Source: a virus
Length of the DNA stretch: 64,000 bases
Virus record (IMG/VR): IMGVR_UViG_3300032242_002802
Coordinates: 4,075 to 68,074 of that record
Direction: 5' to 3' (one strand)
Shown here in pieces: positions 1-64,000 of the stretch. The notes under the pieces were generated by a model. It made no database searches. It was not told the origin of the DNA and worked only from the letters and a program-made list of their open reading frames with translations. How positions within the stretch are numbered: the first letter of the stretch is position 1; every line of letters begins with the position of its first letter. The translations under genes and the position numbers were made by a program.

Positions 1-1086
1 GAGGATCCACAATTAAGAAGAATATTCTTAGACTCACAGATAGTTTATGTTTCATATTCAACTCAAAATGAATTTTCAGAGACATCTTATGTAGAGGGTT
101 TAATTAAACCTTATAATCAATTAAAAATATTACAACAAACAAGAATAATGTTTAACATTGTTAATGCAACTATTTATCAAAAGTTTACCATTCCAATTAA
201 AGGTATGTCAAGACAAAGAGCAGAAGAACAAATAGGACAATTAATACATGATTATTCAGAAGAAGTAGAATGGGATGACTCATTGGGAACTTTAACTATT
301 AATGGTTCCAAACACTTACCTTATAATAAACAAATATTGTTTCCTGAGGGAGATGCAGGTACTCCAAATATGACATTAGAATCTCCACAAGGTCATAACT
401 TAAATGATGATACAATGTTGGATTGGTTCTTCAAGGCACTTAAAAGAGCATCTAAAATACCAATGTCAAGATTTGAAAGTGATAATGGTGGTGGTAACTT
501 AGTTACTGATGCTGCTGAGATGACAAGAGATGAGATTAAGTTTCATAACTTTGTTAGTAGATTAAGATCAAACTTTAAGGAATTAATTGTTAAACCATTA
601 AGACTACAAATGTTAATTGAGTTTCCTGAATTAAAAGATGATGAGTTTTTTACAAATGCAGTTGATATTAATTTCTTTACAAACCAAGTATTTGAAGAAT
701 GGAAAAAGATAAACAATTTAGAAAAGAAAGCAGGTATAGTTGGAACTTTACTTGGTGTTATGAATGGTGAGAAACCATACTTTCACATTGAATGGATTAT
801 GGATAATGTATTCAAACTTACTCCAGAAGAAAAAGCAGAGAATGCTAAGTACTGGGCAATGGATGTTGCTAATCAAGCAGCAGGCGCCACAGGTGAACCT
901 GGTGCTCCATCAGAAGGTGGTGGAGGAGGTGGCTTTGGTGGTTCTGGTGAAAGTGGAGAAGCTCCAGCACAAGCAGCACCTCAAGCAACCCCAGAAGCTC
1001 CAGCACAAGGTGGTGGACAAGCAGCACCTCAAGCAGCACCTGAAACTCCTCCTGCTCCTGAGGGTGGAGGTGAGTTTGAGTTCTAA
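1..1086 (+). CDS. Portal protein (T4 gp20-like), 5'-truncated
   Basis: Frame is open from base 1 (…SYVEGLIKPYNQLKILQ…). EMTRDEIKFHNFVSRLRSNF resembles T4 gp20 ITRDELxFxKF. Upstream of the prohead protease and MCP. Gly/Ala/Pro/Glu-rich C-terminal tail. Confidence 0.9.
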   Translation, partial: EDPQLRRIFLDSQIVYVSYSTQNEFSETSYVEGLIKPYNQLKILQQTRIMFNIVNATIYQKFTIPIKGMSRQRAEEQIGQLIHDYSEEVEWDDSLGTLTINGSKHLPYNKQILFPEGDAGTPNMTLESPQGHNLNDDTMLDWFFKALKRASKIPMSRFESDNGGGNLVTDAAEMTRDEIKFHNFVSRLRSNFKELIVKPLRLQMLIEFPELKDDEFFTNAVDINFFTNQVFEEWKKINNLEKKAGIVGTLLGVMNGEKPYFHIEWIMDNVFKLTPEEKAENAKYWAMDVANQAAGATGEPGAPSEGGGGGGFGGSGESGEAPAQAAPQATPEAPAQGGGQAAPQAAPETPPAPEGGGEFEF

Positions 1087-1096
1087 TACAAAAAAT

Positions 1097-1122
1097 AAAA
1101 TCCTTTCAATTGAAAGGATTTT
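1097..1122. terminator. Bidirectional intrinsic terminator (perfect palindrome)
   Basis: AAAATCCTTTCAATTGAAAGGATTTT between convergent genes. Confidence 0.8.
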
Positions 1123-1528
1123 TTGTTTCTGGTAAGTCAATTGTAAATGAAACATTTCTATCAGTAAATACTTGTCTGGCTTCAAGTTCTATTCCTGAAT
1201 CATAGATTTCTTTTAATTTATTTCCACAAACAGTATCTAAAAATTCTGTCTTTAGTGTTAATTTCTCAATGTTATTATCTTTAATGATAAAAGTCATACC
1301 ACTTATACTAAAAGCCATTGTATCTAACTTACTACCATTATCAAGTGTTATAAAATCATATACCATTCCAATCTTTTGTATATTATCAACATCAAACTGA
1401 ACTCTCTTACTCTCAAGTAAGGTAGATAGTTTAATATCTCTATAAAAAGATTTCCACTCATTATAAGTGGAAAGTGCTTTATCATACTGATCTAAAGTAT
1501 TATTATTTAGTTTAACATTTAATTCCAT
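1106..1528 (-). CDS. Hypothetical protein with R-D-x-K-L-x-x-L-L motif
   Basis: 140-aa ORF coupled to the RNase R stop; contains YRDIKLSTLL. Confidence 0.7.
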   Translation of the reverse strand: MELNVKLNNNTLDQYDKALSTYNEWKSFYRDIKLSTLLESKRVQFDVDNIQKIGMVYDFITLDNGSKLDTMAFSISGMTFIIKDNNIEKLTLKTEFLDTVCGNKLKEIYDSGIELEARQVFTDRNVSFTIDLPETKNPFN

Positions 1529-3402
1529 TAGAATACTTCAAAGTCTATTTGTTTTCTGTCTAAATCAATGGCTTTAACCATTACTTTAATTTCATCACCT
1601 AATCTTATTGAACCTCCCATTTTAGGAAATACAATATAATTATCTGCATCAATTGTGTAGTTATTGTTATATCTAACCATACCTTCACATTTACTATCAA
1701 TAAGTTCAACATACATACCCCACTCTGTTACTCCTGATACAATACCTTCAAATACTTGTCCAATTTTATCTTCTAAGTATTCTATTTGTTTGTATTTAAT
1801 TGAGTCTCTTTGTGCTTTTGCTGCTAAAATTTCTCTTTCAGAACACCATTTGGCCATATCTTCAATTTTATTAGGACTTCCAACAGACTTTTTATTTAAG
1901 TAATCAAATAAAACTCTATGAGTTATTAAATCTGGATATCTTCTGATTGGTGAAGTAAAGTGAGAATAGTGAGTAAATCCTAATCCATAGTGTCCAGAGT
2001 TTATAATTGTATAAGTAGCTTTAGACATACATCTTGTGATTAAAGTTTCAATCATATTCTCTTCTGGTTTACCTTTAATATCTCCAACCAATTGATTAAT
2101 TGATTTTTTAAGATTTGCTGGTTCACCTTCAACTTCTAAAGTATAACCAAAGTTTTTACAGATTAAAGAAAGAGCTTGTAACTTTTCAATGTTAGGAGTA
2201 TCATGTACTCTATAAACATTTGGATATTTTGCATCTGATAATTCTTTAGCAACTAATTTATTTGCAAGTAACATATATTCTTCAATAAGTTTATTTGCAT
2301 CTTTTTGAGTTTTGAAATAAACACCAGTTGGTTTCTTTGTAATTGGATCCAATTGAAATCTTACTTCAATTCCACCCATTTCAATAGAACCATCTGATAT
2401 TCTTTGTTTTCTCATTTTCTTAGCAGTTGTATCTAATAAAAGTATTTCAGTTTTGAAATCTCCATCTTTACCTTCAATTATTTCTTGTGCTTCTTCATAA
2501 GAGTATCTTCTATCTGAATGTATAACAGTTTTTCCAAACCATTTATTCAGAACTTTTCCTTCTTTATCTAAAGTAACTACAACTGAGAAACAAAGTTTAT
2601 CTTCATTAGGTCTTAATGAACATACTCCATTACTTAATCTTTCAGGTAACATTGGTACACATCTATCAACTAAGTAAACAGATGTTGCTCTACTAATTGC
2701 TTCATCATCTAAATCAGTTCCTTCTTTAACATAGTGAGATACATCAGCAATATGAATACCAACTTCAATAGTATCATTATCTAAAATGTTTACTGAAAGA
2801 GCATCATCAAAATCTTTAGCATCAACAGGGTCAATAGTAAAGGTTGTGATGTCTCTCATATCTCTTCTTTTTTCAATTTCTTCTTCTGATATTTCAAAAG
2901 GTATTAATTCTGCATCAGCTTCAACCATTAGAGGGAAACTATTAGGTAATCCATATTCATACATAATTGAGTTCATTTCTGTGTTGTTGTCTCCAGATTC
3001 TCCTAAAATTTCAATGATTTTACCTTTAGGGGATTTGGAACCAGGTTCCCAGCTTGAGAACTCAACCAAAACTTTTTGGTCATTCTTAGCATTGTGTTCA
3101 CCTTTAATATAAAAATCTACTGGAATTTTTTGACTGTCTGGTATTACAAAGGTTAGGTCTTTGTTTAAGTGTACTTTACCAACAAATTGTGTACGGAATC
3201 TTTCTAATACTTCTATTACTTCCGCTTCTACTTTATTATTCTTGATAATAATTTTGACTTTAACTTTATCTGAGTTAAGTGCATTTAGTGTATTTTTTTT
3301 ATAGATAAAAATACTTTTGTTCTCTATTGTAATGGATGCATTTCCACTATTTGAGAAATCTATAGTACCATCATAGATACTATCTTCTTTTAATTTATTC
3401 AT
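1528..3402 (-). CDS. rnr: Ribonuclease R (RNB family)
   Basis: TIDPVDAKDFDDALS catalytic motif, HFTSPIRRYPDL, N-terminal cold-shock domains and C-terminal S1 domain. Confidence 0.95.
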   Translation of the reverse strand: MNKLKEDSIYDGTIDFSNSGNASITIENKSIFIYKKNTLNALNSDKVKVKIIIKNNKVEAEVIEVLERFRTQFVGKVHLNKDLTFVIPDSQKIPVDFYIKGEHNAKNDQKVLVEFSSWEPGSKSPKGKIIEILGESGDNNTEMNSIMYEYGLPNSFPLMVEADAELIPFEISEEEIEKRRDMRDITTFTIDPVDAKDFDDALSVNILDNDTIEVGIHIADVSHYVKEGTDLDDEAISRATSVYLVDRCVPMLPERLSNGVCSLRPNEDKLCFSVVVTLDKEGKVLNKWFGKTVIHSDRRYSYEEAQEIIEGKDGDFKTEILLLDTTAKKMRKQRISDGSIEMGGIEVRFQLDPITKKPTGVYFKTQKDANKLIEEYMLLANKLVAKELSDAKYPNVYRVHDTPNIEKLQALSLICKNFGYTLEVEGEPANLKKSINQLVGDIKGKPEENMIETLITRCMSKATYTIINSGHYGLGFTHYSHFTSPIRRYPDLITHRVLFDYLNKKSVGSPNKIEDMAKWCSEREILAAKAQRDSIKYKQIEYLEDKIGQVFEGIVSGVTEWGMYVELIDSKCEGMVRYNNNYTIDADNYIVFPKMGGSIRLGDEIKVMVKAIDLDRKQIDFEVF

Positions 3403-3784
3403 TTGTTTTTATTTTCTTGGAGATATTATCAACTCCATATTTTTTAATTAATGTTTTTTTCATCTTATCTAAAACTTTTTTATTTTGAATAGGATAATCT
3501 ACTCCAAAGTTTTTTCTAAGTGTTTCTTTCCTCTTACCCTCAGAACATTTTCTACAATAATATTCTCCCCAAACATTATCATATTTAAGGTAATTCTTAT
3601 AGATTACATCTTTCTCAACCCCACAAACATCACATTTACATTTAATTTTATAATGAGAACCTTTTGGTAATAGTTCAACCGGAATAACTATTTCTTCTCC
3701 TATATATACATCATATCCTAAATAATCATAATAGTTGTAATTTGACTCAATTATTTTTATATTTATCTCTCTTGAAAGGATCAT
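3395..3784 (-). CDS. Zinc-ribbon protein resembling the N-terminal part of a homing endonuclease, no nuclease domain
   Basis: CKCDVC…CRKC plus NFGVDYP/KYGVDNIS repeats; same layout as the N-terminus of 40511..41413. Confidence 0.65.
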   Translation of the reverse strand: MILSREINIKIIESNYNYYDYLGYDVYIGEEIVIPVELLPKGSHYKIKCKCDVCGVEKDVIYKNYLKYDNVWGEYYCRKCSEGKRKETLRKNFGVDYPIQNKKVLDKMKKTLIKKYGVDNISKKIKTNE

Positions 3785-3878
3785 AAAAAACCACTTATTT
3801 TTAAGTATTTATTAAAATCTCAATCTCCCTTTTTATCAAAATTAAAACTACCTTGTTTTACAAGACTTCACAAAGATA

Positions 3879-3893
3879 CTATAAAAAATCCAC
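3879..3893 (+). promoter_or_regulatory. 15-bp upstream box CTATAAAAAATCCAC (copy 1, before prohead protease)
   Basis: Exact copy at 6148-6162; both lie about 30 nt upstream of an ATATATAC late-type motif. Confidence 0.6.
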
Positions 3894-3959
3894 TTCTCAA
3901 AAATAAGTAATTACAAAGTTGAATATATACCACAGAACTACAAAAAATAATTATTTTAA

Positions 3960-6146
3960 ATGAAACCAGTTTTAATCGTAGAAAATTCAACAAATTCTCT
4001 TGTAAGAGAGAATGCTTCTACAGGTAATAAGGATTTTATCCTTAATGGTACTTTCACAGAGTTTGGTGTTAAAAATCGTAATGAGAGAATATACACTGCT
4101 GAGAAGTTCTTACCTGCTTTAGGTGAGTTGAATGAAAGAATGAGCAGCTTAGGTGCTGTTTTTGGTGAATTTGATCACCCAGATGTTTTTGATACTTCAT
4201 TATCAAGAGCATCACACATCATCACCAAAGCTGAATATGTTTCTGAAAAGAACACAGTTGAAGGAGAAATCAAATTGTTAAGTACATATTGGGGAAAAGA
4301 AGCAAAGGCATTAGTTAATGATGGATGTCCTGTTTTTGTATCTTCAAGAGCTGCAGGTATTACTGAGTCTGATGGTTCAGTATCATTGAAAAAACTTTTT
4401 ACATATGACATTGTTGCTGATCCAGGATTTGCATCTGCAAGAATGAGTGTAAAAGTATTGAATGAATCTTTAGGTTATTGTACTGATGGACAAATTGAAA
4501 AAAATAACTTTAGGATATATGAAATGTCTGACGAGTCCAAAATGAACGAATTATTCAAAATGAACAACAATGACTTTGTAACAAAACAACAACTAAGTGA
4601 CTATTCAAAGTATTTAGTTAATGAGATTGCATCTACTAAAAAAGTAGTAAATAATGCAATTACTAAAGGTAATATGCCAGCTAAAAAATTAGAGCAATTA
4701 CTTGAGTATTATGAAGAGTTAAATGGAACTAACTCACAAGTTGCTAAATATTTAGATTATTTAGCTGACAAAATCCAAGTGGTAGTTAATGAAAATAAAT
4801 CATTAAAAGAAACTACTACAAAATTGGCTAAACACAATGATTACTTAGCTGAGAACTTAGAAAAAGCTATTAACTATTCAGAATATTTAGCTGAGAATTT
4901 AGATAAAAATATTGAGTATTCAGAATATTTAGCTGAAAACTTAGATAAAAATATCAATTACTCAGAATATATTGCTGAAAACTTAGACAAAAACATTTCT
5001 TACTCAGAATACTTAGCTGAGAACTTAGACAAAAACATTGAATATTCAGAATACTTAGCAGAAAACTTAGACAAGAATATTGCTTACTCTGAATACATTG
5101 CTGAAAACTTAGACAAAAACATTGCTTACTCAGAATACATTGCTGAGAATGTTGATAATTCAATTGCTTACTCAGAATACTTAGCAGAACATGTTGAAGG
5201 TAACATTGCTTACTCTGAATACATTGCTGAACATTTAGATGATAACATTGCTTACTCTGAATATGTTGCTGAAAACTTAGACAAATCTATTTCTTACCAA
5301 GGAATGATAGTTGAAAAATTAAACTCATTTGGTAAATTAAATGAAGGATTTGGTGATGATGAAGGTCATGCTTTCCCATCAATTGAAGATGCTGGTTTTG
5401 AATCACAAGAAGAAGAGGAAGAGGAAGAAGAATTCCACGGAGACTTTGCACAAGATGCTGCTGAATTTGGTAAAGAAGCTGAAAAGTTTGCACATGAAGC
5501 TGAAGAATTTGCAGGTCATGAAGAAGGTGAAAGAGAAGAAATGGAAGGTGAAAGAGAAGAAATGGAAGGTGAAAAAATGGAAGATGAAGAAGAAATGGAA
5601 CAAGAAGAAGAATTTGCAGGTCATGATGACTCTGAACTTTCTGAATCTATTAATAAATTAATTGAAGAAGCTAAAAAACGTAAAGTTTCTGAAAGCAGTG
5701 ATTTGAACTTTTTAAAGTTCTTAAACAAATCACAAGTTGATAGTTTTTATGCTCTATCAGATGAAGAACAAGATACTGTTAAACTACACATAAACGAGAG
5801 TAGTTATTTTACACAGAAAGAAGTTCTTACTTTGATTACAGAAGCATTATCTACTAAAAACGAAACTCTTGAAGAAAGAGTAATCAGATTGATGCCTGAT
5901 AACATTAAGCCAATCTGGGGTACTTTAAATGAATCTGCTAAAAAATCTGTCTTATCACAAGCTAGATTATATCCAGAAGAAGTTTTAAGAACTGAAAATC
6001 AAATTGAGCATTTCTGGGGAACTAGAAATATCAAAACTAATGAAACTGTAACTAAAAAACTTGTTGCTCATGAAGGTTTAATCCAAGAGGATAAACTATC
6101 TGATACAGAAGTTTCTATGATTATGGAAAGATTTAGAAGAGTATAA
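3960..6146 (+). CDS. Prohead protease (T4 gp21-like) fused to a scaffold/core domain
   Basis: KNRNERIY, GEFDHP, VSSRAAG and TYDIVADPGF are gp21 motifs; followed by coiled-coil 14-aa repeats and an acidic region; immediately upstream of MCP. Confidence 0.9.
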   Translation: MKPVLIVENSTNSLVRENASTGNKDFILNGTFTEFGVKNRNERIYTAEKFLPALGELNERMSSLGAVFGEFDHPDVFDTSLSRASHIITKAEYVSEKNTVEGEIKLLSTYWGKEAKALVNDGCPVFVSSRAAGITESDGSVSLKKLFTYDIVADPGFASARMSVKVLNESLGYCTDGQIEKNNFRIYEMSDESKMNELFKMNNNDFVTKQQLSDYSKYLVNEIASTKKVVNNAITKGNMPAKKLEQLLEYYEELNGTNSQVAKYLDYLADKIQVVVNENKSLKETTTKLAKHNDYLAENLEKAINYSEYLAENLDKNIEYSEYLAENLDKNINYSEYIAENLDKNISYSEYLAENLDKNIEYSEYLAENLDKNIAYSEYIAENLDKNIAYSEYIAENVDNSIAYSEYLAEHVEGNIAYSEYIAEHLDDNIAYSEYVAENLDKSISYQGMIVEKLNSFGKLNEGFGDDEGHAFPSIEDAGFESQEEEEEEEEFHGDFAQDAAEFGKEAEKFAHEAEEFAGHEEGEREEMEGEREEMEGEKMEDEEEMEQEEEFAGHDDSELSESINKLIEEAKKRKVSESSDLNFLKFLNKSQVDSFYALSDEEQDTVKLHINESSYFTQKEVLTLITEALSTKNETLEERVIRLMPDNIKPIWGTLNESAKKSVLSQARLYPEEVLRTENQIEHFWGTRNIKTNETVTKKLVAHEGLIQEDKLSDTEVSMIMERFRRV
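4836..5297 (+). repeat. 11 tandem 42-bp (14-aa) coding repeats, SEY[LI]AENLDKNIxY
   Basis: Repeats read directly in both protein and DNA. Confidence 0.95.
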
Positions 6147-6147
6147 T

Positions 6148-6162
6148 CTATAAAAAATCCAC
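6148..6162 (+). promoter_or_regulatory. 15-bp upstream box CTATAAAAAATCCAC (copy 2, before MCP)
   Basis: Exact match to 3879-3893. Confidence 0.6.
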
Positions 6163-6241
6163 ACTTCAAAAAAAGTGAAAAAACAAGGATATATATACAT
6201 TTATAGATTACATAAAAAAAATAAAAAAAAAGAAAATTATT

Positions 6242-7960
6242 ATGTCACAAATTAGAATAGATAATCAAAAAGCCATGAAAAAATGGTCTCCAGTGTTGGA
6301 AAACATGGGAGTAACAGGTGATAGACTTGAATGGATGTCAGAATATGCTGAATTCCACTCTATCAATGAGAACGCATATGTTAATGCTACAAACGTAGCT
6401 GGTATGGGTAATGTATTAGCAGCACAACCAGGTGCTTACTCAGGTACTACTTTAGGAACTTTAAATGGTGGTTCTTATCCAAATGCTTCTGTTGGATCAG
6501 GTGATGTTGGTCAAAACTTATTACCAGTAGCTATGAAAATTGCTGCTCAAACAATTGGTTTAGACTTAGTTGCTGTAAAACCAACTCCAGGTCCAAAATT
6601 AGACTTACTTTTTATTGATTTTCAATATGATGATGTTGATTTAACAACAAATGAAAGACCACAAGTTTTCAAACTTGATGTTGGATATGGTACAGGAACT
6701 CAATCTAATTTGAATAATGTATTAGCTGGTTTAACTGCAAGTGGTACAATTATTCAAAATCAAGGTGGTTTATTACAAGGTAGAGTATTCATTAATGTAG
6801 GTACTTCTTCTAATTATACTTCTTATACAGAACCTAAAAGTACTGATGCTCCTGCTGGTATTGCAGCTGGTAGACAAAATTGGGTTGAATTTTTAGGATT
6901 CTCAAGAGTTGATGGATTACCAATGTTTAGAGCATTTAGACAAGCAAATACTGCAGGTCAATACAACACATTTGGTTACACTGCAACATTGAATACATTT
7001 GATAGTACATCATCAATGCAATCACAAATAAAATGGATTTGTGGTCTTACTCAATCAAATCCATCAATTCAATTAATATCTGCATTAGAAGATCACATTC
7101 CTGGATTCTCTACTAACTGGGCTGCTCAACCTTCTGGACAAGAAGCTGGTGCTTACCCAATGTCAAGATTAGAAGATGACCAATCTTACTCAGGTGTTAT
7201 TGGACCAAAAATTTCTTCTAAAACTATTGCAGTTGGTACTATTGAAATATCTTCAGCTTTAAGAAGAACAGAAATTGAAGACATCAAAGCTAACACAGGT
7301 ATGGATATTGTTCAAAAAATGGAATCAATCCTTGTTAATGAATTGTCTCAAACAATCTCTAAACAAATTGTTTCTAAAATATTTGAAATGGGTGCTTTAA
7401 ACAGAACTAATGCTCCTAAAAAATCTGATAATAATACTTCATTATTTGATTTAGATACAGCTTATGCTGGAACTTCATTTGTTGGTGGTGAAACTACTCA
7501 CGCTGTTCAAAGAAAACTTATAACTAGAATTGCTCACGCTTCTAACTATATTGCAACAGAGGGACGTGTTGGACCTGCTCAATACTTAATCACAAATGGA
7601 GGTTTAGCTGCAGCATTACAAGATATTGCTGGTTACACAATTAACCCAGTTAAATCTAAAATGAACTCTCAAGGTCAATTATACCCAGTAGGTTCTATTG
7701 GAGACATCTCAATCTATGTTGATCCATATATGAGATATAATGATAATAGAATTGTATTAGGAAGAAAAAATAATCCTGACCAACCAGGTATCATCTTTGT
7801 ACCTTACTTAATGGCACAATCTATCTCAGTTATTTCTGAGGCTACATTTGCTCCAAGAATGTTACTTAGATCAAGATATGCTATTGCAGAAGTGGGATGG
7901 TATCCACAAAAACAATTTATGCAAATAAATGTTACTGATGCTAACCAATTACTTAACTAA
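6242..7960 (+). CDS. Major capsid protein (T4 gp23-like)
   Basis: KKWSPVLE N-terminus, DLVAVKPTPGP, YVDPY, FVPY, TFAPRMLLRSRY; follows the protease; strong terminator after it. Confidence 0.95.
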   Translation: MSQIRIDNQKAMKKWSPVLENMGVTGDRLEWMSEYAEFHSINENAYVNATNVAGMGNVLAAQPGAYSGTTLGTLNGGSYPNASVGSGDVGQNLLPVAMKIAAQTIGLDLVAVKPTPGPKLDLLFIDFQYDDVDLTTNERPQVFKLDVGYGTGTQSNLNNVLAGLTASGTIIQNQGGLLQGRVFINVGTSSNYTSYTEPKSTDAPAGIAAGRQNWVEFLGFSRVDGLPMFRAFRQANTAGQYNTFGYTATLNTFDSTSSMQSQIKWICGLTQSNPSIQLISALEDHIPGFSTNWAAQPSGQEAGAYPMSRLEDDQSYSGVIGPKISSKTIAVGTIEISSALRRTEIEDIKANTGMDIVQKMESILVNELSQTISKQIVSKIFEMGALNRTNAPKKSDNNTSLFDLDTAYAGTSFVGGETTHAVQRKLITRIAHASNYIATEGRVGPAQYLITNGGLAAALQDIAGYTINPVKSKMNSQGQLYPVGSIGDISIYVDPYMRYNDNRIVLGRKNNPDQPGIIFVPYLMAQSISVISEATFAPRMLLRSRYAIAEVGWYPQKQFMQINVTDANQLLN

Positions 7961-7981
7961 TCATTAATTAATTAATTATAT

Positions 7982-8008
7982 AAAAAGACTCCTTTTAGGA
8001 GTCTTTTT
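7982..8008 (+). terminator. Intrinsic terminator after MCP
   Basis: AAAAAGACTCCT-TTT-AGGAGTCTTTTT. Confidence 0.85.
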
Positions 8009-8020
8009 TGTTTTATACAA

Positions 8021-8030
8021 TTAATATATA
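8021..8030 (+). promoter_or_regulatory. Putative late promoter TTAATATATA (representative of about 20 copies)
   Basis: Recurs directly upstream of many structural and tagged genes, often 4-5 nt before ATG; analogous to the T4 late promoter TATAAATA. Confidence 0.75.
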
Positions 8031-8034
8031 CATT

Positions 8035-8427
8035 ATGAGAATTAAGAAATATAAATCATTTAATGAAAGTAAAAATAAATTTCCTAACATAAAAACTTTG
8101 GATATTGATGGATTTATTGTATATTTGGGACGTGATGCAAAATCTAATGACCATTTAACATTTAATATGTCAAATCCTGATGATATTTGGATGCACACAA
8201 AAGGTGTTCCAGGTAGTCATATGTTAATTGTTGTTAGAGAAAAACTACCTACACCAGAAGTAATAAAAAAAGTTGCTGAGATTGCTAAAAAGAATAGTAA
8301 AGCTAAAGATGAAGATAAAGCAACTGTAGTTTATTGTAAAGCAAAATTTGTTAAAAAACAACTAGGTATGAATGATGGTCAAGTAAGAGTTGATTATGGA
8401 AACTCACATGAAGTAATAGTAAATTAA
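8035..8427 (+). CDS. NFACT-R (DUF814, RqcH/Rqc2-type RNA-binding domain) protein
   Basis: LGRDAKSNDHLT, DIWMHTKGVPGSH, VVYCKAKFVKK. Start moved to the ATG at 8035 (MRIKKYKSFNES), just after the promoter motif. Confidence 0.85.
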   Translation: MRIKKYKSFNESKNKFPNIKTLDIDGFIVYLGRDAKSNDHLTFNMSNPDDIWMHTKGVPGSHMLIVVREKLPTPEVIKKVAEIAKKNSKAKDEDKATVVYCKAKFVKKQLGMNDGQVRVDYGNSHEVIVN

Positions 8428-8428
8428 T

Positions 8429-9775
8429 ATGGCAGATATAAAAATAAAATTTTCACCAAGATTGATAAAAGTCATCAAACAAATTGATGATGAGTTTGAA
8501 AATAATCTATCCTATAAGATATTAGGTCTTATTGATGGTAGTCTTAAATATGAAAATGTATTAAATATTTACTATATGGACTTATCTAAAGTTGATAATT
8601 GTTTTGATATTGTAATAAAAGGAAAAAAGTCAACAATTAGTATAGCAAAGTTTAGTAATACTTACTTCCCTGATTTAAAGATTTCTGACAATGGTTTAAT
8701 AGAATTTCACACTGCATATAATTCATTTAAAGGAGAAACATTTGGTATTGTTACTGGTACACCAGTTGAACATAAACCATTTGTTTTTAATCCTAAAGAT
8801 GTACGTTCTACTTTTTTATCATTAGTTACAAAGACTTATCCAATGGGTCATGAAAAAGAAGTATTACAATTTTTACCTAAACTTGATACAGATATACATG
8901 GAAATTATTATAAAATAATTCCAGGTGATACAAAAACTATGTTTACTTCTCACTTAGATACTGCTGACTGGAAACAATTACCTACTAAATTAATGTCTAA
9001 GATGATTGACAATGAAGAGTATATCTTCACTGATGGTACAAGTATTTTAGGTTCAGATGATAAAGCAGGAGTAACTATAATGCTTTATATGATGGCACAT
9101 AATGTTCCAGGATTATATTACTTTTTCTTAGGTGAAGAAAGAGGTGGTGTTGGTTCAAGATTAGTTGCTGGTGATTTTGAAGAAATAGATTATCTTAAAG
9201 ATATAAAAAGATGTATATCATTTGATAGAAGAAAAACAGGTTCTGTTATTACTTCTCAATATGGTAGAGTTTGTTGTTCTGATGATTTTGGTTCTGCTTT
9301 ATGTAGAGAATATAGTAGCAATGGTGTAAAGTTATCATTAGATGATACAGGAATATTTACAGATTCTGCTTCTTTTATTGATAATATACCAGAATGTACT
9401 AATATATCAGTTGGTTATGAAAATGAACATACTACTAAAGAAATACAAAATATTACATTTTTAGATAAGATTGCTAAAGCATCAGTCAATGTTAATTGGA
9501 GTAAATTACCTACTATTAGAAAAGTTGGTATAAATAGTGAGATTATTAGAAAGTATAAAAATTTAATACAACAAATTAAAAGATATGCATTTGACCTTGA
9601 TGTAAAAGTTGTAGGGTATGATGGTAAAGTATTCATTGAGTTTGACTCATTAGGATGTGATATAAAGACAATAGGGAACACATTAAAATATATTAATAAT
9701 ATCTTATCAAGATATAATATTATTGATCCTTATGTGGAATTTGAAGAAACGTATATCAAAATAGAAATAAAGTAA
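8429..9775 (+). CDS. M20/M28-family zinc peptidase with extra N-terminal domain
   Basis: SHLDT, GSDDKAG, GEERG, FDRR, GYENEH metal-ligand motifs. Confidence 0.8.
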   Translation: MADIKIKFSPRLIKVIKQIDDEFENNLSYKILGLIDGSLKYENVLNIYYMDLSKVDNCFDIVIKGKKSTISIAKFSNTYFPDLKISDNGLIEFHTAYNSFKGETFGIVTGTPVEHKPFVFNPKDVRSTFLSLVTKTYPMGHEKEVLQFLPKLDTDIHGNYYKIIPGDTKTMFTSHLDTADWKQLPTKLMSKMIDNEEYIFTDGTSILGSDDKAGVTIMLYMMAHNVPGLYYFFLGEERGGVGSRLVAGDFEEIDYLKDIKRCISFDRRKTGSVITSQYGRVCCSDDFGSALCREYSSNGVKLSLDDTGIFTDSASFIDNIPECTNISVGYENEHTTKEIQNITFLDKIAKASVNVNWSKLPTIRKVGINSEIIRKYKNLIQQIKRYAFDLDVKVVGYDGKVFIEFDSLGCDIKTIGNTLKYINNILSRYNIIDPYVEFEETYIKIEIK

Positions 9776-10140
9776 TGATAAAGAATTATAAAAAATTTAC
9801 AGAGAGTTTAGAAGGTTCTATGAGTGATAATAGAGACTATTATGATGATGAATATTATGGTCATAATACTGATGGTATGGAACATATAACATATCTATTA
9901 AGAACTACTCTAAGAAATAAAGGTATTGAAGATTTTACTGTTGATTATAGAGATTATGATATATGTATATCAGTATTCTTGTATGAATTGGAAAAATTGA
10001 GTACAATGATGAATATATTTGACATATTAGAACATTTGAGAACTGATATTTTACCACAATATGATTGTGAATTTGATATGTATCAAACTAAAAAAACAGG
10101 TGGTAGTGTATTAGAATTTAATTTTTTCTATAATGAATAA
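9775..10140 (+). CDS. Hypothetical protein, CTS-like N-terminus
   Basis: MIKNYKKFTES. Confidence 0.7.
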   Translation: MIKNYKKFTESLEGSMSDNRDYYDDEYYGHNTDGMEHITYLLRTTLRNKGIEDFTVDYRDYDICISVFLYELEKLSTMMNIFDILEHLRTDILPQYDCEFDMYQTKKTGGSVLEFNFFYNE

Positions 10141-10192
10141 TTAATATATAAATAAAATTAGTACATTTGTACAAAAAAACAAGAAGCAAGTA

Positions 10193-10951
10193 ATGCAGTA
10201 TTTGAAAAAATTTGAAGAAATTTCCTTTGGAAATCTATTCAATAAAAAGAAGGAAGAAAAACCTCAACCTACTGGTGAAGTAATAATAAGACCAATGAAA
10301 GAGGAAGATGTTGATGATTGTTTAGATTTAAAATATCAATATTTTGGGCATTTTTATGGAGATTTAGATGATCCAATGACTAAAGCATATCATGATAATT
10401 ATGCACTTAGTAAATTAGATTTATCTGTTTCATTAATTGCTGAGATAGATGGTAAAATAGTTGGTGGTTATATTCTTGAGAAAACAGGTCTACCTATGTA
10501 TCCAGGTAATTTTTATGACTTTTCAGGTGAAAAATTAACAGGTGTTGAAGGAGTTTCATTATTTGTGGATCCAAATTATAAATCTGCAGGTATTGGACAT
10601 AAACTTAAATACTATTATAAAGAAAATAAACACCCTGAAATATCTTTCATTTGGGGTATGGCATTTCATGGTTTAAATAATATGAACCACTGGTTAAAAA
10701 CAAGAACTATGTTCAATGACTTATTTGGTGTTTATTACACTATTGAGTTTTATACACCAGGTGGTATAAATAAATATCCAAAAACAAAATATTTGGATTT
10801 TTATGAACAAAATAAAATAAATGTAGTTGATTATATTAATAGTGAATTAAAAAAAGGTAAGAAAGTTAATAGTATTGCATCAGTATTAGTTGATTATGGA
10901 TTTGATAAAAGTGAAGTAATGGAAATAGCAAATTATTGTAAAGAAGAATAA
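10193..10951 (+). CDS. GNAT acetyltransferase, CTS-like N-terminus
   Basis: IIRPMKEED…LFVDPNYKSAGIGHKL acetyl-CoA motif A; MQYLKKFEE. Confidence 0.8.
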   Translation: MQYLKKFEEISFGNLFNKKKEEKPQPTGEVIIRPMKEEDVDDCLDLKYQYFGHFYGDLDDPMTKAYHDNYALSKLDLSVSLIAEIDGKIVGGYILEKTGLPMYPGNFYDFSGEKLTGVEGVSLFVDPNYKSAGIGHKLKYYYKENKHPEISFIWGMAFHGLNNMNHWLKTRTMFNDLFGVYYTIEFYTPGGINKYPKTKYLDFYEQNKINVVDYINSELKKGKKVNSIASVLVDYGFDKSEVMEIANYCKEE

Positions 10952-10953
10952 AA

Positions 10954-11649
10954 ATGAGACATATAAATCAAAATTGTGGTTCATCTTGTGGACCAACATC
11001 ATTAAAAATGATAATGATGGAAGCAGGTTATAAAGACAATCTTGGAATACAAGATATTTTTGGAATGTCACCAACTAAAATTGGTGGAACTCCTTGGCCA
11101 AGAATGTCTAAAATAATAAGAGATTTAGGTATTAAACATAAAGTAATGGCTAATGTATCTTTAGATTATTTTAAAACTGCACCAGAAAATAAAGTTTGGA
11201 TGTTAGCAGTTTATTGTGGTCAAATAAAACATTGGGTTGTTTTACAAGGATATAAAGATAATTATTATTTAATACTTGATCCAGCAGATACTGTTAAAGA
11301 ATATACTAAAAATGAATTATATAGTATATTTGGTAATAGAAACTCATTAGTCATTGAATTTGATTTAGATGATTTCTTAGGTGATTCACCAAATTATGAA
11401 ACTCATGACAAAGATGGTGATTATGTTATGAATTATGTTAATGAATATCAAATGAGATTAACAGAAGATTCAAACTATATATTTGATAAATTAGGTAAAA
11501 AAGTAGATTCAGTTGAAGAGATATTCAAAGGTGATATTGATACTGATTATATCTATGGTGTATTTGATGAAGATGAAGTAATCTATGATAAATATATCTT
11601 TGGTTATTCAAATGATAAAATAATACTTTTAAGATTTAAAGGAGAATAA
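10954..11649 (+). CDS. C39-like (papain-fold) cysteine peptidase
   Basis: Q..SSCGPTSL, HWVVL, ILDPA Cys-His-Asp arrangement. Confidence 0.75.
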   Translation: MRHINQNCGSSCGPTSLKMIMMEAGYKDNLGIQDIFGMSPTKIGGTPWPRMSKIIRDLGIKHKVMANVSLDYFKTAPENKVWMLAVYCGQIKHWVVLQGYKDNYYLILDPADTVKEYTKNELYSIFGNRNSLVIEFDLDDFLGDSPNYETHDKDGDYVMNYVNEYQMRLTEDSNYIFDKLGKKVDSVEEIFKGDIDTDYIYGVFDEDEVIYDKYIFGYSNDKIILLRFKGE

Positions 11650-11678
11650 AAAAAGAGGTGAAAATTCACCTCTTTTTT
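11649..11678. terminator. Bidirectional terminator
   Basis: AAAAAGAGGTGAA-AA-TTCACCTCTTTTT between convergent genes. Confidence 0.8.
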
Positions 11679-12360
11679 ATTCTATTTCATTAAGTATATC
11701 TTTGATAATTGCAAGTTTTTCTTTTGTACCTTCTGTTTTAAATTTCTCATTATCTTTAAAGACTGCAAATGCAAATGAATCTGCAAAATCTTCTCTTGGA
11801 TTTCTACTTGAATAATTTCTACAGAAATCAGCATCTTCTTTATGTACCCAATTTGATTTTTTGGGTCCTGCTAATTCTCTACCTTTTCTTTTCTCAATAT
11901 ATCTTTTATAACCCTCAGGTATTTTTTTATCTCTATCACACTTTTTCCAACCAGATATTGCCTGCCATTTTTTAGAAAAAGAAACTTTGTCTAAATGGTC
12001 AACACAATGACCTATTTCATGAACTATAACAAATACTTTATAAGGTATATCTTTTATTCCATCTTTGAACTCTTTTTTAAACTTAAAAATACTTGGATTT
12101 AATGTCATTTGTTTCTTTTTAGGAGTATCTTTCCATCTTCCATGAACACCACCTAATTTCTCTAAAACAATTTTATCTATTTTACCTTTTATGAAATTAA
12201 CTTTAAAGAATGAAAATGCCTTTTCTAAAATATCTAATTCCTGAGCATTGAATTTTTCATCAAGTTCAAGTTCATACTTCTTTTCAAAATCTAATACTCT
12301 TTTTGACTTCTCTTTAACTTTCTTATTCTCAAATACTTTATATTCTTTTATAAATTTCAT
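11677..12360 (-). CDS. Zincin-like metallopeptidase, CTS-like N-terminus
   Basis: VHEIGHCVD and Y…NPREDFADSF; MKFIKEYKVFEN. Confidence 0.7.
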   Translation of the reverse strand: MKFIKEYKVFENKKVKEKSKRVLDFEKKYELELDEKFNAQELDILEKAFSFFKVNFIKGKIDKIVLEKLGGVHGRWKDTPKKKQMTLNPSIFKFKKEFKDGIKDIPYKVFVIVHEIGHCVDHLDKVSFSKKWQAISGWKKCDRDKKIPEGYKRYIEKRKGRELAGPKKSNWVHKEDADFCRNYSSRNPREDFADSFAFAVFKDNEKFKTEGTKEKLAIIKDILNEIE

Positions 12361-12427
12361 AGTATATATATTAAAATAAATTAAACTTTTTTGGCTTTTT
12401 AATTATAATATATATAATACATTATTA

Positions 12428-12790
12428 GGGGGTGTTACAGAATTGATTTGTGGTCTAATAGTGATTATGCAAGTATCGGGTGGTCTAATGACCGATTAAT
12501 AAATTAGTTGATACAATTTTAAACGGAAACGTAAATCAAGTAGGAACAAGTGAAGATATAGTAGCTTGCTTACAAAACAACATGATCTCTGATCTAGTAG
12601 TAGCTTAATTAAGTTTAAACTATTATGCACAAAAAAGCTGTGTCACCAGTTGAAAAGTGAAACCTTTTTATTAGAGTTTTGAGATTCAAAAACTAAATAT
12701 TTTGTAAGTTAAGAAAAACTTACTAAACTTGTAAATGAATAGTTATTATTAACTGAGAAAGACACGTTGGGCAGTACAACGTCACCTCCA
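12428..12790 (+). ncRNA. ssrA: tmRNA (SsrA)
   Basis: 5' GGGGGTG pairs with 3' CACCTCC-A with a G3.U Ala determinant. T-arm ACGTTG-GGCAGTA-CAACGT. Internal tag ORF 12525-12608 (GNVNQVGTSEDIVACLQNNMISDLVVA*). About 363 nt; CCA not encoded. Confidence 0.9.
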
Positions 12791-12794
12791 CAAC

Positions 12795-12824
12795 AAAAAA
12801 GTCCTTCAATTGAAGGACTTTTTT
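12795..12824. terminator. Bidirectional terminator after tmRNA
   Basis: AAAAAAGTCCTTCAATTGAAGGACTTTTTT palindrome. Confidence 0.85.
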
Positions 12825-13296
12825 ATTTTAACTTAACATATATATCAATATTTTTAATTTTCTTGTTTGTTGTCTTACCTGATAATAATTGTTTTCTATC
12901 ATAGAAAAAATGTGTATGTTTTGTAATATACATTGGAGTTTCAAAATCAACAACCAATTCATCTGCAAAATCTTTTTGATAAGAAGGAATCCAGGATTTA
13001 AGAAAAGTAGGACATATTTCATATTTAATATCTAACATTTCAAAGAATGGTATAAATTCATCTTTGATTTCTCTCCAGTAAAAAGAACGTGCTCTTGCAA
13101 CTGCTCTTAGATGTGGTAAATCAACTTTAATTTTCCTTAATGATATTCTCCAAGCATCACAATTTGGTGTCCATACTATTTTCACTTCAAACCCTTCATC
13201 AAGTAAATAAGCTAAATTCTGATTACAAAACTTTTGTAGTTCATCTTTGATTTCAGAATTACCAAAAGATTCAAAAAACTTTCTTAAATATTTCAT
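12823..13296 (-). CDS. Hypothetical protein, CTS-like N-terminus
   Basis: MKYLRKFFESF; TTAATATATA 4 nt upstream. Confidence 0.75.
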   Translation of the reverse strand: MKYLRKFFESFGNSEIKDELQKFCNQNLAYLLDEGFEVKIVWTPNCDAWRISLRKIKVDLPHLRAVARARSFYWREIKDEFIPFFEMLDIKYEICPTFLKSWIPSYQKDFADELVVDFETPMYITKHTHFFYDRKQLLSGKTTNKKIKNIDIYVKLK

Positions 13297-13314
13297 ATAT
13301 TATATATTAAATAT

Positions 13315-13322
13315 TAATTTTG
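13315..13322 (+). promoter_or_regulatory. Bacteroidota-type -7 promoter element TAnnTTTG
   Basis: TAATTTTG before NADAR; also TACATTTG (about 10162) and TATCTTTG (36491-36498) before genes. Confidence 0.5.
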
Positions 13323-13327
13323 TAATT

Positions 13328-13834
13328 ATGATAAATAGATTTGATGGTAGATATAGTTTTCTTTCAAACTTCTACCCCTGTAAAATAGAACACCAAGGTA
13401 TAACTTACCCATCTGTTGAACACTACTATGTTGCAATGAAATGTAATAGTAATCAAACATTTGATGGAGTATATTATACACCTGTGGATTTTAGAGAAAT
13501 GATTGCAACTATTAAAAGTCCAGGACATGTAAAGAAAATTGGCCAAAGAATTAAAATAAGATCTGACTGGGATTCTAAGAAATTAGAGTTTATGACTTGG
13601 GGTGTTAATGAAAAGTTCAAGGATCCTGCATTAAAAGAAATGTTACTAATGACTGGTGATGTTGATATTGTTGAGGGTAACTGGTGGCATGACATCTATT
13701 GGGGCCAATGTACTTGTGAAAAATGTGCAGGTAAAGGTAAGAATAAGTTAGGTAAACTTTTAATGGAAGTTAGAAGTGAACTAAATGGCACAAAGAAACC
13801 TAACCTTTATGATGTCTTATTTCCAAAAAAATAA
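13328..13834 (+). CDS. NADAR (YbiA-like) family protein
   Basis: FLSNFYPC, YPSVEHYYVAMK, WDSKKLEFM, VEGNWWHDIYWG, GKNKLGKLLMEVR. Confidence 0.9.
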   Translation: MINRFDGRYSFLSNFYPCKIEHQGITYPSVEHYYVAMKCNSNQTFDGVYYTPVDFREMIATIKSPGHVKKIGQRIKIRSDWDSKKLEFMTWGVNEKFKDPALKEMLLMTGDVDIVEGNWWHDIYWGQCTCEKCAGKGKNKLGKLLMEVRSELNGTKKPNLYDVLFPKK

Positions 13835-13878
13835 ACTTTTGGATTCTCAATGCATATAAAAACAAAACAATATAAAAA

Positions 13879-14868
13879 ATGAGTATCATATCATACTTTG
13901 GTGGTAAGGCAAACTTTCAATCCTTTATTACACCTATAATTCCAAAAGATTGTAAAACTTATGTAGAACCATTTTCTGGTTCATTTGCAATTTACTTAGA
14001 TTCTAAATTAGAGTTTGAGAATGTTATCTTTAATGATAGAAATAGACATCAAGCTAATTTGATGCAATGTTGTTCAAGACCAGAAGAGTTTTTGGTTGAA
14101 CTTAAAAAATTAATGGATTTTGGTGGACTTCTTTATACAGAAGAAACTGAATTAGATAAAAAATGGGACTTCTATAAAGGAATTTATAGAACTTATGTTA
14201 CTAATGATTTCTTAGATAATATGGACTTTGAGATTGGTGATTTAAAAGTAGGTGCAATTTATGCCTTTTTAATTACATCAAGTTTCAGTTCTGTTTATCC
14301 AAGAGGTGGTGGTTTCACTGGATTTAAGAAAAAAACAAACAAATTAAATCTACAAATTTTAATCAATAAATTAGAGAAAAACAAATACACTGAAAGATTA
14401 CAAAAGATTAATGAGTTTAATAACTTAGATTTTGAAGATGTTATTAAGATGCATGATGCAGAAGATACTTATATGTATTTAGACCCACCTTATGCTCGTT
14501 TTAATGACATTAAAAATGATGATGATGGTAGAAGACTATTTTGGTATGGATGTGACACAGAGAACACCTTTGGGGTTTCCTCACATAGACGTTTATTAGA
14601 GTTGTTAAAACAATCTAAATGTAGATGGTCATTATCATATTACTACTTTCCTTTATTAGAAGAATTATTACCTAAAGATGAATACTTTTGGACTTCAAAA
14701 GAGTTTCATAGACCATCTGCAGTTATTAAGAATAAAGTAGAAGGTGTTGATAAAGAAAAAGGTGTTGAGTTATTGATTATGAATTACAACCCTGAGACTG
14801 GAGAAAAAATAAAAGTTAATTCAGATGTTCAACAATCAGAACCAGAATGGGATCCATTTAGAGATTAA
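13879..14868 (+). CDS. Dam-like (D12 class) N6-adenine DNA methyltransferase
   Basis: YFGGK, YVEPFSGS, YLDPPY, ELLIMNY. Confidence 0.9.
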   Translation: MSIISYFGGKANFQSFITPIIPKDCKTYVEPFSGSFAIYLDSKLEFENVIFNDRNRHQANLMQCCSRPEEFLVELKKLMDFGGLLYTEETELDKKWDFYKGIYRTYVTNDFLDNMDFEIGDLKVGAIYAFLITSSFSSVYPRGGGFTGFKKKTNKLNLQILINKLEKNKYTERLQKINEFNNLDFEDVIKMHDAEDTYMYLDPPYARFNDIKNDDDGRRLFWYGCDTENTFGVSSHRRLLELLKQSKCRWSLSYYYFPLLEELLPKDEYFWTSKEFHRPSAVIKNKVEGVDKEKGVELLIMNYNPETGEKIKVNSDVQQSEPEWDPFRD

Positions 14869-14872
14869 TAAA

Positions 14873-15550
14873 ATGTTTGATAATATTAAGTTGAGTGATG
14901 TTATAACATTGGATAAAAGTGTTAATACTAACTTTACTAAGTATTCTACATCTGTAAGTGTTGGATTAATAGACTTTCAAGATATGAAAGAACATGTTTA
15001 TAGTGATATTATACAAGCAATTGGAAGAAAATGTGTTAAAGAGTTAATGGATAATTCTATTACTGACTTTTTAGATTTATCAAAATATGATAATGATGTT
15101 GAATTAGTTAAACCTGCAACAGATGAATTGATTGATTATATTATTAACTCTGGTTATAAGAAATGTATATTAAGTTCAATGTTGGCATCAGTTATTCAAG
15201 ATGATATTAGATTTCATTTTAAAGCAATGAATCAGAATATTACTATTAATGGTGCAGATATTTATAGTATAGGTTTTCTATCAACTATTGAATTATTTAT
15301 TGACCCATATATGAGATTTAATGATAATATTGTATTATTAATAAATGATTTGAGATTAAATGTTAACTATATTGATTCTGAAATTAAAAGTGATGCAACT
15401 TTTACACCAAGAATTGTTATAGATTTTAATATGTTTTCATCATATGATAGTAAAATATGTTATGTTGTTGATAAAATGTACTCTAACAATTATAATAAAT
15501 ATCTTGCTGAATTAAGAGATAAAAAAATAGATACTTTATTAAATGATTAA
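14873..15550 (+). CDS. Truncated paralog of the major capsid protein
   Basis: IYSIGFLSTIELFIDPYMRFNDN vs MCP LYPVGSIGDISIYVDPYMRYNDN; ATFTPR vs ATFAPR. Start uncertain (14825 or 14873). Confidence 0.75.
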   Translation: MFDNIKLSDVITLDKSVNTNFTKYSTSVSVGLIDFQDMKEHVYSDIIQAIGRKCVKELMDNSITDFLDLSKYDNDVELVKPATDELIDYIINSGYKKCILSSMLASVIQDDIRFHFKAMNQNITINGADIYSIGFLSTIELFIDPYMRFNDNIVLLINDLRLNVNYIDSEIKSDATFTPRIVIDFNMFSSYDSKICYVVDKMYSNNYNKYLAELRDKKIDTLLND

Positions 15551-15869
15551 AACACATCTTGATAAGATAGTTGACTTAGGTTTTGTTGTTGATATAAGTT
15601 GGAATAGTGATTTTGCTATAGAGTTCTATGATATAGATATACTTGTATTAAGAGCTGTATATGAATCACATGATGATTTTGAAGACTTTATGGAGATTTG
15701 TATTGATATTTTTTATAGTTGGTATAATGAGAATTATAAACTTATAGAAAGATATGAACATTGTCAAGATGATGAAAAGAATGAAATACAAGATAAGTTA
15801 GAAAAAGGTGTATTAGGACATATAACAAAGACTGTTACAAGAGAATTAACACTTAATAAATTAATATAA
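15543..15869 (+). CDS. Hypothetical protein
   Basis: 108-aa ORF ending RELTLNKLI. Confidence 0.7.
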   Translation: MIKTHLDKIVDLGFVVDISWNSDFAIEFYDIDILVLRAVYESHDDFEDFMEICIDIFYSWYNENYKLIERYEHCQDDEKNEIQDKLEKGVLGHITKTVTRELTLNKLI

Positions 15870-15896
15870 AAAAGAGAAGTTTAACTTCTCTTTTTT
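15868..15896. terminator. Bidirectional terminator
   Basis: AAAAAGAGAAGTT-T-AACTTCTCTTTTT. Confidence 0.8.
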
Positions 15897-15897
15897 A

Positions 15898-16251
15898 TTA
15901 TCTCATTAATCCTGCATTTACTAAATCATTTACTATCTCTCTAGCTAATTCAGTTTTTAGATTATCATCATTTGCAACATTTTCTAAATCATACATTTTA
16001 AGATTATTAAGAACTATTTGGTGTGCTGTTAAGTCACTTCCATTTGATTCTTCTAAACTTTCAATAGAATCATCAACTTCATCTGCTGATAAGTCATCCA
16101 TTTTTTTAGTTACATCATTATAATGAAACTTTGTGTTTCTTGGAAATTGTTGTTTATCTGCACTATTTTTAGTGAAGTCTCTTTTTAAGTCTTGAAGTTC
16201 AGCTTGCTCTTCTTCTTTTTTGAAATCTTCAAATTTTACTATTTTTGCCAT
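15898..16251 (-). CDS. Hypothetical protein, CTS-like N-terminus
   Basis: MAKIVKFEDF. Confidence 0.7.
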   Translation of the reverse strand: MAKIVKFEDFKKEEEQAELQDLKRDFTKNSADKQQFPRNTKFHYNDVTKKMDDLSADEVDDSIESLEESNGSDLTAHQIVLNNLKMYDLENVANDDNLKTELAREIVNDLVNAGLMR

Positions 16252-16267
16252 GATATTGTTTATTTTT

Positions 16268-16972
16268 TTATTGATTTTTTAATTTTCTATCTAATAACTT
16301 AGACATATTTGATCCAATTAAATAGTGAATATTTTTAATTGTATCACTTTCTACAGATTCTATTTCATCCATAAATCTAAATTGTAGTTTATATGTATCA
16401 ATATCTTCTGGATCCTCTGTTAAATCTTTATCTATTTTATGAATTGAAAATTCAATATCATAACTATTATTAATATTTATTTTAAAGTCAAATGTAGTTT
16501 TATCACAAGAAACTATTTTAAACTTTGGTTCATACTCTACATCAAAAACAGAGTATTCTGTAATTTTAGCTCTTTTCATATAGTAATTTAAGAACATAGC
16601 AGGTGCTTCAATAAAGTCAGAAAGAATTTGAATATCTTCACCAAAGTTATTTGATTCAATAATATCATCAATACTTTTCTTCATATCAATAATACTATCA
16701 AATTCTATTTTGTGATAAACACAATTTATATCATAAAGATATATAAATGAATTTTCAATAATATTTCTCTTTTCTAAGTCTGTTTTGAAAATAAACTTAG
16801 TATGTATAATAGATATATCTTCTGTTGAAAGTCCTTGTATGCAAATAACTAATTTAAGATAATCACCATCAGATGATTTTTCATAAACTGTTTCAATTGC
16901 ACTTACTACTCCTTCTTCTTCTTTAAATATATCTTTAAAGGCTTCTTCTATCTCAGCTATTCTAATGTTCAT
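16268..16972 (-). CDS. Hypothetical protein
   Basis: 234-aa ORF in an operon. Confidence 0.7.
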   Translation of the reverse strand: MNIRIAEIEEAFKDIFKEEEGVVSAIETVYEKSSDGDYLKLVICIQGLSTEDISIIHTKFIFKTDLEKRNIIENSFIYLYDINCVYHKIEFDSIIDMKKSIDDIIESNNFGEDIQILSDFIEAPAMFLNYYMKRAKITEYSVFDVEYEPKFKIVSCDKTTFDFKININNSYDIEFSIHKIDKDLTEDPEDIDTYKLQFRFMDEIESVESDTIKNIHYLIGSNMSKLLDRKLKNQ

Positions 16973-16974
16973 AA

Positions 16975-17739
16975 TTAATTAAATTGTTTATCATAAGCTT
17001 CTCTTTTAAGCTTCATTATTTTTCCTATATAGTTGTTTCTTCTTAATAATTTGAATACAAGATTTCCTGTTGAGAACTCTCCACCTTCACTATCAAGACC
17101 ACTTTTTCTACTATCTTTTATTTTAGTCCACACTTTTTTAATTTTATCTTTAAGTAATTCATATTTATCTTTTTTTGCTGCTTCTTCTAAGTCATCTATT
17201 TTAGACATTATAGTTTTAGCTTTTTCTTTAATATCTTCTTCATCTGGAACAAAGTCAATCTTTTGAGGTTTCTTAACCCATTTATCTTTTAATATAGAAT
17301 AAGCTCCACCAATTTTACCTGTTTCAATTCCTTCATTTAATGAATTAATATCTTGTAACATTATTTCAACATCATATCCTTTTATTTGAATTTCATGTTC
17401 ACCATTCCACATTTTTTTGGCATAGTCACAATACTTTTCAACTAATTCAACATTTTCATCAATATCAGAATGTCTTATAATAACATGTAAGTCAAAGTCA
17501 GAATATTTTTCAGACCAGTTATAATTACATAAAGATCCACAGAATATAATATCAAGTACATCTGCTTCTAATTCTAAGTCACTATAAAAGTCTTCACCTA
17601 TTTGTAACAATTCTCTTCTTATTTCATCATCTAATTCAAATCCATCCCATACTTTAGGATTCAATTCATCTTTTAACTGAAATGATTTTACTGGTTCTAA
17701 ATCAGCTTGTACAAATTCAAAATATTTTTCTATCTTCAT
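16975..17739 (-). CDS. Pol-beta-superfamily nucleotidyltransferase
   Basis: GSLCNYNWS…SDFDLHV (GS…DxD) plus a third acidic strand DVEIMLQD; N-terminus MKIEKYFEF. Confidence 0.75.
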   Translation of the reverse strand: MKIEKYFEFVQADLEPVKSFQLKDELNPKVWDGFELDDEIRRELLQIGEDFYSDLELEADVLDIIFCGSLCNYNWSEKYSDFDLHVIIRHSDIDENVELVEKYCDYAKKMWNGEHEIQIKGYDVEIMLQDINSLNEGIETGKIGGAYSILKDKWVKKPQKIDFVPDEEDIKEKAKTIMSKIDDLEEAAKKDKYELLKDKIKKVWTKIKDSRKSGLDSEGGEFSTGNLVFKLLRRNNYIGKIMKLKREAYDKQFN

Positions 17740-17749
17740 ATTCTATATA

Positions 17750-19138
17750 TTAATTATAAACTCTTATTTCTATTGGTGTATTAGATAAAACATCATCTAC
17801 TGGATATGTATTTCTATCAAATACTTGTATATTTATAGTATCTATACTATCATTACTTGATATATTTATAGTATTGTAATCATTGTTCAAAACAGGTGTA
17901 ATGCTAGTAAATGTTTTATTTAATATAAATGCACCATTTAATGTTGCATTGTAATCACCAGTATCAACTCTTGACCATGTTATATTTCCAATAGTATTCT
18001 CTAATACTATTGCAGTAGGAGATGCAGTTCCTGATTGTGTTAATAAAGCAGTATAAACTCTATATGTTGTTTTTGTTATAGAAATTAATTCAACTTCACC
18101 AAAATTCTCAACTGCACCATAAGTACCAATTATTAATTGACCATTTGCAATATTTATTCTACCATAGTTTACTATAGTTCCATCAACTGTTAAATCACCA
18201 TAAACCCAGTATTGACAATATTGAGGTATGACCACATAGTCATTTGGTTCTATATAATACTTTATATTAAATGCATCATTAGAATAGTTTTTAATAAATT
18301 GAAAACAATCTGCATTAACATCATAAGACAATGTGTAAATATTATCAGGTTGTATATCATATATCATTAAATCTACTAATCCATTAATAGATGGTTTTTT
18401 AACACTTTTATAACCAATACCATTTATGTTTACTGAAACATTTTGTGAATTTGCCATATCAAATTTAGATAAAAATATAGCATCACTCTCATATATACTA
18501 AACTGAGGGGTTGTTGCTGTTGAATAAAGTGAACCATCACCAGTAAAATCAACTGAATAAACTTGTGTTAATTTCTCTTTATTCCATTGTCCTGTTGAAT
18601 AAGTACCTTCATATTTATAAAGTGAATTATCTTGATCATCAACTCTAACAGTCATTCCATTTGTAGGTATTGTATTAGTCCAATTTGTTGTAGATGAGTT
18701 ATATTCTGATATAAAACCACCTGGGTTTCCTGCCCAAGGAGAACCAATTACAGATGAAAATTGATTAATACCTACTAAATATCTATCACCATCATTAGGT
18801 GAAGTAGGTATTGTAGTAACTATTGATTTAACTGAACTTTGCCACTCATTATTTGTAGCACTTACACCATTATATTCAACCCAGTTAAGATTATTTAATA
18901 AATCAGTATCAACATTATTATATTTTAGTTGATAAGTTTTATTATTAGGATTATCATTATAAACAGTGACCAACATACCCCATTGTCTTCTTTGGATAAT
19001 TATGCTATCTCTTTCTGATAGAGTTTCATATCCATGAGCACCACCTTTAATCTCATTTGCATAAGCTGTTGAGATTAAATCTAAAGAGTCATTTGGACGA
19101 ATTGCTGCTGATATTAAAGTTCCTGTATTTTGTGACAT
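17750..19138 (-). CDS. Probable virion structural (fibre/appendage) protein
   Basis: Thr/Asn/Gly-rich beta composition; PTSPNDGDRYLV…W motif; Y-ALLTQSGT-P module. Confidence 0.55.
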   Translation of the reverse strand: MSQNTGTLISAAIRPNDSLDLISTAYANEIKGGAHGYETLSERDSIIIQRRQWGMLVTVYNDNPNNKTYQLKYNNVDTDLLNNLNWVEYNGVSATNNEWQSSVKSIVTTIPTSPNDGDRYLVGINQFSSVIGSPWAGNPGGFISEYNSSTTNWTNTIPTNGMTVRVDDQDNSLYKYEGTYSTGQWNKEKLTQVYSVDFTGDGSLYSTATTPQFSIYESDAIFLSKFDMANSQNVSVNINGIGYKSVKKPSINGLVDLMIYDIQPDNIYTLSYDVNADCFQFIKNYSNDAFNIKYYIEPNDYVVIPQYCQYWVYGDLTVDGTIVNYGRINIANGQLIIGTYGAVENFGEVELISITKTTYRVYTALLTQSGTASPTAIVLENTIGNITWSRVDTGDYNATLNGAFILNKTFTSITPVLNNDYNTINISSNDSIDTINIQVFDRNTYPVDDVLSNTPIEIRVYN

Positions 19139-19154
19139 TTCTATTCTATATTTT

Positions 19155-20135
19155 TTAGCTTATTATAATATTTAATGGTGAGTTTTGTGCAGTATTACTT
19201 ACCCAAACTTCATAATTTGTTGACGCACCATTTGAATTAGTAAATGACCAACCTGTTTTTACTTTTGTAAATGCAGTATTTGGTAAACCATTTACATTAA
19301 ATGTTGGTGAAGTTGATCCACTTACTGAACTTGGCCAAGCAAATATTAAATAATTACCACCTCCATTAATACTTGTATATGTTTTACTTTTTGTTGTACT
19401 TAGTTGACTATTCAATCCTAATATTATTGAGTTTGTTACTGCAGTAGTTACATAAGAAGTATATGATGGATTTAATGTTAAGTCTGGATTAGGATAAGTA
19501 AGACCACTAAGGTCAATAGTACCCCAGTATATTTTATTCATCCAAGTTATTGTTGCACTTGTTGATGTGGTTTCAGTACCATCATTTACATTCATTGTAA
19601 AAGTATTTGTTGTACTTGAAGGTAAAGGGAAACTATAGGTTCCTGTAACAATTCTTGTTCCTGTTTGAGAATTTCCTGTTATACCACCAATAGTTGAACC
19701 ATCAATAACAACACTTAATATTGTATTTGAACTTTTAGTTACAGACCAATTAAGATTTTGAACTAAACTTTGTCCATATTCTTTTTGGATATTTGGTGTA
19801 AGTGATATTGTAGGTGGTGTGTAAGGATAGAAAATTGCATCAAACATTTGTTGAATTGTTTGTGGTGTTGGAAATGTTGTTCCTGAACTAACTCCACCAA
19901 CTGAAATTGTTGTTGGATTTGTATTCATATATGTTGTAGGTGTAGCTGATGCTGATGCAACAATAACACTTAAATCATTTATTCTTTCCCAAAGAGTAAA
20001 TACAGAATCTCTAACATCTTTGGCTTTAACTAAATTTGTGGTATTATTAGGGATTTGATTTAATAAATCAGCAACCTGATCATAACGAAATGATTCAATA
20101 GTACTTCCAGTTCCATATCCATATAAAAGAGCCAT
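19155..20135 (-). CDS. Probable virion structural protein
   Basis: Ser/Thr-rich, beta-strand-like; late motif upstream. Confidence 0.55.
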   Translation of the reverse strand: MALLYGYGTGSTIESFRYDQVADLLNQIPNNTTNLVKAKDVRDSVFTLWERINDLSVIVASASATPTTYMNTNPTTISVGGVSSGTTFPTPQTIQQMFDAIFYPYTPPTISLTPNIQKEYGQSLVQNLNWSVTKSSNTILSVVIDGSTIGGITGNSQTGTRIVTGTYSFPLPSSTTNTFTMNVNDGTETTSTSATITWMNKIYWGTIDLSGLTYPNPDLTLNPSYTSYVTTAVTNSIILGLNSQLSTTKSKTYTSINGGGNYLIFAWPSSVSGSTSPTFNVNGLPNTAFTKVKTGWSFTNSNGASTNYEVWVSNTAQNSPLNIIIS

Positions 20136-20213
20136 AGATTAATTTGTTTTTATGTATATATTAAAATATTATTTCCATAAAAATAAAAAAGAGAGTCAAA
20201 CTCTCTTTTTATA

Positions 20214-20933
20214 TTACTCTTTTTTACTCCAAAGATAAAAATCATCAGTTTTCTCAAAATTAAACTTAGTGAAGTTATTTTCAAGTGAATTATTTATCAA
20301 GTCTGTAATTCTATCATCATCTAATTGAGATTCTATATAACTTTCTGCTTTAGATTTATCTATCAGATTTTCTAATTTAACAACAAGTCCTAATAAATCA
20401 ACTTCTTCTTTTAATAACTCATCTGTTAAATATTCTACAATATTACCTTTTATAATATCCATCTCATCTTTATTATAAACAATTACCAATAAATCATCAT
20501 TTTCCCAGTTTGTTACTTTGAATAAGTGTTTATCAGAATCAACTATATCTATTTGACTTAAATTAGCATCAAAATGGTCTGCTAAGAATTTCTCAGCTTT
20601 AATATCAGTTCTACCAACTCCTTTATAAAGACATTGTAAAAGTGAAGTAAACTTAAAATCTACAGATTCAAATACTTTGAAACTTTCAAATGTTAAAACA
20701 CCATCAGATTCCATATGAACTCTATCTTCAATTACATCATTTATTACTTGTTTGATTCCATTAATATCTTTTAAACCATTTCTTTCAATAAACTTTTCAA
20801 ACTTATCTGAACCTGTCTTTAAATATCTTTTTAGATTGGTAGGTCTAATCTTCCATTTATCCATATAGTCATCAACAAGTTTATTTACTACTTGATAATA
20901 TTTATTTGCATCTTCTCTACTACTTATTGACAT
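20214..20933 (-). CDS. Hypothetical protein
   Basis: 239 aa; internal VLTFESFKVFES resembles the CTS-like motif. Confidence 0.7.
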   Translation of the reverse strand: MSISSREDANKYYQVVNKLVDDYMDKWKIRPTNLKRYLKTGSDKFEKFIERNGLKDINGIKQVINDVIEDRVHMESDGVLTFESFKVFESVDFKFTSLLQCLYKGVGRTDIKAEKFLADHFDANLSQIDIVDSDKHLFKVTNWENDDLLVIVYNKDEMDIIKGNIVEYLTDELLKEEVDLLGLVVKLENLIDKSKAESYIESQLDDDRITDLINNSLENNFTKFNFEKTDDFYLWSKKE

Positions 20934-21051
20934 TGTTAACTTATGTTATTTATTAAATGTATATATTAAAAAAATATTTTCATTTTTTTTCTAAACAAAT
21001 AATAAGTTTGATGATATATAATCATGTAAAAAAAATTAAAAAAAAGAAACT

Positions 21052-21243
21052 ATGAAAAAATTATTATTTGCTTTAATGGCTATTGTTGCAATCACTGTAA
21101 CATCTTGTAAAAAAACTGAAACTGTAGAAACTCAAACAACTGTTGACTCAACTGCTGTTGATACTACTAAAGTTGATACAACTGCTACTGACACAACTAA
21201 AGTTGCTGATACTACTAAAGTAGAAGCTCCTGCTGTTAAGTAA
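21052..21243 (+). CDS. Small Bacteroidota-type lipoprotein with D-[ST]-T repeats
   Basis: MKKLLFALMAIVAITVTS-C lipobox; own promoter and terminator (21263-21294). Confidence 0.85.
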   Translation: MKKLLFALMAIVAITVTSCKKTETVETQTTVDSTAVDTTKVDTTATDTTKVADTTKVEAPAVK

Positions 21244-21327
21244 TTAGAAATGTGCTTGGTCTAAAAAAGAGAAACAGAAATGTTTCTCTTTTTTGTTTTT
21301 AGGAATTATGTATTTAATATATAGTTT

Positions 21328-22230
21328 ATGAATTTATCACAAACAAGAGACTTTTATAATAAAAAACCTGTTGAGTTTGTTGTCAAAGAACACTATAACT
21401 TAATAGAGGATAATGAATATATTCCAAGGTTTTCCCTAAAGAATGTTAAGGATATTGCAAATATTCCAATTAATCAACCAATTAAATACTCAGATGAGAT
21501 TATGAAAAAGGCCATTAGATATGGTATGATGTTTCTAATCAATTACAAAGGTGAAAAAGATAAACACTTTGCCGGCCATGAGAGAGTAATTTATCCAATG
21601 GTACTTGGACGTTCTTCACAAGGTAAAATTTTATTGAGAGGTTGGCACTTAAATGGATGGTCAGTATCTCAAAGAAGACACATAAACAAGATTTGGAGAC
21701 TTTTTAGAGCAGATAGAATACTTTCTATGACTTTCACTGGATCATTCTATAGATTGCCACCAGCAGGTTATAATATGAATGATAAAGGTATGAGAGGTGG
21801 TATTATAGTTAAAGCGGATTTCAATGAAATTAGAAGAAACCAACAAGCTCTTATTAATCAAAATAAAATTCAAAATAGAGAAGAAGTTACAATTGGTCAA
21901 CCAGACAAAACATTTGCTTCTATTCAAGTTAAAGAAACAGAAACTCAAGTAGATTTAATGAAACCATTTGAGAATGCTTATATTAATAATAACAAAGATA
22001 TGGCAGGATTAAGAATATCATTCTTAAAAAGTATTTATGGTAACACATATATAGCTGTTTTGGGTGCATTAGGTCAACCAGGAAACACAGTAAGAGTATT
22101 AACAGATAAACAGAACAATCTTGGTGTATTTAAAGTTATGGACTCTGTTACAGGAGATGTATTAAAAAGTATAAAGAATGTAAAGGGTAATTCTATATAT
22201 GATTTATATATGTTTGATAAAAAATTATAA
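21328..22230 (+). CDS. WYL-like domain protein
   Basis: INYKG…ERVIYPMVLG…LRGW…WRLFRADRILSM. Confidence 0.55.
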   Translation: MNLSQTRDFYNKKPVEFVVKEHYNLIEDNEYIPRFSLKNVKDIANIPINQPIKYSDEIMKKAIRYGMMFLINYKGEKDKHFAGHERVIYPMVLGRSSQGKILLRGWHLNGWSVSQRRHINKIWRLFRADRILSMTFTGSFYRLPPAGYNMNDKGMRGGIIVKADFNEIRRNQQALINQNKIQNREEVTIGQPDKTFASIQVKETETQVDLMKPFENAYINNNKDMAGLRISFLKSIYGNTYIAVLGALGQPGNTVRVLTDKQNNLGVFKVMDSVTGDVLKSIKNVKGNSIYDLYMFDKKL

Positions 22231-22234
22231 AGTG

Positions 22235-22750
22235 ATGATGAAATTTATTAAGTTATTTGAAGAGTTAAATAGAGAAGATATTGTTGTATCTAAGATACAA
22301 GGTGATGATATTGAAATAGCTAAAGATATTGTTGCTAAACAATTTGAAGATAAACTACCTTATGAAGATTCATTAGATTATTTATCAGATGTTGTTGATT
22401 TTGATAATTCATATATTGCTAAAGAAAATGGTAATGTAGTTGGAGTTTTACTAATTGGTGATTCTATAATTTATGATTTAAAATCAAATGATACTTGGAA
22501 ACAAATAGAAGATGTTGATTTAAGTGGTAAAGGTATTGAAGGAGTTGCACTTGTTATATTACCTGAATATAGAAAAAGTTTTGCAACATATAAATTGATA
22601 AATGAACTTAAAAATAGTGATTGGAATTTTTTAACAATTCAACAATATGAAGGTATGGAAGAAACTATGAATTATTTTAATAAAACTAAACTTATTGGTT
22701 ATTTTATGGAAGATGGTAATAAAGTAGATGTTTTCTATGTAAAAAGATAA
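22235..22750 (+). CDS. GNAT-like acetyltransferase, CTS-like N-terminus
   Basis: GIEGVALVILPEYRK resembles the 10193 GNAT; MMKFIKLFEE. Confidence 0.7.
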   Translation: MMKFIKLFEELNREDIVVSKIQGDDIEIAKDIVAKQFEDKLPYEDSLDYLSDVVDFDNSYIAKENGNVVGVLLIGDSIIYDLKSNDTWKQIEDVDLSGKGIEGVALVILPEYRKSFATYKLINELKNSDWNFLTIQQYEGMEETMNYFNKTKLIGYFMEDGNKVDVFYVKR

Positions 22751-22790
22751 TTTTAAATATTAATATATAATAAAAAACAATCAAATAGAA

Positions 22791-23339
22791 ATGGATAAGT
22801 TACAATCATTTGAGTCATTTAATGAAGAAAAGAAAGATAAATGGATTCAAGACGCAATTAAGAAACCAGGTTCTCTTAAAAAATCTTTAGGTAAAGGTAA
22901 AGGTGATAAAATAACTAAAACTGAGATAGAGAAAGAATTATCTAAATTAAAAGCTAAAGATAAAGATAAGAAAAAACCAGGAACTCAGTTAGACAAGAAA
23001 GATGCTACTAAGAAAAAAAGATTAGAATTAGCAAAAACTTTAAGAAGTCTTAAAGAAAATCATGAAGAAGGTAATTATATGTTCTTCTCTAATTTAGAAA
23101 CTATCAAAAGATTAGTAGATGAACTATTAGAAATGGATAGAGCTGAAATTGATGCTATGTTAAATGAGCATGATTGGGCTTCTGACCATATTACAAGTTC
23201 TAAAGATGATATTGAAGAAGTATTTGACTTTATAGCAGGTAATAGTAATCCAGAAGAAGATGAAGAGGATGATTATGAACCATTATCTAATACCTTATAT
23301 GATGCTGAAAAAAGAGAATTTTTTAGAAAGAGCAAATAA
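22791..23339 (+). CDS. Lys-rich hypothetical protein, CTS-like N-terminus
   Basis: MDKLQSFESFNEE; KWIQDAIKKPGSL; HDWASDHI. Confidence 0.75.
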   Translation: MDKLQSFESFNEEKKDKWIQDAIKKPGSLKKSLGKGKGDKITKTEIEKELSKLKAKDKDKKKPGTQLDKKDATKKKRLELAKTLRSLKENHEEGNYMFFSNLETIKRLVDELLEMDRAEIDAMLNEHDWASDHITSSKDDIEEVFDFIAGNSNPEEDEEDDYEPLSNTLYDAEKREFFRKSK

Positions 23340-23498
23340 GATGATGATTTTAGTTGTATTCTAAATCCACAACATATTGTATAAATTAAAACCTCACTTT
23401 AAAGTGAGGTTTTTTCTTTTTAACTAAACAACACATGATAAAATATATATAATCATAAATCTTTAATTTATTAGAGATTAAAAATTATTGGCCTATGA

Positions 23499-23921
23499 AT
23501 GAATGAAATTGATGAGTTTTTAACATTTCTATATGATAATATAGAAGATGAAAGAATAGAAGTATCAAAAAAGATGAAATATGGATTTAGACACTTTGGA
23601 ATAAATCTTTATTTAGAGAATAAAGAACCTGACACTATAAATGGTTCAACTGGTCAAATATTAACAGAGAATAGTAGTTATAACTCAATTCAAATATTAA
23701 TAGATTGTAGAAACAATTGTATTGAACTTAATGTTAATATGGATGAGGCAGTAATTGAAGATGCTGAACTTACACTTAAATGGGCAGACCTGCTTGAAGA
23801 ATACCTAAACAACAAATTAGAGAATAAAGTAAGTACTTTGATAAATAATGGTTTATCAAAAACTGACTTATTGAGAGAATATAAGCTTAAAAAAATAATA
23901 AAAGAAGATGAATCTATATAA
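23499..23921 (+). CDS. Hypothetical protein
   Basis: 140 aa; C-terminal REYKLKKII. Confidence 0.7.
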   Translation: MNEIDEFLTFLYDNIEDERIEVSKKMKYGFRHFGINLYLENKEPDTINGSTGQILTENSSYNSIQILIDCRNNCIELNVNMDEAVIEDAELTLKWADLLEEYLNNKLENKVSTLINNGLSKTDLLREYKLKKIIKEDESI

Positions 23922-24402
23922 TCAAGAAGAAGTAGATAGAATTGCTAAAGTTAAAGAAGTAAATGACAAAATGGAAGACTTCTTTAATGACAAAAGAATT
24001 GAATGGAGTAAAAATGTAGATCCATTATTCAAATCATTGGCATTGGATTTTAGTTTACCTGCAAGTCATAAAGAAATTTTAAACACACAAGCACTTGCAC
24101 TTTCATTTAGACAAGTATTGAATGAAGAAGTAAACTTATTCCTTAATAAGAGAAGTAAGGAAGCAACAAAAATTAAAAGATTAAGACAAGATAGATTTGT
24201 TTTTTATGCAACTGGATTTGGTATTAAAACAAATATGGGAGAGAAAGGGATTTTAATTGATGGTCATTTAGCAGAGAATGAAAGAGCAATGGAAATAATA
24301 GAAAGTCATATTCAGTTTTTGAGAGATACTGTTAAAAACTTAGAATCACTTGGATTTGCAATTAAGAATATGGTTGAATTAATGAACTACTTAGGAAAAT
24401 AA
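23908..24402 (+). CDS. UvsY-like recombination mediator
   Basis: Helical; C-terminal FLRDTVKNLESLGFAIKNMVE resembles UvsY xRGFAIK. Confidence 0.6.
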   Translation: MNLYNQEEVDRIAKVKEVNDKMEDFFNDKRIEWSKNVDPLFKSLALDFSLPASHKEILNTQALALSFRQVLNEEVNLFLNKRSKEATKIKRLRQDRFVFYATGFGIKTNMGEKGILIDGHLAENERAMEIIESHIQFLRDTVKNLESLGFAIKNMVELMNYLGK

Positions 24403-24433
24403 AAAAACCCATCATTTGATGGGTTTTTTGTTT

Positions 24434-25504
24434 TTAAGAGTTATACTTAAAGTTGTGGTTTTCTTCAATGTTAAGAAGAGTTTCATAAATCAACTCAATA
24501 ACATTTTTAACATCTTTCTTATGAACTGTTTCACAAGTTGTATGCATATATTTCAATGGTAATGAAATAAGTGCAGATGGAGTTCCACCATTTGAGTAAG
24601 CAAATGAATCAGTATCAGTTCCAGTATGAGTAGAACTTGCTGCTAATTGGTGAGGGATTTTTTTACTCTCAGCAGTATCTAAGATTAATTTTCTTAATCT
24701 ATTGTGAACTGCAGGAGCTCTGGTGATAACACCACCATCACCAGCAACATGTTCTCCTTGTTTACTTGGAGTATAACAAGGTGATGAAGTTTCATGACAA
24801 ACATCAGTTACAATAGCAACATTTGGTTTAATAGTTTGTGCAATCATTTCAGCACCTCTTAAACCAATTTCTTCTTGAACAGAATTTACTACATAAAGTT
24901 TGAAAGGTAGTTTAATATCTTTCTCTTTTAATTTTCTTGCAACTTCTGCAATCATAAATCCACCAATTCTATTGTCTAAAGCTCTACCAGTGTAGTAATC
25001 TTTACCCAATTCCATTAGTTCATCTTTGAAGGTAACAACTGTACCAATTTTGATTCCCATTTTAGCAACATCTTCTTTAGAAGAAGCACCAATGTCAATA
25101 AAGATAGAGTCTAAATCCGCTTCTTTCTTTCTATCATGAATGTGAATAGCAGGGTGTCCAAAAACACCTGTAACAGGTCCTTTTTCTCCCCATAGGTTAA
25201 CTCTCATAGAAGGTGCAATTGTTACATCAGAACCACCATTTCTGATTACTTTGATATAACCTTTAGAATCAATGTAATTAACAAACCAAGATATTTCATC
25301 TGAGTGAGCTTCAATTACAACTTTAAAGTCTGATTCTAAATTACCCATAACTCCATAAGCAGTTCCATAGTTATCAAGTTCAACTTGATCAGTATATTTA
25401 GACATATAGTCCATCCATACTTTTTGACCACCTAATTCATATTCAAATCCAGTTGGAGAAGTACTATTTAAGTATTCTTTTAAAAATTTCTTGTTTATTT
25501 TCAT
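24434..25504 (-). CDS. M42 family aminopeptidase (host-like)
   Basis: SPTGFE, EAHSDEI, RALDNRIG, VQEEIGLRGA, TGTDTD, PLKYMHT. Confidence 0.9.
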   Translation of the reverse strand: MKINKKFLKEYLNSTSPTGFEYELGGQKVWMDYMSKYTDQVELDNYGTAYGVMGNLESDFKVVIEAHSDEISWFVNYIDSKGYIKVIRNGGSDVTIAPSMRVNLWGEKGPVTGVFGHPAIHIHDRKKEADLDSIFIDIGASSKEDVAKMGIKIGTVVTFKDELMELGKDYYTGRALDNRIGGFMIAEVARKLKEKDIKLPFKLYVVNSVQEEIGLRGAEMIAQTIKPNVAIVTDVCHETSSPCYTPSKQGEHVAGDGGVITRAPAVHNRLRKLILDTAESKKIPHQLAASSTHTGTDTDSFAYSNGGTPSALISLPLKYMHTTCETVHKKDVKNVIELIYETLLNIEENHNFKYNS

Positions 25505-25570
25505 TTTATAAGTTTTTAAGATAAGAGTTATAGATAGAAAAACAAAAATGTTTATTCTAATATAATATTT

Positions 25571-25906
25571 ATGAAATTTAGATTAATAAAAGACTTAATA
25601 ATAAACACTGGTTTTGAAGAAATAAAACTATACGATAAAGGAACTATATTTACTCCTAATAATGAGGGTAATTATGAGTTCAATTCACATGATGGAAAAA
25701 CAAAAATCCAATCAAAAGAAGACTTACTTGATAAAAAGAATTTATTTGAGTATCTTCCTGAGATTGAATTAAAAGTTAAAGAGTTAGAAATAGAAGAGGA
25801 TGACATAGTTAAAAACTATAGAATCCAATTAGATATAAAAACATCATTTAGAAAACTTAAAGAAATTGAAAAGTTCTTAAAAGAGAATGTAAATGAAATG
25901 TTATAG
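25571..25906 (+). CDS. Hypothetical protein
   Basis: 111-aa ORF. Confidence 0.65.
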   Translation: MKFRLIKDLIINTGFEEIKLYDKGTIFTPNNEGNYEFNSHDGKTKIQSKEDLLDKKNLFEYLPEIELKVKELEIEEDDIVKNYRIQLDIKTSFRKLKEIEKFLKENVNEML

Positions 25907-26485
25907 AATTTGACCTTCTAATAATTCAAAAAATGTGCTGGCATTAGTTTTTGCTAAGTCATCAGTCATCATTCTATAGATTTCTTCTCCCATATTTTCA
26001 TTACCTCTTAACATACGCTCCATATTAACTATTTGGGTAAATCCCATTGTTCTACAAGAATCAATTGCATAAGTATTTGCATCATCTTCAAGTTCTCTGT
26101 AGTTCTTCAAGAATTCTTCTTTATTACCATCTACAACTGTTTGAAAGTATTTAGGTGTAAATTCACCATTTTCTTCTTGAAAAGCATGTCTTGATTCATG
26201 AAGTGCAATGAAAAACTTAATATCTCCAGGAACTGGTGGTGTTGAATTAATTAAAACTCTATCAGTACCAACAAAACAACCCATAATAGGTTTTTGAGTA
26301 TTGAATGGAAAGTAATGTATTTTAAAATTACTTCTATTTTGATTCCACCAAGAAATAATGGTTTCTTTACTTGCTCCAAGTGGTGGAGTTCTACCTTCAT
26401 TTAGTCTATCTATAAAGTCTGATATAGATATTTCACCTGGGAAATTTTTTTCAAGTGATTCATTAAATCTTTTTAAGTGTTTCAT
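25901..26485 (-). CDS. HExxH metallopeptidase-like protein, CTS-like N-terminus
   Basis: LHESRHAFQ…LEDDANTYA; MKHLKRFNES (alternative start 26497). Confidence 0.65.
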   Translation of the reverse strand: MKHLKRFNESLEKNFPGEISISDFIDRLNEGRTPPLGASKETIISWWNQNRSNFKIHYFPFNTQKPIMGCFVGTDRVLINSTPPVPGDIKFFIALHESRHAFQEENGEFTPKYFQTVVDGNKEEFLKNYRELEDDANTYAIDSCRTMGFTQIVNMERMLRGNENMGEEIYRMMTDDLAKTNASTFFELLEGQIL

Positions 26486-26505
26486 TTTATTTTTCATTTA
26501 TTTTT

Positions 26506-26877
26506 TTAGGCTACACCTTCTTCACCATCATCATATGTTTCTTCCCTGTATTTATAAGGATTTATATTTGACAACTTTTTTAAAAGTCTATTCATTTCTT
26601 CTGTTTTTTCACCTAATCTATCTATAATATCAGTCATAACATCAACTGGATCTTGATCATCAACAATTCTATACATCATTTCTTTATATAAAGGATCTTG
26701 TGTATCTAAATAGTCTTTAAGTTCAATTTTAAGTGCTGTAAATGCTGCCCAGAAGTCACCTATTTTATCATCTCTGTCATTGAGACCTGATACTACTACA
26801 TCTGAAAATTGTCTTTCTAATGGACTTAAATTTCCAAACCTTTGTTCAAAGTTTTCAAAGAGTTTTAAGTATTTCAT
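26506..26877 (-). CDS. Hypothetical protein, CTS-like N-terminus
   Basis: MKYLKLFENF. Confidence 0.75.
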   Translation of the reverse strand: MKYLKLFENFEQRFGNLSPLERQFSDVVVSGLNDRDDKIGDFWAAFTALKIELKDYLDTQDPLYKEMMYRIVDDQDPVDVMTDIIDRLGEKTEEMNRLLKKLSNINPYKYREETYDDGEEGVA

Positions 26878-27569
26878 TATTTTAATTTTATTTTTTCTGT
26901 TAAATAAAAATGTTTACCTATAACTTGGAATGCATCTTCAAAAGCATCTATTACCATTCTTCTTTCAGTTCCCATATCATAGATTCTATCACCTAAATCA
27001 ATTACATTTCTTTCTAATTCATCAAATGAAATATCAGGATTTCCAAACATTAAAGTATCAATAATATATTCTCTAACAATGTCATCATAACTACTTAACT
27101 TTCTTTCCAATTCTTCTACAATACCTTCTTGGTCTGCAGATTCACCAGGATATATTTCTAAGATTCTTTTAACCATTGAATATATTTGTTTAACATCTTC
27201 TGATTTCAAAGATTCTGTCCATCTACCTTGATATGTTTCTGATACACCTAATATAGAGTGTATATCTTTCTCTATAATGTCTAATCCTTCATCTATTGAA
27301 CTAACTGCAGTTTCAAAGTCAACAACATTACTTGCAATTTTTTTAAGCATTAAATCATCTATATCAAACTCATATCTTAATACAAGTTCATTACTTGTAA
27401 AATTAACAAATAATTCATGGTCATTTTTATTTTCCCACTCATACATAAATGCTTGACCACCTATACTATCTACAAGTTCTTTAATTTCTTGCATTTTTAC
27501 ATCCAATACACTATCAGAACCTGTTTCTACAAATTCTCTAATGAACTCATTATATTTTTTAATCATCAT
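26877..27569 (-). CDS. Hypothetical protein, CTS-like N-terminus
   Basis: MMIKKYNEFIRE. Confidence 0.75.
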   Translation of the reverse strand: MMIKKYNEFIREFVETGSDSVLDVKMQEIKELVDSIGGQAFMYEWENKNDHELFVNFTSNELVLRYEFDIDDLMLKKIASNVVDFETAVSSIDEGLDIIEKDIHSILGVSETYQGRWTESLKSEDVKQIYSMVKRILEIYPGESADQEGIVEELERKLSSYDDIVREYIIDTLMFGNPDISFDELERNVIDLGDRIYDMGTERRMVIDAFEDAFQVIGKHFYLTEKIKLK

Positions 27570-27575
27570 ACTTTA

Positions 27576-28214
27576 TTATTTTTTAAGAGTTATTTTTATA
27601 ATCAAATGTTTTACTTTTTTCAAATCATAACCATATCCCTGTTTAATACGTATTTCTGTTGGATTATCAATGAATTCTAAATTAAATTTTGAAAAATCAA
27701 TAGGATTTTCTCTAATATAATTATCCCAAAGTCTTTTAGTTCCCTCTACCCATACTTTTATACTATCTCCCTCTTTAGATATAGAAGAATATATTTTTGA
27801 ACTACCCTTTAAATCATTAGCTAACTTCTTAATTAGATATTTATCATCTTCTTCTATTTTACTATAAATATCAATAGATATTTTAGTTGATCCTAACCAT
27901 ACAGTTACTGTATTTCCATATGTTTCATCCATAACATTCTTAAACATAATCAATTCATCTAATAATTCCCAAAGTCTTTTATCTTTAACATTAGTATTAG
28001 TTGCACCATTAACTCTCTCAAAATGTTCAAAATTAAAAGATATAGTTGTCTCATTATATCCTGCAAATTCACCAGAAGTTACAAGTGATTTATGAGTATC
28101 TATCTTAACACCAAGATGTTTTATAGGAACTAAAAAATCATTTACTATTAAGTCTAAATCAAGCTCTTCTTTACTTTCTTTTAGGTATTCTATAAATTTA
28201 GTTAAATGTTTCAT
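27576..28214 (-). CDS. Hypothetical protein, CTS-like N-terminus
   Basis: Start moved to MKHLTKFIEYLKES, 5 nt after TTAATATATA. Confidence 0.7.
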   Translation of the reverse strand: MKHLTKFIEYLKESKEELDLDLIVNDFLVPIKHLGVKIDTHKSLVTSGEFAGYNETTISFNFEHFERVNGATNTNVKDKRLWELLDELIMFKNVMDETYGNTVTVWLGSTKISIDIYSKIEEDDKYLIKKLANDLKGSSKIYSSISKEGDSIKVWVEGTKRLWDNYIRENPIDFSKFNLEFIDNPTEIRIKQGYGYDLKKVKHLIIKITLKK

Positions 28215-28281
28215 AAGTCTATATATTAAAATTCTATTAAACAAAAACCATCTTTTTTATATAATCCTAAAGATTAAATTT

Positions 28282-29055
28282 ATGTCAAAACTAAAACTAA
28301 AGATAAAACCAGAGAATTTCAGTTTATTTGTTTCTAAGATAGAAAATATTGCTGCTATTGATGACACTGTAAGAGTGAAGATTGATAGTGAGAATATATT
28401 AATGTACTCAATGTTAGGTGGTGGTAATGTAATGTTAGCATTTAAGAACTTCCTATTGAATACCAGTGATTTCTTTGAGATTGGTGATTTTGATTATACT
28501 ATTGATATGATTATACCTAATGCTAAAAAGTTTGTTAAGAACTTAGCATTTATTAGAGAAATGGATAAAATTGGATTTGACTTAACATATAAAGAAGATG
28601 AAGATGATGAATTACTTTATGCAGTTAGAACTTTCCAACTATCATCTGGTAAATTCAAAGTAAACTGGTTAGGTGGTGAATTATATTCAGTTAGAGATAT
28701 TGGAAAAGCTGCATTGGCTCAGAGATTAAACCCTAAAGATAAAAAGTGGTCATTTAATATTGGAAATCAAGATTTTCTTGATGTTAAGAAACTATCAAGT
28801 ATAAATGGTGAAAGAATTATCTGTATGGATGTTACTAAAGGAAAAGTAATTTTTTCAGAAAAATCCTCTTGGGAATTAGAGGTTGATGAAATTGAAGACA
28901 GAAACGCTGCTTTAATTTTAAACAAAAGATTTTTAAGTTGTATAAATGATAAATTAGAGAATATAGAATTTTGTATATTTGAGAACTTTATGTTAATAAA
29001 AGATGAAAACTCAAACTTAATGTTGAGTTTTGAACAAGACTTCTCAGATGATTAA
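28282..29055 (+). CDS. Possible sliding clamp (gp45/PCNA-like)
   Basis: 257 aa, two-repeat alpha/beta pattern, near PolB; no decisive motif. Confidence 0.4.
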   Translation: MSKLKLKIKPENFSLFVSKIENIAAIDDTVRVKIDSENILMYSMLGGGNVMLAFKNFLLNTSDFFEIGDFDYTIDMIIPNAKKFVKNLAFIREMDKIGFDLTYKEDEDDELLYAVRTFQLSSGKFKVNWLGGELYSVRDIGKAALAQRLNPKDKKWSFNIGNQDFLDVKKLSSINGERIICMDVTKGKVIFSEKSSWELEVDEIEDRNAALILNKRFLSCINDKLENIEFCIFENFMLIKDENSNLMLSFEQDFSDD

Positions 29056-29063
29056 TTAATAAA

Positions 29064-29597
29064 ATGAATAAAAGAATAGTAAACAACAAAAGAAAACACA
29101 AAATAAATGATGATATTAAGTCATTTGAAGTTAGGTTAATTGTTACAGGTGCTGCACCTCAAGTAATGAAAACCAAAGATGCTCTCAAACTTGCTGATGA
29201 TGAGGGTAAGGATCTTATTTTAATTAATGAGAATCAAGAACCACCTATTGCAAAGATTGAGGATTATGGTAAATTTCTTTATAACATTGAAAAGATGTTA
29301 AAAGAACAAAAGAAAAATGCTGTAAAGTCAGAGTTAAAAGAAATAAAATTATCTTGTGAGATTTCAGACCATGACTTAGAAATTAAGGCTAAGAAAGGTA
29401 AAGAGTTTCTACAAGATGGTGATAAAGTAAAATGTGTAATTCAATTAAAAGGAAGACAAAAGGGTAATCCAGATAGAGGACAATTAGTAATGTTAAAATT
29501 TGCTACAATTCTTGAAGAGTTTGGAACTCCTGAAAATGTTCCAAAATTAGAGACCAGTAAATGGTTAATGATATTAAAACCAAAAAAGAAGAACTAA
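29064..29597 (+). CDS. infC: Translation initiation factor IF-3
   Basis: KINDDI..EVRLI, DLILI…PPIAKIEDYGKFLY, LKEIKL…HDLEIK…FLQDGDKVK…KGRQ. Confidence 0.95.
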   Translation: MNKRIVNNKRKHKINDDIKSFEVRLIVTGAAPQVMKTKDALKLADDEGKDLILINENQEPPIAKIEDYGKFLYNIEKMLKEQKKNAVKSELKEIKLSCEISDHDLEIKAKKGKEFLQDGDKVKCVIQLKGRQKGNPDRGQLVMLKFATILEEFGTPENVPKLETSKWLMILKPKKKN

Positions 29598-29608
29598 TGT
29601 TCTTCTTT

Positions 29609-29968
29609 TTATTCTTCATAATTTTCTATTTCAGATATTAAATCATCTAATGGACTATCACCTTGCCAAAAGAATAATCTCATTACATCTTCACCATTAT
29701 TACTTATTATTTCATTAATGGCCATACACCATTCAGAGGCAGAACCTTCTTTTATTATATTTCCTTGTTTTACTTTTATAATACTACCATTTATTGACAC
29801 TATTTCACTATCATTAAAACTTGATAATATAATCTCAGTTAGTTTTTCTATATCTGATTCTTTTGGTTCCCATATACTGACATATTTTAAATCTAAGTTT
29901 AATTTAGAATTTTCTATTTCACTACCATTAACATCAAAACTTTCTGTAATTTTCTTTAAGTGTTTCAT
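29609..29968 (-). CDS. Hypothetical protein, CTS-like N-terminus
   Basis: MKHLKKITES. Confidence 0.7.
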   Translation of the reverse strand: MKHLKKITESFDVNGSEIENSKLNLDLKYVSIWEPKESDIEKLTEIILSSFNDSEIVSINGSIIKVKQGNIIKEGSASEWCMAINEIISNNGEDVMRLFFWQGDSPLDDLISEIENYEE

Positions 29969-30012
29969 AATATTACTTATTTTTATAATGTATATATTAA
30001 TTTTTTTATCTA

Positions 30013-30040
30013 AAACTTTTTACTCATGGCTAAATATAAT
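30013..30040 (+). promoter_or_regulatory. AAAC-N18-TATAAT promoter (representative of a class before replication genes)
   Basis: Same 17-18 nt spacing before Dam, the clamp, UvsW, primase, M42 and others. Confidence 0.6.
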
Positions 30041-30044
30041 CTCT

Positions 30045-30176
30045 ATGACAAAAGAAGAAAAAAAACTTAGAATAGAGTCATTAAAGATACAGGCAGTACA
30101 ACTAAAAAAAGATGTTGAATACTACAATGCAATGCAAACTGCATTGAAGCTTGTACTTAATGGGTCTTATGTTTAA
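30045..30176 (+). CDS. PolB C-terminal subunit, segment 1 (fingers helix and motif B up to the Tyr)
   Basis: MTKEEKK…YNAMQTALKLVLNGSY(V)*, the QxAxKxxxNxxY of motif B. Confidence 0.85.
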   Translation: MTKEEKKLRIESLKIQAVQLKKDVEYYNAMQTALKLVLNGSYV

Positions 30177-30210
30177 CCCCCACTACAGATGTGGTGGGGG
30201 TGAAATTAAC
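30171..30210 (+). other. 40-nt hairpin insertion interrupting PolB motif B
   Basis: GTTTAACCCCCACTACAGATGTGGTGGGGGTGAAATTAAC; 11-bp stem 30176-30186/30191-30201; removal joins TAT to GGT (NGSY|GAF) in frame. Confidence 0.8.
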
Positions 30211-31536
30211 GGTGCATTTGCAACAGCCTACTTCATATTATTTAATAATCATGTAGCAGGTACAATTACTGCCCAAGGTAGAGACCTTACCAAAACAATG
30301 GATAGAGTAAATCAAGATTATTGGTATAACCAATGGCAAAATGATTATGAATTACACACTAAACTTGGAATAAGAGATATTACACCTATTGATAAAAGTG
30401 AACCTGTTAGTATTTATGCAGATACTGACTCATTGTTTGTATCATTTAAACCTGCAATTGATCACTGTACTTGGGAAAACTTAGTATTTGATGAATTAGA
30501 TTTCATCAGTGAGAGATTCATTATACTATCAAAAGATTTTCCTAAACACAATAATCCTAATTGTGTTGGTATGGCTAAGAATGTTAAAGAGTTGGAAGAG
30601 TTATTAATTAATGATTATGACTTATTAATTTTTGATGGTGAGTTTATTAAAAATAGAGATATAAGTAGAATGATTTCAGAAGGTGTTTTCACATCTGAAA
30701 TTAAATGGAACTGGTCTAAAGAACTTGATTTAATACAAGGTATGGATTCATTTAGATATGGTGGTTATTTCAAGAAATGTTTAGAAGATTATGCTGCATC
30801 ATTTGGTGTTGAGAATAAAGAAGACTTTGAGTTAGAGAAGATTTCTGAATCTATCATAAACATTGCTAAGAAGAAATATATTCAACATATTGTACATGAA
30901 GATGGTATTGATTTTGACCCAATGAGTTATATATTCCCTAAAGGAGTTGAACTTGTAAGGTCATCTACACCATTGTTTGCAAGAGATAAAATTGTAGATA
31001 TTGTAAAATATTTATTCTTAAATCCTGATACATTCAACATTAAAGAGTTACTTAAATTGGTTAAGAATTTAAGAAAAGAGTTTGAATTGGCAGATATTGA
31101 TGACATAGCACAACAATCATCTTGTTCTAATTATGATGCTAAAGTAATTGATGATAAGAACTTACCTTTACAATATGTAAATGGTGCTCACTTTGCTGTT
31201 AAGGCAGCAGCTTATCATAATTATTTATTACACAATGATAAGGATGCACAACAAAAGTATGAATATCTTAAATCTGGAACAAAGATTAAGTATTATGCTT
31301 GTAAAGATAAATCTATTAATGATTCATTTGCTTATATGAGAGGTTCATTCCCTCATGAGTTTGCTCCTCAGATTGATTATGACCAACAATTTGCTAAGGC
31401 AATATTATCTCCAATCAATTCAATTATTGAACCACTTGGAATGCCTACAATAACAAATAGATTATCAGTTGTGATGGATATTTTTGGTGGTTGGAATACT
31501 ACTAAACCATCAGGTGGAACTAGTTCAGATTTCTAA
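30211..31536 (+). CDS. PolB C-terminal subunit, segment 2 (palm and thumb)
   Basis: GAF…AGTITAQGR, YADTDS motif C, AKKKYI, KGVELVRSSTP, C-terminal VMDIF (similar to a clamp-binding motif); +1 frame relative to segment 1. Confidence 0.9.
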   Translation, partial: GAFATAYFILFNNHVAGTITAQGRDLTKTMDRVNQDYWYNQWQNDYELHTKLGIRDITPIDKSEPVSIYADTDSLFVSFKPAIDHCTWENLVFDELDFISERFIILSKDFPKHNNPNCVGMAKNVKELEELLINDYDLLIFDGEFIKNRDISRMISEGVFTSEIKWNWSKELDLIQGMDSFRYGGYFKKCLEDYAASFGVENKEDFELEKISESIINIAKKKYIQHIVHEDGIDFDPMSYIFPKGVELVRSSTPLFARDKIVDIVKYLFLNPDTFNIKELLKLVKNLRKEFELADIDDIAQQSSCSNYDAKVIDDKNLPLQYVNGAHFAVKAAAYHNYLLHNDKDAQQKYEYLKSGTKIKYYACKDKSINDSFAYMRGSFPHEFAPQIDYDQQFAKAILSPINSIIEPLGMPTITNRLSVVMDIFGGWNTTKPSGGTSSDF

Positions 31537-31829
31537 TGGATGATAGATATATTGAAACTTTTTTAGCAGGTAAATCTGATTTAATTAAATTAGATGTATA
31601 TAATATATTAGATGATTTTATAGATGTTGATATTAATATTTTTAACCTTTATATGTTAGTAAAGAAAAAAATAAAATTTTCTTATAAATTAATTGGAATG
31701 ACTATGTTTGGTAAAAAGTACATAAATGCTTTTTTAATTGGACATCATCTAATTAGTATTACATTTGATTATTATGATTTTATTGAATTTCAAAGAAATA
31801 TTAAAATTGAAAAAATCCTCTCAATTTGA
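31536..31829 (+). CDS. Hypothetical protein
   Basis: C-terminal QRNIKIEKIL. Confidence 0.65.
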   Translation: MDDRYIETFLAGKSDLIKLDVYNILDDFIDVDINIFNLYMLVKKKIKFSYKLIGMTMFGKKYINAFLIGHHLISITFDYYDFIEFQRNIKIEKILSI

Positions 31830-31840
31830 GAGGATTTTTT
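31811..31840. terminator. Bidirectional terminator
   Basis: AAAAATCCTCTCAA-T-TTGAGAGGATTTTT. Confidence 0.8.
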
Positions 31841-31846
31841 ATTATA

Positions 31847-32569
31847 TTACCATATACCTAACTTTCTGTATATCTCTTCCCATTTGTCTTCTAATTGCTT
31901 TCTTTCATCATTATCAGTAATCTTAGTTGGATCTAAAACAGCTTTAACTTCATCAACATATCTACCACCAGGTCCTGGAGATTGATAGAATTTAATTGTA
32001 TCACCTAAATCATCAACTTTTACTAAAGGTACATTTAACTTATTCATAAGTTCTACTAATATACCATTCACATTTATATTATCTTCTAATCTTTTAACAA
32101 TAGCAATTATAGAATATTTAGAATAAGTTTTATCAAAACATCTATATTCAATGTATATCATATCATCTGATTGATAAGTTTTATATTTCTGTCTTGATAA
32201 TTCAAAAGATTCTTTAGTAAACTCTTTAGACTCTGTTAAACTATCAATTCTATAAAACTTTTCTTCACTTGTTATATTTACAAAAAACTTACATCCTAAT
32301 ATTTTAGATATGTATAATAATAAACCTTTTTGTAAAGTTGGTCCTGTTAGTATATTTCCTAATTTAATTGAGTCTGCTTTATATTTCTTCTCAACAATAG
32401 CAATGATATTATTTGAATCATCATATATAACTTCATCTAAATCAAGCATAAAGTGACTTTTTAAAAATCCATTTCCTTTATCTCTACTACGATGACCATT
32501 TGAGAAAGGATTTCCACCTCCATGTACTCTTTCTCCTGCTTCTTCTTGTATCAATGTAAATTTCTTCAT
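31847..32569 (-). CDS. Hypothetical protein, possible PD-(D/E)xK fold
   Basis: LDLDEVIY…IAIVEKK; start moved to MKKFTLIQEE. Confidence 0.5.
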   Translation of the reverse strand: MKKFTLIQEEAGERVHGGGNPFSNGHRSRDKGNGFLKSHFMLDLDEVIYDDSNNIIAIVEKKYKADSIKLGNILTGPTLQKGLLLYISKILGCKFFVNITSEEKFYRIDSLTESKEFTKESFELSRQKYKTYQSDDMIYIEYRCFDKTYSKYSIIAIVKRLEDNINVNGILVELMNKLNVPLVKVDDLGDTIKFYQSPGPGGRYVDEVKAVLDPTKITDNDERKQLEDKWEEIYRKLGIW

Positions 32570-32600
32570 GATGTATATATAAAAATATAATATATAAATT

Positions 32601-32810
32601 ATGAAAAATGACAATATATATCCATATTATATTAAGTATCTGGAGCAGAGATTAGTGGAAGGTAAGATATCCAGAGGTTCATATTCTTTACTAAGAATTA
32701 GTGAGAGTGCATTTGAGGATTTTAAGTTTAAGTTTGAGAATGATTCAAATATGAGAAAGGCTTCTATAAGGGATAAGAAAATAGATGATTTATTTGATGA
32801 TATTATTTGA
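32601..32810 (+). CDS. Small hypothetical protein
   Basis: C-terminal IRDKKIDDLF. Confidence 0.65.
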   Translation: MKNDNIYPYYIKYLEQRLVEGKISRGSYSLLRISESAFEDFKFKFENDSNMRKASIRDKKIDDLFDDII

Positions 32811-33150
32811 TGAAATAAATATAAATGGTGATATAGTTAAATTCTATGATGGAATAGACTATGAGTTTGTAAGAAATTATGATAAGAAAGAATTTATTGT
32901 AATATTTATTGAAGACTGGGCTAAAGAACAAATAAGTTTTATTAGAGAAGCAAAAATAAATTCTTTATTTGATGGTCCAGAATATAAAGAATTAGAAGAT
33001 ATAAATAACAATTATATTGCAATATATCAAACAAGTGGTTATTTAGAAATAGTTGCAGAATCAATTAAAAAGAAGTTATTGTCAAATACAAATGTAAACC
33101 ATAATGAACCATGGTTTGCAAATACTTCTAAAGGTAAAATTAATATATAA
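32785..33150 (+). CDS. Hypothetical protein
   Basis: Internal IREAKINSLF. Confidence 0.65.
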   Translation: MIYLMILFDEININGDIVKFYDGIDYEFVRNYDKKEFIVIFIEDWAKEQISFIREAKINSLFDGPEYKELEDINNNYIAIYQTSGYLEIVAESIKKKLLSNTNVNHNEPWFANTSKGKINI

Positions 33151-33153
33151 CTT

Positions 33154-33633
33154 ATGAGACGTTTAATGATATATGAAGAATTTTCAAGTCAGGATAGAAC
33201 TGATGAATTACTGGATAAAATATCTAAGTATGGTATATCATCATTGACTCCACATGAGAAAGACTTTTTAGATGCTGTTTCTACAGGTGATGAAGAGCAA
33301 GTTAAAACTAAGATGAGAGATTTAGATACTGATCAAGTATTTGAGGATAATCATTTTAAATTTGAATTAGAAGATACTAAATATGAAGGTGATGGTATAT
33401 ATTACATTGGTACTTTATATGTTCCTGATTTAGAGTTTGAAGATGGTAGAAGAATTGAAGGTGATTTAAAAGGAAAAATAATACTTAATAATGATGGTTC
33501 ATATGCTTTAGATTTTGAAAAGACTGCATATGAGAAGGGTAAAGAAGTAGAGTATGATGTATTTGAGTTTTGTAATGGACTTGAATATGAATTAGATAGT
33601 TTTATAGACTATGTTATTCAAGAATTGGAATAA
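33154..33633 (+). CDS. Hypothetical protein, CTS-like N-terminus
   Basis: MRRLMIYEEF; DELLDKISKYGISSLTPHEKDFL module. Confidence 0.7.
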   Translation: MRRLMIYEEFSSQDRTDELLDKISKYGISSLTPHEKDFLDAVSTGDEEQVKTKMRDLDTDQVFEDNHFKFELEDTKYEGDGIYYIGTLYVPDLEFEDGRRIEGDLKGKIILNNDGSYALDFEKTAYEKGKEVEYDVFEFCNGLEYELDSFIDYVIQELE

Positions 33634-33669
33634 AAATATTAATATATAATAAAAATTAACTTATAAGTT

Positions 33670-34161
33670 ATGGCTATTAAAAAATACAATCAATTTGTAA
33701 AAACTAATGAAGAGTTTGTTGATGCACCAAGTTTAGATACTAAACAAGCACCAGCAAGACCAGAAAGAGGTACTGAAACAATGCCTGGAAGACCTGGTAC
33801 TACACCTTCAACAAGACCATCAAGACCATCAGTTGTTCCTGGTAAAAGACCAAGTGAAGAAGATGCACCATTGGCATCAAATGATGAATATATTGGAACA
33901 AGAAAAATGAGAGAATTGGCAGAAGCTTTACCTGATTCTAAATTAGAAAATGGTACACTTTACTATGATGGTAAAGAAATAAACTTTTATTCTGAGACAG
34001 AAAAGTTCCATATTGGAAGAAAAAGATTTGATGATGTGGAGGATGTACTTAATTATTTAGGAGTTAAGGATTCAAAATCAGATTTTGAAGAAGATGAAAT
34101 GGACCCAGAATTTGAAGCAAAAAGTTATAGATTTACAAGAAATCATAAAAGATTAAAATAA
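33670..34161 (+). CDS. Hypothetical Pro-rich protein, CTS-like N-terminus
   Basis: MAIKKYNQFVKTNEE. Confidence 0.7.
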   Translation: MAIKKYNQFVKTNEEFVDAPSLDTKQAPARPERGTETMPGRPGTTPSTRPSRPSVVPGKRPSEEDAPLASNDEYIGTRKMRELAEALPDSKLENGTLYYDGKEINFYSETEKFHIGRKRFDDVEDVLNYLGVKDSKSDFEEDEMDPEFEAKSYRFTRNHKRLK

Positions 34162-34191
34162 AAAAAACCACTCAGATGAGTGGTTTTTAGT

Positions 34192-34530
34192 TTATTGTTG
34201 ATTTTCTTGCATTGTTGCATCAACTGAATTGCTTGTAGTTGCTGCAGATGTTTTTTCTTTCTGTATTTGATTAACCATATAACCAGCTACAACAAATTGC
34301 ATACCTGCCCATATTGCAAAATCTGTTACTACCATTTTATCAATTTTTTGAAGTATAAAATAAATCATACCCCATTCTGCAATAACAAAACCAATACCTG
34401 ATTCAACTCTTTTCTTAGAGAAATAAGAAGGTTCTGTAGAATAAATCTTCATTATTTCAGTAAAAAACCATCTAATGTTATCACCTATTTTTTTCCAAGA
34501 TGATAACTTTTTAACTTCTTCTTCTGCCAT
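34192..34530 (-). CDS. Small two-TM membrane protein (holin-like candidate)
   Basis: Two hydrophobic segments after YFSKKRVES; start uncertain. Confidence 0.5.
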   Translation of the reverse strand: MAEEEVKKLSSWKKIGDNIRWFFTEIMKIYSTEPSYFSKKRVESGIGFVIAEWGMIYFILQKIDKMVVTDFAIWAGMQFVVAGYMVNQIQKEKTSAATTSNSVDATMQENQQ

Positions 34531-34632
34531 AATATTCATTTTTTCTTTTATATATAAAATCATGAAAATGAATAAAATACAAAAAACCCACCAAACAATT
34601 TGGTGGGTTTAATTTTTATTCTAAATAATTTA

Positions 34633-35178
34633 TTAGAATTTGTAGATTAATCCAATTTTAGGAGTAGTTAATGGATTATCAACTTTGTTAAATCCTACTT
34701 TAAAAGTAGAAGCTGAATCATCATAACTTGCTAAACTTGTTAAATTTGCAGTTAAAGCCAATTTTTTAGTTACAAAATAGTTTAAACCTAATCCAAAATC
34801 AGCAGTAACATAAGATTTTGTATCTGCATCATTATTGTTAGTAACTCCTAATTGAGAATAAACTTTAAAGCTTTGTCCTACATTTAAGAAATAATGTCTA
34901 GCAAATACAGTTGTACAAAAATGTTTTGTGTAACTTAGTACTTCATTTGTAATAACTGCATCTTTACCAGTCTCAACTGAAATTCCTACAGCAGTTTTGT
35001 CTGTTAAGAAATAACCAACAGTTGGTGCAAATGTATAAGTTGCATCAGTTGCATAAGTACCAGTTTTTTTCTCATAAGAGAAAGTTCCCTCAACAAATTT
35101 GTCAGATTTTTTAAATCCTGTTTGAGCAGTTGCAGTTAAGCCTAACATTGCTACTAAAATTAATAAAATTTTCTTCAT
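34633..35178 (-). CDS. Outer-membrane beta-barrel protein (Bacteroidota porin-like)
   Basis: Signal peptide …ATA-Q, FAPTVGYFLTDK, FARHYF, GLNYFV, C-terminal IGLIYKF. Confidence 0.85.
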   Translation of the reverse strand: MKKILLILVAMLGLTATAQTGFKKSDKFVEGTFSYEKKTGTYATDATYTFAPTVGYFLTDKTAVGISVETGKDAVITNEVLSYTKHFCTTVFARHYFLNVGQSFKVYSQLGVTNNNDADTKSYVTADFGLGLNYFVTKKLALTANLTSLASYDDSASTFKVGFNKVDNPLTTPKIGLIYKF

Positions 35179-35252
35179 TTTTAATATTTATTTTTTTTTA
35201 ATGCTTGGTTAATTCCAAACACTTCTATTTATATTAAAGATTTTAAAAAAGT

Positions 35253-36452
35253 TTATAATTTATTGAAGTCTTCAAACTTTCTATTATAATCAACAGAATC
35301 TGCATCATTTTTATTTCTTCTCTTAAACTTAGGAATCCACTTGATGTCCATTACATCCTCACTAAAGAAATTAGGAAGATTTAATTTTTTATAAGCACCT
35401 GGTGTTAATTGACAAAGTTTATTAATATCTTTCACTTTACTAATTCTATGTAATAATGTATAAGGATCTTCAACTCTTTTTCTTTCAACAATATCATCAA
35501 AAAGTTTTCTCCATAAGAATACTGGATAACCTTCTTTTAACTTTTCCTCAGATTTTTTAAAACCTGCTTCATCATTATCAAAAAAGTATTGTAAGTCAAA
35601 ACCACCATTCTCTAAAAATCTAAAATCAGTATTAACACCAACTAATCCAATTGCATTAGGGTAAAACAATGAATCTAAATAACCTTCAAATACAGTTATC
35701 ATATAATCAAAATTAACATTAAGTATATTAAAGTAGTATGACAATTTATTATAAACCACAAGTTCATTAATATCAATAACTTTAGGTTCTTCTTTTGCCA
35801 TATTTACCCATTCTAATAAGTTCTCATAATTATAAATCTTGAAAGTTCTACGTTTACCTTCTTTAAGATTTCTAATTTGCATACCTAATATCTTATTATC
35901 CTTTCTATTAAGCATTACAATGACCCATTCAGACTCATCTTCATTCTTCCAATACTTTGCTTGATAAATATTTTTGTGTAGTTCTGGTGCAATCCCACGT
36001 CCAATTAGATATTTGTAGATACCACCATTTACCTGAATTGGTTTAAAATCAGAGAAAGGTGTTAAGTTTTTATTTATTGAATCTTCAAGGTCAGTCAAGT
36101 CAATTAAATTTTCAAATCTTGCATCAATAAATTCATTTTGGTAATCAGTATAAGTTACAATTGAATCTAAGTGTTCAATCATTTCTAGTTTTTTATCAGG
36201 ATCAATCTGTTCATTGAAATCTTTACACATTCTATCAAATGTAGTTTTCTTATCACAATTAAAACAAATAAAGACCAATCTATTAAAATATAGATTACCT
36301 CTTTTTGCATGATTATTTCTGTGTGAATCACCACAAAATGGACAAGCACAATTAAGTCTATCAGAGTAATCATTAATTCTTCTCTTAGTAGAATTAGTGA
36401 ACTCTTTATCAATTATCTTTTGTAATAAACTTTTTATGTAGATTTTATCCAT
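35253..36452 (-). CDS. DNA primase (T4 gp61-like)
   Basis: CPFCGDS…CFNC zinc finger, TOPRIM FEGYLDS and FDND, KDIN. Confidence 0.9.
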   Translation of the reverse strand: MDKIYIKSLLQKIIDKEFTNSTKRRINDYSDRLNCACPFCGDSHRNNHAKRGNLYFNRLVFICFNCDKKTTFDRMCKDFNEQIDPDKKLEMIEHLDSIVTYTDYQNEFIDARFENLIDLTDLEDSINKNLTPFSDFKPIQVNGGIYKYLIGRGIAPELHKNIYQAKYWKNEDESEWVIVMLNRKDNKILGMQIRNLKEGKRRTFKIYNYENLLEWVNMAKEEPKVIDINELVVYNKLSYYFNILNVNFDYMITVFEGYLDSLFYPNAIGLVGVNTDFRFLENGGFDLQYFFDNDEAGFKKSEEKLKEGYPVFLWRKLFDDIVERKRVEDPYTLLHRISKVKDINKLCQLTPGAYKKLNLPNFFSEDVMDIKWIPKFKRRNKNDADSVDYNRKFEDFNKL

Positions 36453-36513
36453 ATTGATTATATAAATTTTGTTTGTTTAAGTTTTTTTCCTATCTTTGTA
36501 AAAAATTAAAACA

Positions 36514-36741
36514 ATGGCCTGTATAAGTAAATTGGTAAAGGATAAAAAAGATGTCAAGTTTAATGACATTCCTTTAGAGTGGAAAGATAGTTTCCAAAAG
36601 TTTATGTTTGGTCAAACCATTTATGGTGATGATGAAGGTAACTATATTGCTTACTACCATGATTTCATTAGATGGTATTATGAAAATCAAAAAGAGTTGG
36701 ATAGAGAAATAAAAATTAATAATATTTTAGACAATGAGTAG
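36514..36741 (+). CDS. Small hypothetical protein (probably early)
   Basis: TATCTTTG upstream; ends DREIKINNIL. Confidence 0.7.
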   Translation: MACISKLVKDKKDVKFNDIPLEWKDSFQKFMFGQTIYGDDEGNYIAYYHDFIRWYYENQKELDREIKINNILDNE

Positions 36742-37378
36742 ATGTAGATTTAACTGGGAAAAAGCAGATTCTTTTGAGTGGAAATTCAAAAGAAAACCTA
36801 AGTTGCGTACAATTTCAGAAGTTCATGATTTATATCTTAGAGCAATGGAACGTTCTACAAAAAAGTCTAATGAAATAATGGATTGTGTCAATGAAATTGT
36901 AAGAGATATTCCACCAACAGCTCCTTACAATGGTAGATACAATGATTCTTACATTACTTATTTCTATTCTGATGATATTCTGTATCAATACAAAATGACT
37001 TATGAAGAAAGTTATGGTTGTTATGGTACTTCTTATGACAGAGTTAAATTTGATGAAGGAAGTGTTGAAGAAATCAGAGATAAAAAAATTCATTTTATTT
37101 TGAATAATCTAAGAGCTCTTGAGTTAGGTGAAAAATACCACAGATTATCTGCTGCAAATAAATATCTACATTATAATGTAAGAGAAGCATTTGAGAAAAT
37201 GATTATTGAGACTTTAGAAAAAAAATTCAAAGATGTTAGAGCAATTGATTTACCAAAAGCTATTCCTGTTTTGGTTGGTGGTAAAAAATATGTGTTCACT
37301 ATTGATCCACAATCTTGGGGAACTTACAAAAAATTCATATTTCTTGGAGAATCACATGAAGATATTGTATTGGATTAA
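36734..37378 (+). CDS. Hypothetical protein
   Basis: Internal IRDKKIHFIL. Confidence 0.7.
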   Translation: MSRCRFNWEKADSFEWKFKRKPKLRTISEVHDLYLRAMERSTKKSNEIMDCVNEIVRDIPPTAPYNGRYNDSYITYFYSDDILYQYKMTYEESYGCYGTSYDRVKFDEGSVEEIRDKKIHFILNNLRALELGEKYHRLSAANKYLHYNVREAFEKMIIETLEKKFKDVRAIDLPKAIPVLVGGKKYVFTIDPQSWGTYKKFIFLGESHEDIVLD

Positions 37379-39204
37379 TCATATATTTTAAGATATAGTA
37401 CTCTTTTATAAATATCTTTGTCAAATGTATTATAGTTAAATCCAAATGCAAATCTTAGTAAAGATTTCATCATAGAATTTGACCCACACCATTTATCATA
37501 TTTATTAGTAAGTTCTTCATCATCAATTAAATCAAGTATATAATCTAATTTTGTTTTGTATTTATCAGGTAGCCAATATGTTGTTATAATATCATCTGAT
37601 TTAATTTTCATTAAAGCACCTAAATAAATCATAGGTAACATTTCAGTTTGTGTAGGTTTACCAATTGTAGATATACCATAGTAAGTTCTAAGTATTTCTC
37701 TATAAATATAATTTTCATCAATATTTTTTATGAACTCAGTATCAGGTTCAAACTCTAAAAATTTATCCATAAGTTCACCATGTACTTTAGTTGAATCTTC
37801 TCCTAATTCTTCAACTAAACTATCTCTTAAATCATAGAAAATATCATCCCAGAAAGCAAATTCACCATCTGCATATGGATTTTCCATATAATCCATTGAA
37901 TAGTTTTCACCATCAACTTCTTTATATAAACAAGAGTATTTATCATCATTTGGTACAATATCAGTTTCACCATCATTATCAATAATAAATATGACATAAT
38001 CACCTTCTGAAATATCTACATAATCACTAAGTATTTCTGAGTAAGATGAATCATCTATATATAACCAATCTTCACAACAATCACTATGAACTAATTGAGG
38101 TAGATTATGTCTATTTCTATAGGAATTATCATCTAATTCATATCTATCTTTATATTGTAAATAAACTGCATCATCTTGATGTACATAATCTTGAATTGAT
38201 TCAATCCAAACTGCATAATCCTCATCAATATTTTCACCTTCATAATCACTCCAAACACCTGCTTCTTGATGTCCACCATGTGTATCTTGTAATTTTATAC
38301 AATCTCTGTCTGTACTTTCAGTACTACTTAAAATACCTTCACTTTTATTAAATGATAGAAAAGTATCCATATATGGATAATAATCATAAGAATTTTCCCC
38401 AATTGTAACATATTTAGTCTTATAATCATTATCATAAGTTCTATAGCCATTTTTATCTGCCCATTCTTTGAATAAATATTTATCACTATCATTTGCAATA
38501 TATATTCTATCCATATAATTATCACCATTATCTAAAACCCAAAGAAGTGCTCTACCTAAAACTTTATTATTGGCATCTTTAAGAACTAATAAACTACATA
38601 CATCTTCATTTTCAGTATAAATATCAAAATACTTTTGACAATAATCATGTCTCATACAAGAGTTGGCTAATGTTCCTTTACCTTCTGCATAATTATCTAC
38701 AAGATAACCCCATTTAATATCATCACCTTTTAATATAATAAATTCAGGTTCAATATCTTTTATATCATATGTTGCTTTATATGCATTTGAAAATTGTTCT
38801 ATTTGTGCAGGTGTAAATGTAGTTTTATAAACATCTTTATAAATATGAGTTACCCATTTACCTATTTTGTGTTTAGTTCTTATATTCTCATCAGTCCATG
38901 ATTTAGAGTCTTTAGGAATTTTTGACCAATCATATTCCATTTTACCTTCTTCTGGTGGAAACTCTTTAAGTATTCTATTAACTTGTATATATGATATATA
39001 ATCATTCTTTTCAGTTATATCAACAAGTGTATATTTATCCTCCATTTGGTTGGAGTCTTCTGCCAATAATAGAAAGTTAGCAATTTTACTGGCTTCTTCT
39101 GAACTACCATTGGATATTTTTGTAAATAAAGCTCTAAGTTTATCTGAGTAATACAATCTCATTGTATTTTTATTCTCATTTATGAATTCTAAAAATCTTT
39201 TCAT
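37375..39204 (-). CDS. Large protein with NSCM/GRALLW/MDRIY/YPYMDTF motifs, CTS-like N-terminus
   Basis: MKRFLEFINE; conserved-looking core followed by acidic aromatic repeats. Confidence 0.7.
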   Translation of the reverse strand: MKRFLEFINENKNTMRLYYSDKLRALFTKISNGSSEEASKIANFLLLAEDSNQMEDKYTLVDITEKNDYISYIQVNRILKEFPPEEGKMEYDWSKIPKDSKSWTDENIRTKHKIGKWVTHIYKDVYKTTFTPAQIEQFSNAYKATYDIKDIEPEFIILKGDDIKWGYLVDNYAEGKGTLANSCMRHDYCQKYFDIYTENEDVCSLLVLKDANNKVLGRALLWVLDNGDNYMDRIYIANDSDKYLFKEWADKNGYRTYDNDYKTKYVTIGENSYDYYPYMDTFLSFNKSEGILSSTESTDRDCIKLQDTHGGHQEAGVWSDYEGENIDEDYAVWIESIQDYVHQDDAVYLQYKDRYELDDNSYRNRHNLPQLVHSDCCEDWLYIDDSSYSEILSDYVDISEGDYVIFIIDNDGETDIVPNDDKYSCLYKEVDGENYSMDYMENPYADGEFAFWDDIFYDLRDSLVEELGEDSTKVHGELMDKFLEFEPDTEFIKNIDENYIYREILRTYYGISTIGKPTQTEMLPMIYLGALMKIKSDDIITTYWLPDKYKTKLDYILDLIDDEELTNKYDKWCGSNSMMKSLLRFAFGFNYNTFDKDIYKRVLYLKIYD

Positions 39205-39247
39205 AGTAGTATATATTAAAAAATCCTCTTAAAAAAGAGAATTTTTA

Positions 39248-40408
39248 TTATTTCTTTCTACAACTACAAGTGCATGCATCTCCACATTTACACTCAGTTG
39301 CAATCCTATCACAACAATCACAATAAGTATTACTTTCTTTAGCTAAACGTTTTGCTTTATTCTTCAAAAGATTTGCATAAGGATCTTGTCTTGTTTCTCC
39401 ACCACCTGGTGTAAATCTATCATTTGCTTTCCCATCTTCAATTGCTAAGTTATTAAAACTTGCAAATGGCATAATAGATGATTCTAAACCTGGAGTTTGT
39501 GACATATTTTCAGAGAACTCATCATATTGTTTAACTCTTGTAGGGATATTAGTTCTTACAATGTTCTCAGGTTTATTAGTATCTTTGATAATAAACTCAT
39601 CAATAAAAGGCCATAGTTGTTCATGATCTATATCTTCACTTGAAAGTGCATTAGTCATGTGTCTAACATTTCCTGGGTCATCATCAGAGAAACCTACTTT
39701 TGCAGTGTAACCAATTTTCTTAGCATAATCATTAACATCTTTAATAAAGTCTTTAAGAGCATCTTCTTTAGCTGCCTCTGGATTCTCAGGAGAACCACCT
39801 CTTGAAGGAGCAGATACACCAATAAAGTGACATAAATCTAAATAATCTTGAACCAATTCAGATTTAGAGAAACTTGACATACTTTCATAATTGTCTTCAT
39901 GGTCTCTTGATTTACCAAATAATTGTAAGAACATTAGCAAACTATCATGCATTTTAGACTTTTCTTCTTGAGATAAACTATCAATTACAAATTCAACACC
40001 TTTTCTCATACCTTCTGATTCATGTCCTCTTGCAGTAATAATTGCAAATACAGAACCATTAGTCAAACACTCAATGAAGTCCTCCCAAGCAGGACCAAAA
40101 GCTCCCATGTTTATAGCTTTAGCAACATCTTTTTTGAATATTTCAGGGTCTTCAATATCTCTAAAGTTTCTAAATGCTCTTGAATAGTCTAATCCAACAA
40201 TAGTTTCACCTTTGTATTCAAAGTCTTCTTTACCTAATTTAGAACGATGTATTGCAAAATCTGCAGTACTCATACCAATTTCTTCACCATCTTTAGTTTT
40301 TACCATTATCTCAGTTGGCATATTTAAAATATTGTCATCCCAGTCAAAAGCTGCATATTGGAGTACAGGTTTGTTTATATTTTCATTAAATTTTTTTAAA
40401 AACCTCAT
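39248..40408 (-). CDS. HAD-superfamily phosphatase-like protein with Cys-rich tail, CTS-like N-terminus
   Basis: AFDWDDNI (motif I), IITARG (motif II), FSDDD (motif IV); MRFLKKFNEN. Confidence 0.75.
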   Translation of the reverse strand: MRFLKKFNENINKPVLQYAAFDWDDNILNMPTEIMVKTKDGEEIGMSTADFAIHRSKLGKEDFEYKGETIVGLDYSRAFRNFRDIEDPEIFKKDVAKAINMGAFGPAWEDFIECLTNGSVFAIITARGHESEGMRKGVEFVIDSLSQEEKSKMHDSLLMFLQLFGKSRDHEDNYESMSSFSKSELVQDYLDLCHFIGVSAPSRGGSPENPEAAKEDALKDFIKDVNDYAKKIGYTAKVGFSDDDPGNVRHMTNALSSEDIDHEQLWPFIDEFIIKDTNKPENIVRTNIPTRVKQYDEFSENMSQTPGLESSIMPFASFNNLAIEDGKANDRFTPGGGETRQDPYANLLKNKAKRLAKESNTYCDCCDRIATECKCGDACTCSCRKK

Positions 40409-40510
40409 AATTTAATTTTTTTTTATACACTATATATAAATTATAATATATTTATTTTACATTGGATAGGGAGGTGTCATAATTTTATATATAAATAAAA
40501 ACAATATTTT

Positions 40511-41413
40511 ATGTATTCAGATAAATCAATAGATATAAAAATAGGTAAACATAATATAGATTATTATTTAGAAAGAGGTTATGATGTAAGAATAAAAGAA
40601 ATTCACAAAATAAAATCTTGTGATGTTATAAAAACAGTTTCTAATAGAATATATGTTATATGTCAAAATTGTTTCATTGAGAGAGATGTACAATCTTGTA
40701 ATTATCATAATCAATTAAAAAAACAAAACTTTTATGTATGTTCAAATTGTTCACATACAAAAATAAAAAAAACAAACCTAATTAAATATGGAACTGAGTG
40801 TCCTCTTCAAAATATAAAGATAATTGAGAAAACCAAAAAAACTATGTTAAAAGAATATGGAGTTGATAATATTTCAAAATTGGATTCAATTAAAGATGAT
40901 AGGAGAGAAAACTTCAAAACAGAGAATTTTAAAAATAAATCTAAAATAACATGGTTGGGTAAATATGGAGTTGATAATCCTTCAAAGTCGGATGGTATTA
41001 AATTAAAAAAGGAAGAAACAACATTTATGAATTATGGGGTTAAAAATCCATCACAATCATCACTCATTTTTGAAAAATCACAAATAAGTGGTAAAAAAAT
41101 AAAACTACATGATTGTGGATTAATGTATAGAGGTACTTATGAAAAAGACTTTTTAGATTTTTGTATGAGTGAAAATATTTATGTTGAAAAAGGGTTGACT
41201 ATAAAATATAATTATGAAGGTACTGATAGATATTATCATTCAGACTTTTTCATACCTAATCTAAATCTTATATGTGAAATAAAATCATTATATTATTATG
41301 AATTATATTTAGATAAAAATATATCAAAAATGAAAAGCGCTATTGATAATGGATATAACTTTGAATTTATAATAGATAAAAAATATGATAAAATAAAAAT
41401 CCCTCTTAATTGA
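40511..41413 (+). CDS. Homing-endonuclease-like protein (Zn ribbon, KYGVDN repeats, PD-(D/E)xK nuclease)
   Basis: CQNC…CSNC; YGVDN/YGVKN repeats; YHSDFFIPNLNLICEIKS. Confidence 0.75.
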   Translation: MYSDKSIDIKIGKHNIDYYLERGYDVRIKEIHKIKSCDVIKTVSNRIYVICQNCFIERDVQSCNYHNQLKKQNFYVCSNCSHTKIKKTNLIKYGTECPLQNIKIIEKTKKTMLKEYGVDNISKLDSIKDDRRENFKTENFKNKSKITWLGKYGVDNPSKSDGIKLKKEETTFMNYGVKNPSQSSLIFEKSQISGKKIKLHDCGLMYRGTYEKDFLDFCMSENIYVEKGLTIKYNYEGTDRYYHSDFFIPNLNLICEIKSLYYYELYLDKNISKMKSAIDNGYNFEFIIDKKYDKIKIPLN

Positions 41414-41423
41414 GGGATTTTAA

Positions 41424-41639
41424 TTATGTATAGTATGCACCATAGCTACCACCACTATCTCTATCAGAATTTATTGCCTTGCATATAGAATCTGCTGCTT
41501 TTTTAGTTATATTTAGTGTTGCAATTTCTTTCTCACCTTTATACTCTATAATAGTCAAATCAACAATTCTCTTATCAAGACCAAATGAATCTGTCTTAAA
41601 AAAATCAGAAAAATTCTCAAATACTTTTAAATATTTCAT
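41424..41639 (-). CDS. Small hypothetical protein, CTS-like N-terminus
   Basis: MKYLKVFENF. Confidence 0.7.
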   Translation of the reverse strand: MKYLKVFENFSDFFKTDSFGLDKRIVDLTIIEYKGEKEIATLNITKKAADSICKAINSDRDSGGSYGAYYT

Positions 41640-41649
41640 TTAATTTTAA

Positions 41650-41946
41650 TTACTTTTTATTAATAAAAGATTGAAAAGATTCTAATGTTTCTTTTTCATC
41701 ATCTTCATCCTCTTCTTCTTCTTCACTTTCCTCATCATCTTGTGGGAAATCTTCTTCTTGTGCTTGACCATCAAAATCTTTGAATCCTTTGATGTCTTCA
41801 TCATCACCTTGACCTTCTTCACCTTCTGGTGTTTCTAATGTGAACTCTTCTACAGTTTCACCATCTAAATCAGCTTTAACGGTTACAACACCATCAACTT
41901 CTTCAATTTCTATTTCATATCCAAGTACTTCAACTTTAGTTTTCAT
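41650..41946 (-). CDS. Acidic small protein
   Basis: E/D-rich; C-terminal LESFQSFINKK resembles the tag. Confidence 0.7.
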   Translation of the reverse strand: MKTKVEVLGYEIEIEEVDGVVTVKADLDGETVEEFTLETPEGEEGQGDDEDIKGFKDFDGQAQEEDFPQDDEESEEEEEDEDDEKETLESFQSFINKK

Positions 41947-42059
41947 ATTGTTATATTTTTTTATTTTTATATATTAAATAATAAAAGTCCTTTTTTTCAC
42001 TTTTTGTAATATAAACTTTTACTAGTTTTACCAATAAAAACAAAAAATAATACTTACAA

Positions 42060-42719
42060 ATGTCAAAAGACTTTAACAAATACTTACTTAGTCAGTCAAT
42101 CTCAAGTACTTCACAAGATGCTTATTTTAAAAAACTTCAAAAATTAAATAGTACACCATTATTACTTGAAAGTAATGGAATCTCAGTAGATATATTCTCA
42201 AAATTATTAGAAGATAGAATCATCTTTCTATCAACAGAAATAGATGATTATGTTTGTAATATCATAAAAGCTCAATTACTTTATTTAGAAATGGAAAGTG
42301 ATGAAGATATAGAAATTTATATTGATTCTCCTGGTGGTTCAGTTTATTCAGGATTAGGTTTACTTGATGTAATGGACTATGTTAAACCTGATATAGTTAC
42401 TATGAATACAGGATTGGCCGCATCAATGGCTGCAGTTATTCTTTGTTCTGGTACAAAAGGTAAAAGAAAATCTTTAAAAAGAAGTAGAACTATGATTCAT
42501 CAACCTTTAGGATATGGTGGTTATGCACAAGCATCTGATATGGAAATTGAAGCTAAAGAAATAAACTCTTTGAAGAAAGAACTTTATGAAATAATTTCAG
42601 AAAGAACAGGTCAAACTTATGATAAAGTTTACAAAGATAGTGATAGAGATTATTGGATGACTGCAATTGATGCCAAGAAATATGGTATGATTGATGAAAT
42701 AATTATAAAAAGAAAATGA
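42060..42719 (+). CDS. clpP: ATP-dependent Clp protease proteolytic subunit
   Basis: DIFSKLLEDRIIFL, YIDSPGGSV, GLAASMA (Ser), MIHQP (His), DRDYWM (Asp). Confidence 0.95.
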   Translation: MSKDFNKYLLSQSISSTSQDAYFKKLQKLNSTPLLLESNGISVDIFSKLLEDRIIFLSTEIDDYVCNIIKAQLLYLEMESDEDIEIYIDSPGGSVYSGLGLLDVMDYVKPDIVTMNTGLAASMAAVILCSGTKGKRKSLKRSRTMIHQPLGYGGYAQASDMEIEAKEINSLKKELYEIISERTGQTYDKVYKDSDRDYWMTAIDAKKYGMIDEIIIKRK

Positions 42720-43246
42720 TAATTGCAATTATTGCTTGGGGTTCTTTAATATGGGAACCTAAAGAATTGCAATTTGATGAAAAAATTGGTTGGTTAGAAA
42801 ATGGTCCAATTTTACCTATTGAGTTTGCAAGAATATCAAACAATAAAAGATTAACATTGGTGATAACACCTGATGGAACACCTGTAAAAACAATGTATTC
42901 TATATCAACTAATAATAGATTGGATTTAGCAGTTACTAATTTAATGAAAAGAGAAGGAACTATAAAAAGACATATTCATAGTTATTGTAAAATAAATGGA
43001 TTTTCAGATGATACATTTTCTTATAAAAAAAATATAACAGACTGGATTAATAATACTGATTATGATTGTGTTATATGGACTAATCTTCCTGAAAATTGGA
43101 AAGAGAAGACTAATGACAGAATAGAATATTTAAAAAGTTTAAGTTTAGATGAAAGTTTATTAGCAAAAGAATATATTTGTAATACACCAAAACAAACTCA
43201 AACAAATTATAGAACTCTAATTGAAGAAAAACTCAATTGGAAATAA
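42716..43246 (+). CDS. Gamma-glutamylcyclotransferase/ChaC-like protein
   Basis: IIAWGSLIW N-terminal loop, RLTLV, LMKREG. Confidence 0.55.
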   Translation: MIIAIIAWGSLIWEPKELQFDEKIGWLENGPILPIEFARISNNKRLTLVITPDGTPVKTMYSISTNNRLDLAVTNLMKREGTIKRHIHSYCKINGFSDDTFSYKKNITDWINNTDYDCVIWTNLPENWKEKTNDRIEYLKSLSLDESLLAKEYICNTPKQTQTNYRTLIEEKLNWK

Positions 43247-43264
43247 AAAATAACTAATTCTAAA

Positions 43265-43693
43265 ATGGATATTAGTAATTTATCAAAAGAACAAAAAATT
43301 GAAAAGATAATAGAAGACCATTCTAAGAAGAAAGTTGCAACCATTTCAAGTACTCTTTTCCCAAAAGAAAAACTAAAAGATAGTGAAATAATAAATATAC
43401 TTGATAAAATAATTGATGAGATTGGTTATATTGCAGATGCACCAAACATTATGATTGGTCATGTTAGTCATAGCTCAAAAACAATTGTAGGTAGTTCAAT
43501 TAAAGAATTAACTGACTTTGTAATAAAAACCTTAGGTAAAGATGAGTCTATTGGAGTGTATCAAATTGGATTTGATAAACAAATTAACAAATATAGTATA
43601 AGATGTTTTTTCTATGATGATATTGGTAGAAAAGTAAGAAGAATAAGAGAAAATAAAATAGATTTAATATTAAATGATAAACCAAATATTTAA
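43265..43693 (+). CDS. Hypothetical protein
   Basis: C-terminal IRENKIDLIL. Confidence 0.65.
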   Translation: MDISNLSKEQKIEKIIEDHSKKKVATISSTLFPKEKLKDSEIINILDKIIDEIGYIADAPNIMIGHVSHSSKTIVGSSIKELTDFVIKTLGKDESIGVYQIGFDKQINKYSIRCFFYDDIGRKVRRIRENKIDLILNDKPNI

Positions 43694-44414
43694 TGAAGAT
43701 AATTTAAGTACAATGATGAGAATACCAGATAAAACAATTTCTGGTATTATTACCAGTCCACCTTACAACATCACCACAAAAAGAAAAGATATTTATTACA
43801 ACAATGGATATTCTGATAATGATAATTTAACAGAAGAAGAATACCTTAGTGTAAGAACAAATGAGTTCAAAGAGTTCTCAAGAATTATGATTGATAGAGG
43901 TGTTATTTGTTATAACATTTCTTATCACAATGAGAATCCTATTTTACCAACACTTTTAATAAGTAAAATACATAATGAAACAGATTTGACAATTGCTGAT
44001 ATTATTACTTGGAAAAAGTCAAATGCTATTCCATTTCAAACAAGTCCTACTAAACTATCAAGACTATGTGAGTTAGTTTATGTAATTGTTAAGAAAGAAC
44101 ATTTACATGACTTTATTACTAATAAAGAAGTTAGTACTATTAATGAGAAGACTAAACAAAAGTTCTATAAGAATTATGTTAATATAATTGAAACTAAGAA
44201 TAATGATGGTATAAAGTGTAAACTAAAAGCTTCCTATTCTGAGGAATTTGTAGAGAAATTAATGAATATTTATTTTCCAGAAAGTAGTTTAATTTATGAT
44301 CCATTCATTGGTATTGGAACAACTGCAAGAGCTTGTAAGAAAAATGGTAGAAATTATTTAGGATCTGAATTAGATAAAGAACATTATGATATTGCTATTG
44401 ATTTATTGAAATAA
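43674..44414 (+). CDS. Beta-class N4-C/N6-A DNA methyltransferase
   Basis: ITSPPYN precedes YDPFIGIGTT. Confidence 0.9.
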   Translation: MINQIFNEDNLSTMMRIPDKTISGIITSPPYNITTKRKDIYYNNGYSDNDNLTEEEYLSVRTNEFKEFSRIMIDRGVICYNISYHNENPILPTLLISKIHNETDLTIADIITWKKSNAIPFQTSPTKLSRLCELVYVIVKKEHLHDFITNKEVSTINEKTKQKFYKNYVNIIETKNNDGIKCKLKASYSEEFVEKLMNIYFPESSLIYDPFIGIGTTARACKKNGRNYLGSELDKEHYDIAIDLLK

Positions 44415-44442
44415 AAAAACCCACTTAATAGTGGGTTTTTAA

Positions 44443-44895
44443 TTATGCTTGACCTTCATCAGTTTTAGGTTTTGGCTTTCTTCTACGTCTTGGTTTAGAC
44501 TTTTTCTCTGGTGCAACTTCTGCAACTGGTGCATCAATTGGAAACTCAGATTTTTTCTTACCTTTGATGTCTTTTGCTGTTACTTTTTTCTCAGTAGCAA
44601 CTTCTGCAAGTTTTTCACTAATAACTTTAACTTCTTTTTTCTCAGTTTTAGCTTTAGATCTTCTTCTAGCTGGTTTTTTAGTTTCCTCAGCTTTTACAAC
44701 TGGTACTTCTACTTCTTTAGTTTCCACAACTTCTTGAGTTGGTACTTCTTTAGTTTCCACAACCTCAGTTGGTACTTCTACTACTTCACAAACTTCTGGA
44801 GTTGGACAAGATTCAGGTGTGTCACATCCACATGTATCACAATCTTCCACTTTTTTACCACCAAAAAGTTCTTTAAAGAATTTAATTAATCCCAT
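44443..44895 (-). CDS. Low-complexity Lys/Glu-rich protein with Cys cluster and VVETKE repeats
   Basis: CDTCGC…C…C; VPTEVVETKE repeats; basic RRR clusters. Confidence 0.65.
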   Translation of the reverse strand: MGLIKFFKELFGGKKVEDCDTCGCDTPESCPTPEVCEVVEVPTEVVETKEVPTQEVVETKEVEVPVVKAEETKKPARRRSKAKTEKKEVKVISEKLAEVATEKKVTAKDIKGKKKSEFPIDAPVAEVAPEKKSKPRRRRKPKPKTDEGQA

Positions 44896-45030
44896 AATTT
44901 TAATTTGTTTTTTTTTATTATATATTCAATCTATCATCTTCCCTTTGTAAAAAACCTTAAAATTTTAAACATTTCAAGGTAAATCAAGGTTTTACAAAAC
45001 AAACTGATATATTTTATATATAATAATGAG

Positions 45031-46644
45031 ATGAAGTTTAGATATGATAAAGAAACAGAAGAATTAGTAGTCAGTGAAGCAACAAGAATAGAATATCATC
45101 AAATGAGTTTATGGTTAACTCGTCATGTAAAAGGTTGGAAATATCAACCGGCAGTGAAGTTAGGTGTATGGGATGGTAAAAAGTCTTATTTCAGAGATGG
45201 TAGAATAAATGTTGGATTATGGAAAGAAGCATTCAGAGGATGTAAAGAAATTGATGTACCCTTTATTGTTGAAAATAAAGAAGACTTTCCAATAAATAGA
45301 GATGTTACTTTAGAAAAAGTACAAGATTTCTGTAAAGAGTTCTTCAAAACTCATAAAATGAAAAAAGATGGTGAAATAGTTCCTTTTATGCCTTATGACC
45401 ATCAAATTGAAGCAGCATACAAAATTTTAAAGAATAGATATTGTATGGCAGAGGTAGCAACTTCTGGTGGTAAATCTTTAATCATATCAATAGTTATGTT
45501 TTATACTTTGAAACATACAGACCCAAGTGCCAAATTTCTTATTATAGTGCCTTCTATTACACTTGTAACACAATTCTATGATAATATAGTTGAATATAAT
45601 TTTGGCTTAAATAACCTTCTTGAAATGCGTGAGAAGAAAATAGAAAAATTTGAAGACTTACATAATGGACATACACCTTGTACTGTAAGAGTAGAAGAAG
45701 TAATGTCAGATAGACCAAGAAAATTCTCAGGTACTGAAAATCCTAATGTTTATATTGGTACTTATCAATCTTTAGAGAAATGGCCTAAAAAGTTCTTTGA
45801 ACAATTTCACACTGTGGCAACAGATGAAGCACATGGTGCCAAAGCAAAAACAATTACATCTATTTTAGAAAGTACTTTTAATAAAGCTTATTCAAGATTT
45901 GGAGTATCTGGTACATTTCCTACTGATGAAACTTGTGAGATACTAACTATTCAATCAGTCTTAGGACCTAAAATAACAGAGGTTTCTGCTGATGAATTAA
46001 AGAAGAAGGGTATTATTACTCCAATGGATATAAAAGCTGTTATAATGAACCATAATGACTTGGATTTTGCAGAACGTTTAAAACAAATAAGAAAATCAGG
46101 AGATGGTAAATCAGCATTTGATTTTGAGAAAGCTTATGCACATCAATCAGAGAAAAGATTAGAGTTTATTAAAAAGATAGTTGATAAGTGTTCTAATAAT
46201 ACTTTGTTATTATTCCACACTATTGATAATGGTCAAAAAATATACCAAAAGTTAAAAGATGAATTACCTGATAAAGAGTTCTTTTATATTGATGGTGAGA
46301 TTAGTGGTAGAAAAAGAGAGGTTATAAAAAAAGAGATGGAAGTTACTGATGGTAAAGTAAGAGTTCTTGTTGCTTCTTTTGGTACACTTTCTACTGGTGT
46401 AAGTATCAATGCAATTTTCAATGTTATATTTACAGATTCATTTAAGTCTGAGCAAATCATTATTCAGAGTATTGGACGTGGATTACGTTTACACTCTGAT
46501 AAAGATAAGGTTAATATATTTGACTTAGTTGATATTTTTGATCCAAATGATTTGAATAATATACTTTACAAACACTACTTAGAACGTAAAGGTTTCTATA
46601 TTAAAAGAAAATATCCTTATAAAGAAATAAAAATTAATTTGTAG
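45031..46644 (+). CDS. uvsW: UvsW-like SF2 DNA helicase
   Basis: WDGK, YDHQ, ATSGGKS, DEAH, GVSGT, STGVSI, QSIGRGLR. Confidence 0.9.
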   Translation: MKFRYDKETEELVVSEATRIEYHQMSLWLTRHVKGWKYQPAVKLGVWDGKKSYFRDGRINVGLWKEAFRGCKEIDVPFIVENKEDFPINRDVTLEKVQDFCKEFFKTHKMKKDGEIVPFMPYDHQIEAAYKILKNRYCMAEVATSGGKSLIISIVMFYTLKHTDPSAKFLIIVPSITLVTQFYDNIVEYNFGLNNLLEMREKKIEKFEDLHNGHTPCTVRVEEVMSDRPRKFSGTENPNVYIGTYQSLEKWPKKFFEQFHTVATDEAHGAKAKTITSILESTFNKAYSRFGVSGTFPTDETCEILTIQSVLGPKITEVSADELKKKGIITPMDIKAVIMNHNDLDFAERLKQIRKSGDGKSAFDFEKAYAHQSEKRLEFIKKIVDKCSNNTLLLFHTIDNGQKIYQKLKDELPDKEFFYIDGEISGRKREVIKKEMEVTDGKVRVLVASFGTLSTGVSINAIFNVIFTDSFKSEQIIIQSIGRGLRLHSDKDKVNIFDLVDIFDPNDLNNILYKHYLERKGFYIKRKYPYKEIKINL

Positions 46645-46688
46645 TGACTCTATAATAATATATAATAGATAAAATTAATATTATATAA

Positions 46689-48545
46689 ATGTCATTAACA
46701 CAATCTGCTACTGCAAGTAGAACTGGTGCAACAAGTTCTAATTTTGATGCAACTGGTGTAAAAGTAACTCTTACTAAGAAAAGTGGACCTGGTGAACTTA
46801 TTGGTGTTACTGATAAATTAGTTACAAATGGATTCATTGACTTTGATGGAATACAATTTGATACTCCAGGTGAGTATGTTATTACTATAAGTACTGACTC
46901 CTATTTAGTAGAAACTAAGGACATAACAATAACTGTTATTGCTAATGATGAAGTAATACCACAAGAAAAGTCAAGAGGTGAAGAACAAAAACCAATAGAG
47001 GGTACAAGACCTATAATTGCACAAATAGATAAACCAACTATTACTTTGAATCCAATTGAGTTTGATGCAAATGATGATGCACATAATAAAGAAGTTGGTG
47101 TTGGTTTAGGTTTTACTCCATTTGTTTGGTATAATGCATATCAGATAAGTGTAAGAGATATTAAGTCACTTAGATTATATTATGATGGTATTACACCTAA
47201 AGTTGTTTTAAATTTTGTGGATTCAGTTGGTTTTATGAAAAAAGAGGGTATGCCTTTAGATGATACTAAAATTGAAATATTTTTTAATTCAGGTACAAAA
47301 AACTTGAAGTCAATTCATATGAAGTTTAAGGTAATAAACTTTCAAGAGAATAAAGGACATTCATACACAATTACAGGTAGTATTGAACTTAAAGATTTCT
47401 ATAAAATTAACTATAAAAGTTATAAAGGAACATCATTTGAGGCAATAAGACAATTATCTACTGAATTACAATTAGGATTTAATTCAAATATAACAAATAC
47501 AATAGATAGTATGAATTGGGTAAATCATGGAATTGTATTTAGAGATTTCTTAGCAGGTATAATAAATCATTCATATATATCAGATACCTCATATGTTTTG
47601 GGTTATATTGATTATTATTATTGTTTTAACTATGTTGATATAGAAAAAGAGTGGTTAAGAGATATATCTAATGATGTTGGTCTATCATCAACTGGTGTTA
47701 ACCATTTGAATGAAGATTCTCAAAAAGATAAGATTGAGAGAATGTTATTAACAACTGATAAAGGTTCTAATATGAGTCCATTTTATATTGCAAAGTACAA
47801 AGTAACTAATAACTCTACAAAAATATCTACTACAAAAGGTTATTTTACAACAACAAAGGCATATGATTCAATTTCAAAACAATTTTTAGTTTTTGATGTA
47901 GATTCACAAAGTGGTGACCAAAACACAAACATATCATTAAAGGGAGCACCAGGTGATGGTAAGGCAATGGAAGAAACATTTAGAACAAAGTATTCTGGTA
48001 AAATGGATACTGAAAATGTTCATAAAAACTATTACTATTCTGAGACTCAAAACCAAGTTAACTTAGATAATATGGTCAGAATATCTGTTACATTAGAATT
48101 ACCTAATGCAAATTTTAATCTTTATAAATTTCAAAAAATTCAGATTATATTCAGTAATGAAAAAAATACACCTTCAAACTCAGACCAAACTCAAGCAAGA
48201 CTTAATGGTGAATGGATGATAATTGATATTGCTTATAATTGGACTAGTGGTCATTTAATTCAAGAAGTTAAATGTGTTAGAAAAGAACTTAGTAAAACAC
48301 CAGAAGAAATTAGAGATAATACAAATAACTCTGCTGCCAAACCAGAAGTTAATACACAAAATAATGTAAATCCAACACCTGGAACACAATCAACACCTCA
48401 AAATGTTACACTACCTCCAAATAGTGTTTATAAAGTTGGTGAGATTTATAATGTTGAAAGTAAAGATGGTAAGAAATACACATTAAAAATTACAAGTATT
48501 TCTACAAATGGAAATGAAGTTAATGCAATTGTAACAAATGCATAA
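46689..48545 (+). CDS. Probable baseplate hub/tail protein
   Basis: First gene of the tail cluster; RLNGEWMIIDI hub-like C-terminal motif. Confidence 0.5.
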   Translation: MSLTQSATASRTGATSSNFDATGVKVTLTKKSGPGELIGVTDKLVTNGFIDFDGIQFDTPGEYVITISTDSYLVETKDITITVIANDEVIPQEKSRGEEQKPIEGTRPIIAQIDKPTITLNPIEFDANDDAHNKEVGVGLGFTPFVWYNAYQISVRDIKSLRLYYDGITPKVVLNFVDSVGFMKKEGMPLDDTKIEIFFNSGTKNLKSIHMKFKVINFQENKGHSYTITGSIELKDFYKINYKSYKGTSFEAIRQLSTELQLGFNSNITNTIDSMNWVNHGIVFRDFLAGIINHSYISDTSYVLGYIDYYYCFNYVDIEKEWLRDISNDVGLSSTGVNHLNEDSQKDKIERMLLTTDKGSNMSPFYIAKYKVTNNSTKISTTKGYFTTTKAYDSISKQFLVFDVDSQSGDQNTNISLKGAPGDGKAMEETFRTKYSGKMDTENVHKNYYYSETQNQVNLDNMVRISVTLELPNANFNLYKFQKIQIIFSNEKNTPSNSDQTQARLNGEWMIIDIAYNWTSGHLIQEVKCVRKELSKTPEEIRDNTNNSAAKPEVNTQNNVNPTPGTQSTPQNVTLPPNSVYKVGEIYNVESKDGKKYTLKITSISTNGNEVNAIVTNA

Positions 48546-48560
48546 AAAATAAGAATAAAA

Positions 48561-49925
48561 ATGGCAAATTATAAGATTACTATAAAAAATCCAAAGAGTG
48601 ATAATGATAACAAAGTTGAAGGTCTTATATCATTTATTGAATTAGGTACAACTATAAGTTCAGTTGCTATACTGAACAACTTACCTAATCCATTTATAAA
48701 TTCTTTAACTGGTTTACCAGTAGATAATAATACAGGTAAATTAGAATATAAGGGAAAACCTTTTGCTAATTTGATACCTTTGAATATTTTGATAGATGAT
48801 GTTATTACTAATCTTAAAATTATGGTTATTAGTAAATATGGATTATTCTTTGATTTAATATATGAAGAAATTATTGTTAATCCAACTGAACCTATACCAT
48901 CATTAACACAATCTACTCCAACAACAAATACTATTTTTGGAACAGGTTCTACTCCAATAGTTGTGGCAACTAGTTCTACTGCCACTGCATCACAACCAAG
49001 AGAATATACATTTGATGTTCAAATTAAAGATACTTTTTACAATGCAGATATTGGATTTTTAACAATTACTGGTAAAGTAGATGATACATTTGTGTATGGT
49101 GATGAACAAGATACTATTGATCCAGAGTATTTAGAAGAACCATTTGTTGGAGAAGAAGAGCAATTAATAACATTAGAAGCAATAAATGTTGAAGCATTAA
49201 ATGATATTAAAGGATTTGACCCTGAAAATCCAGACCCTTCAATTTCAACAGATGCTGGTTCACCTTATCCAATACCTAAAAATAAGCAAGCTAATATTTC
49301 AGCAATTGTTGCTGCAATGAAAAGACATAAAATTACAAATAAATATACACAAGCTGCTATATTAGCAATTGTTAGTAAAGAAAGTGCTTTTGTTCCTAGA
49401 AATGAAGGTTCATATGCTAAGACAAGTGCTACAAGAATAAAGTCTATATTTGCTGCTTTTAGAAAATATAGTGATTCAGAGGTTGATAGAATTAAAAAAA
49501 TACCTAAACAATTCTTTGATATAATTTATGGTGGTAAAAATGGTAATGCAGCTGATGAAGGATATAAATATAGAGGAAGAGGATTTAACCAATTAACTTT
49601 TAAAGGTTTATATTTAGAGGCACAAAATAAAACAGGACATAAAATTGTAGCAGATCCAGACTTACTTAATACCATTGAGGTTGCCTCTGATTGTATTGTT
49701 GTTTATTTCTTACAAAGAATGGCAGGTATGCCAAGTAAGTATAGAACTCAGTATAATACATCAGGTGCTATTAATGATTTTAAAACATTAAATGATGCAG
49801 TTGGTGCTATTTATCATGCTAATGCAGGCTGGGGTCATTCATATAGTCTTATTGTTGCAGATTCAACAGGTGGTAGAAGAAAAGCATTTGCTGCAGCACC
49901 AAGTCTTTATAGTAATTTGGCTTAA
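48561..49925 (+). CDS. Tail-associated GH19/lysozyme-like peptidoglycan hydrolase
   Basis: AILAIVSKES, YGGKNGN, GYKYRGRGFNQLT, PDLL. Confidence 0.8.
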   Translation: MANYKITIKNPKSDNDNKVEGLISFIELGTTISSVAILNNLPNPFINSLTGLPVDNNTGKLEYKGKPFANLIPLNILIDDVITNLKIMVISKYGLFFDLIYEEIIVNPTEPIPSLTQSTPTTNTIFGTGSTPIVVATSSTATASQPREYTFDVQIKDTFYNADIGFLTITGKVDDTFVYGDEQDTIDPEYLEEPFVGEEEQLITLEAINVEALNDIKGFDPENPDPSISTDAGSPYPIPKNKQANISAIVAAMKRHKITNKYTQAAILAIVSKESAFVPRNEGSYAKTSATRIKSIFAAFRKYSDSEVDRIKKIPKQFFDIIYGGKNGNAADEGYKYRGRGFNQLTFKGLYLEAQNKTGHKIVADPDLLNTIEVASDCIVVYFLQRMAGMPSKYRTQYNTSGAINDFKTLNDAVGAIYHANAGWGHSYSLIVADSTGGRRKAFAAAPSLYSNLA

Positions 49926-49952
49926 AGATATAATAAAATTAATATATAGTTT

Positions 49953-52040
49953 ATGGCAGATATAACATACCTTAACAATCCACATGGTGCTGGTGCAACT
50001 TCTTCATTAACAGCTAGAGAATTAAAGATAAAAGAAGCAATTGATTCATCTGGTGATTTAAGATCAAATTTGGATAAAATAATAAATAGAGGTGATTTGT
50101 GGCCACAGGTGGCTAGAAATCCTAGTACTGGTCTTGGTGATAGTTTAGGATTTCTTCCTGTCTTATTAATTCCACCAAATAAAGATTTTAAAAATCCTAA
50201 TCCTGATGCAGTTAATCCAAAAATATTAATAAACTATGAGTTTAGTGATTGGTTAGGTCAAAAGATAACAAGTAAAGGTTTAATACCAGTAGAAACAAGA
50301 GATAGGTTTGAGGAAAGTAAAAATCTACCTAAAACTAAACAAGATTTAAAAACTCTACCATATAGTACAAGAGATAACTATTTAATATTTAATGATTCTG
50401 GAACAGATTATTTTAAACATGGTTTACAAGTACTTAATCATTTAACTCCAATTGAAAATCCAGTAAATGGTTTATCAGATTTAAGATTAAGTCAATTTAA
50501 AAACACTCCATTTGAAAACCAAGATCCAATTATTTTTGGATTTGAAGTTGTTATTGATGGTATTAGTTCACCATTATTAAATGGCTCAGTATCTGACTTT
50601 TTAAATAACTATAATATGATAAGTGAAATAAAAAGTAAGATACCTGTTTATGAAGATTTTAAACAACAATTTATAAAATTCTTTAAAACTATTGGTACAA
50701 TTACTATTAATAATGAACAAGTAAATTTAAGTAAAACTAAAACAGGATATGCACATAGTGAAAGTCCAAAGTCATTATTTCAAAGTGGTAGACAAGCTTA
50801 TATGAGTCATTACTTAAAAAAAGTTGAAGGATTAAATTTATTAACTGAAAGTAATGCTGCTGAAAAGAAAAAGTATTTAGTTAGTTATAGAACAGATGTT
50901 ATAAAGCTTGATTTTACAGAGGATGTATCAATGAGTTTAGGTACATTAGCACACTTATATAAACTTATGTATTGGTCAAAACCAAATGGTAAAAGTTTAG
51001 TTCCTGAGAATTTATTAAGATTTAATTGTGATATTATTGTATCTGAGGTTAGAAATTTTAATAGAGTTAGAAAAGCAATAGGTACAGGTGATTTAGAAGT
51101 TATAAAAGATAATTTATCAAGATATGTTTATTCTTTGAGAGAATGTCAATTTTATTTTAATTCAATGCCACATCCTACAGGTATTGATTTAAGTGAACAG
51201 GGAAAAACACATGATGTAACCACATTAGAATTTGATTTTAAATATTCTACTGTTAAGTTTGAGAAGTTTATGGAGACTAATAATGGATTTGGACAATATG
51301 TTGGATATGATGGTGGTGCAATATGGAAAGTTGGTAATCCAGGTGAAAGAGGAAGTAGAGGAAATACATCATCAACTACAGATACATCAATTCCAAAGTT
51401 TTACACAGTTGGTGGGAATAAATTCAGACAGAATGGTGTTACATCTCCATTTCTTATAAATAGTTATGGAAAAGGTTTACCTGGTGAAGAAGTTATTCCA
51501 CAGAAGCGTGATTTGGAAGCAGTTAAAATTGATGCAATTAAGGGTAAAAATATGGGTGCAACATTCTCAACAGAAAGTACACAATCAATTAGTGATAGAT
51601 TGCGTAGTAGAGCAGTAATACCTGATAAAAAAGGACCTACTTTTATTGAGAGATTAAAAGAAGCAGGTAAAAAAGCAGGTGAAGGTGCAATTAATTCATT
51701 AGAACAAAATCTTAAAGGTTCTAATTCTCCTATGAACTTCATTGAAAGATTAAAGGAATCAACAAAAAGTAATGTTAAAGTACAAATTGCCAATCTTGTT
51801 AATAATAGAGTAAATCTTTTATCAAGAACAATTAATAAATTAGGTATTGATTTTGTTGGTGGTAAAGGAGTTAGACCACCTAAGAATGTTTATTTACCTG
51901 ATCAAGGTCCTCTTGGTAATGCTTTAAGTAATATCTCTGATAGATTTTTCTATGATGTTAGGAATGATTTATTTGACTTTGCAGGTGGTGCACTTAGTAG
52001 TTTCTTAAATGGTGGTATAAGTAGTTTTACTAAAAAGTAA
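49953..52040 (+). CDS. Probable baseplate/tail structural protein
   Basis: Late motif upstream; position in the tail cluster. Confidence 0.5.
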   Translation: MADITYLNNPHGAGATSSLTARELKIKEAIDSSGDLRSNLDKIINRGDLWPQVARNPSTGLGDSLGFLPVLLIPPNKDFKNPNPDAVNPKILINYEFSDWLGQKITSKGLIPVETRDRFEESKNLPKTKQDLKTLPYSTRDNYLIFNDSGTDYFKHGLQVLNHLTPIENPVNGLSDLRLSQFKNTPFENQDPIIFGFEVVIDGISSPLLNGSVSDFLNNYNMISEIKSKIPVYEDFKQQFIKFFKTIGTITINNEQVNLSKTKTGYAHSESPKSLFQSGRQAYMSHYLKKVEGLNLLTESNAAEKKKYLVSYRTDVIKLDFTEDVSMSLGTLAHLYKLMYWSKPNGKSLVPENLLRFNCDIIVSEVRNFNRVRKAIGTGDLEVIKDNLSRYVYSLRECQFYFNSMPHPTGIDLSEQGKTHDVTTLEFDFKYSTVKFEKFMETNNGFGQYVGYDGGAIWKVGNPGERGSRGNTSSTTDTSIPKFYTVGGNKFRQNGVTSPFLINSYGKGLPGEEVIPQKRDLEAVKIDAIKGKNMGATFSTESTQSISDRLRSRAVIPDKKGPTFIERLKEAGKKAGEGAINSLEQNLKGSNSPMNFIERLKESTKSNVKVQIANLVNNRVNLLSRTINKLGIDFVGGKGVRPPKNVYLPDQGPLGNALSNISDRFFYDVRNDLFDFAGGALSSFLNGGISSFTKK

Positions 52041-52070
52041 ATGTAAACAACTCATCTTAATATATAATTT

Positions 52071-53987
52071 ATGGCAAAAGTAGAAGCAAATAAAACATAT
52101 GTTGGTGTTGTAGAAGACAATAGTGATCCAAAAAGATTAGGTAGAGTAAGAGTAAGAGTTTTAGATGTCTTTGATAGTCTTAAAGTTGAAGATATACCGT
52201 GGGCAACTCCTTGGAAAGATCTAAATGGTAATGTTGTTAACATACCAGAAAAGGGAAAAGTACTTCTTGTTGTTTTTGACCAAGGTGATGAGTACAAACC
52301 AGAATTTATTTCATCAGACCATTACAATGCAAATTTAGAAAAGAAATTAGTTTCATTGAGTGATTCAGATTATATTTCAATGAAATCACTTTTATTTGAC
52401 CATAAAACTCAAGTTTATGTTAATGATAAAGAAGGACTTAAATTAGACCACAAATACAATAATATAAACATAACTGAAAATACTATTGACTTTAACTTAA
52501 AAGACAACAATAGACATGTTAACATTGGTGATGCCACTGCAGGTCAACAAGCTATTTTAGGTAATCACTGGATGGATTGGTTTGATGAGTTTGTAGATAA
52601 TTTAATGGGTAATAATGGAGGTCCATATTTAGGAAACTTAGGTGCACCAGTTGTTACTAATCCTGCAATGATACAAGTTTTAATGAAGTATAAATCATTA
52701 AGAGATCCAGTTTTCTTATCTCATCATGTTAATATAGTTGATAATGATAAAATTAGTACAGTTAGAAATACACATAGAGAAGATAATCCACAATTAGGAG
52801 ATGCGTGGAATTCAACAAAAGTTGAAAATAATCTTACACAAAAAACTAATGAAGATTTCAAACCAGTTGAAGGACCTAAAGCAGAGTATGATGATAAACA
52901 TGTTGAACCTTCTATTAATAAACCTGTAACACCAGTTGGTGGAACTGCAGCAGGTGGAAGTACTGCATCTGCACAAATAGCAACAACTACACCTACAACA
53001 TCATCAGCTTTACCACCTGAGAATACTAATCCAGTAAAAGAACCTTTATCATCTGCTACATCTAATCCAAAAATAGATAAGATGATTACTTTCTTAAAAT
53101 CTAAGAAGTATTCAGTTTATGAAGATATAGGGGTTTTAAATATAGTTTCTATGCAATCACCAAGTAAAGATAGTGGTGAAGTTAGTAATAAGTTTGATGA
53201 TACATTAAATTTATTCTTCAAGAATGAAAGTGGAAATTGGGAGTTATTAGAATATCAAGTAACTACAATGCCTGGATTTGTTCCTAAGACAACTTCATTA
53301 CCTGATGGTGTTGGAATGTTGGCATTAGGACAATATGTTGACCAGTTAAAATTAGATACTTATATAGTTGATGCAAGTACAACACCATATAAGACTGATA
53401 GATGTTTAAAAGTAGGTGAATGTATTTTTCATATCAATGATACTAATGATAAATATAATTATAAGTCAACTACAATTAAAGCAAAATCAATTGTTTTAAT
53501 TCATAGATCAAGTAATGGGATTGCAGATTATGTATTTAATTATTCAGGTGGGGCTCATGTATTTAAAAACTCTACTCAATATGATCAATTCTTAGATTTC
53601 TGTGATAAACAAGTTAAGTTATCAAATAAGGCAGTATTTACTTATACTTTGTGTAAACAAAGTGAGTTTGATTCATTTGTACCTGTAGATGAAACAGAAG
53701 CAACTAAAGCAAATAATACAACTACAGAAATACCTAGTAATCCTGCTATTAATTGGGAAGTAGGTAAAAAAGTAAATAGTGAATTATCAGTTGATAATAA
53801 TATTAAAGTAGAGTGGATTATAACCAATGATACTCAACCTGGACATTATACATCTATATTAAAAAGTACTAATGGTAAAGATATTAAGAGTGAAACTTAT
53901 ACTGATACAGATTTGACCAAACTTGAAAAAACTTTAAGAGAACAAGCACTACAGGATTTTAATCAACTTAAACTTGAAAGAGGTTAA
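52071..53987 (+). CDS. Baseplate central spike (gp5/VgrG-like OB-fold N-terminus) with extra C-terminal domain
   Basis: YVGVVEDNSDPKRLGRVRVRV…IPWATP…PEKG..LVVFDQG. Confidence 0.8.
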   Translation: MAKVEANKTYVGVVEDNSDPKRLGRVRVRVLDVFDSLKVEDIPWATPWKDLNGNVVNIPEKGKVLLVVFDQGDEYKPEFISSDHYNANLEKKLVSLSDSDYISMKSLLFDHKTQVYVNDKEGLKLDHKYNNINITENTIDFNLKDNNRHVNIGDATAGQQAILGNHWMDWFDEFVDNLMGNNGGPYLGNLGAPVVTNPAMIQVLMKYKSLRDPVFLSHHVNIVDNDKISTVRNTHREDNPQLGDAWNSTKVENNLTQKTNEDFKPVEGPKAEYDDKHVEPSINKPVTPVGGTAAGGSTASAQIATTTPTTSSALPPENTNPVKEPLSSATSNPKIDKMITFLKSKKYSVYEDIGVLNIVSMQSPSKDSGEVSNKFDDTLNLFFKNESGNWELLEYQVTTMPGFVPKTTSLPDGVGMLALGQYVDQLKLDTYIVDASTTPYKTDRCLKVGECIFHINDTNDKYNYKSTTIKAKSIVLIHRSSNGIADYVFNYSGGAHVFKNSTQYDQFLDFCDKQVKLSNKAVFTYTLCKQSEFDSFVPVDETEATKANNTTTEIPSNPAINWEVGKKVNSELSVDNNIKVEWIITNDTQPGHYTSILKSTNGKDIKSETYTDTDLTKLEKTLREQALQDFNQLKLERG

Positions 53988-55507
53988 ACTGCATTAGATT
54001 GTTGTTTTTTAATTGCATCAAGTCCTTTATCATTCATTCTATGTAAGGCAACAGAATTCCAATCAACATGAGATATTTGTAATTTATTTTGAGTAAAGTC
54101 ACTCATCCATTTGAAACCAGTCCATACTTGTATATGACCATATAATTTACCTCCAGTATAGTCAACTGCAACTACATCACCTATTTGCCATTTATCAGGT
54201 GAGTTAAAATAATCTTTAGATAATTTTATTTTATTATTAAAATAACCGGTTCCTGTAAATGAATTACTACCATTCATTGAAAATGTATTGGCATTACCTC
54301 TTAACTGACCTACTTTTTTAACTCCAGTAAGTGCATATAGAACAGATAAGGTTCCTTGTGGACATAAACCATGAATACCTTTTATATATCCACTACTTAA
54401 ATTTCTATAATTAACTCTTGGACTTTTACCAAGTTCTCTAGCACAATCACCTGCCAATCTCAATAGTGAATCAAGATTACTAAATGGTTTAATATTTGCA
54501 GGTGTACCAGGTTCAACTAATTCACTATCACTATCTTCCTGATTAGAACTTACTTCATCTTGTAATTTTAACTCTGCTTCTTCAACACCTGCAAATGGTT
54601 CTTCTGTGTACTCATCAGATAAATCTGTAAGTTGATCATCTTGAACTATTGTTTCAATAATTTCTTTATTTTTACCAATAAATATTTTAAATGTTGTATC
54701 AATCTTAACTTTTATTGAATCTGGAAGTACAACAATTATAGGTTCTTTAGGTTTTTCATTTGTTGCAACTAACACAGCTGGTGTTGCTTCTGGTTGAATT
54801 GTTTTTAATGGACTTTTATAAGGTATGATAGAACAACTTTCATTATTAGGTGAACATAAAGCCAAGTCATAATTAGGTATTTTTCTTTTCCATTCACTAA
54901 TTAAAATATCTAATACTATTAGGTCAGTTCCTCTAAAATCTTTAGAATAAATAGTATATTCAAACTCATTGTTTTTATTTAGAGTTAAGTTTTGAGTTTC
55001 TTCTTTGTGAACAATTCTAATTGATTTATTAACACTTATAGGTTTAACATTACCAGTTTCTTTATAGTATGAAGGGTCATAAGTTATTTCTGTTCCATCT
55101 GGTTTACTATATTGTACACCACCCATAGTTGTTAAATCATCAGGATTTGTCCAAGATATATAAACTTCTGCACCATTGTTTAGATAATATGGATCATTCC
55201 CATAATTTCTAATTATAGGTGTAGTATCTTCCCAAGGATCTTGTATTATTGAGTAATATGTATTTGCATCAGTACTACCTAAGTTATTATTAGTTGCTAT
55301 AAAGTTATGAATGAAAAATAAAGGTTCAGTAGTATCTTTTATTTTATACCTAGCTTCTTGCCAAACAACATTACCATTATTAGTGCCTACTAATACCATT
55401 TCATTAGCACCAAATGTATGTTTATCTTCACTTAAAGTTACTTTGATGTCTAATGTACCTGACTTAATATTACTCTTTCTTACTCTTACTGATTTAATCT
55501 CTTTCAT
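53984..55507 (-). CDS. Tail-associated CHAP/NlpC-P60-like amidase
   Basis: C-terminal GLCPQG…GNAN…GDVVAV…YGHIQVW…WMSDF. Confidence 0.7.
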   Translation of the reverse strand: MKEIKSVRVRKSNIKSGTLDIKVTLSEDKHTFGANEMVLVGTNNGNVVWQEARYKIKDTTEPLFFIHNFIATNNNLGSTDANTYYSIIQDPWEDTTPIIRNYGNDPYYLNNGAEVYISWTNPDDLTTMGGVQYSKPDGTEITYDPSYYKETGNVKPISVNKSIRIVHKEETQNLTLNKNNEFEYTIYSKDFRGTDLIVLDILISEWKRKIPNYDLALCSPNNESCSIIPYKSPLKTIQPEATPAVLVATNEKPKEPIIVVLPDSIKVKIDTTFKIFIGKNKEIIETIVQDDQLTDLSDEYTEEPFAGVEEAELKLQDEVSSNQEDSDSELVEPGTPANIKPFSNLDSLLRLAGDCARELGKSPRVNYRNLSSGYIKGIHGLCPQGTLSVLYALTGVKKVGQLRGNANTFSMNGSNSFTGTGYFNNKIKLSKDYFNSPDKWQIGDVVAVDYTGGKLYGHIQVWTGFKWMSDFTQNKLQISHVDWNSVALHRMNDKGLDAIKKQQSNAV

Positions 55508-55508
55508 A

Positions 55509-56018
55509 TTATAATCCTCCTATTGAAAATTTACCATTTACTACTCTTACTGGTTCTCTTGGTGTATCTAAAACAACTGGTGATAAAGAATAATCATTCT
55601 CTATATAACTTTGCCTTGATGCATCTCTCTTAGTTGTTTTATTTGGTGTATTTGGTGTTCCTAATTTTTTAATAATTGAATTTTCATTTAATTTTGCAGG
55701 TGGTAAGTATCTAAAGTTTTCTAAGTCAGTTAGTGTTGTTGGATAATCTAAAACCATTCCTTCTTTTATATTTAAAGGATTGTCAATATTATTGATGTAT
55801 AATAAAACATCTATATCTTCTAAATATGTATCAAGATTTGAAATATCAATTGAATACATATTAGCAAAAACTAGGTCAATTCTCATCTCATCATCTTTAG
55901 TAACTAGATAGTTACTTATAGTAATATTTGGATTACTTATAAATGTAGGTGTGAATAAATCATAAAACCCAGTAGTTTGATCCTTTTTAACATATCTATA
56001 TAATGATTTTACATTCAT
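55509..56018 (-). CDS. Baseplate wedge protein (gp53/LysM-like)
   Basis: EMRIDLV…Y…LLYINNIDNPLNIKEGMVLDYP. Confidence 0.7.
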   Translation of the reverse strand: MNVKSLYRYVKKDQTTGFYDLFTPTFISNPNITISNYLVTKDDEMRIDLVFANMYSIDISNLDTYLEDIDVLLYINNIDNPLNIKEGMVLDYPTTLTDLENFRYLPPAKLNENSIIKKLGTPNTPNKTTKRDASRQSYIENDYSLSPVVLDTPREPVRVVNGKFSIGGL

Positions 56019-56035
56019 AATTTTATTTTAATTTT

Positions 56036-58111
56036 TTAAGCCAATTGTGTAAAGTCCAAATCAAGATAACTAACAGGTGTACCACTTGATGCATCTTTAA
56101 CTATCTGTTCACCAACAGAACTAGCTTCTTTAGTTGTTGATATAGCACTTGTAACTACTTGATTTTGTGTAGCACTGGTTGCTGAAGCCACTGCACCACT
56201 TGCAGCAGTTGTTACTGAATTAGCTGCCACTGCACCTGAATTATTCACACTTGATAATGATGGACTAGTGTTATTTGGTATAGGTGTAGTTGTTGCATTA
56301 TATCCATTTAAGGTAAATGGTGTATCTTGTTTAAGTGCTGCATTTTGTGCATCTTGTTGTGATAATGGTCCAACTGACACAACTGCAACACTATCTGTTG
56401 TTGATTTTTGTGCTGCTTGATTTGTCACATTTGATGTTGATGATTGATTTGAGTTACCTGCAATACTACCACTTGCACCTGTACTTGAAGTTGCTCCTGT
56501 ATCATTATAAACTTCACCATCTTCTGTTTTACCATTATTAACTGTTTCACCAGGTCTCAAACTATTTGTATCTTTTAATCCATTACTAACTCTTAAACTA
56601 CCTGCATTAAACTTAGCCAATATCTCTTGTAAACCCCAAGGTCTTGCATTTGTTAGTGAAAACTCTGCAGTTATACTTGATGGTAAATCATTAAATGCTA
56701 AATGAGGTCCTAATTTTAATGTCACATTTTCTGCCATATACATATCACCTGCACAAAATATAGGTCTTAAAGGATTACCAATTGTTATGTGCCAAGGAGT
56801 TGAAGGCATACCACTTAATGCATTTGCAATACCTTCAATTTCTAATCTATATTTTTGTATTGTCTTTTTAAATGATTCTTTTAGACTATCAAGCTGGTCT
56901 TTTACAATTTTACTTGCCTTACCTGCATTTGCTGCATTATCTTTATCCTCTTGTGTTTTTTTTGCATCAGCATCTTCTTTTTTTGGTGTTGTTAAATTAG
57001 TATAAAATGACTTAACTGCATTTACTAAACCATCTTTCATACCTTCAAGAGCAGTTGTTATATATTCCAGTATATCTGTACCAACTTTTTCTGGATGATC
57101 CAACCAAGTTTTAACTTGGTTTTCAAATTTTTTACTTAATCCATAAATATCACTTTTAGATGTACCAAATCTTAAAACATTTGCAATTAAATCTTGAAAT
57201 ACTATTGTTGGATCAATACCAGAAATAAACTTTTGTTCCCATTCACAAGTCATTTTAATACTTATGGAACATTTTAATCCAGAACCCGGAACTTCATAAC
57301 CTATAGTTTTTCTTCTTTTTGCTACTTTAATTAGGTTAGGATTACCTGATGGTAGTGGTTGTTCTAAACCATCTTCATTTAATATACCCATTTTTGCCAA
57401 AACTTTTCTTTGCAGTGTTTCTGTAAATCCTGGTAGAGATACTATATTAAGTGCTGCATTTCCTATATCACCTAATGCTAACTTATTATTCATTCCAAAA
57501 TCTTTACCTAAATCATTCATAACATTTGTAAAATCAGCATTGGCTTCTGTCCATTCTTCACCAAATTGTATATCGATAAAATCTTCATCAGGTATTTTCC
57601 AAGAAATCAATATTGCAGATGGTACTCCAGTAACTTTTGAACCTGCTTTCCCATAAATATTATCACCATGTGGGTTTAAAAATCTTCTTGCTATCATTAA
57701 TCTGTTATTAGGATAAACACCAACATCTTTTAAATATGCAAAATCACCAGGTCTTAATGCTGCTTCTGTACCTGACAATCTTTCTATAATATTTAATAAA
57801 CTTGTGTCATAAACTGCATTATTATGTAAAGTATTTTTATTAACTCCACCATATTTAGTCTTATCCATATTCTGACCAGTACCATTATCAGCTCCTATTG
57901 AACCTATATTTCCATAAGGTGATAATGTACTTTTACCACTAAGTAAAGATTCAGTACCTTTTTTATTGGCATTTGGATTTATACCTGAATTATATTTATT
58001 TACATTAATATTACGACTGGAACCTCCATTGAATGTGGACATACCTGTACCTTGAACTGGTGTACTTCTAACACCTATTAAACCAAGTGGTGAACCTCCT
58101 AAAATTGCCAT
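56036..58111 (-). CDS. Probable baseplate/tail-tube initiator protein
   Basis: Late motif upstream; PWHITIGNPLRP…FNDLPS…FSL; Ser/Thr/Ala-rich tail. Confidence 0.5.
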   Translation of the reverse strand: MAILGGSPLGLIGVRSTPVQGTGMSTFNGGSSRNINVNKYNSGINPNANKKGTESLLSGKSTLSPYGNIGSIGADNGTGQNMDKTKYGGVNKNTLHNNAVYDTSLLNIIERLSGTEAALRPGDFAYLKDVGVYPNNRLMIARRFLNPHGDNIYGKAGSKVTGVPSAILISWKIPDEDFIDIQFGEEWTEANADFTNVMNDLGKDFGMNNKLALGDIGNAALNIVSLPGFTETLQRKVLAKMGILNEDGLEQPLPSGNPNLIKVAKRRKTIGYEVPGSGLKCSISIKMTCEWEQKFISGIDPTIVFQDLIANVLRFGTSKSDIYGLSKKFENQVKTWLDHPEKVGTDILEYITTALEGMKDGLVNAVKSFYTNLTTPKKEDADAKKTQEDKDNAANAGKASKIVKDQLDSLKESFKKTIQKYRLEIEGIANALSGMPSTPWHITIGNPLRPIFCAGDMYMAENVTLKLGPHLAFNDLPSSITAEFSLTNARPWGLQEILAKFNAGSLRVSNGLKDTNSLRPGETVNNGKTEDGEVYNDTGATSSTGASGSIAGNSNQSSTSNVTNQAAQKSTTDSVAVVSVGPLSQQDAQNAALKQDTPFTLNGYNATTTPIPNNTSPSLSSVNNSGAVAANSVTTAASGAVASATSATQNQVVTSAISTTKEASSVGEQIVKDASSGTPVSYLDLDFTQLA

Positions 58112-58143
58112 AACTAAATATATTTTTTAGTATATATTAATAG

Positions 58144-58536
58144 TTAATAGTCACGTATTATCTGAGAATTTGAAAATTTTGATAAATTTGAAAAAACATC
58201 ATCAATTACTTCTGGGTTTCTTCTAAATTCATTGTAGAATATTAAAACATTGAAATTATTTTCTCCAAGTATCTTTTTAAGGTTTAAGAGTTTTTCTATT
58301 GAGAATTCATTGTCAAAGTCTGGAATGTAGTATATGTCTTTCTTTTTGTCTATTGCTTGTTGTATTTTATTGAATATGATAATCTTTAAGTATGTTTTGT
58401 CATCATTGAAGTCAACTTCTTCTTCTGCCATTATTTTATTAATGTCTATAATATATTTATTTTTTATAGCATTAATTTTAACAAATTTGTCAAATTTTTT
58501 TCTTGTTTTGCAATAGACACAAAAAAACTCCATCAT
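58144..58536 (-). CDS. Hypothetical protein
   Basis: 130-aa ORF. Confidence 0.6.
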   Translation of the reverse strand: MMEFFCVYCKTRKKFDKFVKINAIKNKYIIDINKIMAEEEVDFNDDKTYLKIIIFNKIQQAIDKKKDIYYIPDFDNEFSIEKLLNLKKILGENNFNVLIFYNEFRRNPEVIDDVFSNLSKFSNSQIIRDY

Positions 58537-58600
58537 CTACAATAATTTTTATTTTTTATATATAATTTGTTGTAAAGTCCCTTTTTTATAGGGTATTATA

Positions 58601-58628
58601 TATACAAAAATATACAAAAATATACAAA
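58601..58628 (+). repeat. Three tandem 10-bp direct repeats TATACAAAAA
   Basis: tatacaaaaa tatacaaaaa tatacaaa upstream of the HTH mini-gene. Confidence 0.85.
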
Positions 58629-58657
58629 GGTAGAGATGTATATTTAATATATAATAT

Positions 58658-58801
58658 ATGAAAGCCAAAGAAATATTAGAAAAATACAAAATTACAAGAA
58701 ATACTCTTTGTAATTGGGTTAAAAAAGGATGGATAGAAGTAGAACTAACTCCATCAGGTAGATATATTTATATAGATAAAATTAATAATAGTGATGAGTA
58801 G
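58658..58801 (+). CDS. 47-aa MerR-like/IS607-TnpA-type winged-HTH protein (not in the ORF track)
   Basis: MKAKEILEKYKITRNTLCNWVKKGWIEVELTPSGRYIY; overlaps the start of the GIY-YIG gene. Confidence 0.75.
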   Translation: MKAKEILEKYKITRNTLCNWVKKGWIEVELTPSGRYIYIDKINNSDE

Positions 58802-59498
58802 AGAAGTTTATATTTATACATTGAGTTATAAAGATGACATTAGATATGTTGGTAGAACTTTTAATGTAGATAAAAGATTAAAACAACATATAAATGAATC
58901 TAATAAAAATAATACACATAAATCAAATTGGATTAGAAAAGTTAAAGATATTAATATAGAGATTGTTGATGTTTGTGATGAGAGTAATTATTCTTTCTGG
59001 GAACAACACTATATATGTTTATATAAAAGTTGGGGATTTAATTTACTAAATATGACCATAGGTGGTGAAGGTGTATCAGGATATAAATATACAGAAGAGG
59101 ATAGATTAAAAAGGTCTATTAGAATGTTAGGTGATAAAAATCATTTTTATGGTAAAAAACATACATTAGAAACAAGAAAAATAATATCAGAAGTTGATAG
59201 ATATGGTAAAAGAAATTCTATGTATGGTAAAAAACATAAAAAAATATCTAAAAGTATTATGTCTAATAAAAAGATTGGTGTTTATGAAGGTGTTAATAAT
59301 CCAAGAGCAAAAAAGCTGTATCAATATGATACTGATAATAATTTAATTAGATGTTGGGATTTTGCCAAGGAATGTGCAGACTTTTATAATATTTCAAGAG
59401 GTAATATATCTACATTTTCAAAAAATAATACCAATGTTGATTTAAGTGGACAAGGGAAGTATAGAATATTAATAGGATTTATATTCAAATACCATTAA
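58794..59498 (+). CDS. GIY-YIG homing endonuclease with NUMOD3-like repeats
   Basis: VYIYTL…RYVGRT…RLKQH…EQHYI…NMTIGGEG; NHFYGKKHT and NSMYGKKH repeats. Confidence 0.85.
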   Translation: MSREVYIYTLSYKDDIRYVGRTFNVDKRLKQHINESNKNNTHKSNWIRKVKDINIEIVDVCDESNYSFWEQHYICLYKSWGFNLLNMTIGGEGVSGYKYTEEDRLKRSIRMLGDKNHFYGKKHTLETRKIISEVDRYGKRNSMYGKKHKKISKSIMSNKKIGVYEGVNNPRAKKLYQYDTDNNLIRCWDFAKECADFYNISRGNISTFSKNNTNVDLSGQGKYRILIGFIFKYH

Positions 59499-59518
59499 TT
59501 AAAAATAATATATAGTCT

Positions 59519-60895
59519 ATGGAAAAATATAGTGATAAGTTTTTAAATCAATCAGGTAAACTTAAAAATGCCGTAGTGGGGATGGAATTTGAGATGTACA
59601 TGAAGGATTTATCATTTTATAAAACATTGGAATTATTGAATCAGGAATTGGCACCTGTTAAAGTTCATGGTTTTAGAGAATATCACTCAGACTTTACACC
59701 AGATGAAAGTAACTTCAAGATTGAACCTGACTTATCAGGAGGTTCAAATATGATTGAGTTAGTAACAGGACCAATGGACTATTATGATGCAAAGTTTTAT
59801 TTAATTAAAATAATAAAATTTATACAAACTTATGGTTATACAAATGAAAAGTGTTCAATTCACTTTAATTTATCATTTAATGGTGATAAAAACTTAAATG
59901 ACTTAAACATATTAAAACTTATCTTAAATACTGATGAAGAAGAAATATACAGATACTATCCATCAAGAAAGGATAATGTTTATGCAAAAACAATTAAAAA
60001 GATAATACCATTTAGAGAGTATGACTTTTTTAATATCCCTATTTCAGTTGTTAAGAATAATTTGAGACTTCCAAATGATAAGTATTATGGAATAAACTTC
60101 TTAAATATTAACAATGATAAAGAAACTCAAAGATTAGAGTTTAGATATATTGGTGGTAAAGACTTTGAGAAAAACTTAGGTCAGTTAATTTACTTTATGG
60201 AAAGATTCATTATAAATACTTATGAGTCAATTGATGCTTTATTTACATCAGAAGATACAACAAAACTTGAAGAGTTTTTAGAAGATAACATTGGTAACTT
60301 TAAAAATTTATCTAAGTATGATAACTTTATTGTTGACTTTCCAACTATTCAATTACAAATAAATCAAGATAATAATTATGATATTGTAAATACTTATTAT
60401 GAAAAGATATATGATAGGATTTTTACTTTAGTTGAATCTACTCAAGACTTAAAAGAGTGTATAATAAATTATGTAATTGATAGACAAACTATTGAAATAG
60501 TAGATGCTGTATTCAAAACATCTGCAACAATTAAAAACTATGACCTAATAAATTGTCAAGTTGAAGGAATATTTGAAGATTGTTTCTTTATAGGTTCAGA
60601 AATAAGAAACTCACAAGTTTCTAAAAGTAAACTACAACACTCTGATGTAGATAATTCAAAGATATTGAATTGTAAAGTTGAACAAAGTGAATTAAGAAAT
60701 TGTTACTTTATGAATGGTTATCTTAATGGTGATATGTATGCTGGTGTATTCCGTTCTGGAGACCTTGGACCTTATGCAACAATGGATTCAGAGGTTAAAA
60801 TTGTTAAGGATAATGACAACTTCTTTGATACAACATTTGATGAGGATGATAAAGGTGGTGATAAAGAAGCAGTAAAAGGTTATGGTAAGAAATAA
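59519..60895 (+). CDS. Putative amidoligase (COOH-NH2 ligase fold) with C-terminal beta-helix-like repeats
   Basis: GMEFEM, IEPDLS, IELVT, CSIHFN, KYYGINF, RLEFR. Confidence 0.7.
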   Translation: MEKYSDKFLNQSGKLKNAVVGMEFEMYMKDLSFYKTLELLNQELAPVKVHGFREYHSDFTPDESNFKIEPDLSGGSNMIELVTGPMDYYDAKFYLIKIIKFIQTYGYTNEKCSIHFNLSFNGDKNLNDLNILKLILNTDEEEIYRYYPSRKDNVYAKTIKKIIPFREYDFFNIPISVVKNNLRLPNDKYYGINFLNINNDKETQRLEFRYIGGKDFEKNLGQLIYFMERFIINTYESIDALFTSEDTTKLEEFLEDNIGNFKNLSKYDNFIVDFPTIQLQINQDNNYDIVNTYYEKIYDRIFTLVESTQDLKECIINYVIDRQTIEIVDAVFKTSATIKNYDLINCQVEGIFEDCFFIGSEIRNSQVSKSKLQHSDVDNSKILNCKVEQSELRNCYFMNGYLNGDMYAGVFRSGDLGPYATMDSEVKIVKDNDNFFDTTFDEDDKGGDKEAVKGYGKK

Positions 60896-60928
60896 TAAAA
60901 AGTTATAAAATAATTTAATATATAGTAT

Positions 60929-62563
60929 ATGAGAAAAATAGAAAAATTCAATAACTTTAATTTAATTAAAGAGGAAGCTTCACCAAGACTTCCTAAATCA
61001 GAAGAATACTGGTTGAAAAGAGGAAAAGAAGGTAAGAAGGTAGCAATGTACACTCACGATGATATGGATGGAATTACTAGTGCAATTGAAGTAAAAAAAT
61101 ACCTACTTAATGCAGGTTTTACTATTGTTAAATATGGTATTTTAAATTATTCAGAAGGTTGGAAATATACAACTTTAGATCCTAAATTGATTAATGTTGT
61201 ATTGGATTTTGCTAATATGCCAGGTGATGAAAGAGATGATATGATTGATTATTACTTAGACCACCATGGTATTTTTACTCCAGAAGAATTAGAAAGATAT
61301 AAATCATCTCCAGTACAGAAAAAGAAAACAGGTTCAGCATATGAAGCTATTTGTCAGTCTTTAGGAGTTCCACAAGATTCATTAACATTAGATGTTATTG
61401 ATATGATTGATTCTGCTAAATATCAAGATTATAAAGTAGATTGGCAAAGACTATTAGACTTTAATTTATCTGATATTAAAAAGTCTGAAAATATAAGATT
61501 AGAGTTTGGTGCAGCATTTAATCAGTTCTTAAAGAGATCTGATTCTAAAACAATAATTTCAGTTATTGAGAATTGTCCAGATGCATCTATTTATTCTATT
61601 TTTAATGTAATGAAAAAAGTTTATCCAGAACATAATCAAGTTATGTCAGGTTACAAAAGAGGACAAAAGAAAGATTTCATTGAAGATTCTAAATGGAGAT
61701 TAGGTGAAATGCAAAAAAGAACAAGAGGATTAAATCCTGATAATAAAAAGACTTTCACATCTCAAGGAGAGTTTATACAAACATTTAAAAGAGGTAATCT
61801 TATAAGAGTTGATGGTTATCAAAAAATTGGTGATTTAGTTTTTGTACCAACAGGAACTTGGGCCAATGCTTTAAGAGCAAGAACTATTGTTGAGAGAGAC
61901 TTTATGGATGGTAAAATTGATTCAGAACCTAAATTTATCTTATTACAATATGGAGGAACATTACAAGTATGTTCTTACAAAAAAATGGAAGAGATGGAAG
62001 GTGAATTACCTGTATTGAAAAATGGTCAAGAAGTTAATGATTTAGGAAAATATATGACAGAATTATTACAAAACTTCCAAAAACACTTAGGTTATCATAA
62101 TCCAGATACTTCAATAGGTCAAGATGAGATTACTGTATCAGGTGGACATGGTGGTATTGGTTCTATCTCAAATGTATTTGGTGAGTGTACTATTGAACCT
62201 TATGTAGGACAAAGATATGTAGATATGTTTAAAAATAAAATTATAACAGATTTATCTGGAGTACCTTTTAACTTAAACTTAAAATGGAGTGAACCAGTAG
62301 AATTCAATGCAAAAGAACCGGAAATGAATAATAAAGTTATAGGTTCAGAAGATGTTACTAAATTAGATAAACAAGGTAATATCATTCAAAAAGAAAACTA
62401 TGAATATAATTTGATTGATAAGTCAGGAAATACTAAAGTTGTAACAAAAGAAGATTTTGTTAAAGCAGGTGTTGATAAAGCAATGAAACCTAATACAATG
62501 ACTATAGATAATAAAAACAAAAAAGTTATTGCTAAGTTTGAAAAATTTAACCACAAAAAATAA
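60929..62563 (+). CDS. DHH-family phosphoesterase, CTS-like N-terminus
   Basis: HDDMDG, VLDF, LDHH, SGGHGG; MRKIEKFNNF. Confidence 0.75.
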   Translation: MRKIEKFNNFNLIKEEASPRLPKSEEYWLKRGKEGKKVAMYTHDDMDGITSAIEVKKYLLNAGFTIVKYGILNYSEGWKYTTLDPKLINVVLDFANMPGDERDDMIDYYLDHHGIFTPEELERYKSSPVQKKKTGSAYEAICQSLGVPQDSLTLDVIDMIDSAKYQDYKVDWQRLLDFNLSDIKKSENIRLEFGAAFNQFLKRSDSKTIISVIENCPDASIYSIFNVMKKVYPEHNQVMSGYKRGQKKDFIEDSKWRLGEMQKRTRGLNPDNKKTFTSQGEFIQTFKRGNLIRVDGYQKIGDLVFVPTGTWANALRARTIVERDFMDGKIDSEPKFILLQYGGTLQVCSYKKMEEMEGELPVLKNGQEVNDLGKYMTELLQNFQKHLGYHNPDTSIGQDEITVSGGHGGIGSISNVFGECTIEPYVGQRYVDMFKNKIITDLSGVPFNLNLKWSEPVEFNAKEPEMNNKVIGSEDVTKLDKQGNIIQKENYEYNLIDKSGNTKVVTKEDFVKAGVDKAMKPNTMTIDNKNKKVIAKFEKFNHKK

Positions 62564-62571
62564 GAAATATT

Positions 62572-63048
62572 ATGAAATACTTAAAAATATATGAAAACTT
62601 TATGGATTCTAGAAATTCTGGAATTGCTGCAGATTTAGAAGCAGGTGAAATGGAAAATGACCAAATATATGCAGATATGGATGCAGATAATTTTGGTACA
62701 GAAGAATCTCAATTTGGTGCAGAAGAAATTTTAACTAAATGGGAAGAAGCATTTGGTGATAAAACACCAACTAAACAAGAAAAATTTGACTTTTATGCTG
62801 ATTTAAGAGAAGAAGGATTTGATGGAATATTAATCTTTGATACTCTTGGAGATAAAATGAATGATGATGATGAAGTTTGTGAAGGATGTAATTGTTCTCC
62901 TTGTGAATGTGATACTCAAAATGAAAGTAATCAAGAAGAAGAAGAAGAGTGTATGGATTGTAAATGTTCTCCTTGTAAATGTAATGAAGATGAGGAAGAA
63001 GAGTGTATGGATTGTAAATGTTCTCCTTGTAAATGTAATGATTGGTAA
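62572..63048 (+). CDS. Acidic protein with metallothionein-like Cys repeats, CTS-like N-terminus
   Basis: MKYLKIYENF; CxxCxCSPCxC three times. Confidence 0.75.
   Translation: MKYLKIYENFMDSRNSGIAADLEAGEMENDQIYADMDADNFGTEESQFGAEEILTKWEEAFGDKTPTKQEKFDFYADLREEGFDGILIFDTLGDKMNDDDEVCEGCNCSPCECDTQNESNQEEEEECMDCKCSPCKCNEDEEEECMDCKCSPCKCNDW
62941..63041 (+). repeat. 47-bp direct repeat (54-bp period) encoding EEECMDCKCSPCKCN
   Basis: 62941-62987 identical to 62995-63041. Confidence 0.9.
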
Positions 63049-63140
63049 ATAATTGTAATAATTTATAAACAAACATTGGAAAAAATACATAATTATTAAT
63101 TATGTATTTTTTTTATTTTTATTTTAAAATATATATAAGT

Positions 63141-64000
63141 ATGAAAATATATTTTAAATATGTAATAATATTCTTACTTTTTATAAGTAATGTTTTATTT
63201 GCACAAACTCCACTTCCAATTTATTCACCAAACTTTAGTTCAGCTGGAGGGTGGCAAATTAATGGTAATGCAGCAGTTATTAGTAGTTCATATCTAAGAT
63301 TAACTCCTAATGCAGGTAATCAAGCTGGTTCTGCTTTCTGGAAACAGAAAATTTCTCTTCCTGATAACATGTCATTTTCTACATATTTCACGTCAAAGAT
63401 GATACCTGGTTCAAGAGCAGATGGTATGACATTTTGTATTCAACAAGCTAGTAATACTGCAGGTTCTGCAGGTGGTGGTTTAGGTTATCAAAATATGCCT
63501 GGAAAATCTATAGCAGTTGAGTATGATACTTATAATAATGGTGAGTTAAATAACAATCACATTGCATTAGATATAAATGGTGTTTTACATGGTTCTACTA
63601 ATGTTGTGGCATCTCCAGTTGATTTGGCAGATGGTGCTATGAAATACAATTGGATAGAGTACAATGGTGTAACTCAAATTTTAGAAGTACGTATATCAAA
63701 TACAAATGTTAGACCAACAGCAGCCACATTATCAGTTTCAATCAATCTTGCTTCTAATTTTGCAGGAATTTCTGACTTTTATTTTGGATATACTGCAGCA
63801 ACTGGTGGTGCAACAGAAGAACATGATGTTTATAGTGCCTTAGTTGCTCCTAATTCTACACCATTATCAAGTACAGGAAGTTATTCTCAAGGTGTTGCCT
63901 CAATTGTTTTAACATCATCTAATGCAATTTCTTGTACTGCCTTAACATCTACTATAACAGTTACAACAAAAGATGTTAATGGTGTTGGAATGCCTACTAA
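63141..64000 (+). CDS. Secreted L-type (legume) lectin-domain protein, 3'-truncated (not in the ORF track)
   Basis: Signal peptide MKIYFKYVIIFLLFISNVLFA-Q; WQINGNA, LRLTP..GNQAGSAF, ADGMTF, GGGLGY, IAVEYDTY, YFGYTAATGG; frame appears open to the window end. Confidence 0.85.
   Translation, partial: MKIYFKYVIIFLLFISNVLFAQTPLPIYSPNFSSAGGWQINGNAAVISSSYLRLTPNAGNQAGSAFWKQKISLPDNMSFSTYFTSKMIPGSRADGMTFCIQQASNTAGSAGGGLGYQNMPGKSIAVEYDTYNNGELNNNHIALDINGVLHGSTNVVASPVDLADGAMKYNWIEYNGVTQILEVRISNTNVRPTAATLSVSINLASNFAGISDFYFGYTAATGGATEEHDVYSALVAPNSTPLSSTGSYSQGVASIVLTSSNAISCTALTSTITVTTKDVNGVGMPT

What the first reader, a model, noticed from the sequence alone, without database searches (positions are those of the whole stretch)
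30045..31536. 40-nt hairpin inserted in the dNTP-binding motif B of the DNA polymerase: candidate bypass or mini-intron recoding element
Seen: the frame-0 ORF reads …QTALKLVLNGSY-GTT-TAA. The +1-frame ORF continues …AAC-GGT GCA TTT (GAF…TAQGR…YADTDS). Deleting exactly 30171-30210 restores KLVLNGSYGAF, the PolB KxxxNxxYG motif. The insert is GC-rich in an AT-rich genome and folds into an 11-bp stem (ACCCCCACTAC/GTGGTGGGGGT, one G.U pair, AGAT loop). The stop codon sits at the stem base and the ends GTT…AAC can also pair. Known: T4 gene 60 uses stop-plus-hairpin translational bypassing over 50 nt, and PolB is essential. Inference: the insert is skipped by ribosome hopping, RNA excision or DNA excision. 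It is far too small for a group I/II intron, and there is no perfectly matched take-off/landing codon pair (TAT to AAC matches 2 of 3), so the mechanism may be new. Alternatives: a prfB-like +1 shift at GTT-TAA (leaving 13 extra residues in motif B), reinitiation at ATG 30169 giving a further split enzyme, or an IS200/IS605-type hairpin remnant (the insert follows TTAT with no duplication).
Basis: partly seen in the sequence, partly recalled or inferred. Interest (0 to 1): 0.9.

Follow-up and report, generated by a model that had tools for sequence, protein, structure and literature searches.

The report
Ribosome-hop hairpin gap in phage polymerase
The DNA polymerase gene of this large uncultured phage is interrupted inside its most conserved motif by 40 untranslatable, hairpin-forming bases of a kind that travels with a selfish nuclease gene in related phages, and ribosomes most likely jump over them, a way of reading a gene shown at the bench only for phage T4 gene 60.

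Summary
Bases 30171-30210 interrupt the PolB motif KLVLNGSY|GAF with GTT-TAA plus an 11-bp GC hairpin.

It is not an artefact. Of 90 unique related alleles from two contig collections, 46 carry one such gap and one carries two. The gaps are 36-49 nt, fall in all three frame classes (14/14/18), sit at six neighbouring codon junctions and have 43 distinct helices.

Outside the window's own junction, the codon before the gap and the last codon of the gap are synonymous in 28 of 28 alleles (CTT>CTA, GTT>GTA, GCT>GCA, TCT>TCA). At the window's junction only 3 of 18 match; the window has TAT>AAC.

An HNH-type homing-endonuclease gene lies just upstream in 29 of 46 gap alleles and 0 of 35 uninterrupted ones. 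The 5' exon and the gap move together as a cassette. Near-complete relatives have no other polymerase.

Best reading (about 0.6): a T4 gene 60/MobA-like translational bypass cassette in a different gene and not homologous to it. The window has lost the nuclease.

Three RNA-run contigs from relatives lack the gap, so RNA excision stays open (about 0.15).

This scan reached the same reading before on other genomes. My literature searches found no report of it.

The parts
30045..30170 (+). 5' coding segment of the polymerase C-terminal gene (polB-C). It has 42 codons, MTKEEK...ALKLVLNGSY. The proposed take-off codon is TAT at 30168-30170.
   Evidence: In 325 pairs of gap-bearing relatives, differences in this segment fall mainly on third codon positions (1894/1406/4044), so it is still coding.
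30171..30210 (+). 40-nt coding gap. It consists of GTT, the stop TAA (30174-30176), the hairpin, the A/U-rich spacer GAAATT, and the last codon AAC (30208-30210), which is the proposed landing codon.
   Evidence: Its GC content is about 0.46 against 0.28 for the window.
30176..30201 (+). 11-bp GC-rich hairpin with an AGAT loop. Pairing can extend outward between GUUU (30171-30174) and AAAU (30203-30206).
30211..31536 (+). 3' coding segment of polB-C: 441 codons plus the stop. It covers the rest of motif B, the YADTDS motif and the thumb.
   Evidence: Pfam DNA_pol_B. It is 92% identical to L003 and 58-82% identical to dozens of relatives.
29598..30044 (.). Variable spacer between the IF3 gene and polB-C. 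It holds a 119-aa ORF of unknown function (29609-29968, minus strand). This is the place where relatives carry the HNH-type homing-endonuclease gene; the window has none.
   Evidence: No family hit for the ORF, and no credible endonuclease remnant (best E 0.007 over 31 aa).

Best explanation
The 40 bases are the coding gap of a homing-endonuclease-linked bypass cassette.

Shown:
- The phage's only gene for the palm, fingers and thumb of its split family-B polymerase is interrupted in motif B.
- Related phages carry varied gaps of the same build: 5-6 nt, usually holding a stop; a 9-16 bp GC hairpin, often with a GNRA or UUCG loop; an A/U-rich spacer; and a last codon.
- The gaps sit at six adjacent codon junctions.
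- The gap and the 5' exon move between otherwise near-identical phages, together with an HNH-type endonuclease gene that sits head-to-head upstream.

Inferred:
- The ribosome translates codons 1-42 and stalls with peptidyl-tRNA(Tyr) on TAT, as the hairpin meets the mRNA entrance and A site. TAA serves as a fail-safe stop.
- The tRNA then lets go, the ribosome slides over the hairpin, and decoding resumes at GGT 30211. The result is ...NGSY-GAF... .
- At the DNA level the gap breaks the endonuclease's target in the conserved motif-B sequence, which protects the carrier from its own nuclease, as in T4 mobA/gene 60.
- The window is a cassette that has lost its endonuclease.
For: 1. Recurrence and build. 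I screened 122 related loci with at least 130 nt upstream, giving 90 unique alleles: 43 uninterrupted, 46 with one gap and 1 with two gaps. Gaps are 36-49 nt. Length mod 3 is 0, 1 and 2 in 14, 14 and 18 alleles. There are 43 distinct helices among the 46 gaps. Mean folding energy is -21.5 kcal/mol, against -3.0 for random 40-mers.

2. The gene is needed and intact.
- Near-complete relatives (483 kb and 465 kb, 98% complete) have one exonuclease/motif-A gene about 100 kb away and only this gapped gene for the rest of the polymerase.
- They have no PolA or DnaE.
- Both exons are under purifying selection.

3. tRNA re-pairing signature.
- At the five junctions other than SY|G, the codon before the gap and the last codon of the gap are synonymous in 28 of 28 unique gaps. 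The script gave 27; I re-placed L060 by eye as GGT>GGT.
- The change is directional. Take-off is NNT and landing is NNA in 24 of 28 (CTT>CTA 14, CTC>CTA 1, GTT>GTA 5, GCT>GCA 3, TCT>TCA 1). For Tyr it is TAT>TAC in 3.
- Uninterrupted alleles use TTA/TTG/CTT/CTA freely at the same Leu: 13/9/13/5 of 42.
- Splicing does not predict this pattern. An exact target duplication does not either.

4. A stop lies within the first two gap codons in 37 of 46 gaps.

5. Mobile cassette.
- On an 81-allele table, the HNH-like gene (Pfam DUF7487; invariant DH..N..N) lies upstream of 29 of 46 gap alleles and 0 of 35 uninterrupted ones.
- The gap state needs at least 18 changes on a 91-allele tree.
- L012 and L013 are 96-100% identical downstream of the gap, only 8-74% identical upstream, and carry different gaps.

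6. A residue 22-30 aa before take-off (Ser in ESLK) goes with the gap. It is present in 34 of 46 gap alleles against 4 of 42 uninterrupted ones. In independent pairs it goes the same way in about 7 and the opposite way in 0 of 8, median p 0.016.

7. Take-off is at codon 33-42 of a split gene's downstream ORF, against codon 46 in T4 gene 60 (preprint 10.1101/2022.08.31.505936, sections 3, 10 and 12, read).
Against: 1. The window's own junction lacks the matched pair. It has TAT>AAC, and in this SY|G class only 3 of 18 unique gaps have TAT>TAC. The rest end in TAA (4), AAC (5), AAT, GAC, AAA (2), CAA or AGC.

2. In most gaps the stop is the second codon after the matched codon, not the first. 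The codon in between is an ordinary sense codon. The hairpin core begins 5-6 nt after the take-off codon rather than containing it, so the geometry differs from T4.

3. The G-run lies 4-12 nt before the landing codon and looks like T4's mini Shine-Dalgarno. However, only 1 of 61 window genes has an SD-like 4-mer upstream, so that role is doubtful.

4. All three RNA-library contigs that cross the site (runs X15, X16 and X17) lack the gap. One skips exactly 30171-30210, at depth 31 and about 93% identity to the window. They come from relatives, about half of all DNA alleles also lack the gap, and no DNA from the same samples was laid. The result fits gapless strains, but it is also what RNA excision predicts.

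5. The phage tRNAs found in two near-complete relatives (Ile, Met, Gln, Trp, Cys, Arg, Glu) do not include the take-off tRNAs. The weak-to-strong wobble argument therefore rests on unknown host tRNAs.

6. No protein, ribosome-profiling or reporter data exist.
Confidence: 0.6

Rival explanations
1. RNA-level excision. The about 40-nt hairpin segment is cut out of the transcript and the ends are rejoined, as a tiny intron without group I or II features. The mRNA would then be continuous.
For: In three RNA libraries, 3 of 3 contigs that cross the site lack the gap. The X15 contig is 1395 nt, at depth 31, spans almost exactly the gene, and skips 30171-30210. It is closer to the window (about 93%) than L003 (89%), which also has a gap. 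The 5' boundary lies a constant 5-6 nt before the stem.
Against: - The contigs are from relatives, not from this phage.
- Gapless DNA alleles are as common as gapped ones (43 against 47 unique), also among near-identical phages such as L004 against L007 and L008, and L068 or L070 near the window.
- An RNA library can contain DNA.
- The 3' boundary lies a variable 7-18 nt after the stem.
- Synonymous boundary codons with a directional NNT>NNA bias have no role in splicing.
- No Rfam family matches.
- No RtcB in 0 of 5 relatives. The Rnl2-type ligase is absent from the 98%-complete gap-bearing G001 and present in a gapless relative.
- No such splicing is known in bacteria or phages (my own knowledge).
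Confidence: 0.15
2. No joining at all. Either the polymerase works in further pieces (a 43-aa peptide plus a protein restarted at ATG 30169 or nearby), or gapped alleles are defective and survive by complementation in mixed infections with the endonuclease driving their spread.
For: In the window, ATG 30169 is in frame with the downstream ORF and overlaps the upstream stop. L027 has TAA-ATG. The polymerase of this clade is already split into two distant genes, and in some relatives it is apparently split again by split inteins.
Against: - The closest relative L003, and L011, L012, L019, L038, L051, L053, L055, L056 and others, have an in-frame stop directly before the resuming codons and no ATG, GTG or TTG.
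- The break points cut one helix of motif B at six different residues.
- The 5' exon stays under purifying selection.
- Gapped alleles make up half of all alleles and occur in 98%-complete genomes with no second copy.
Confidence: 0.08
3. The insert is translated, by a +1 frameshift at GTT-TAA or by stop read-through, leaving about 13 extra residues in motif B.
Against: Relatives' gaps are 3n, 3n+1 and 3n+2 in 14, 14 and 18 cases, with stops in them. No single shift or read-through serves them all. Close relatives differ in gap length: L003 46 against L008 48, and L041 42 against L042 41. The encoded insert peptides are not conserved.
Confidence: 0.02
4. DNA-level event or artefact: excision of a hairpin transposon remnant (IS200/IS605-like or REP-like) in part of the population, or a misassembly.
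For: The element is a GC-rich hairpin in AT-rich DNA, and it is polymorphic among near-identical phages.
Against: - The hairpin pattern occurs only at this site in G001, G004 and G005, and at two sites in G002. It occurs once in the window.
- The polymorphism tracks exchange of the whole 5' exon and endonuclease, not clean excision.
- No uninterrupted allele is more than 92% identical in its 5' exon to any gap allele.
- Identical gaps recur in separate assemblies.
Confidence: 0.03

Closest known systems
Phage T4 gene 60 50-nt translational bypass within the MobA (HNH) homing-endonuclease element, and its homologues in other Myoviridae topoisomerase genes. Source: Manning & Atkins, bioRxiv 10.1101/2022.08.31.505936, sections 3, 10 and 12 read. 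The experimental work of Huang 1988 and Bonocora 2011 is known to me only through that text and from memory.
   Same: - A non-coding gap of tens of nucleotides in an essential replication gene that is already split.
- Take-off about 33-46 codons into the downstream ORF.
- A stable GC stem-loop with UUCG or GNRA loops at the start of the gap.
- A stop at or near take-off.
- An A/U-rich 3' part of the gap.
- Take-off and landing codons that are synonymous and differ only at the wobble base.
- An adjacent HNH homing endonuclease that is often lost while the gap stays.
- Replacement of the endonuclease by a GIY-YIG gene in some loci (L044).
- Repeated recent gains and losses.
   Different: - A different host gene: PolB motif B, not the topoisomerase Toprim domain.
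- No sequence relation was seen or expected, and none was formally tested.
- Six junctions instead of one (plus or minus one codon).
- The hairpin core starts 5-6 nt after the take-off codon.
- The stop is usually the second codon after take-off.
- The window's class mostly lacks a matched landing codon.
- The phage's genes do not use Shine-Dalgarno sequences.
- One allele has two gaps eight codons apart.
- Nothing has been tested at the bench.
Byps of Magnusiomyces capitatus mitochondria: 27-55 nt bypassed inserts (Lang 2014 and Nosek 2015, as summarised in the same preprint, section 3).
   Same: Short GC-rich inserts in AT-rich coding DNA. They fall in any frame class, have matched flanking codons, and are decoded without Shine-Dalgarno help.
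   Different: Byps are dispersed: 81 copies in 12 genes, spreading like GC clusters. Here there is one site per 0.5-Mb genome, tied to a homing endonuclease.
Free-standing homing endonucleases that split T4-like gp43 or nrdA, and 'fractured genes' with split inteins (Dassa et al. 2009, PMC2677866, passages read).
   Same: Essential replication genes of phages are broken at conserved motifs by selfish endonuclease genes. Relatives of this phage also carry intein-like C-fragments at the DTD|S motif.
   Different: Those systems restore function by subunit association or protein splicing. They do not do so by skipping untranslated RNA.

Membership tests
T4 gene 60 / MobA-type translational bypass cassette | A non-coding gap inside an ORF whose two flanks together encode one conserved protein and are both under selection. 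| tested here: met
   Removing 30171-30210 restores KLVLNGSYGAF. Both flanks are conserved, with third-position-biased change.
T4 gene 60 / MobA-type translational bypass cassette | Take-off and landing codons that are matched, meaning read by one tRNA. | tested here: not met
   The window has TAT>AAC, with 2 of 3 bases able to pair. In its class 3 of 18 match. At the other five junctions in relatives 28 of 28 match.
T4 gene 60 / MobA-type translational bypass cassette | [quoted passage not shown] | tested here: inconclusive
   In the window TAA is the second codon after TAT, with GTT between them. A stop lies within the first two gap codons in 37 of 46 gaps, but in the first codon in only a minority.
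T4 gene 60 / MobA-type translational bypass cassette | A take-off stem-loop with the take-off codon in its 5' arm. | tested here: inconclusive
   A stable hairpin is always present, but its core starts 5-6 nt downstream. Only long-stem variants reach the codon (L003, L008 and L077 come next to it; in L069 and L076 I read it by eye as including it).
T4 gene 60 / MobA-type translational bypass cassette | A mini Shine-Dalgarno 5-7 nt 5' of the landing codon. | tested here: inconclusive
   GGGGGT lies 6 nt before AAC, but only 1 of 61 window genes has an SD-like 4-mer.
T4 gene 60 / MobA-type translational bypass cassette | Linked HNH homing endonuclease, with gap, 5' exon and endonuclease mobile as one unit. 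| tested here: met
   Met in relatives: 29 of 46 gap alleles against 0 of 35 uninterrupted, with the breakpoint at the gap. The window itself carries no endonuclease.
T4 gene 60 / MobA-type translational bypass cassette | Insertion in the topoisomerase II large-subunit gene and homology to the gene 60 cassette. | tested here: not met
   The host gene is family-B DNA polymerase. The preprint states that MobA elements are exclusively in Topo2L. I did not align the nucleic acids to T4.
T4 gene 60 / MobA-type translational bypass cassette | mRNA keeps the gap and one joined protein is made. | not testable with these tools
   Only contigs of RNA runs from relatives were available, and they lack the gap.
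Mitochondrial byp / GC-cluster mobile inserts | Many dispersed copies in several genes. | tested here: not met
   One site in the window. One site in G001, G004 and G005, and two in G002.
Group I / group II introns and other curated RNA families | Match to a curated covariance model. | tested here: not met
   Rfam 15 at E <= 1 over 29500-31700 gives only a sub-threshold sRNA hit elsewhere. At 40 nt the insert is far below intron size.

The most novel reading that the evidence does not exclude
The gap is removed from the RNA itself. On this reading, a roughly 40-nt hairpin mini-intron, defined by a stem 5-6 nt from its 5' end, is cut out and the ends are rejoined by an unknown host or phage activity.

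The gapless contigs in three RNA libraries would then be spliced mRNA. This would be a new class of intron in phages.

A less radical novel reading is more likely, at about 0.35. The window's class hops without a matched landing codon and without Shine-Dalgarno help, so that the hairpin alone sets both take-off and landing.
Probability: 0.13. Interest if true: 0.95.

Novelty: new variant of a known kind. Interest (0 to 1): 0.8.

Why it matters
Programmed long-range ribosome bypassing has been shown at the bench only for T4 gene 60. The 2022 survey of its homologues found it only in topoisomerase genes and called the cassette unique.

A second, unrelated and much more varied family would turn a curiosity into a class. 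This family has 47 distinct gap-bearing alleles, six junctions, one double gap, and hosts that ignore Shine-Dalgarno sequences.

It would give natural 'mutants' for asking what a hop really needs: a matched codon or not, the position of the stop, the hairpin geometry, and the nascent peptide.

It would also show that homing endonucleases can invade the most conserved motif of an essential enzyme by bringing their own recoding signal.

In practice, gene callers will report these polymerases as broken or truncated.

Tried and rejected
- Dispersed repeat: the hairpin occurs once in the window and essentially once per relative genome.
- Known RNA family: none found.
- Second polymerase: no PolB copy, PolA or DnaE in near-complete relatives. 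The window's contig is only 12% complete and holds no exonuclease half.
- Endonuclease remnant in the window: none credible. The 119-aa ORF has no family and no relative in any fetched locus.
- PDB sequence search with the endonuclease: nothing useful. I did not fold it.
- Placing the X15 RNA contig among DNA alleles from its listed differences: ambiguous.
- DNA run X2 has no contig over 30136-30202, so it gave no independent check of the window's own site.
- Phage tRNAs of two relatives do not include Leu, Val, Ala, Ser or Tyr.
- RtcB is absent, and the Rnl2-type ligase is not linked to the gap state.
- Endonuclease against gap on independent pairs: about 3 same, 0 opposite of 8, median p 0.25. 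The test is underpowered.
- Literature: four searches found no report of a gap or bypass in a phage polymerase. The moraphage paper (PMC12619734, passages) does not mention one.

Rows dropped before the counts:
- Loci whose match did not start at query residue 1 or that lacked upstream sequence: L009, L014, L032, L036, L040, L049, L057-L059, L126, L135, L136, L142, L145.
- The distant L061.
- Three loci with under 130 nt upstream: L107, L121, L122.
- L133 was handled by hand.
Full report
THE OBSERVATION

The window is bases 4075-68074 of a 68-kb viral contig rated 12% complete, with about 27% GC. An ORF starts at ATG 30045, reads MTKEEKKLRIESLKIQAVQLKKDVEYYNAMQTALKLVLNGSYV and ends at TAA 30174-30176. 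A second frame continues GAFATAYF...TAQGR...YADTDS to 31536 and matches Pfam DNA_pol_B. Removing 30171-30210 restores KLVLNGSY|GAF.

The 40 nt hold GTT, TAA, an 11-bp hairpin (ACCCCCACTAC, AGAT loop, GTGGTGGGGGT, one G.U pair), the spacer GAAATT and the codon AAC. The context folds at -28 kcal/mol with z = -3.0. The gap alone folds at -21.8, a value that 0 of 500 random 40-mers of the window reach. The sequence occurs once in the window.

THE GENE

The contig has no exonuclease or motif-A half. In two 98%-complete relatives of 483 and 465 kb, that half is a separate gene of about 500-530 codons roughly 100 kb away. The gapped gene is the only source of the remaining polymerase domains. PolA and DnaE are absent. 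The enzyme is therefore a two-gene PolB, and the interrupted gene is not a spare copy.

RELATIVES

A scan of viral contigs gave 59 loci. A scan of metagenome contigs gave 80 of 203 relatives. After dropping the rows named under Tried and rejected, 122 loci gave 90 unique alleles: 43 uninterrupted, 46 with one gap and 1 (L133) with two gaps eight codons apart.

The gaps share one build:
- 5-6 nt, then a 9-16 bp stem that begins with a C-run, then a 3-6 nt loop (often GAAA, GTAA, GCAA or TTCG), then an A/U-rich spacer, then a last codon.
- There are 43 distinct helices among the 46 gaps, with mean folding energy -21.5 kcal/mol. The pairing is kept while the letters change.
- Lengths are 36-49 nt and fall in all three residue classes (14, 14, 18).
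- Close relatives differ in length: L003 has 46 nt against L008 with 48, and L041 has 42 against L042 with 41.

This rules out a fixed frameshift or a read-through. Identical gaps recur in separate assemblies, so assembly error is excluded.

WHERE THE GAPS SIT

There are six junctions within ten codons of the motif-B helix: A|L, L|K, V|L, G|S, S|Y and Y|G. The window belongs to the Y|G class.

At the five junctions other than Y|G, the codon before the gap and the last codon of the gap encode the same residue in 28 of 28 unique gaps. The script gave 27; it placed L060 one codon off, and by eye L060 is GGT>GGT.

The pair is directional:
- CTT>CTA 14, CTC>CTA 1, GTT>GTA 5, GCT>GCA 3, TCT>TCA 1.
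- Only GCT>GCT (2), GCC>GCT (1) and GGT>GGT (1) do not end in A.
- L133's first gap adds one more CTT>CTA.

Uninterrupted alleles use TTA 13, TTG 9, CTT 13 and CTA 5 of 42 at that Leu, and GTA 18 against GTT 14 at the Val.

This pattern is what re-pairing of one peptidyl-tRNA predicts, with weak wobble pairing at take-off and full pairing at landing. That step is an inference, because the host tRNAs are unknown and the phage tRNAs found do not cover these codons. Neither an exact target duplication nor RNA splicing predicts the pattern.

THE WINDOW'S CLASS IS THE WEAK POINT

Of 18 unique Y|G gaps, only 3 end in TAC after TAT. The others end in AAC (5, the window among them), TAA (4), AAA (2), AAT, GAC, CAA and AGC. 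Most of these could still pair with tRNA-Tyr at two of three positions, but four could not.

Other departures from T4:
- A stop lies within the first two gap codons in 37 of 46 gaps, but usually as the second codon.
- The hairpin core starts at about +10 from the first base of the take-off codon. It does not contain that codon.

Published work places the mRNA entrance at about +11/+12. Stem-loops at that distance hinder A-site tRNA binding (PMC7282821, passages). A stall at or next to the take-off codon is therefore plausible, but this is not the T4 geometry.

The G-run 4-12 nt before the landing codon resembles T4's mini Shine-Dalgarno. However, only 1 of 61 genes in the window has an SD-like 4-mer upstream, so I do not count it as support.

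THE CASSETTE

In many gap alleles a gene of 250-390 codons lies head-to-head about 100 nt upstream of polB-C. Its members are one family: Pfam DUF7487, PHROG 5104, with weaker hits to PHROGs named homing endonuclease. They share an invariant C-terminal ...DH...N...N... block that I read as an HNH (beta-beta-alpha-metal) motif (the motif assignment is from my own knowledge).

On unique alleles with at least 1100 nt upstream, this gene is present in 29 of 46 gap alleles and 0 of 35 uninterrupted ones. A GIY-YIG gene takes its place in L044 (gap) and in L033-L035 (no gap). L019 keeps a 62-aa remnant.

The gap state is scattered on the polymerase tree:
- At least 10 changes among 38 rows.
- At least 18 changes among 91 rows, against a shuffled mean of 30.7.
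- L012 (Y|G gap) and L013 (A|L gap plus endonuclease) are 96-100% identical per 50-nt window downstream of the gap, but 8-74% identical in the 5' exon and upstream.
- L004 (no gap) differs in the same way from L007 and L008.

The unit that moves is therefore endonuclease plus 5' exon plus gap, with the exchange ending at the gap.

A Ser 22-30 residues before take-off (ESLK) accompanies the gap. It is present in 34 of 46 gap alleles against 4 of 42 uninterrupted ones. In independent pairs it goes the same way in about 7 and the opposite way in 0 of 8, median p 0.016. It may be a nascent-peptide signal or only a marker of the cassette.

In the window, the site between the IF3 gene and polB-C holds a 390-bp insertion with an unrelated 119-aa ORF and no endonuclease. 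The gap has outlived its nuclease, as in several T4-type clades.

COMPARISON WITH WHAT IS KNOWN

All this parallels the T4 gene 39/mobA/gene 60 element as described by Manning and Atkins. I read sections 3, 10 and 12, the abstract and the outline. Their description includes:
- a split essential gene, with take-off at codon 46;
- a stable stem-loop with UUCG or GNRA loops;
- a stop or hungry codon;
- matched codons that may differ at the wobble base;
- an HNH endonuclease that is often lost or swapped;
- recent repeated insertions;
- a gap that shields the carrier from its own nuclease.

That text says the elements are exclusively in the topoisomerase gene, and the word 'polymerase' does not occur in it. 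Four literature searches found no polymerase case.

The element here is not a member of that family, because it sits in another gene and has another geometry. It very probably works like it. It is unlike the yeast mitochondrial byps in being single-site.

RNA EVIDENCE, TOLD FULLY

Of 20 runs that hold part of the stretch, I laid three RNA runs and one DNA run. All are kept as contigs.
- In X15, one contig of 1395 nt at depth 31 covers 30082-31445 and skips exactly 30171-30210.
- In X16 and X17, short contigs at depth 2-4 replace 30143-30211 by 26-27 nt that encode an uninterrupted LKLVLNGSY.
- No RNA contig carries a gap.

All of these differ from the window by 7% or more, so they come from other strains. 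Their DNA was not examined, and an RNA library may contain DNA. The X15 strain seems nearer to the window than L003, which has a gap. Parsimony then hints that its DNA might have one too. However, its 89 nt upstream of the junction are twice as diverged as the rest (12 of 89 against 80 of 1235 differences), as after a cassette exchange.

Gapless DNA alleles exist close to the window: L068 at 90% nucleotide identity, and L070 with a window-like 5' exon. With about half of all alleles gapless, three gapless contigs are unremarkable. They are also what RNA excision predicts, so I keep that rival at 0.15.

Points against RNA excision:
- the variable 3' boundary;
- the boundary-codon pattern;
- no Rfam match;
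- no RtcB, and no consistent RNA ligase.

VERDICT

The best reading is a homing-endonuclease-borne coding gap decoded by translational bypassing (0.6). It is a new variant of a known kind, untested at the bench, with an unmatched landing codon in the window's own class as its main open problem. Earlier agents of this scan reached the same reading on other genomes. I treated their notes as leads and repeated the tests here.

Noticed in passing
L133:1240-1500 (relative, metagenome contig): One allele carries two hairpin gaps in the same gene, eight sense codons apart. The first is about 41 nt after LQLAL (CTT>CTA) and the second about 37 nt after NGSY (TAT>TAA). The downstream ORF of 431 codons is intact.
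   Followed up: partly
window 29064-29597 (+): A phage-encoded translation initiation factor IF3 (Pfam IF3_N and IF3_C) lies directly upstream of the polymerase gene. It sits there in both gap-bearing and uninterrupted relatives, so it is not tied to the gap.
   Followed up: partly
L036, L040, L049, L057-L059 (match starts at query residue 73): In these relatives the gene piece starts with a short ORF that ends ...(I/L)(L/V)VHN and is followed by S of the DTDS motif. This looks like the C-fragment of a split intein, which would mean a third way of breaking this polymerase. The intein reading is from memory of the motif and was not tested.
   Followed up: no
window, upstream of 61 ORF starts: Only 1 of 61 genes has a Shine-Dalgarno-like 4-mer. 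Many starts are preceded by A-rich sequence and by a recurring TTAATATATA-like motif, which may be a phage promoter. This suggests a host that initiates without Shine-Dalgarno pairing.
   Followed up: partly
L041 against L042/L043, the gap: Near-identical alleles differ by one G in the 3' arm of the hairpin (8 against 7 G), giving gaps of 42 and 41 nt. This could be sequencing error in a homopolymer or a real length change that the decoding tolerates.
   Followed up: no
L019:2883-3068 (relative): A 62-aa stretch 48% identical to the HNH-like endonuclease lies upstream of a gap-bearing allele that has no intact endonuclease gene. It is a likely remnant.
   Followed up: no
window 34584-34610: A 12-bp perfect hairpin (AAACCCACCAAA/TTTGGTGGGTTT) sits between convergent ORFs and looks like a terminator. 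It is the only other strong hairpin found in the window.
   Followed up: no
G002, G003, G005 (relatives' genomes): Rnl2-type RNA ligase genes (Pfam PF09414) are present in 3 of 5 relatives, regardless of gap state. RtcB is present in none.
   Followed up: partly
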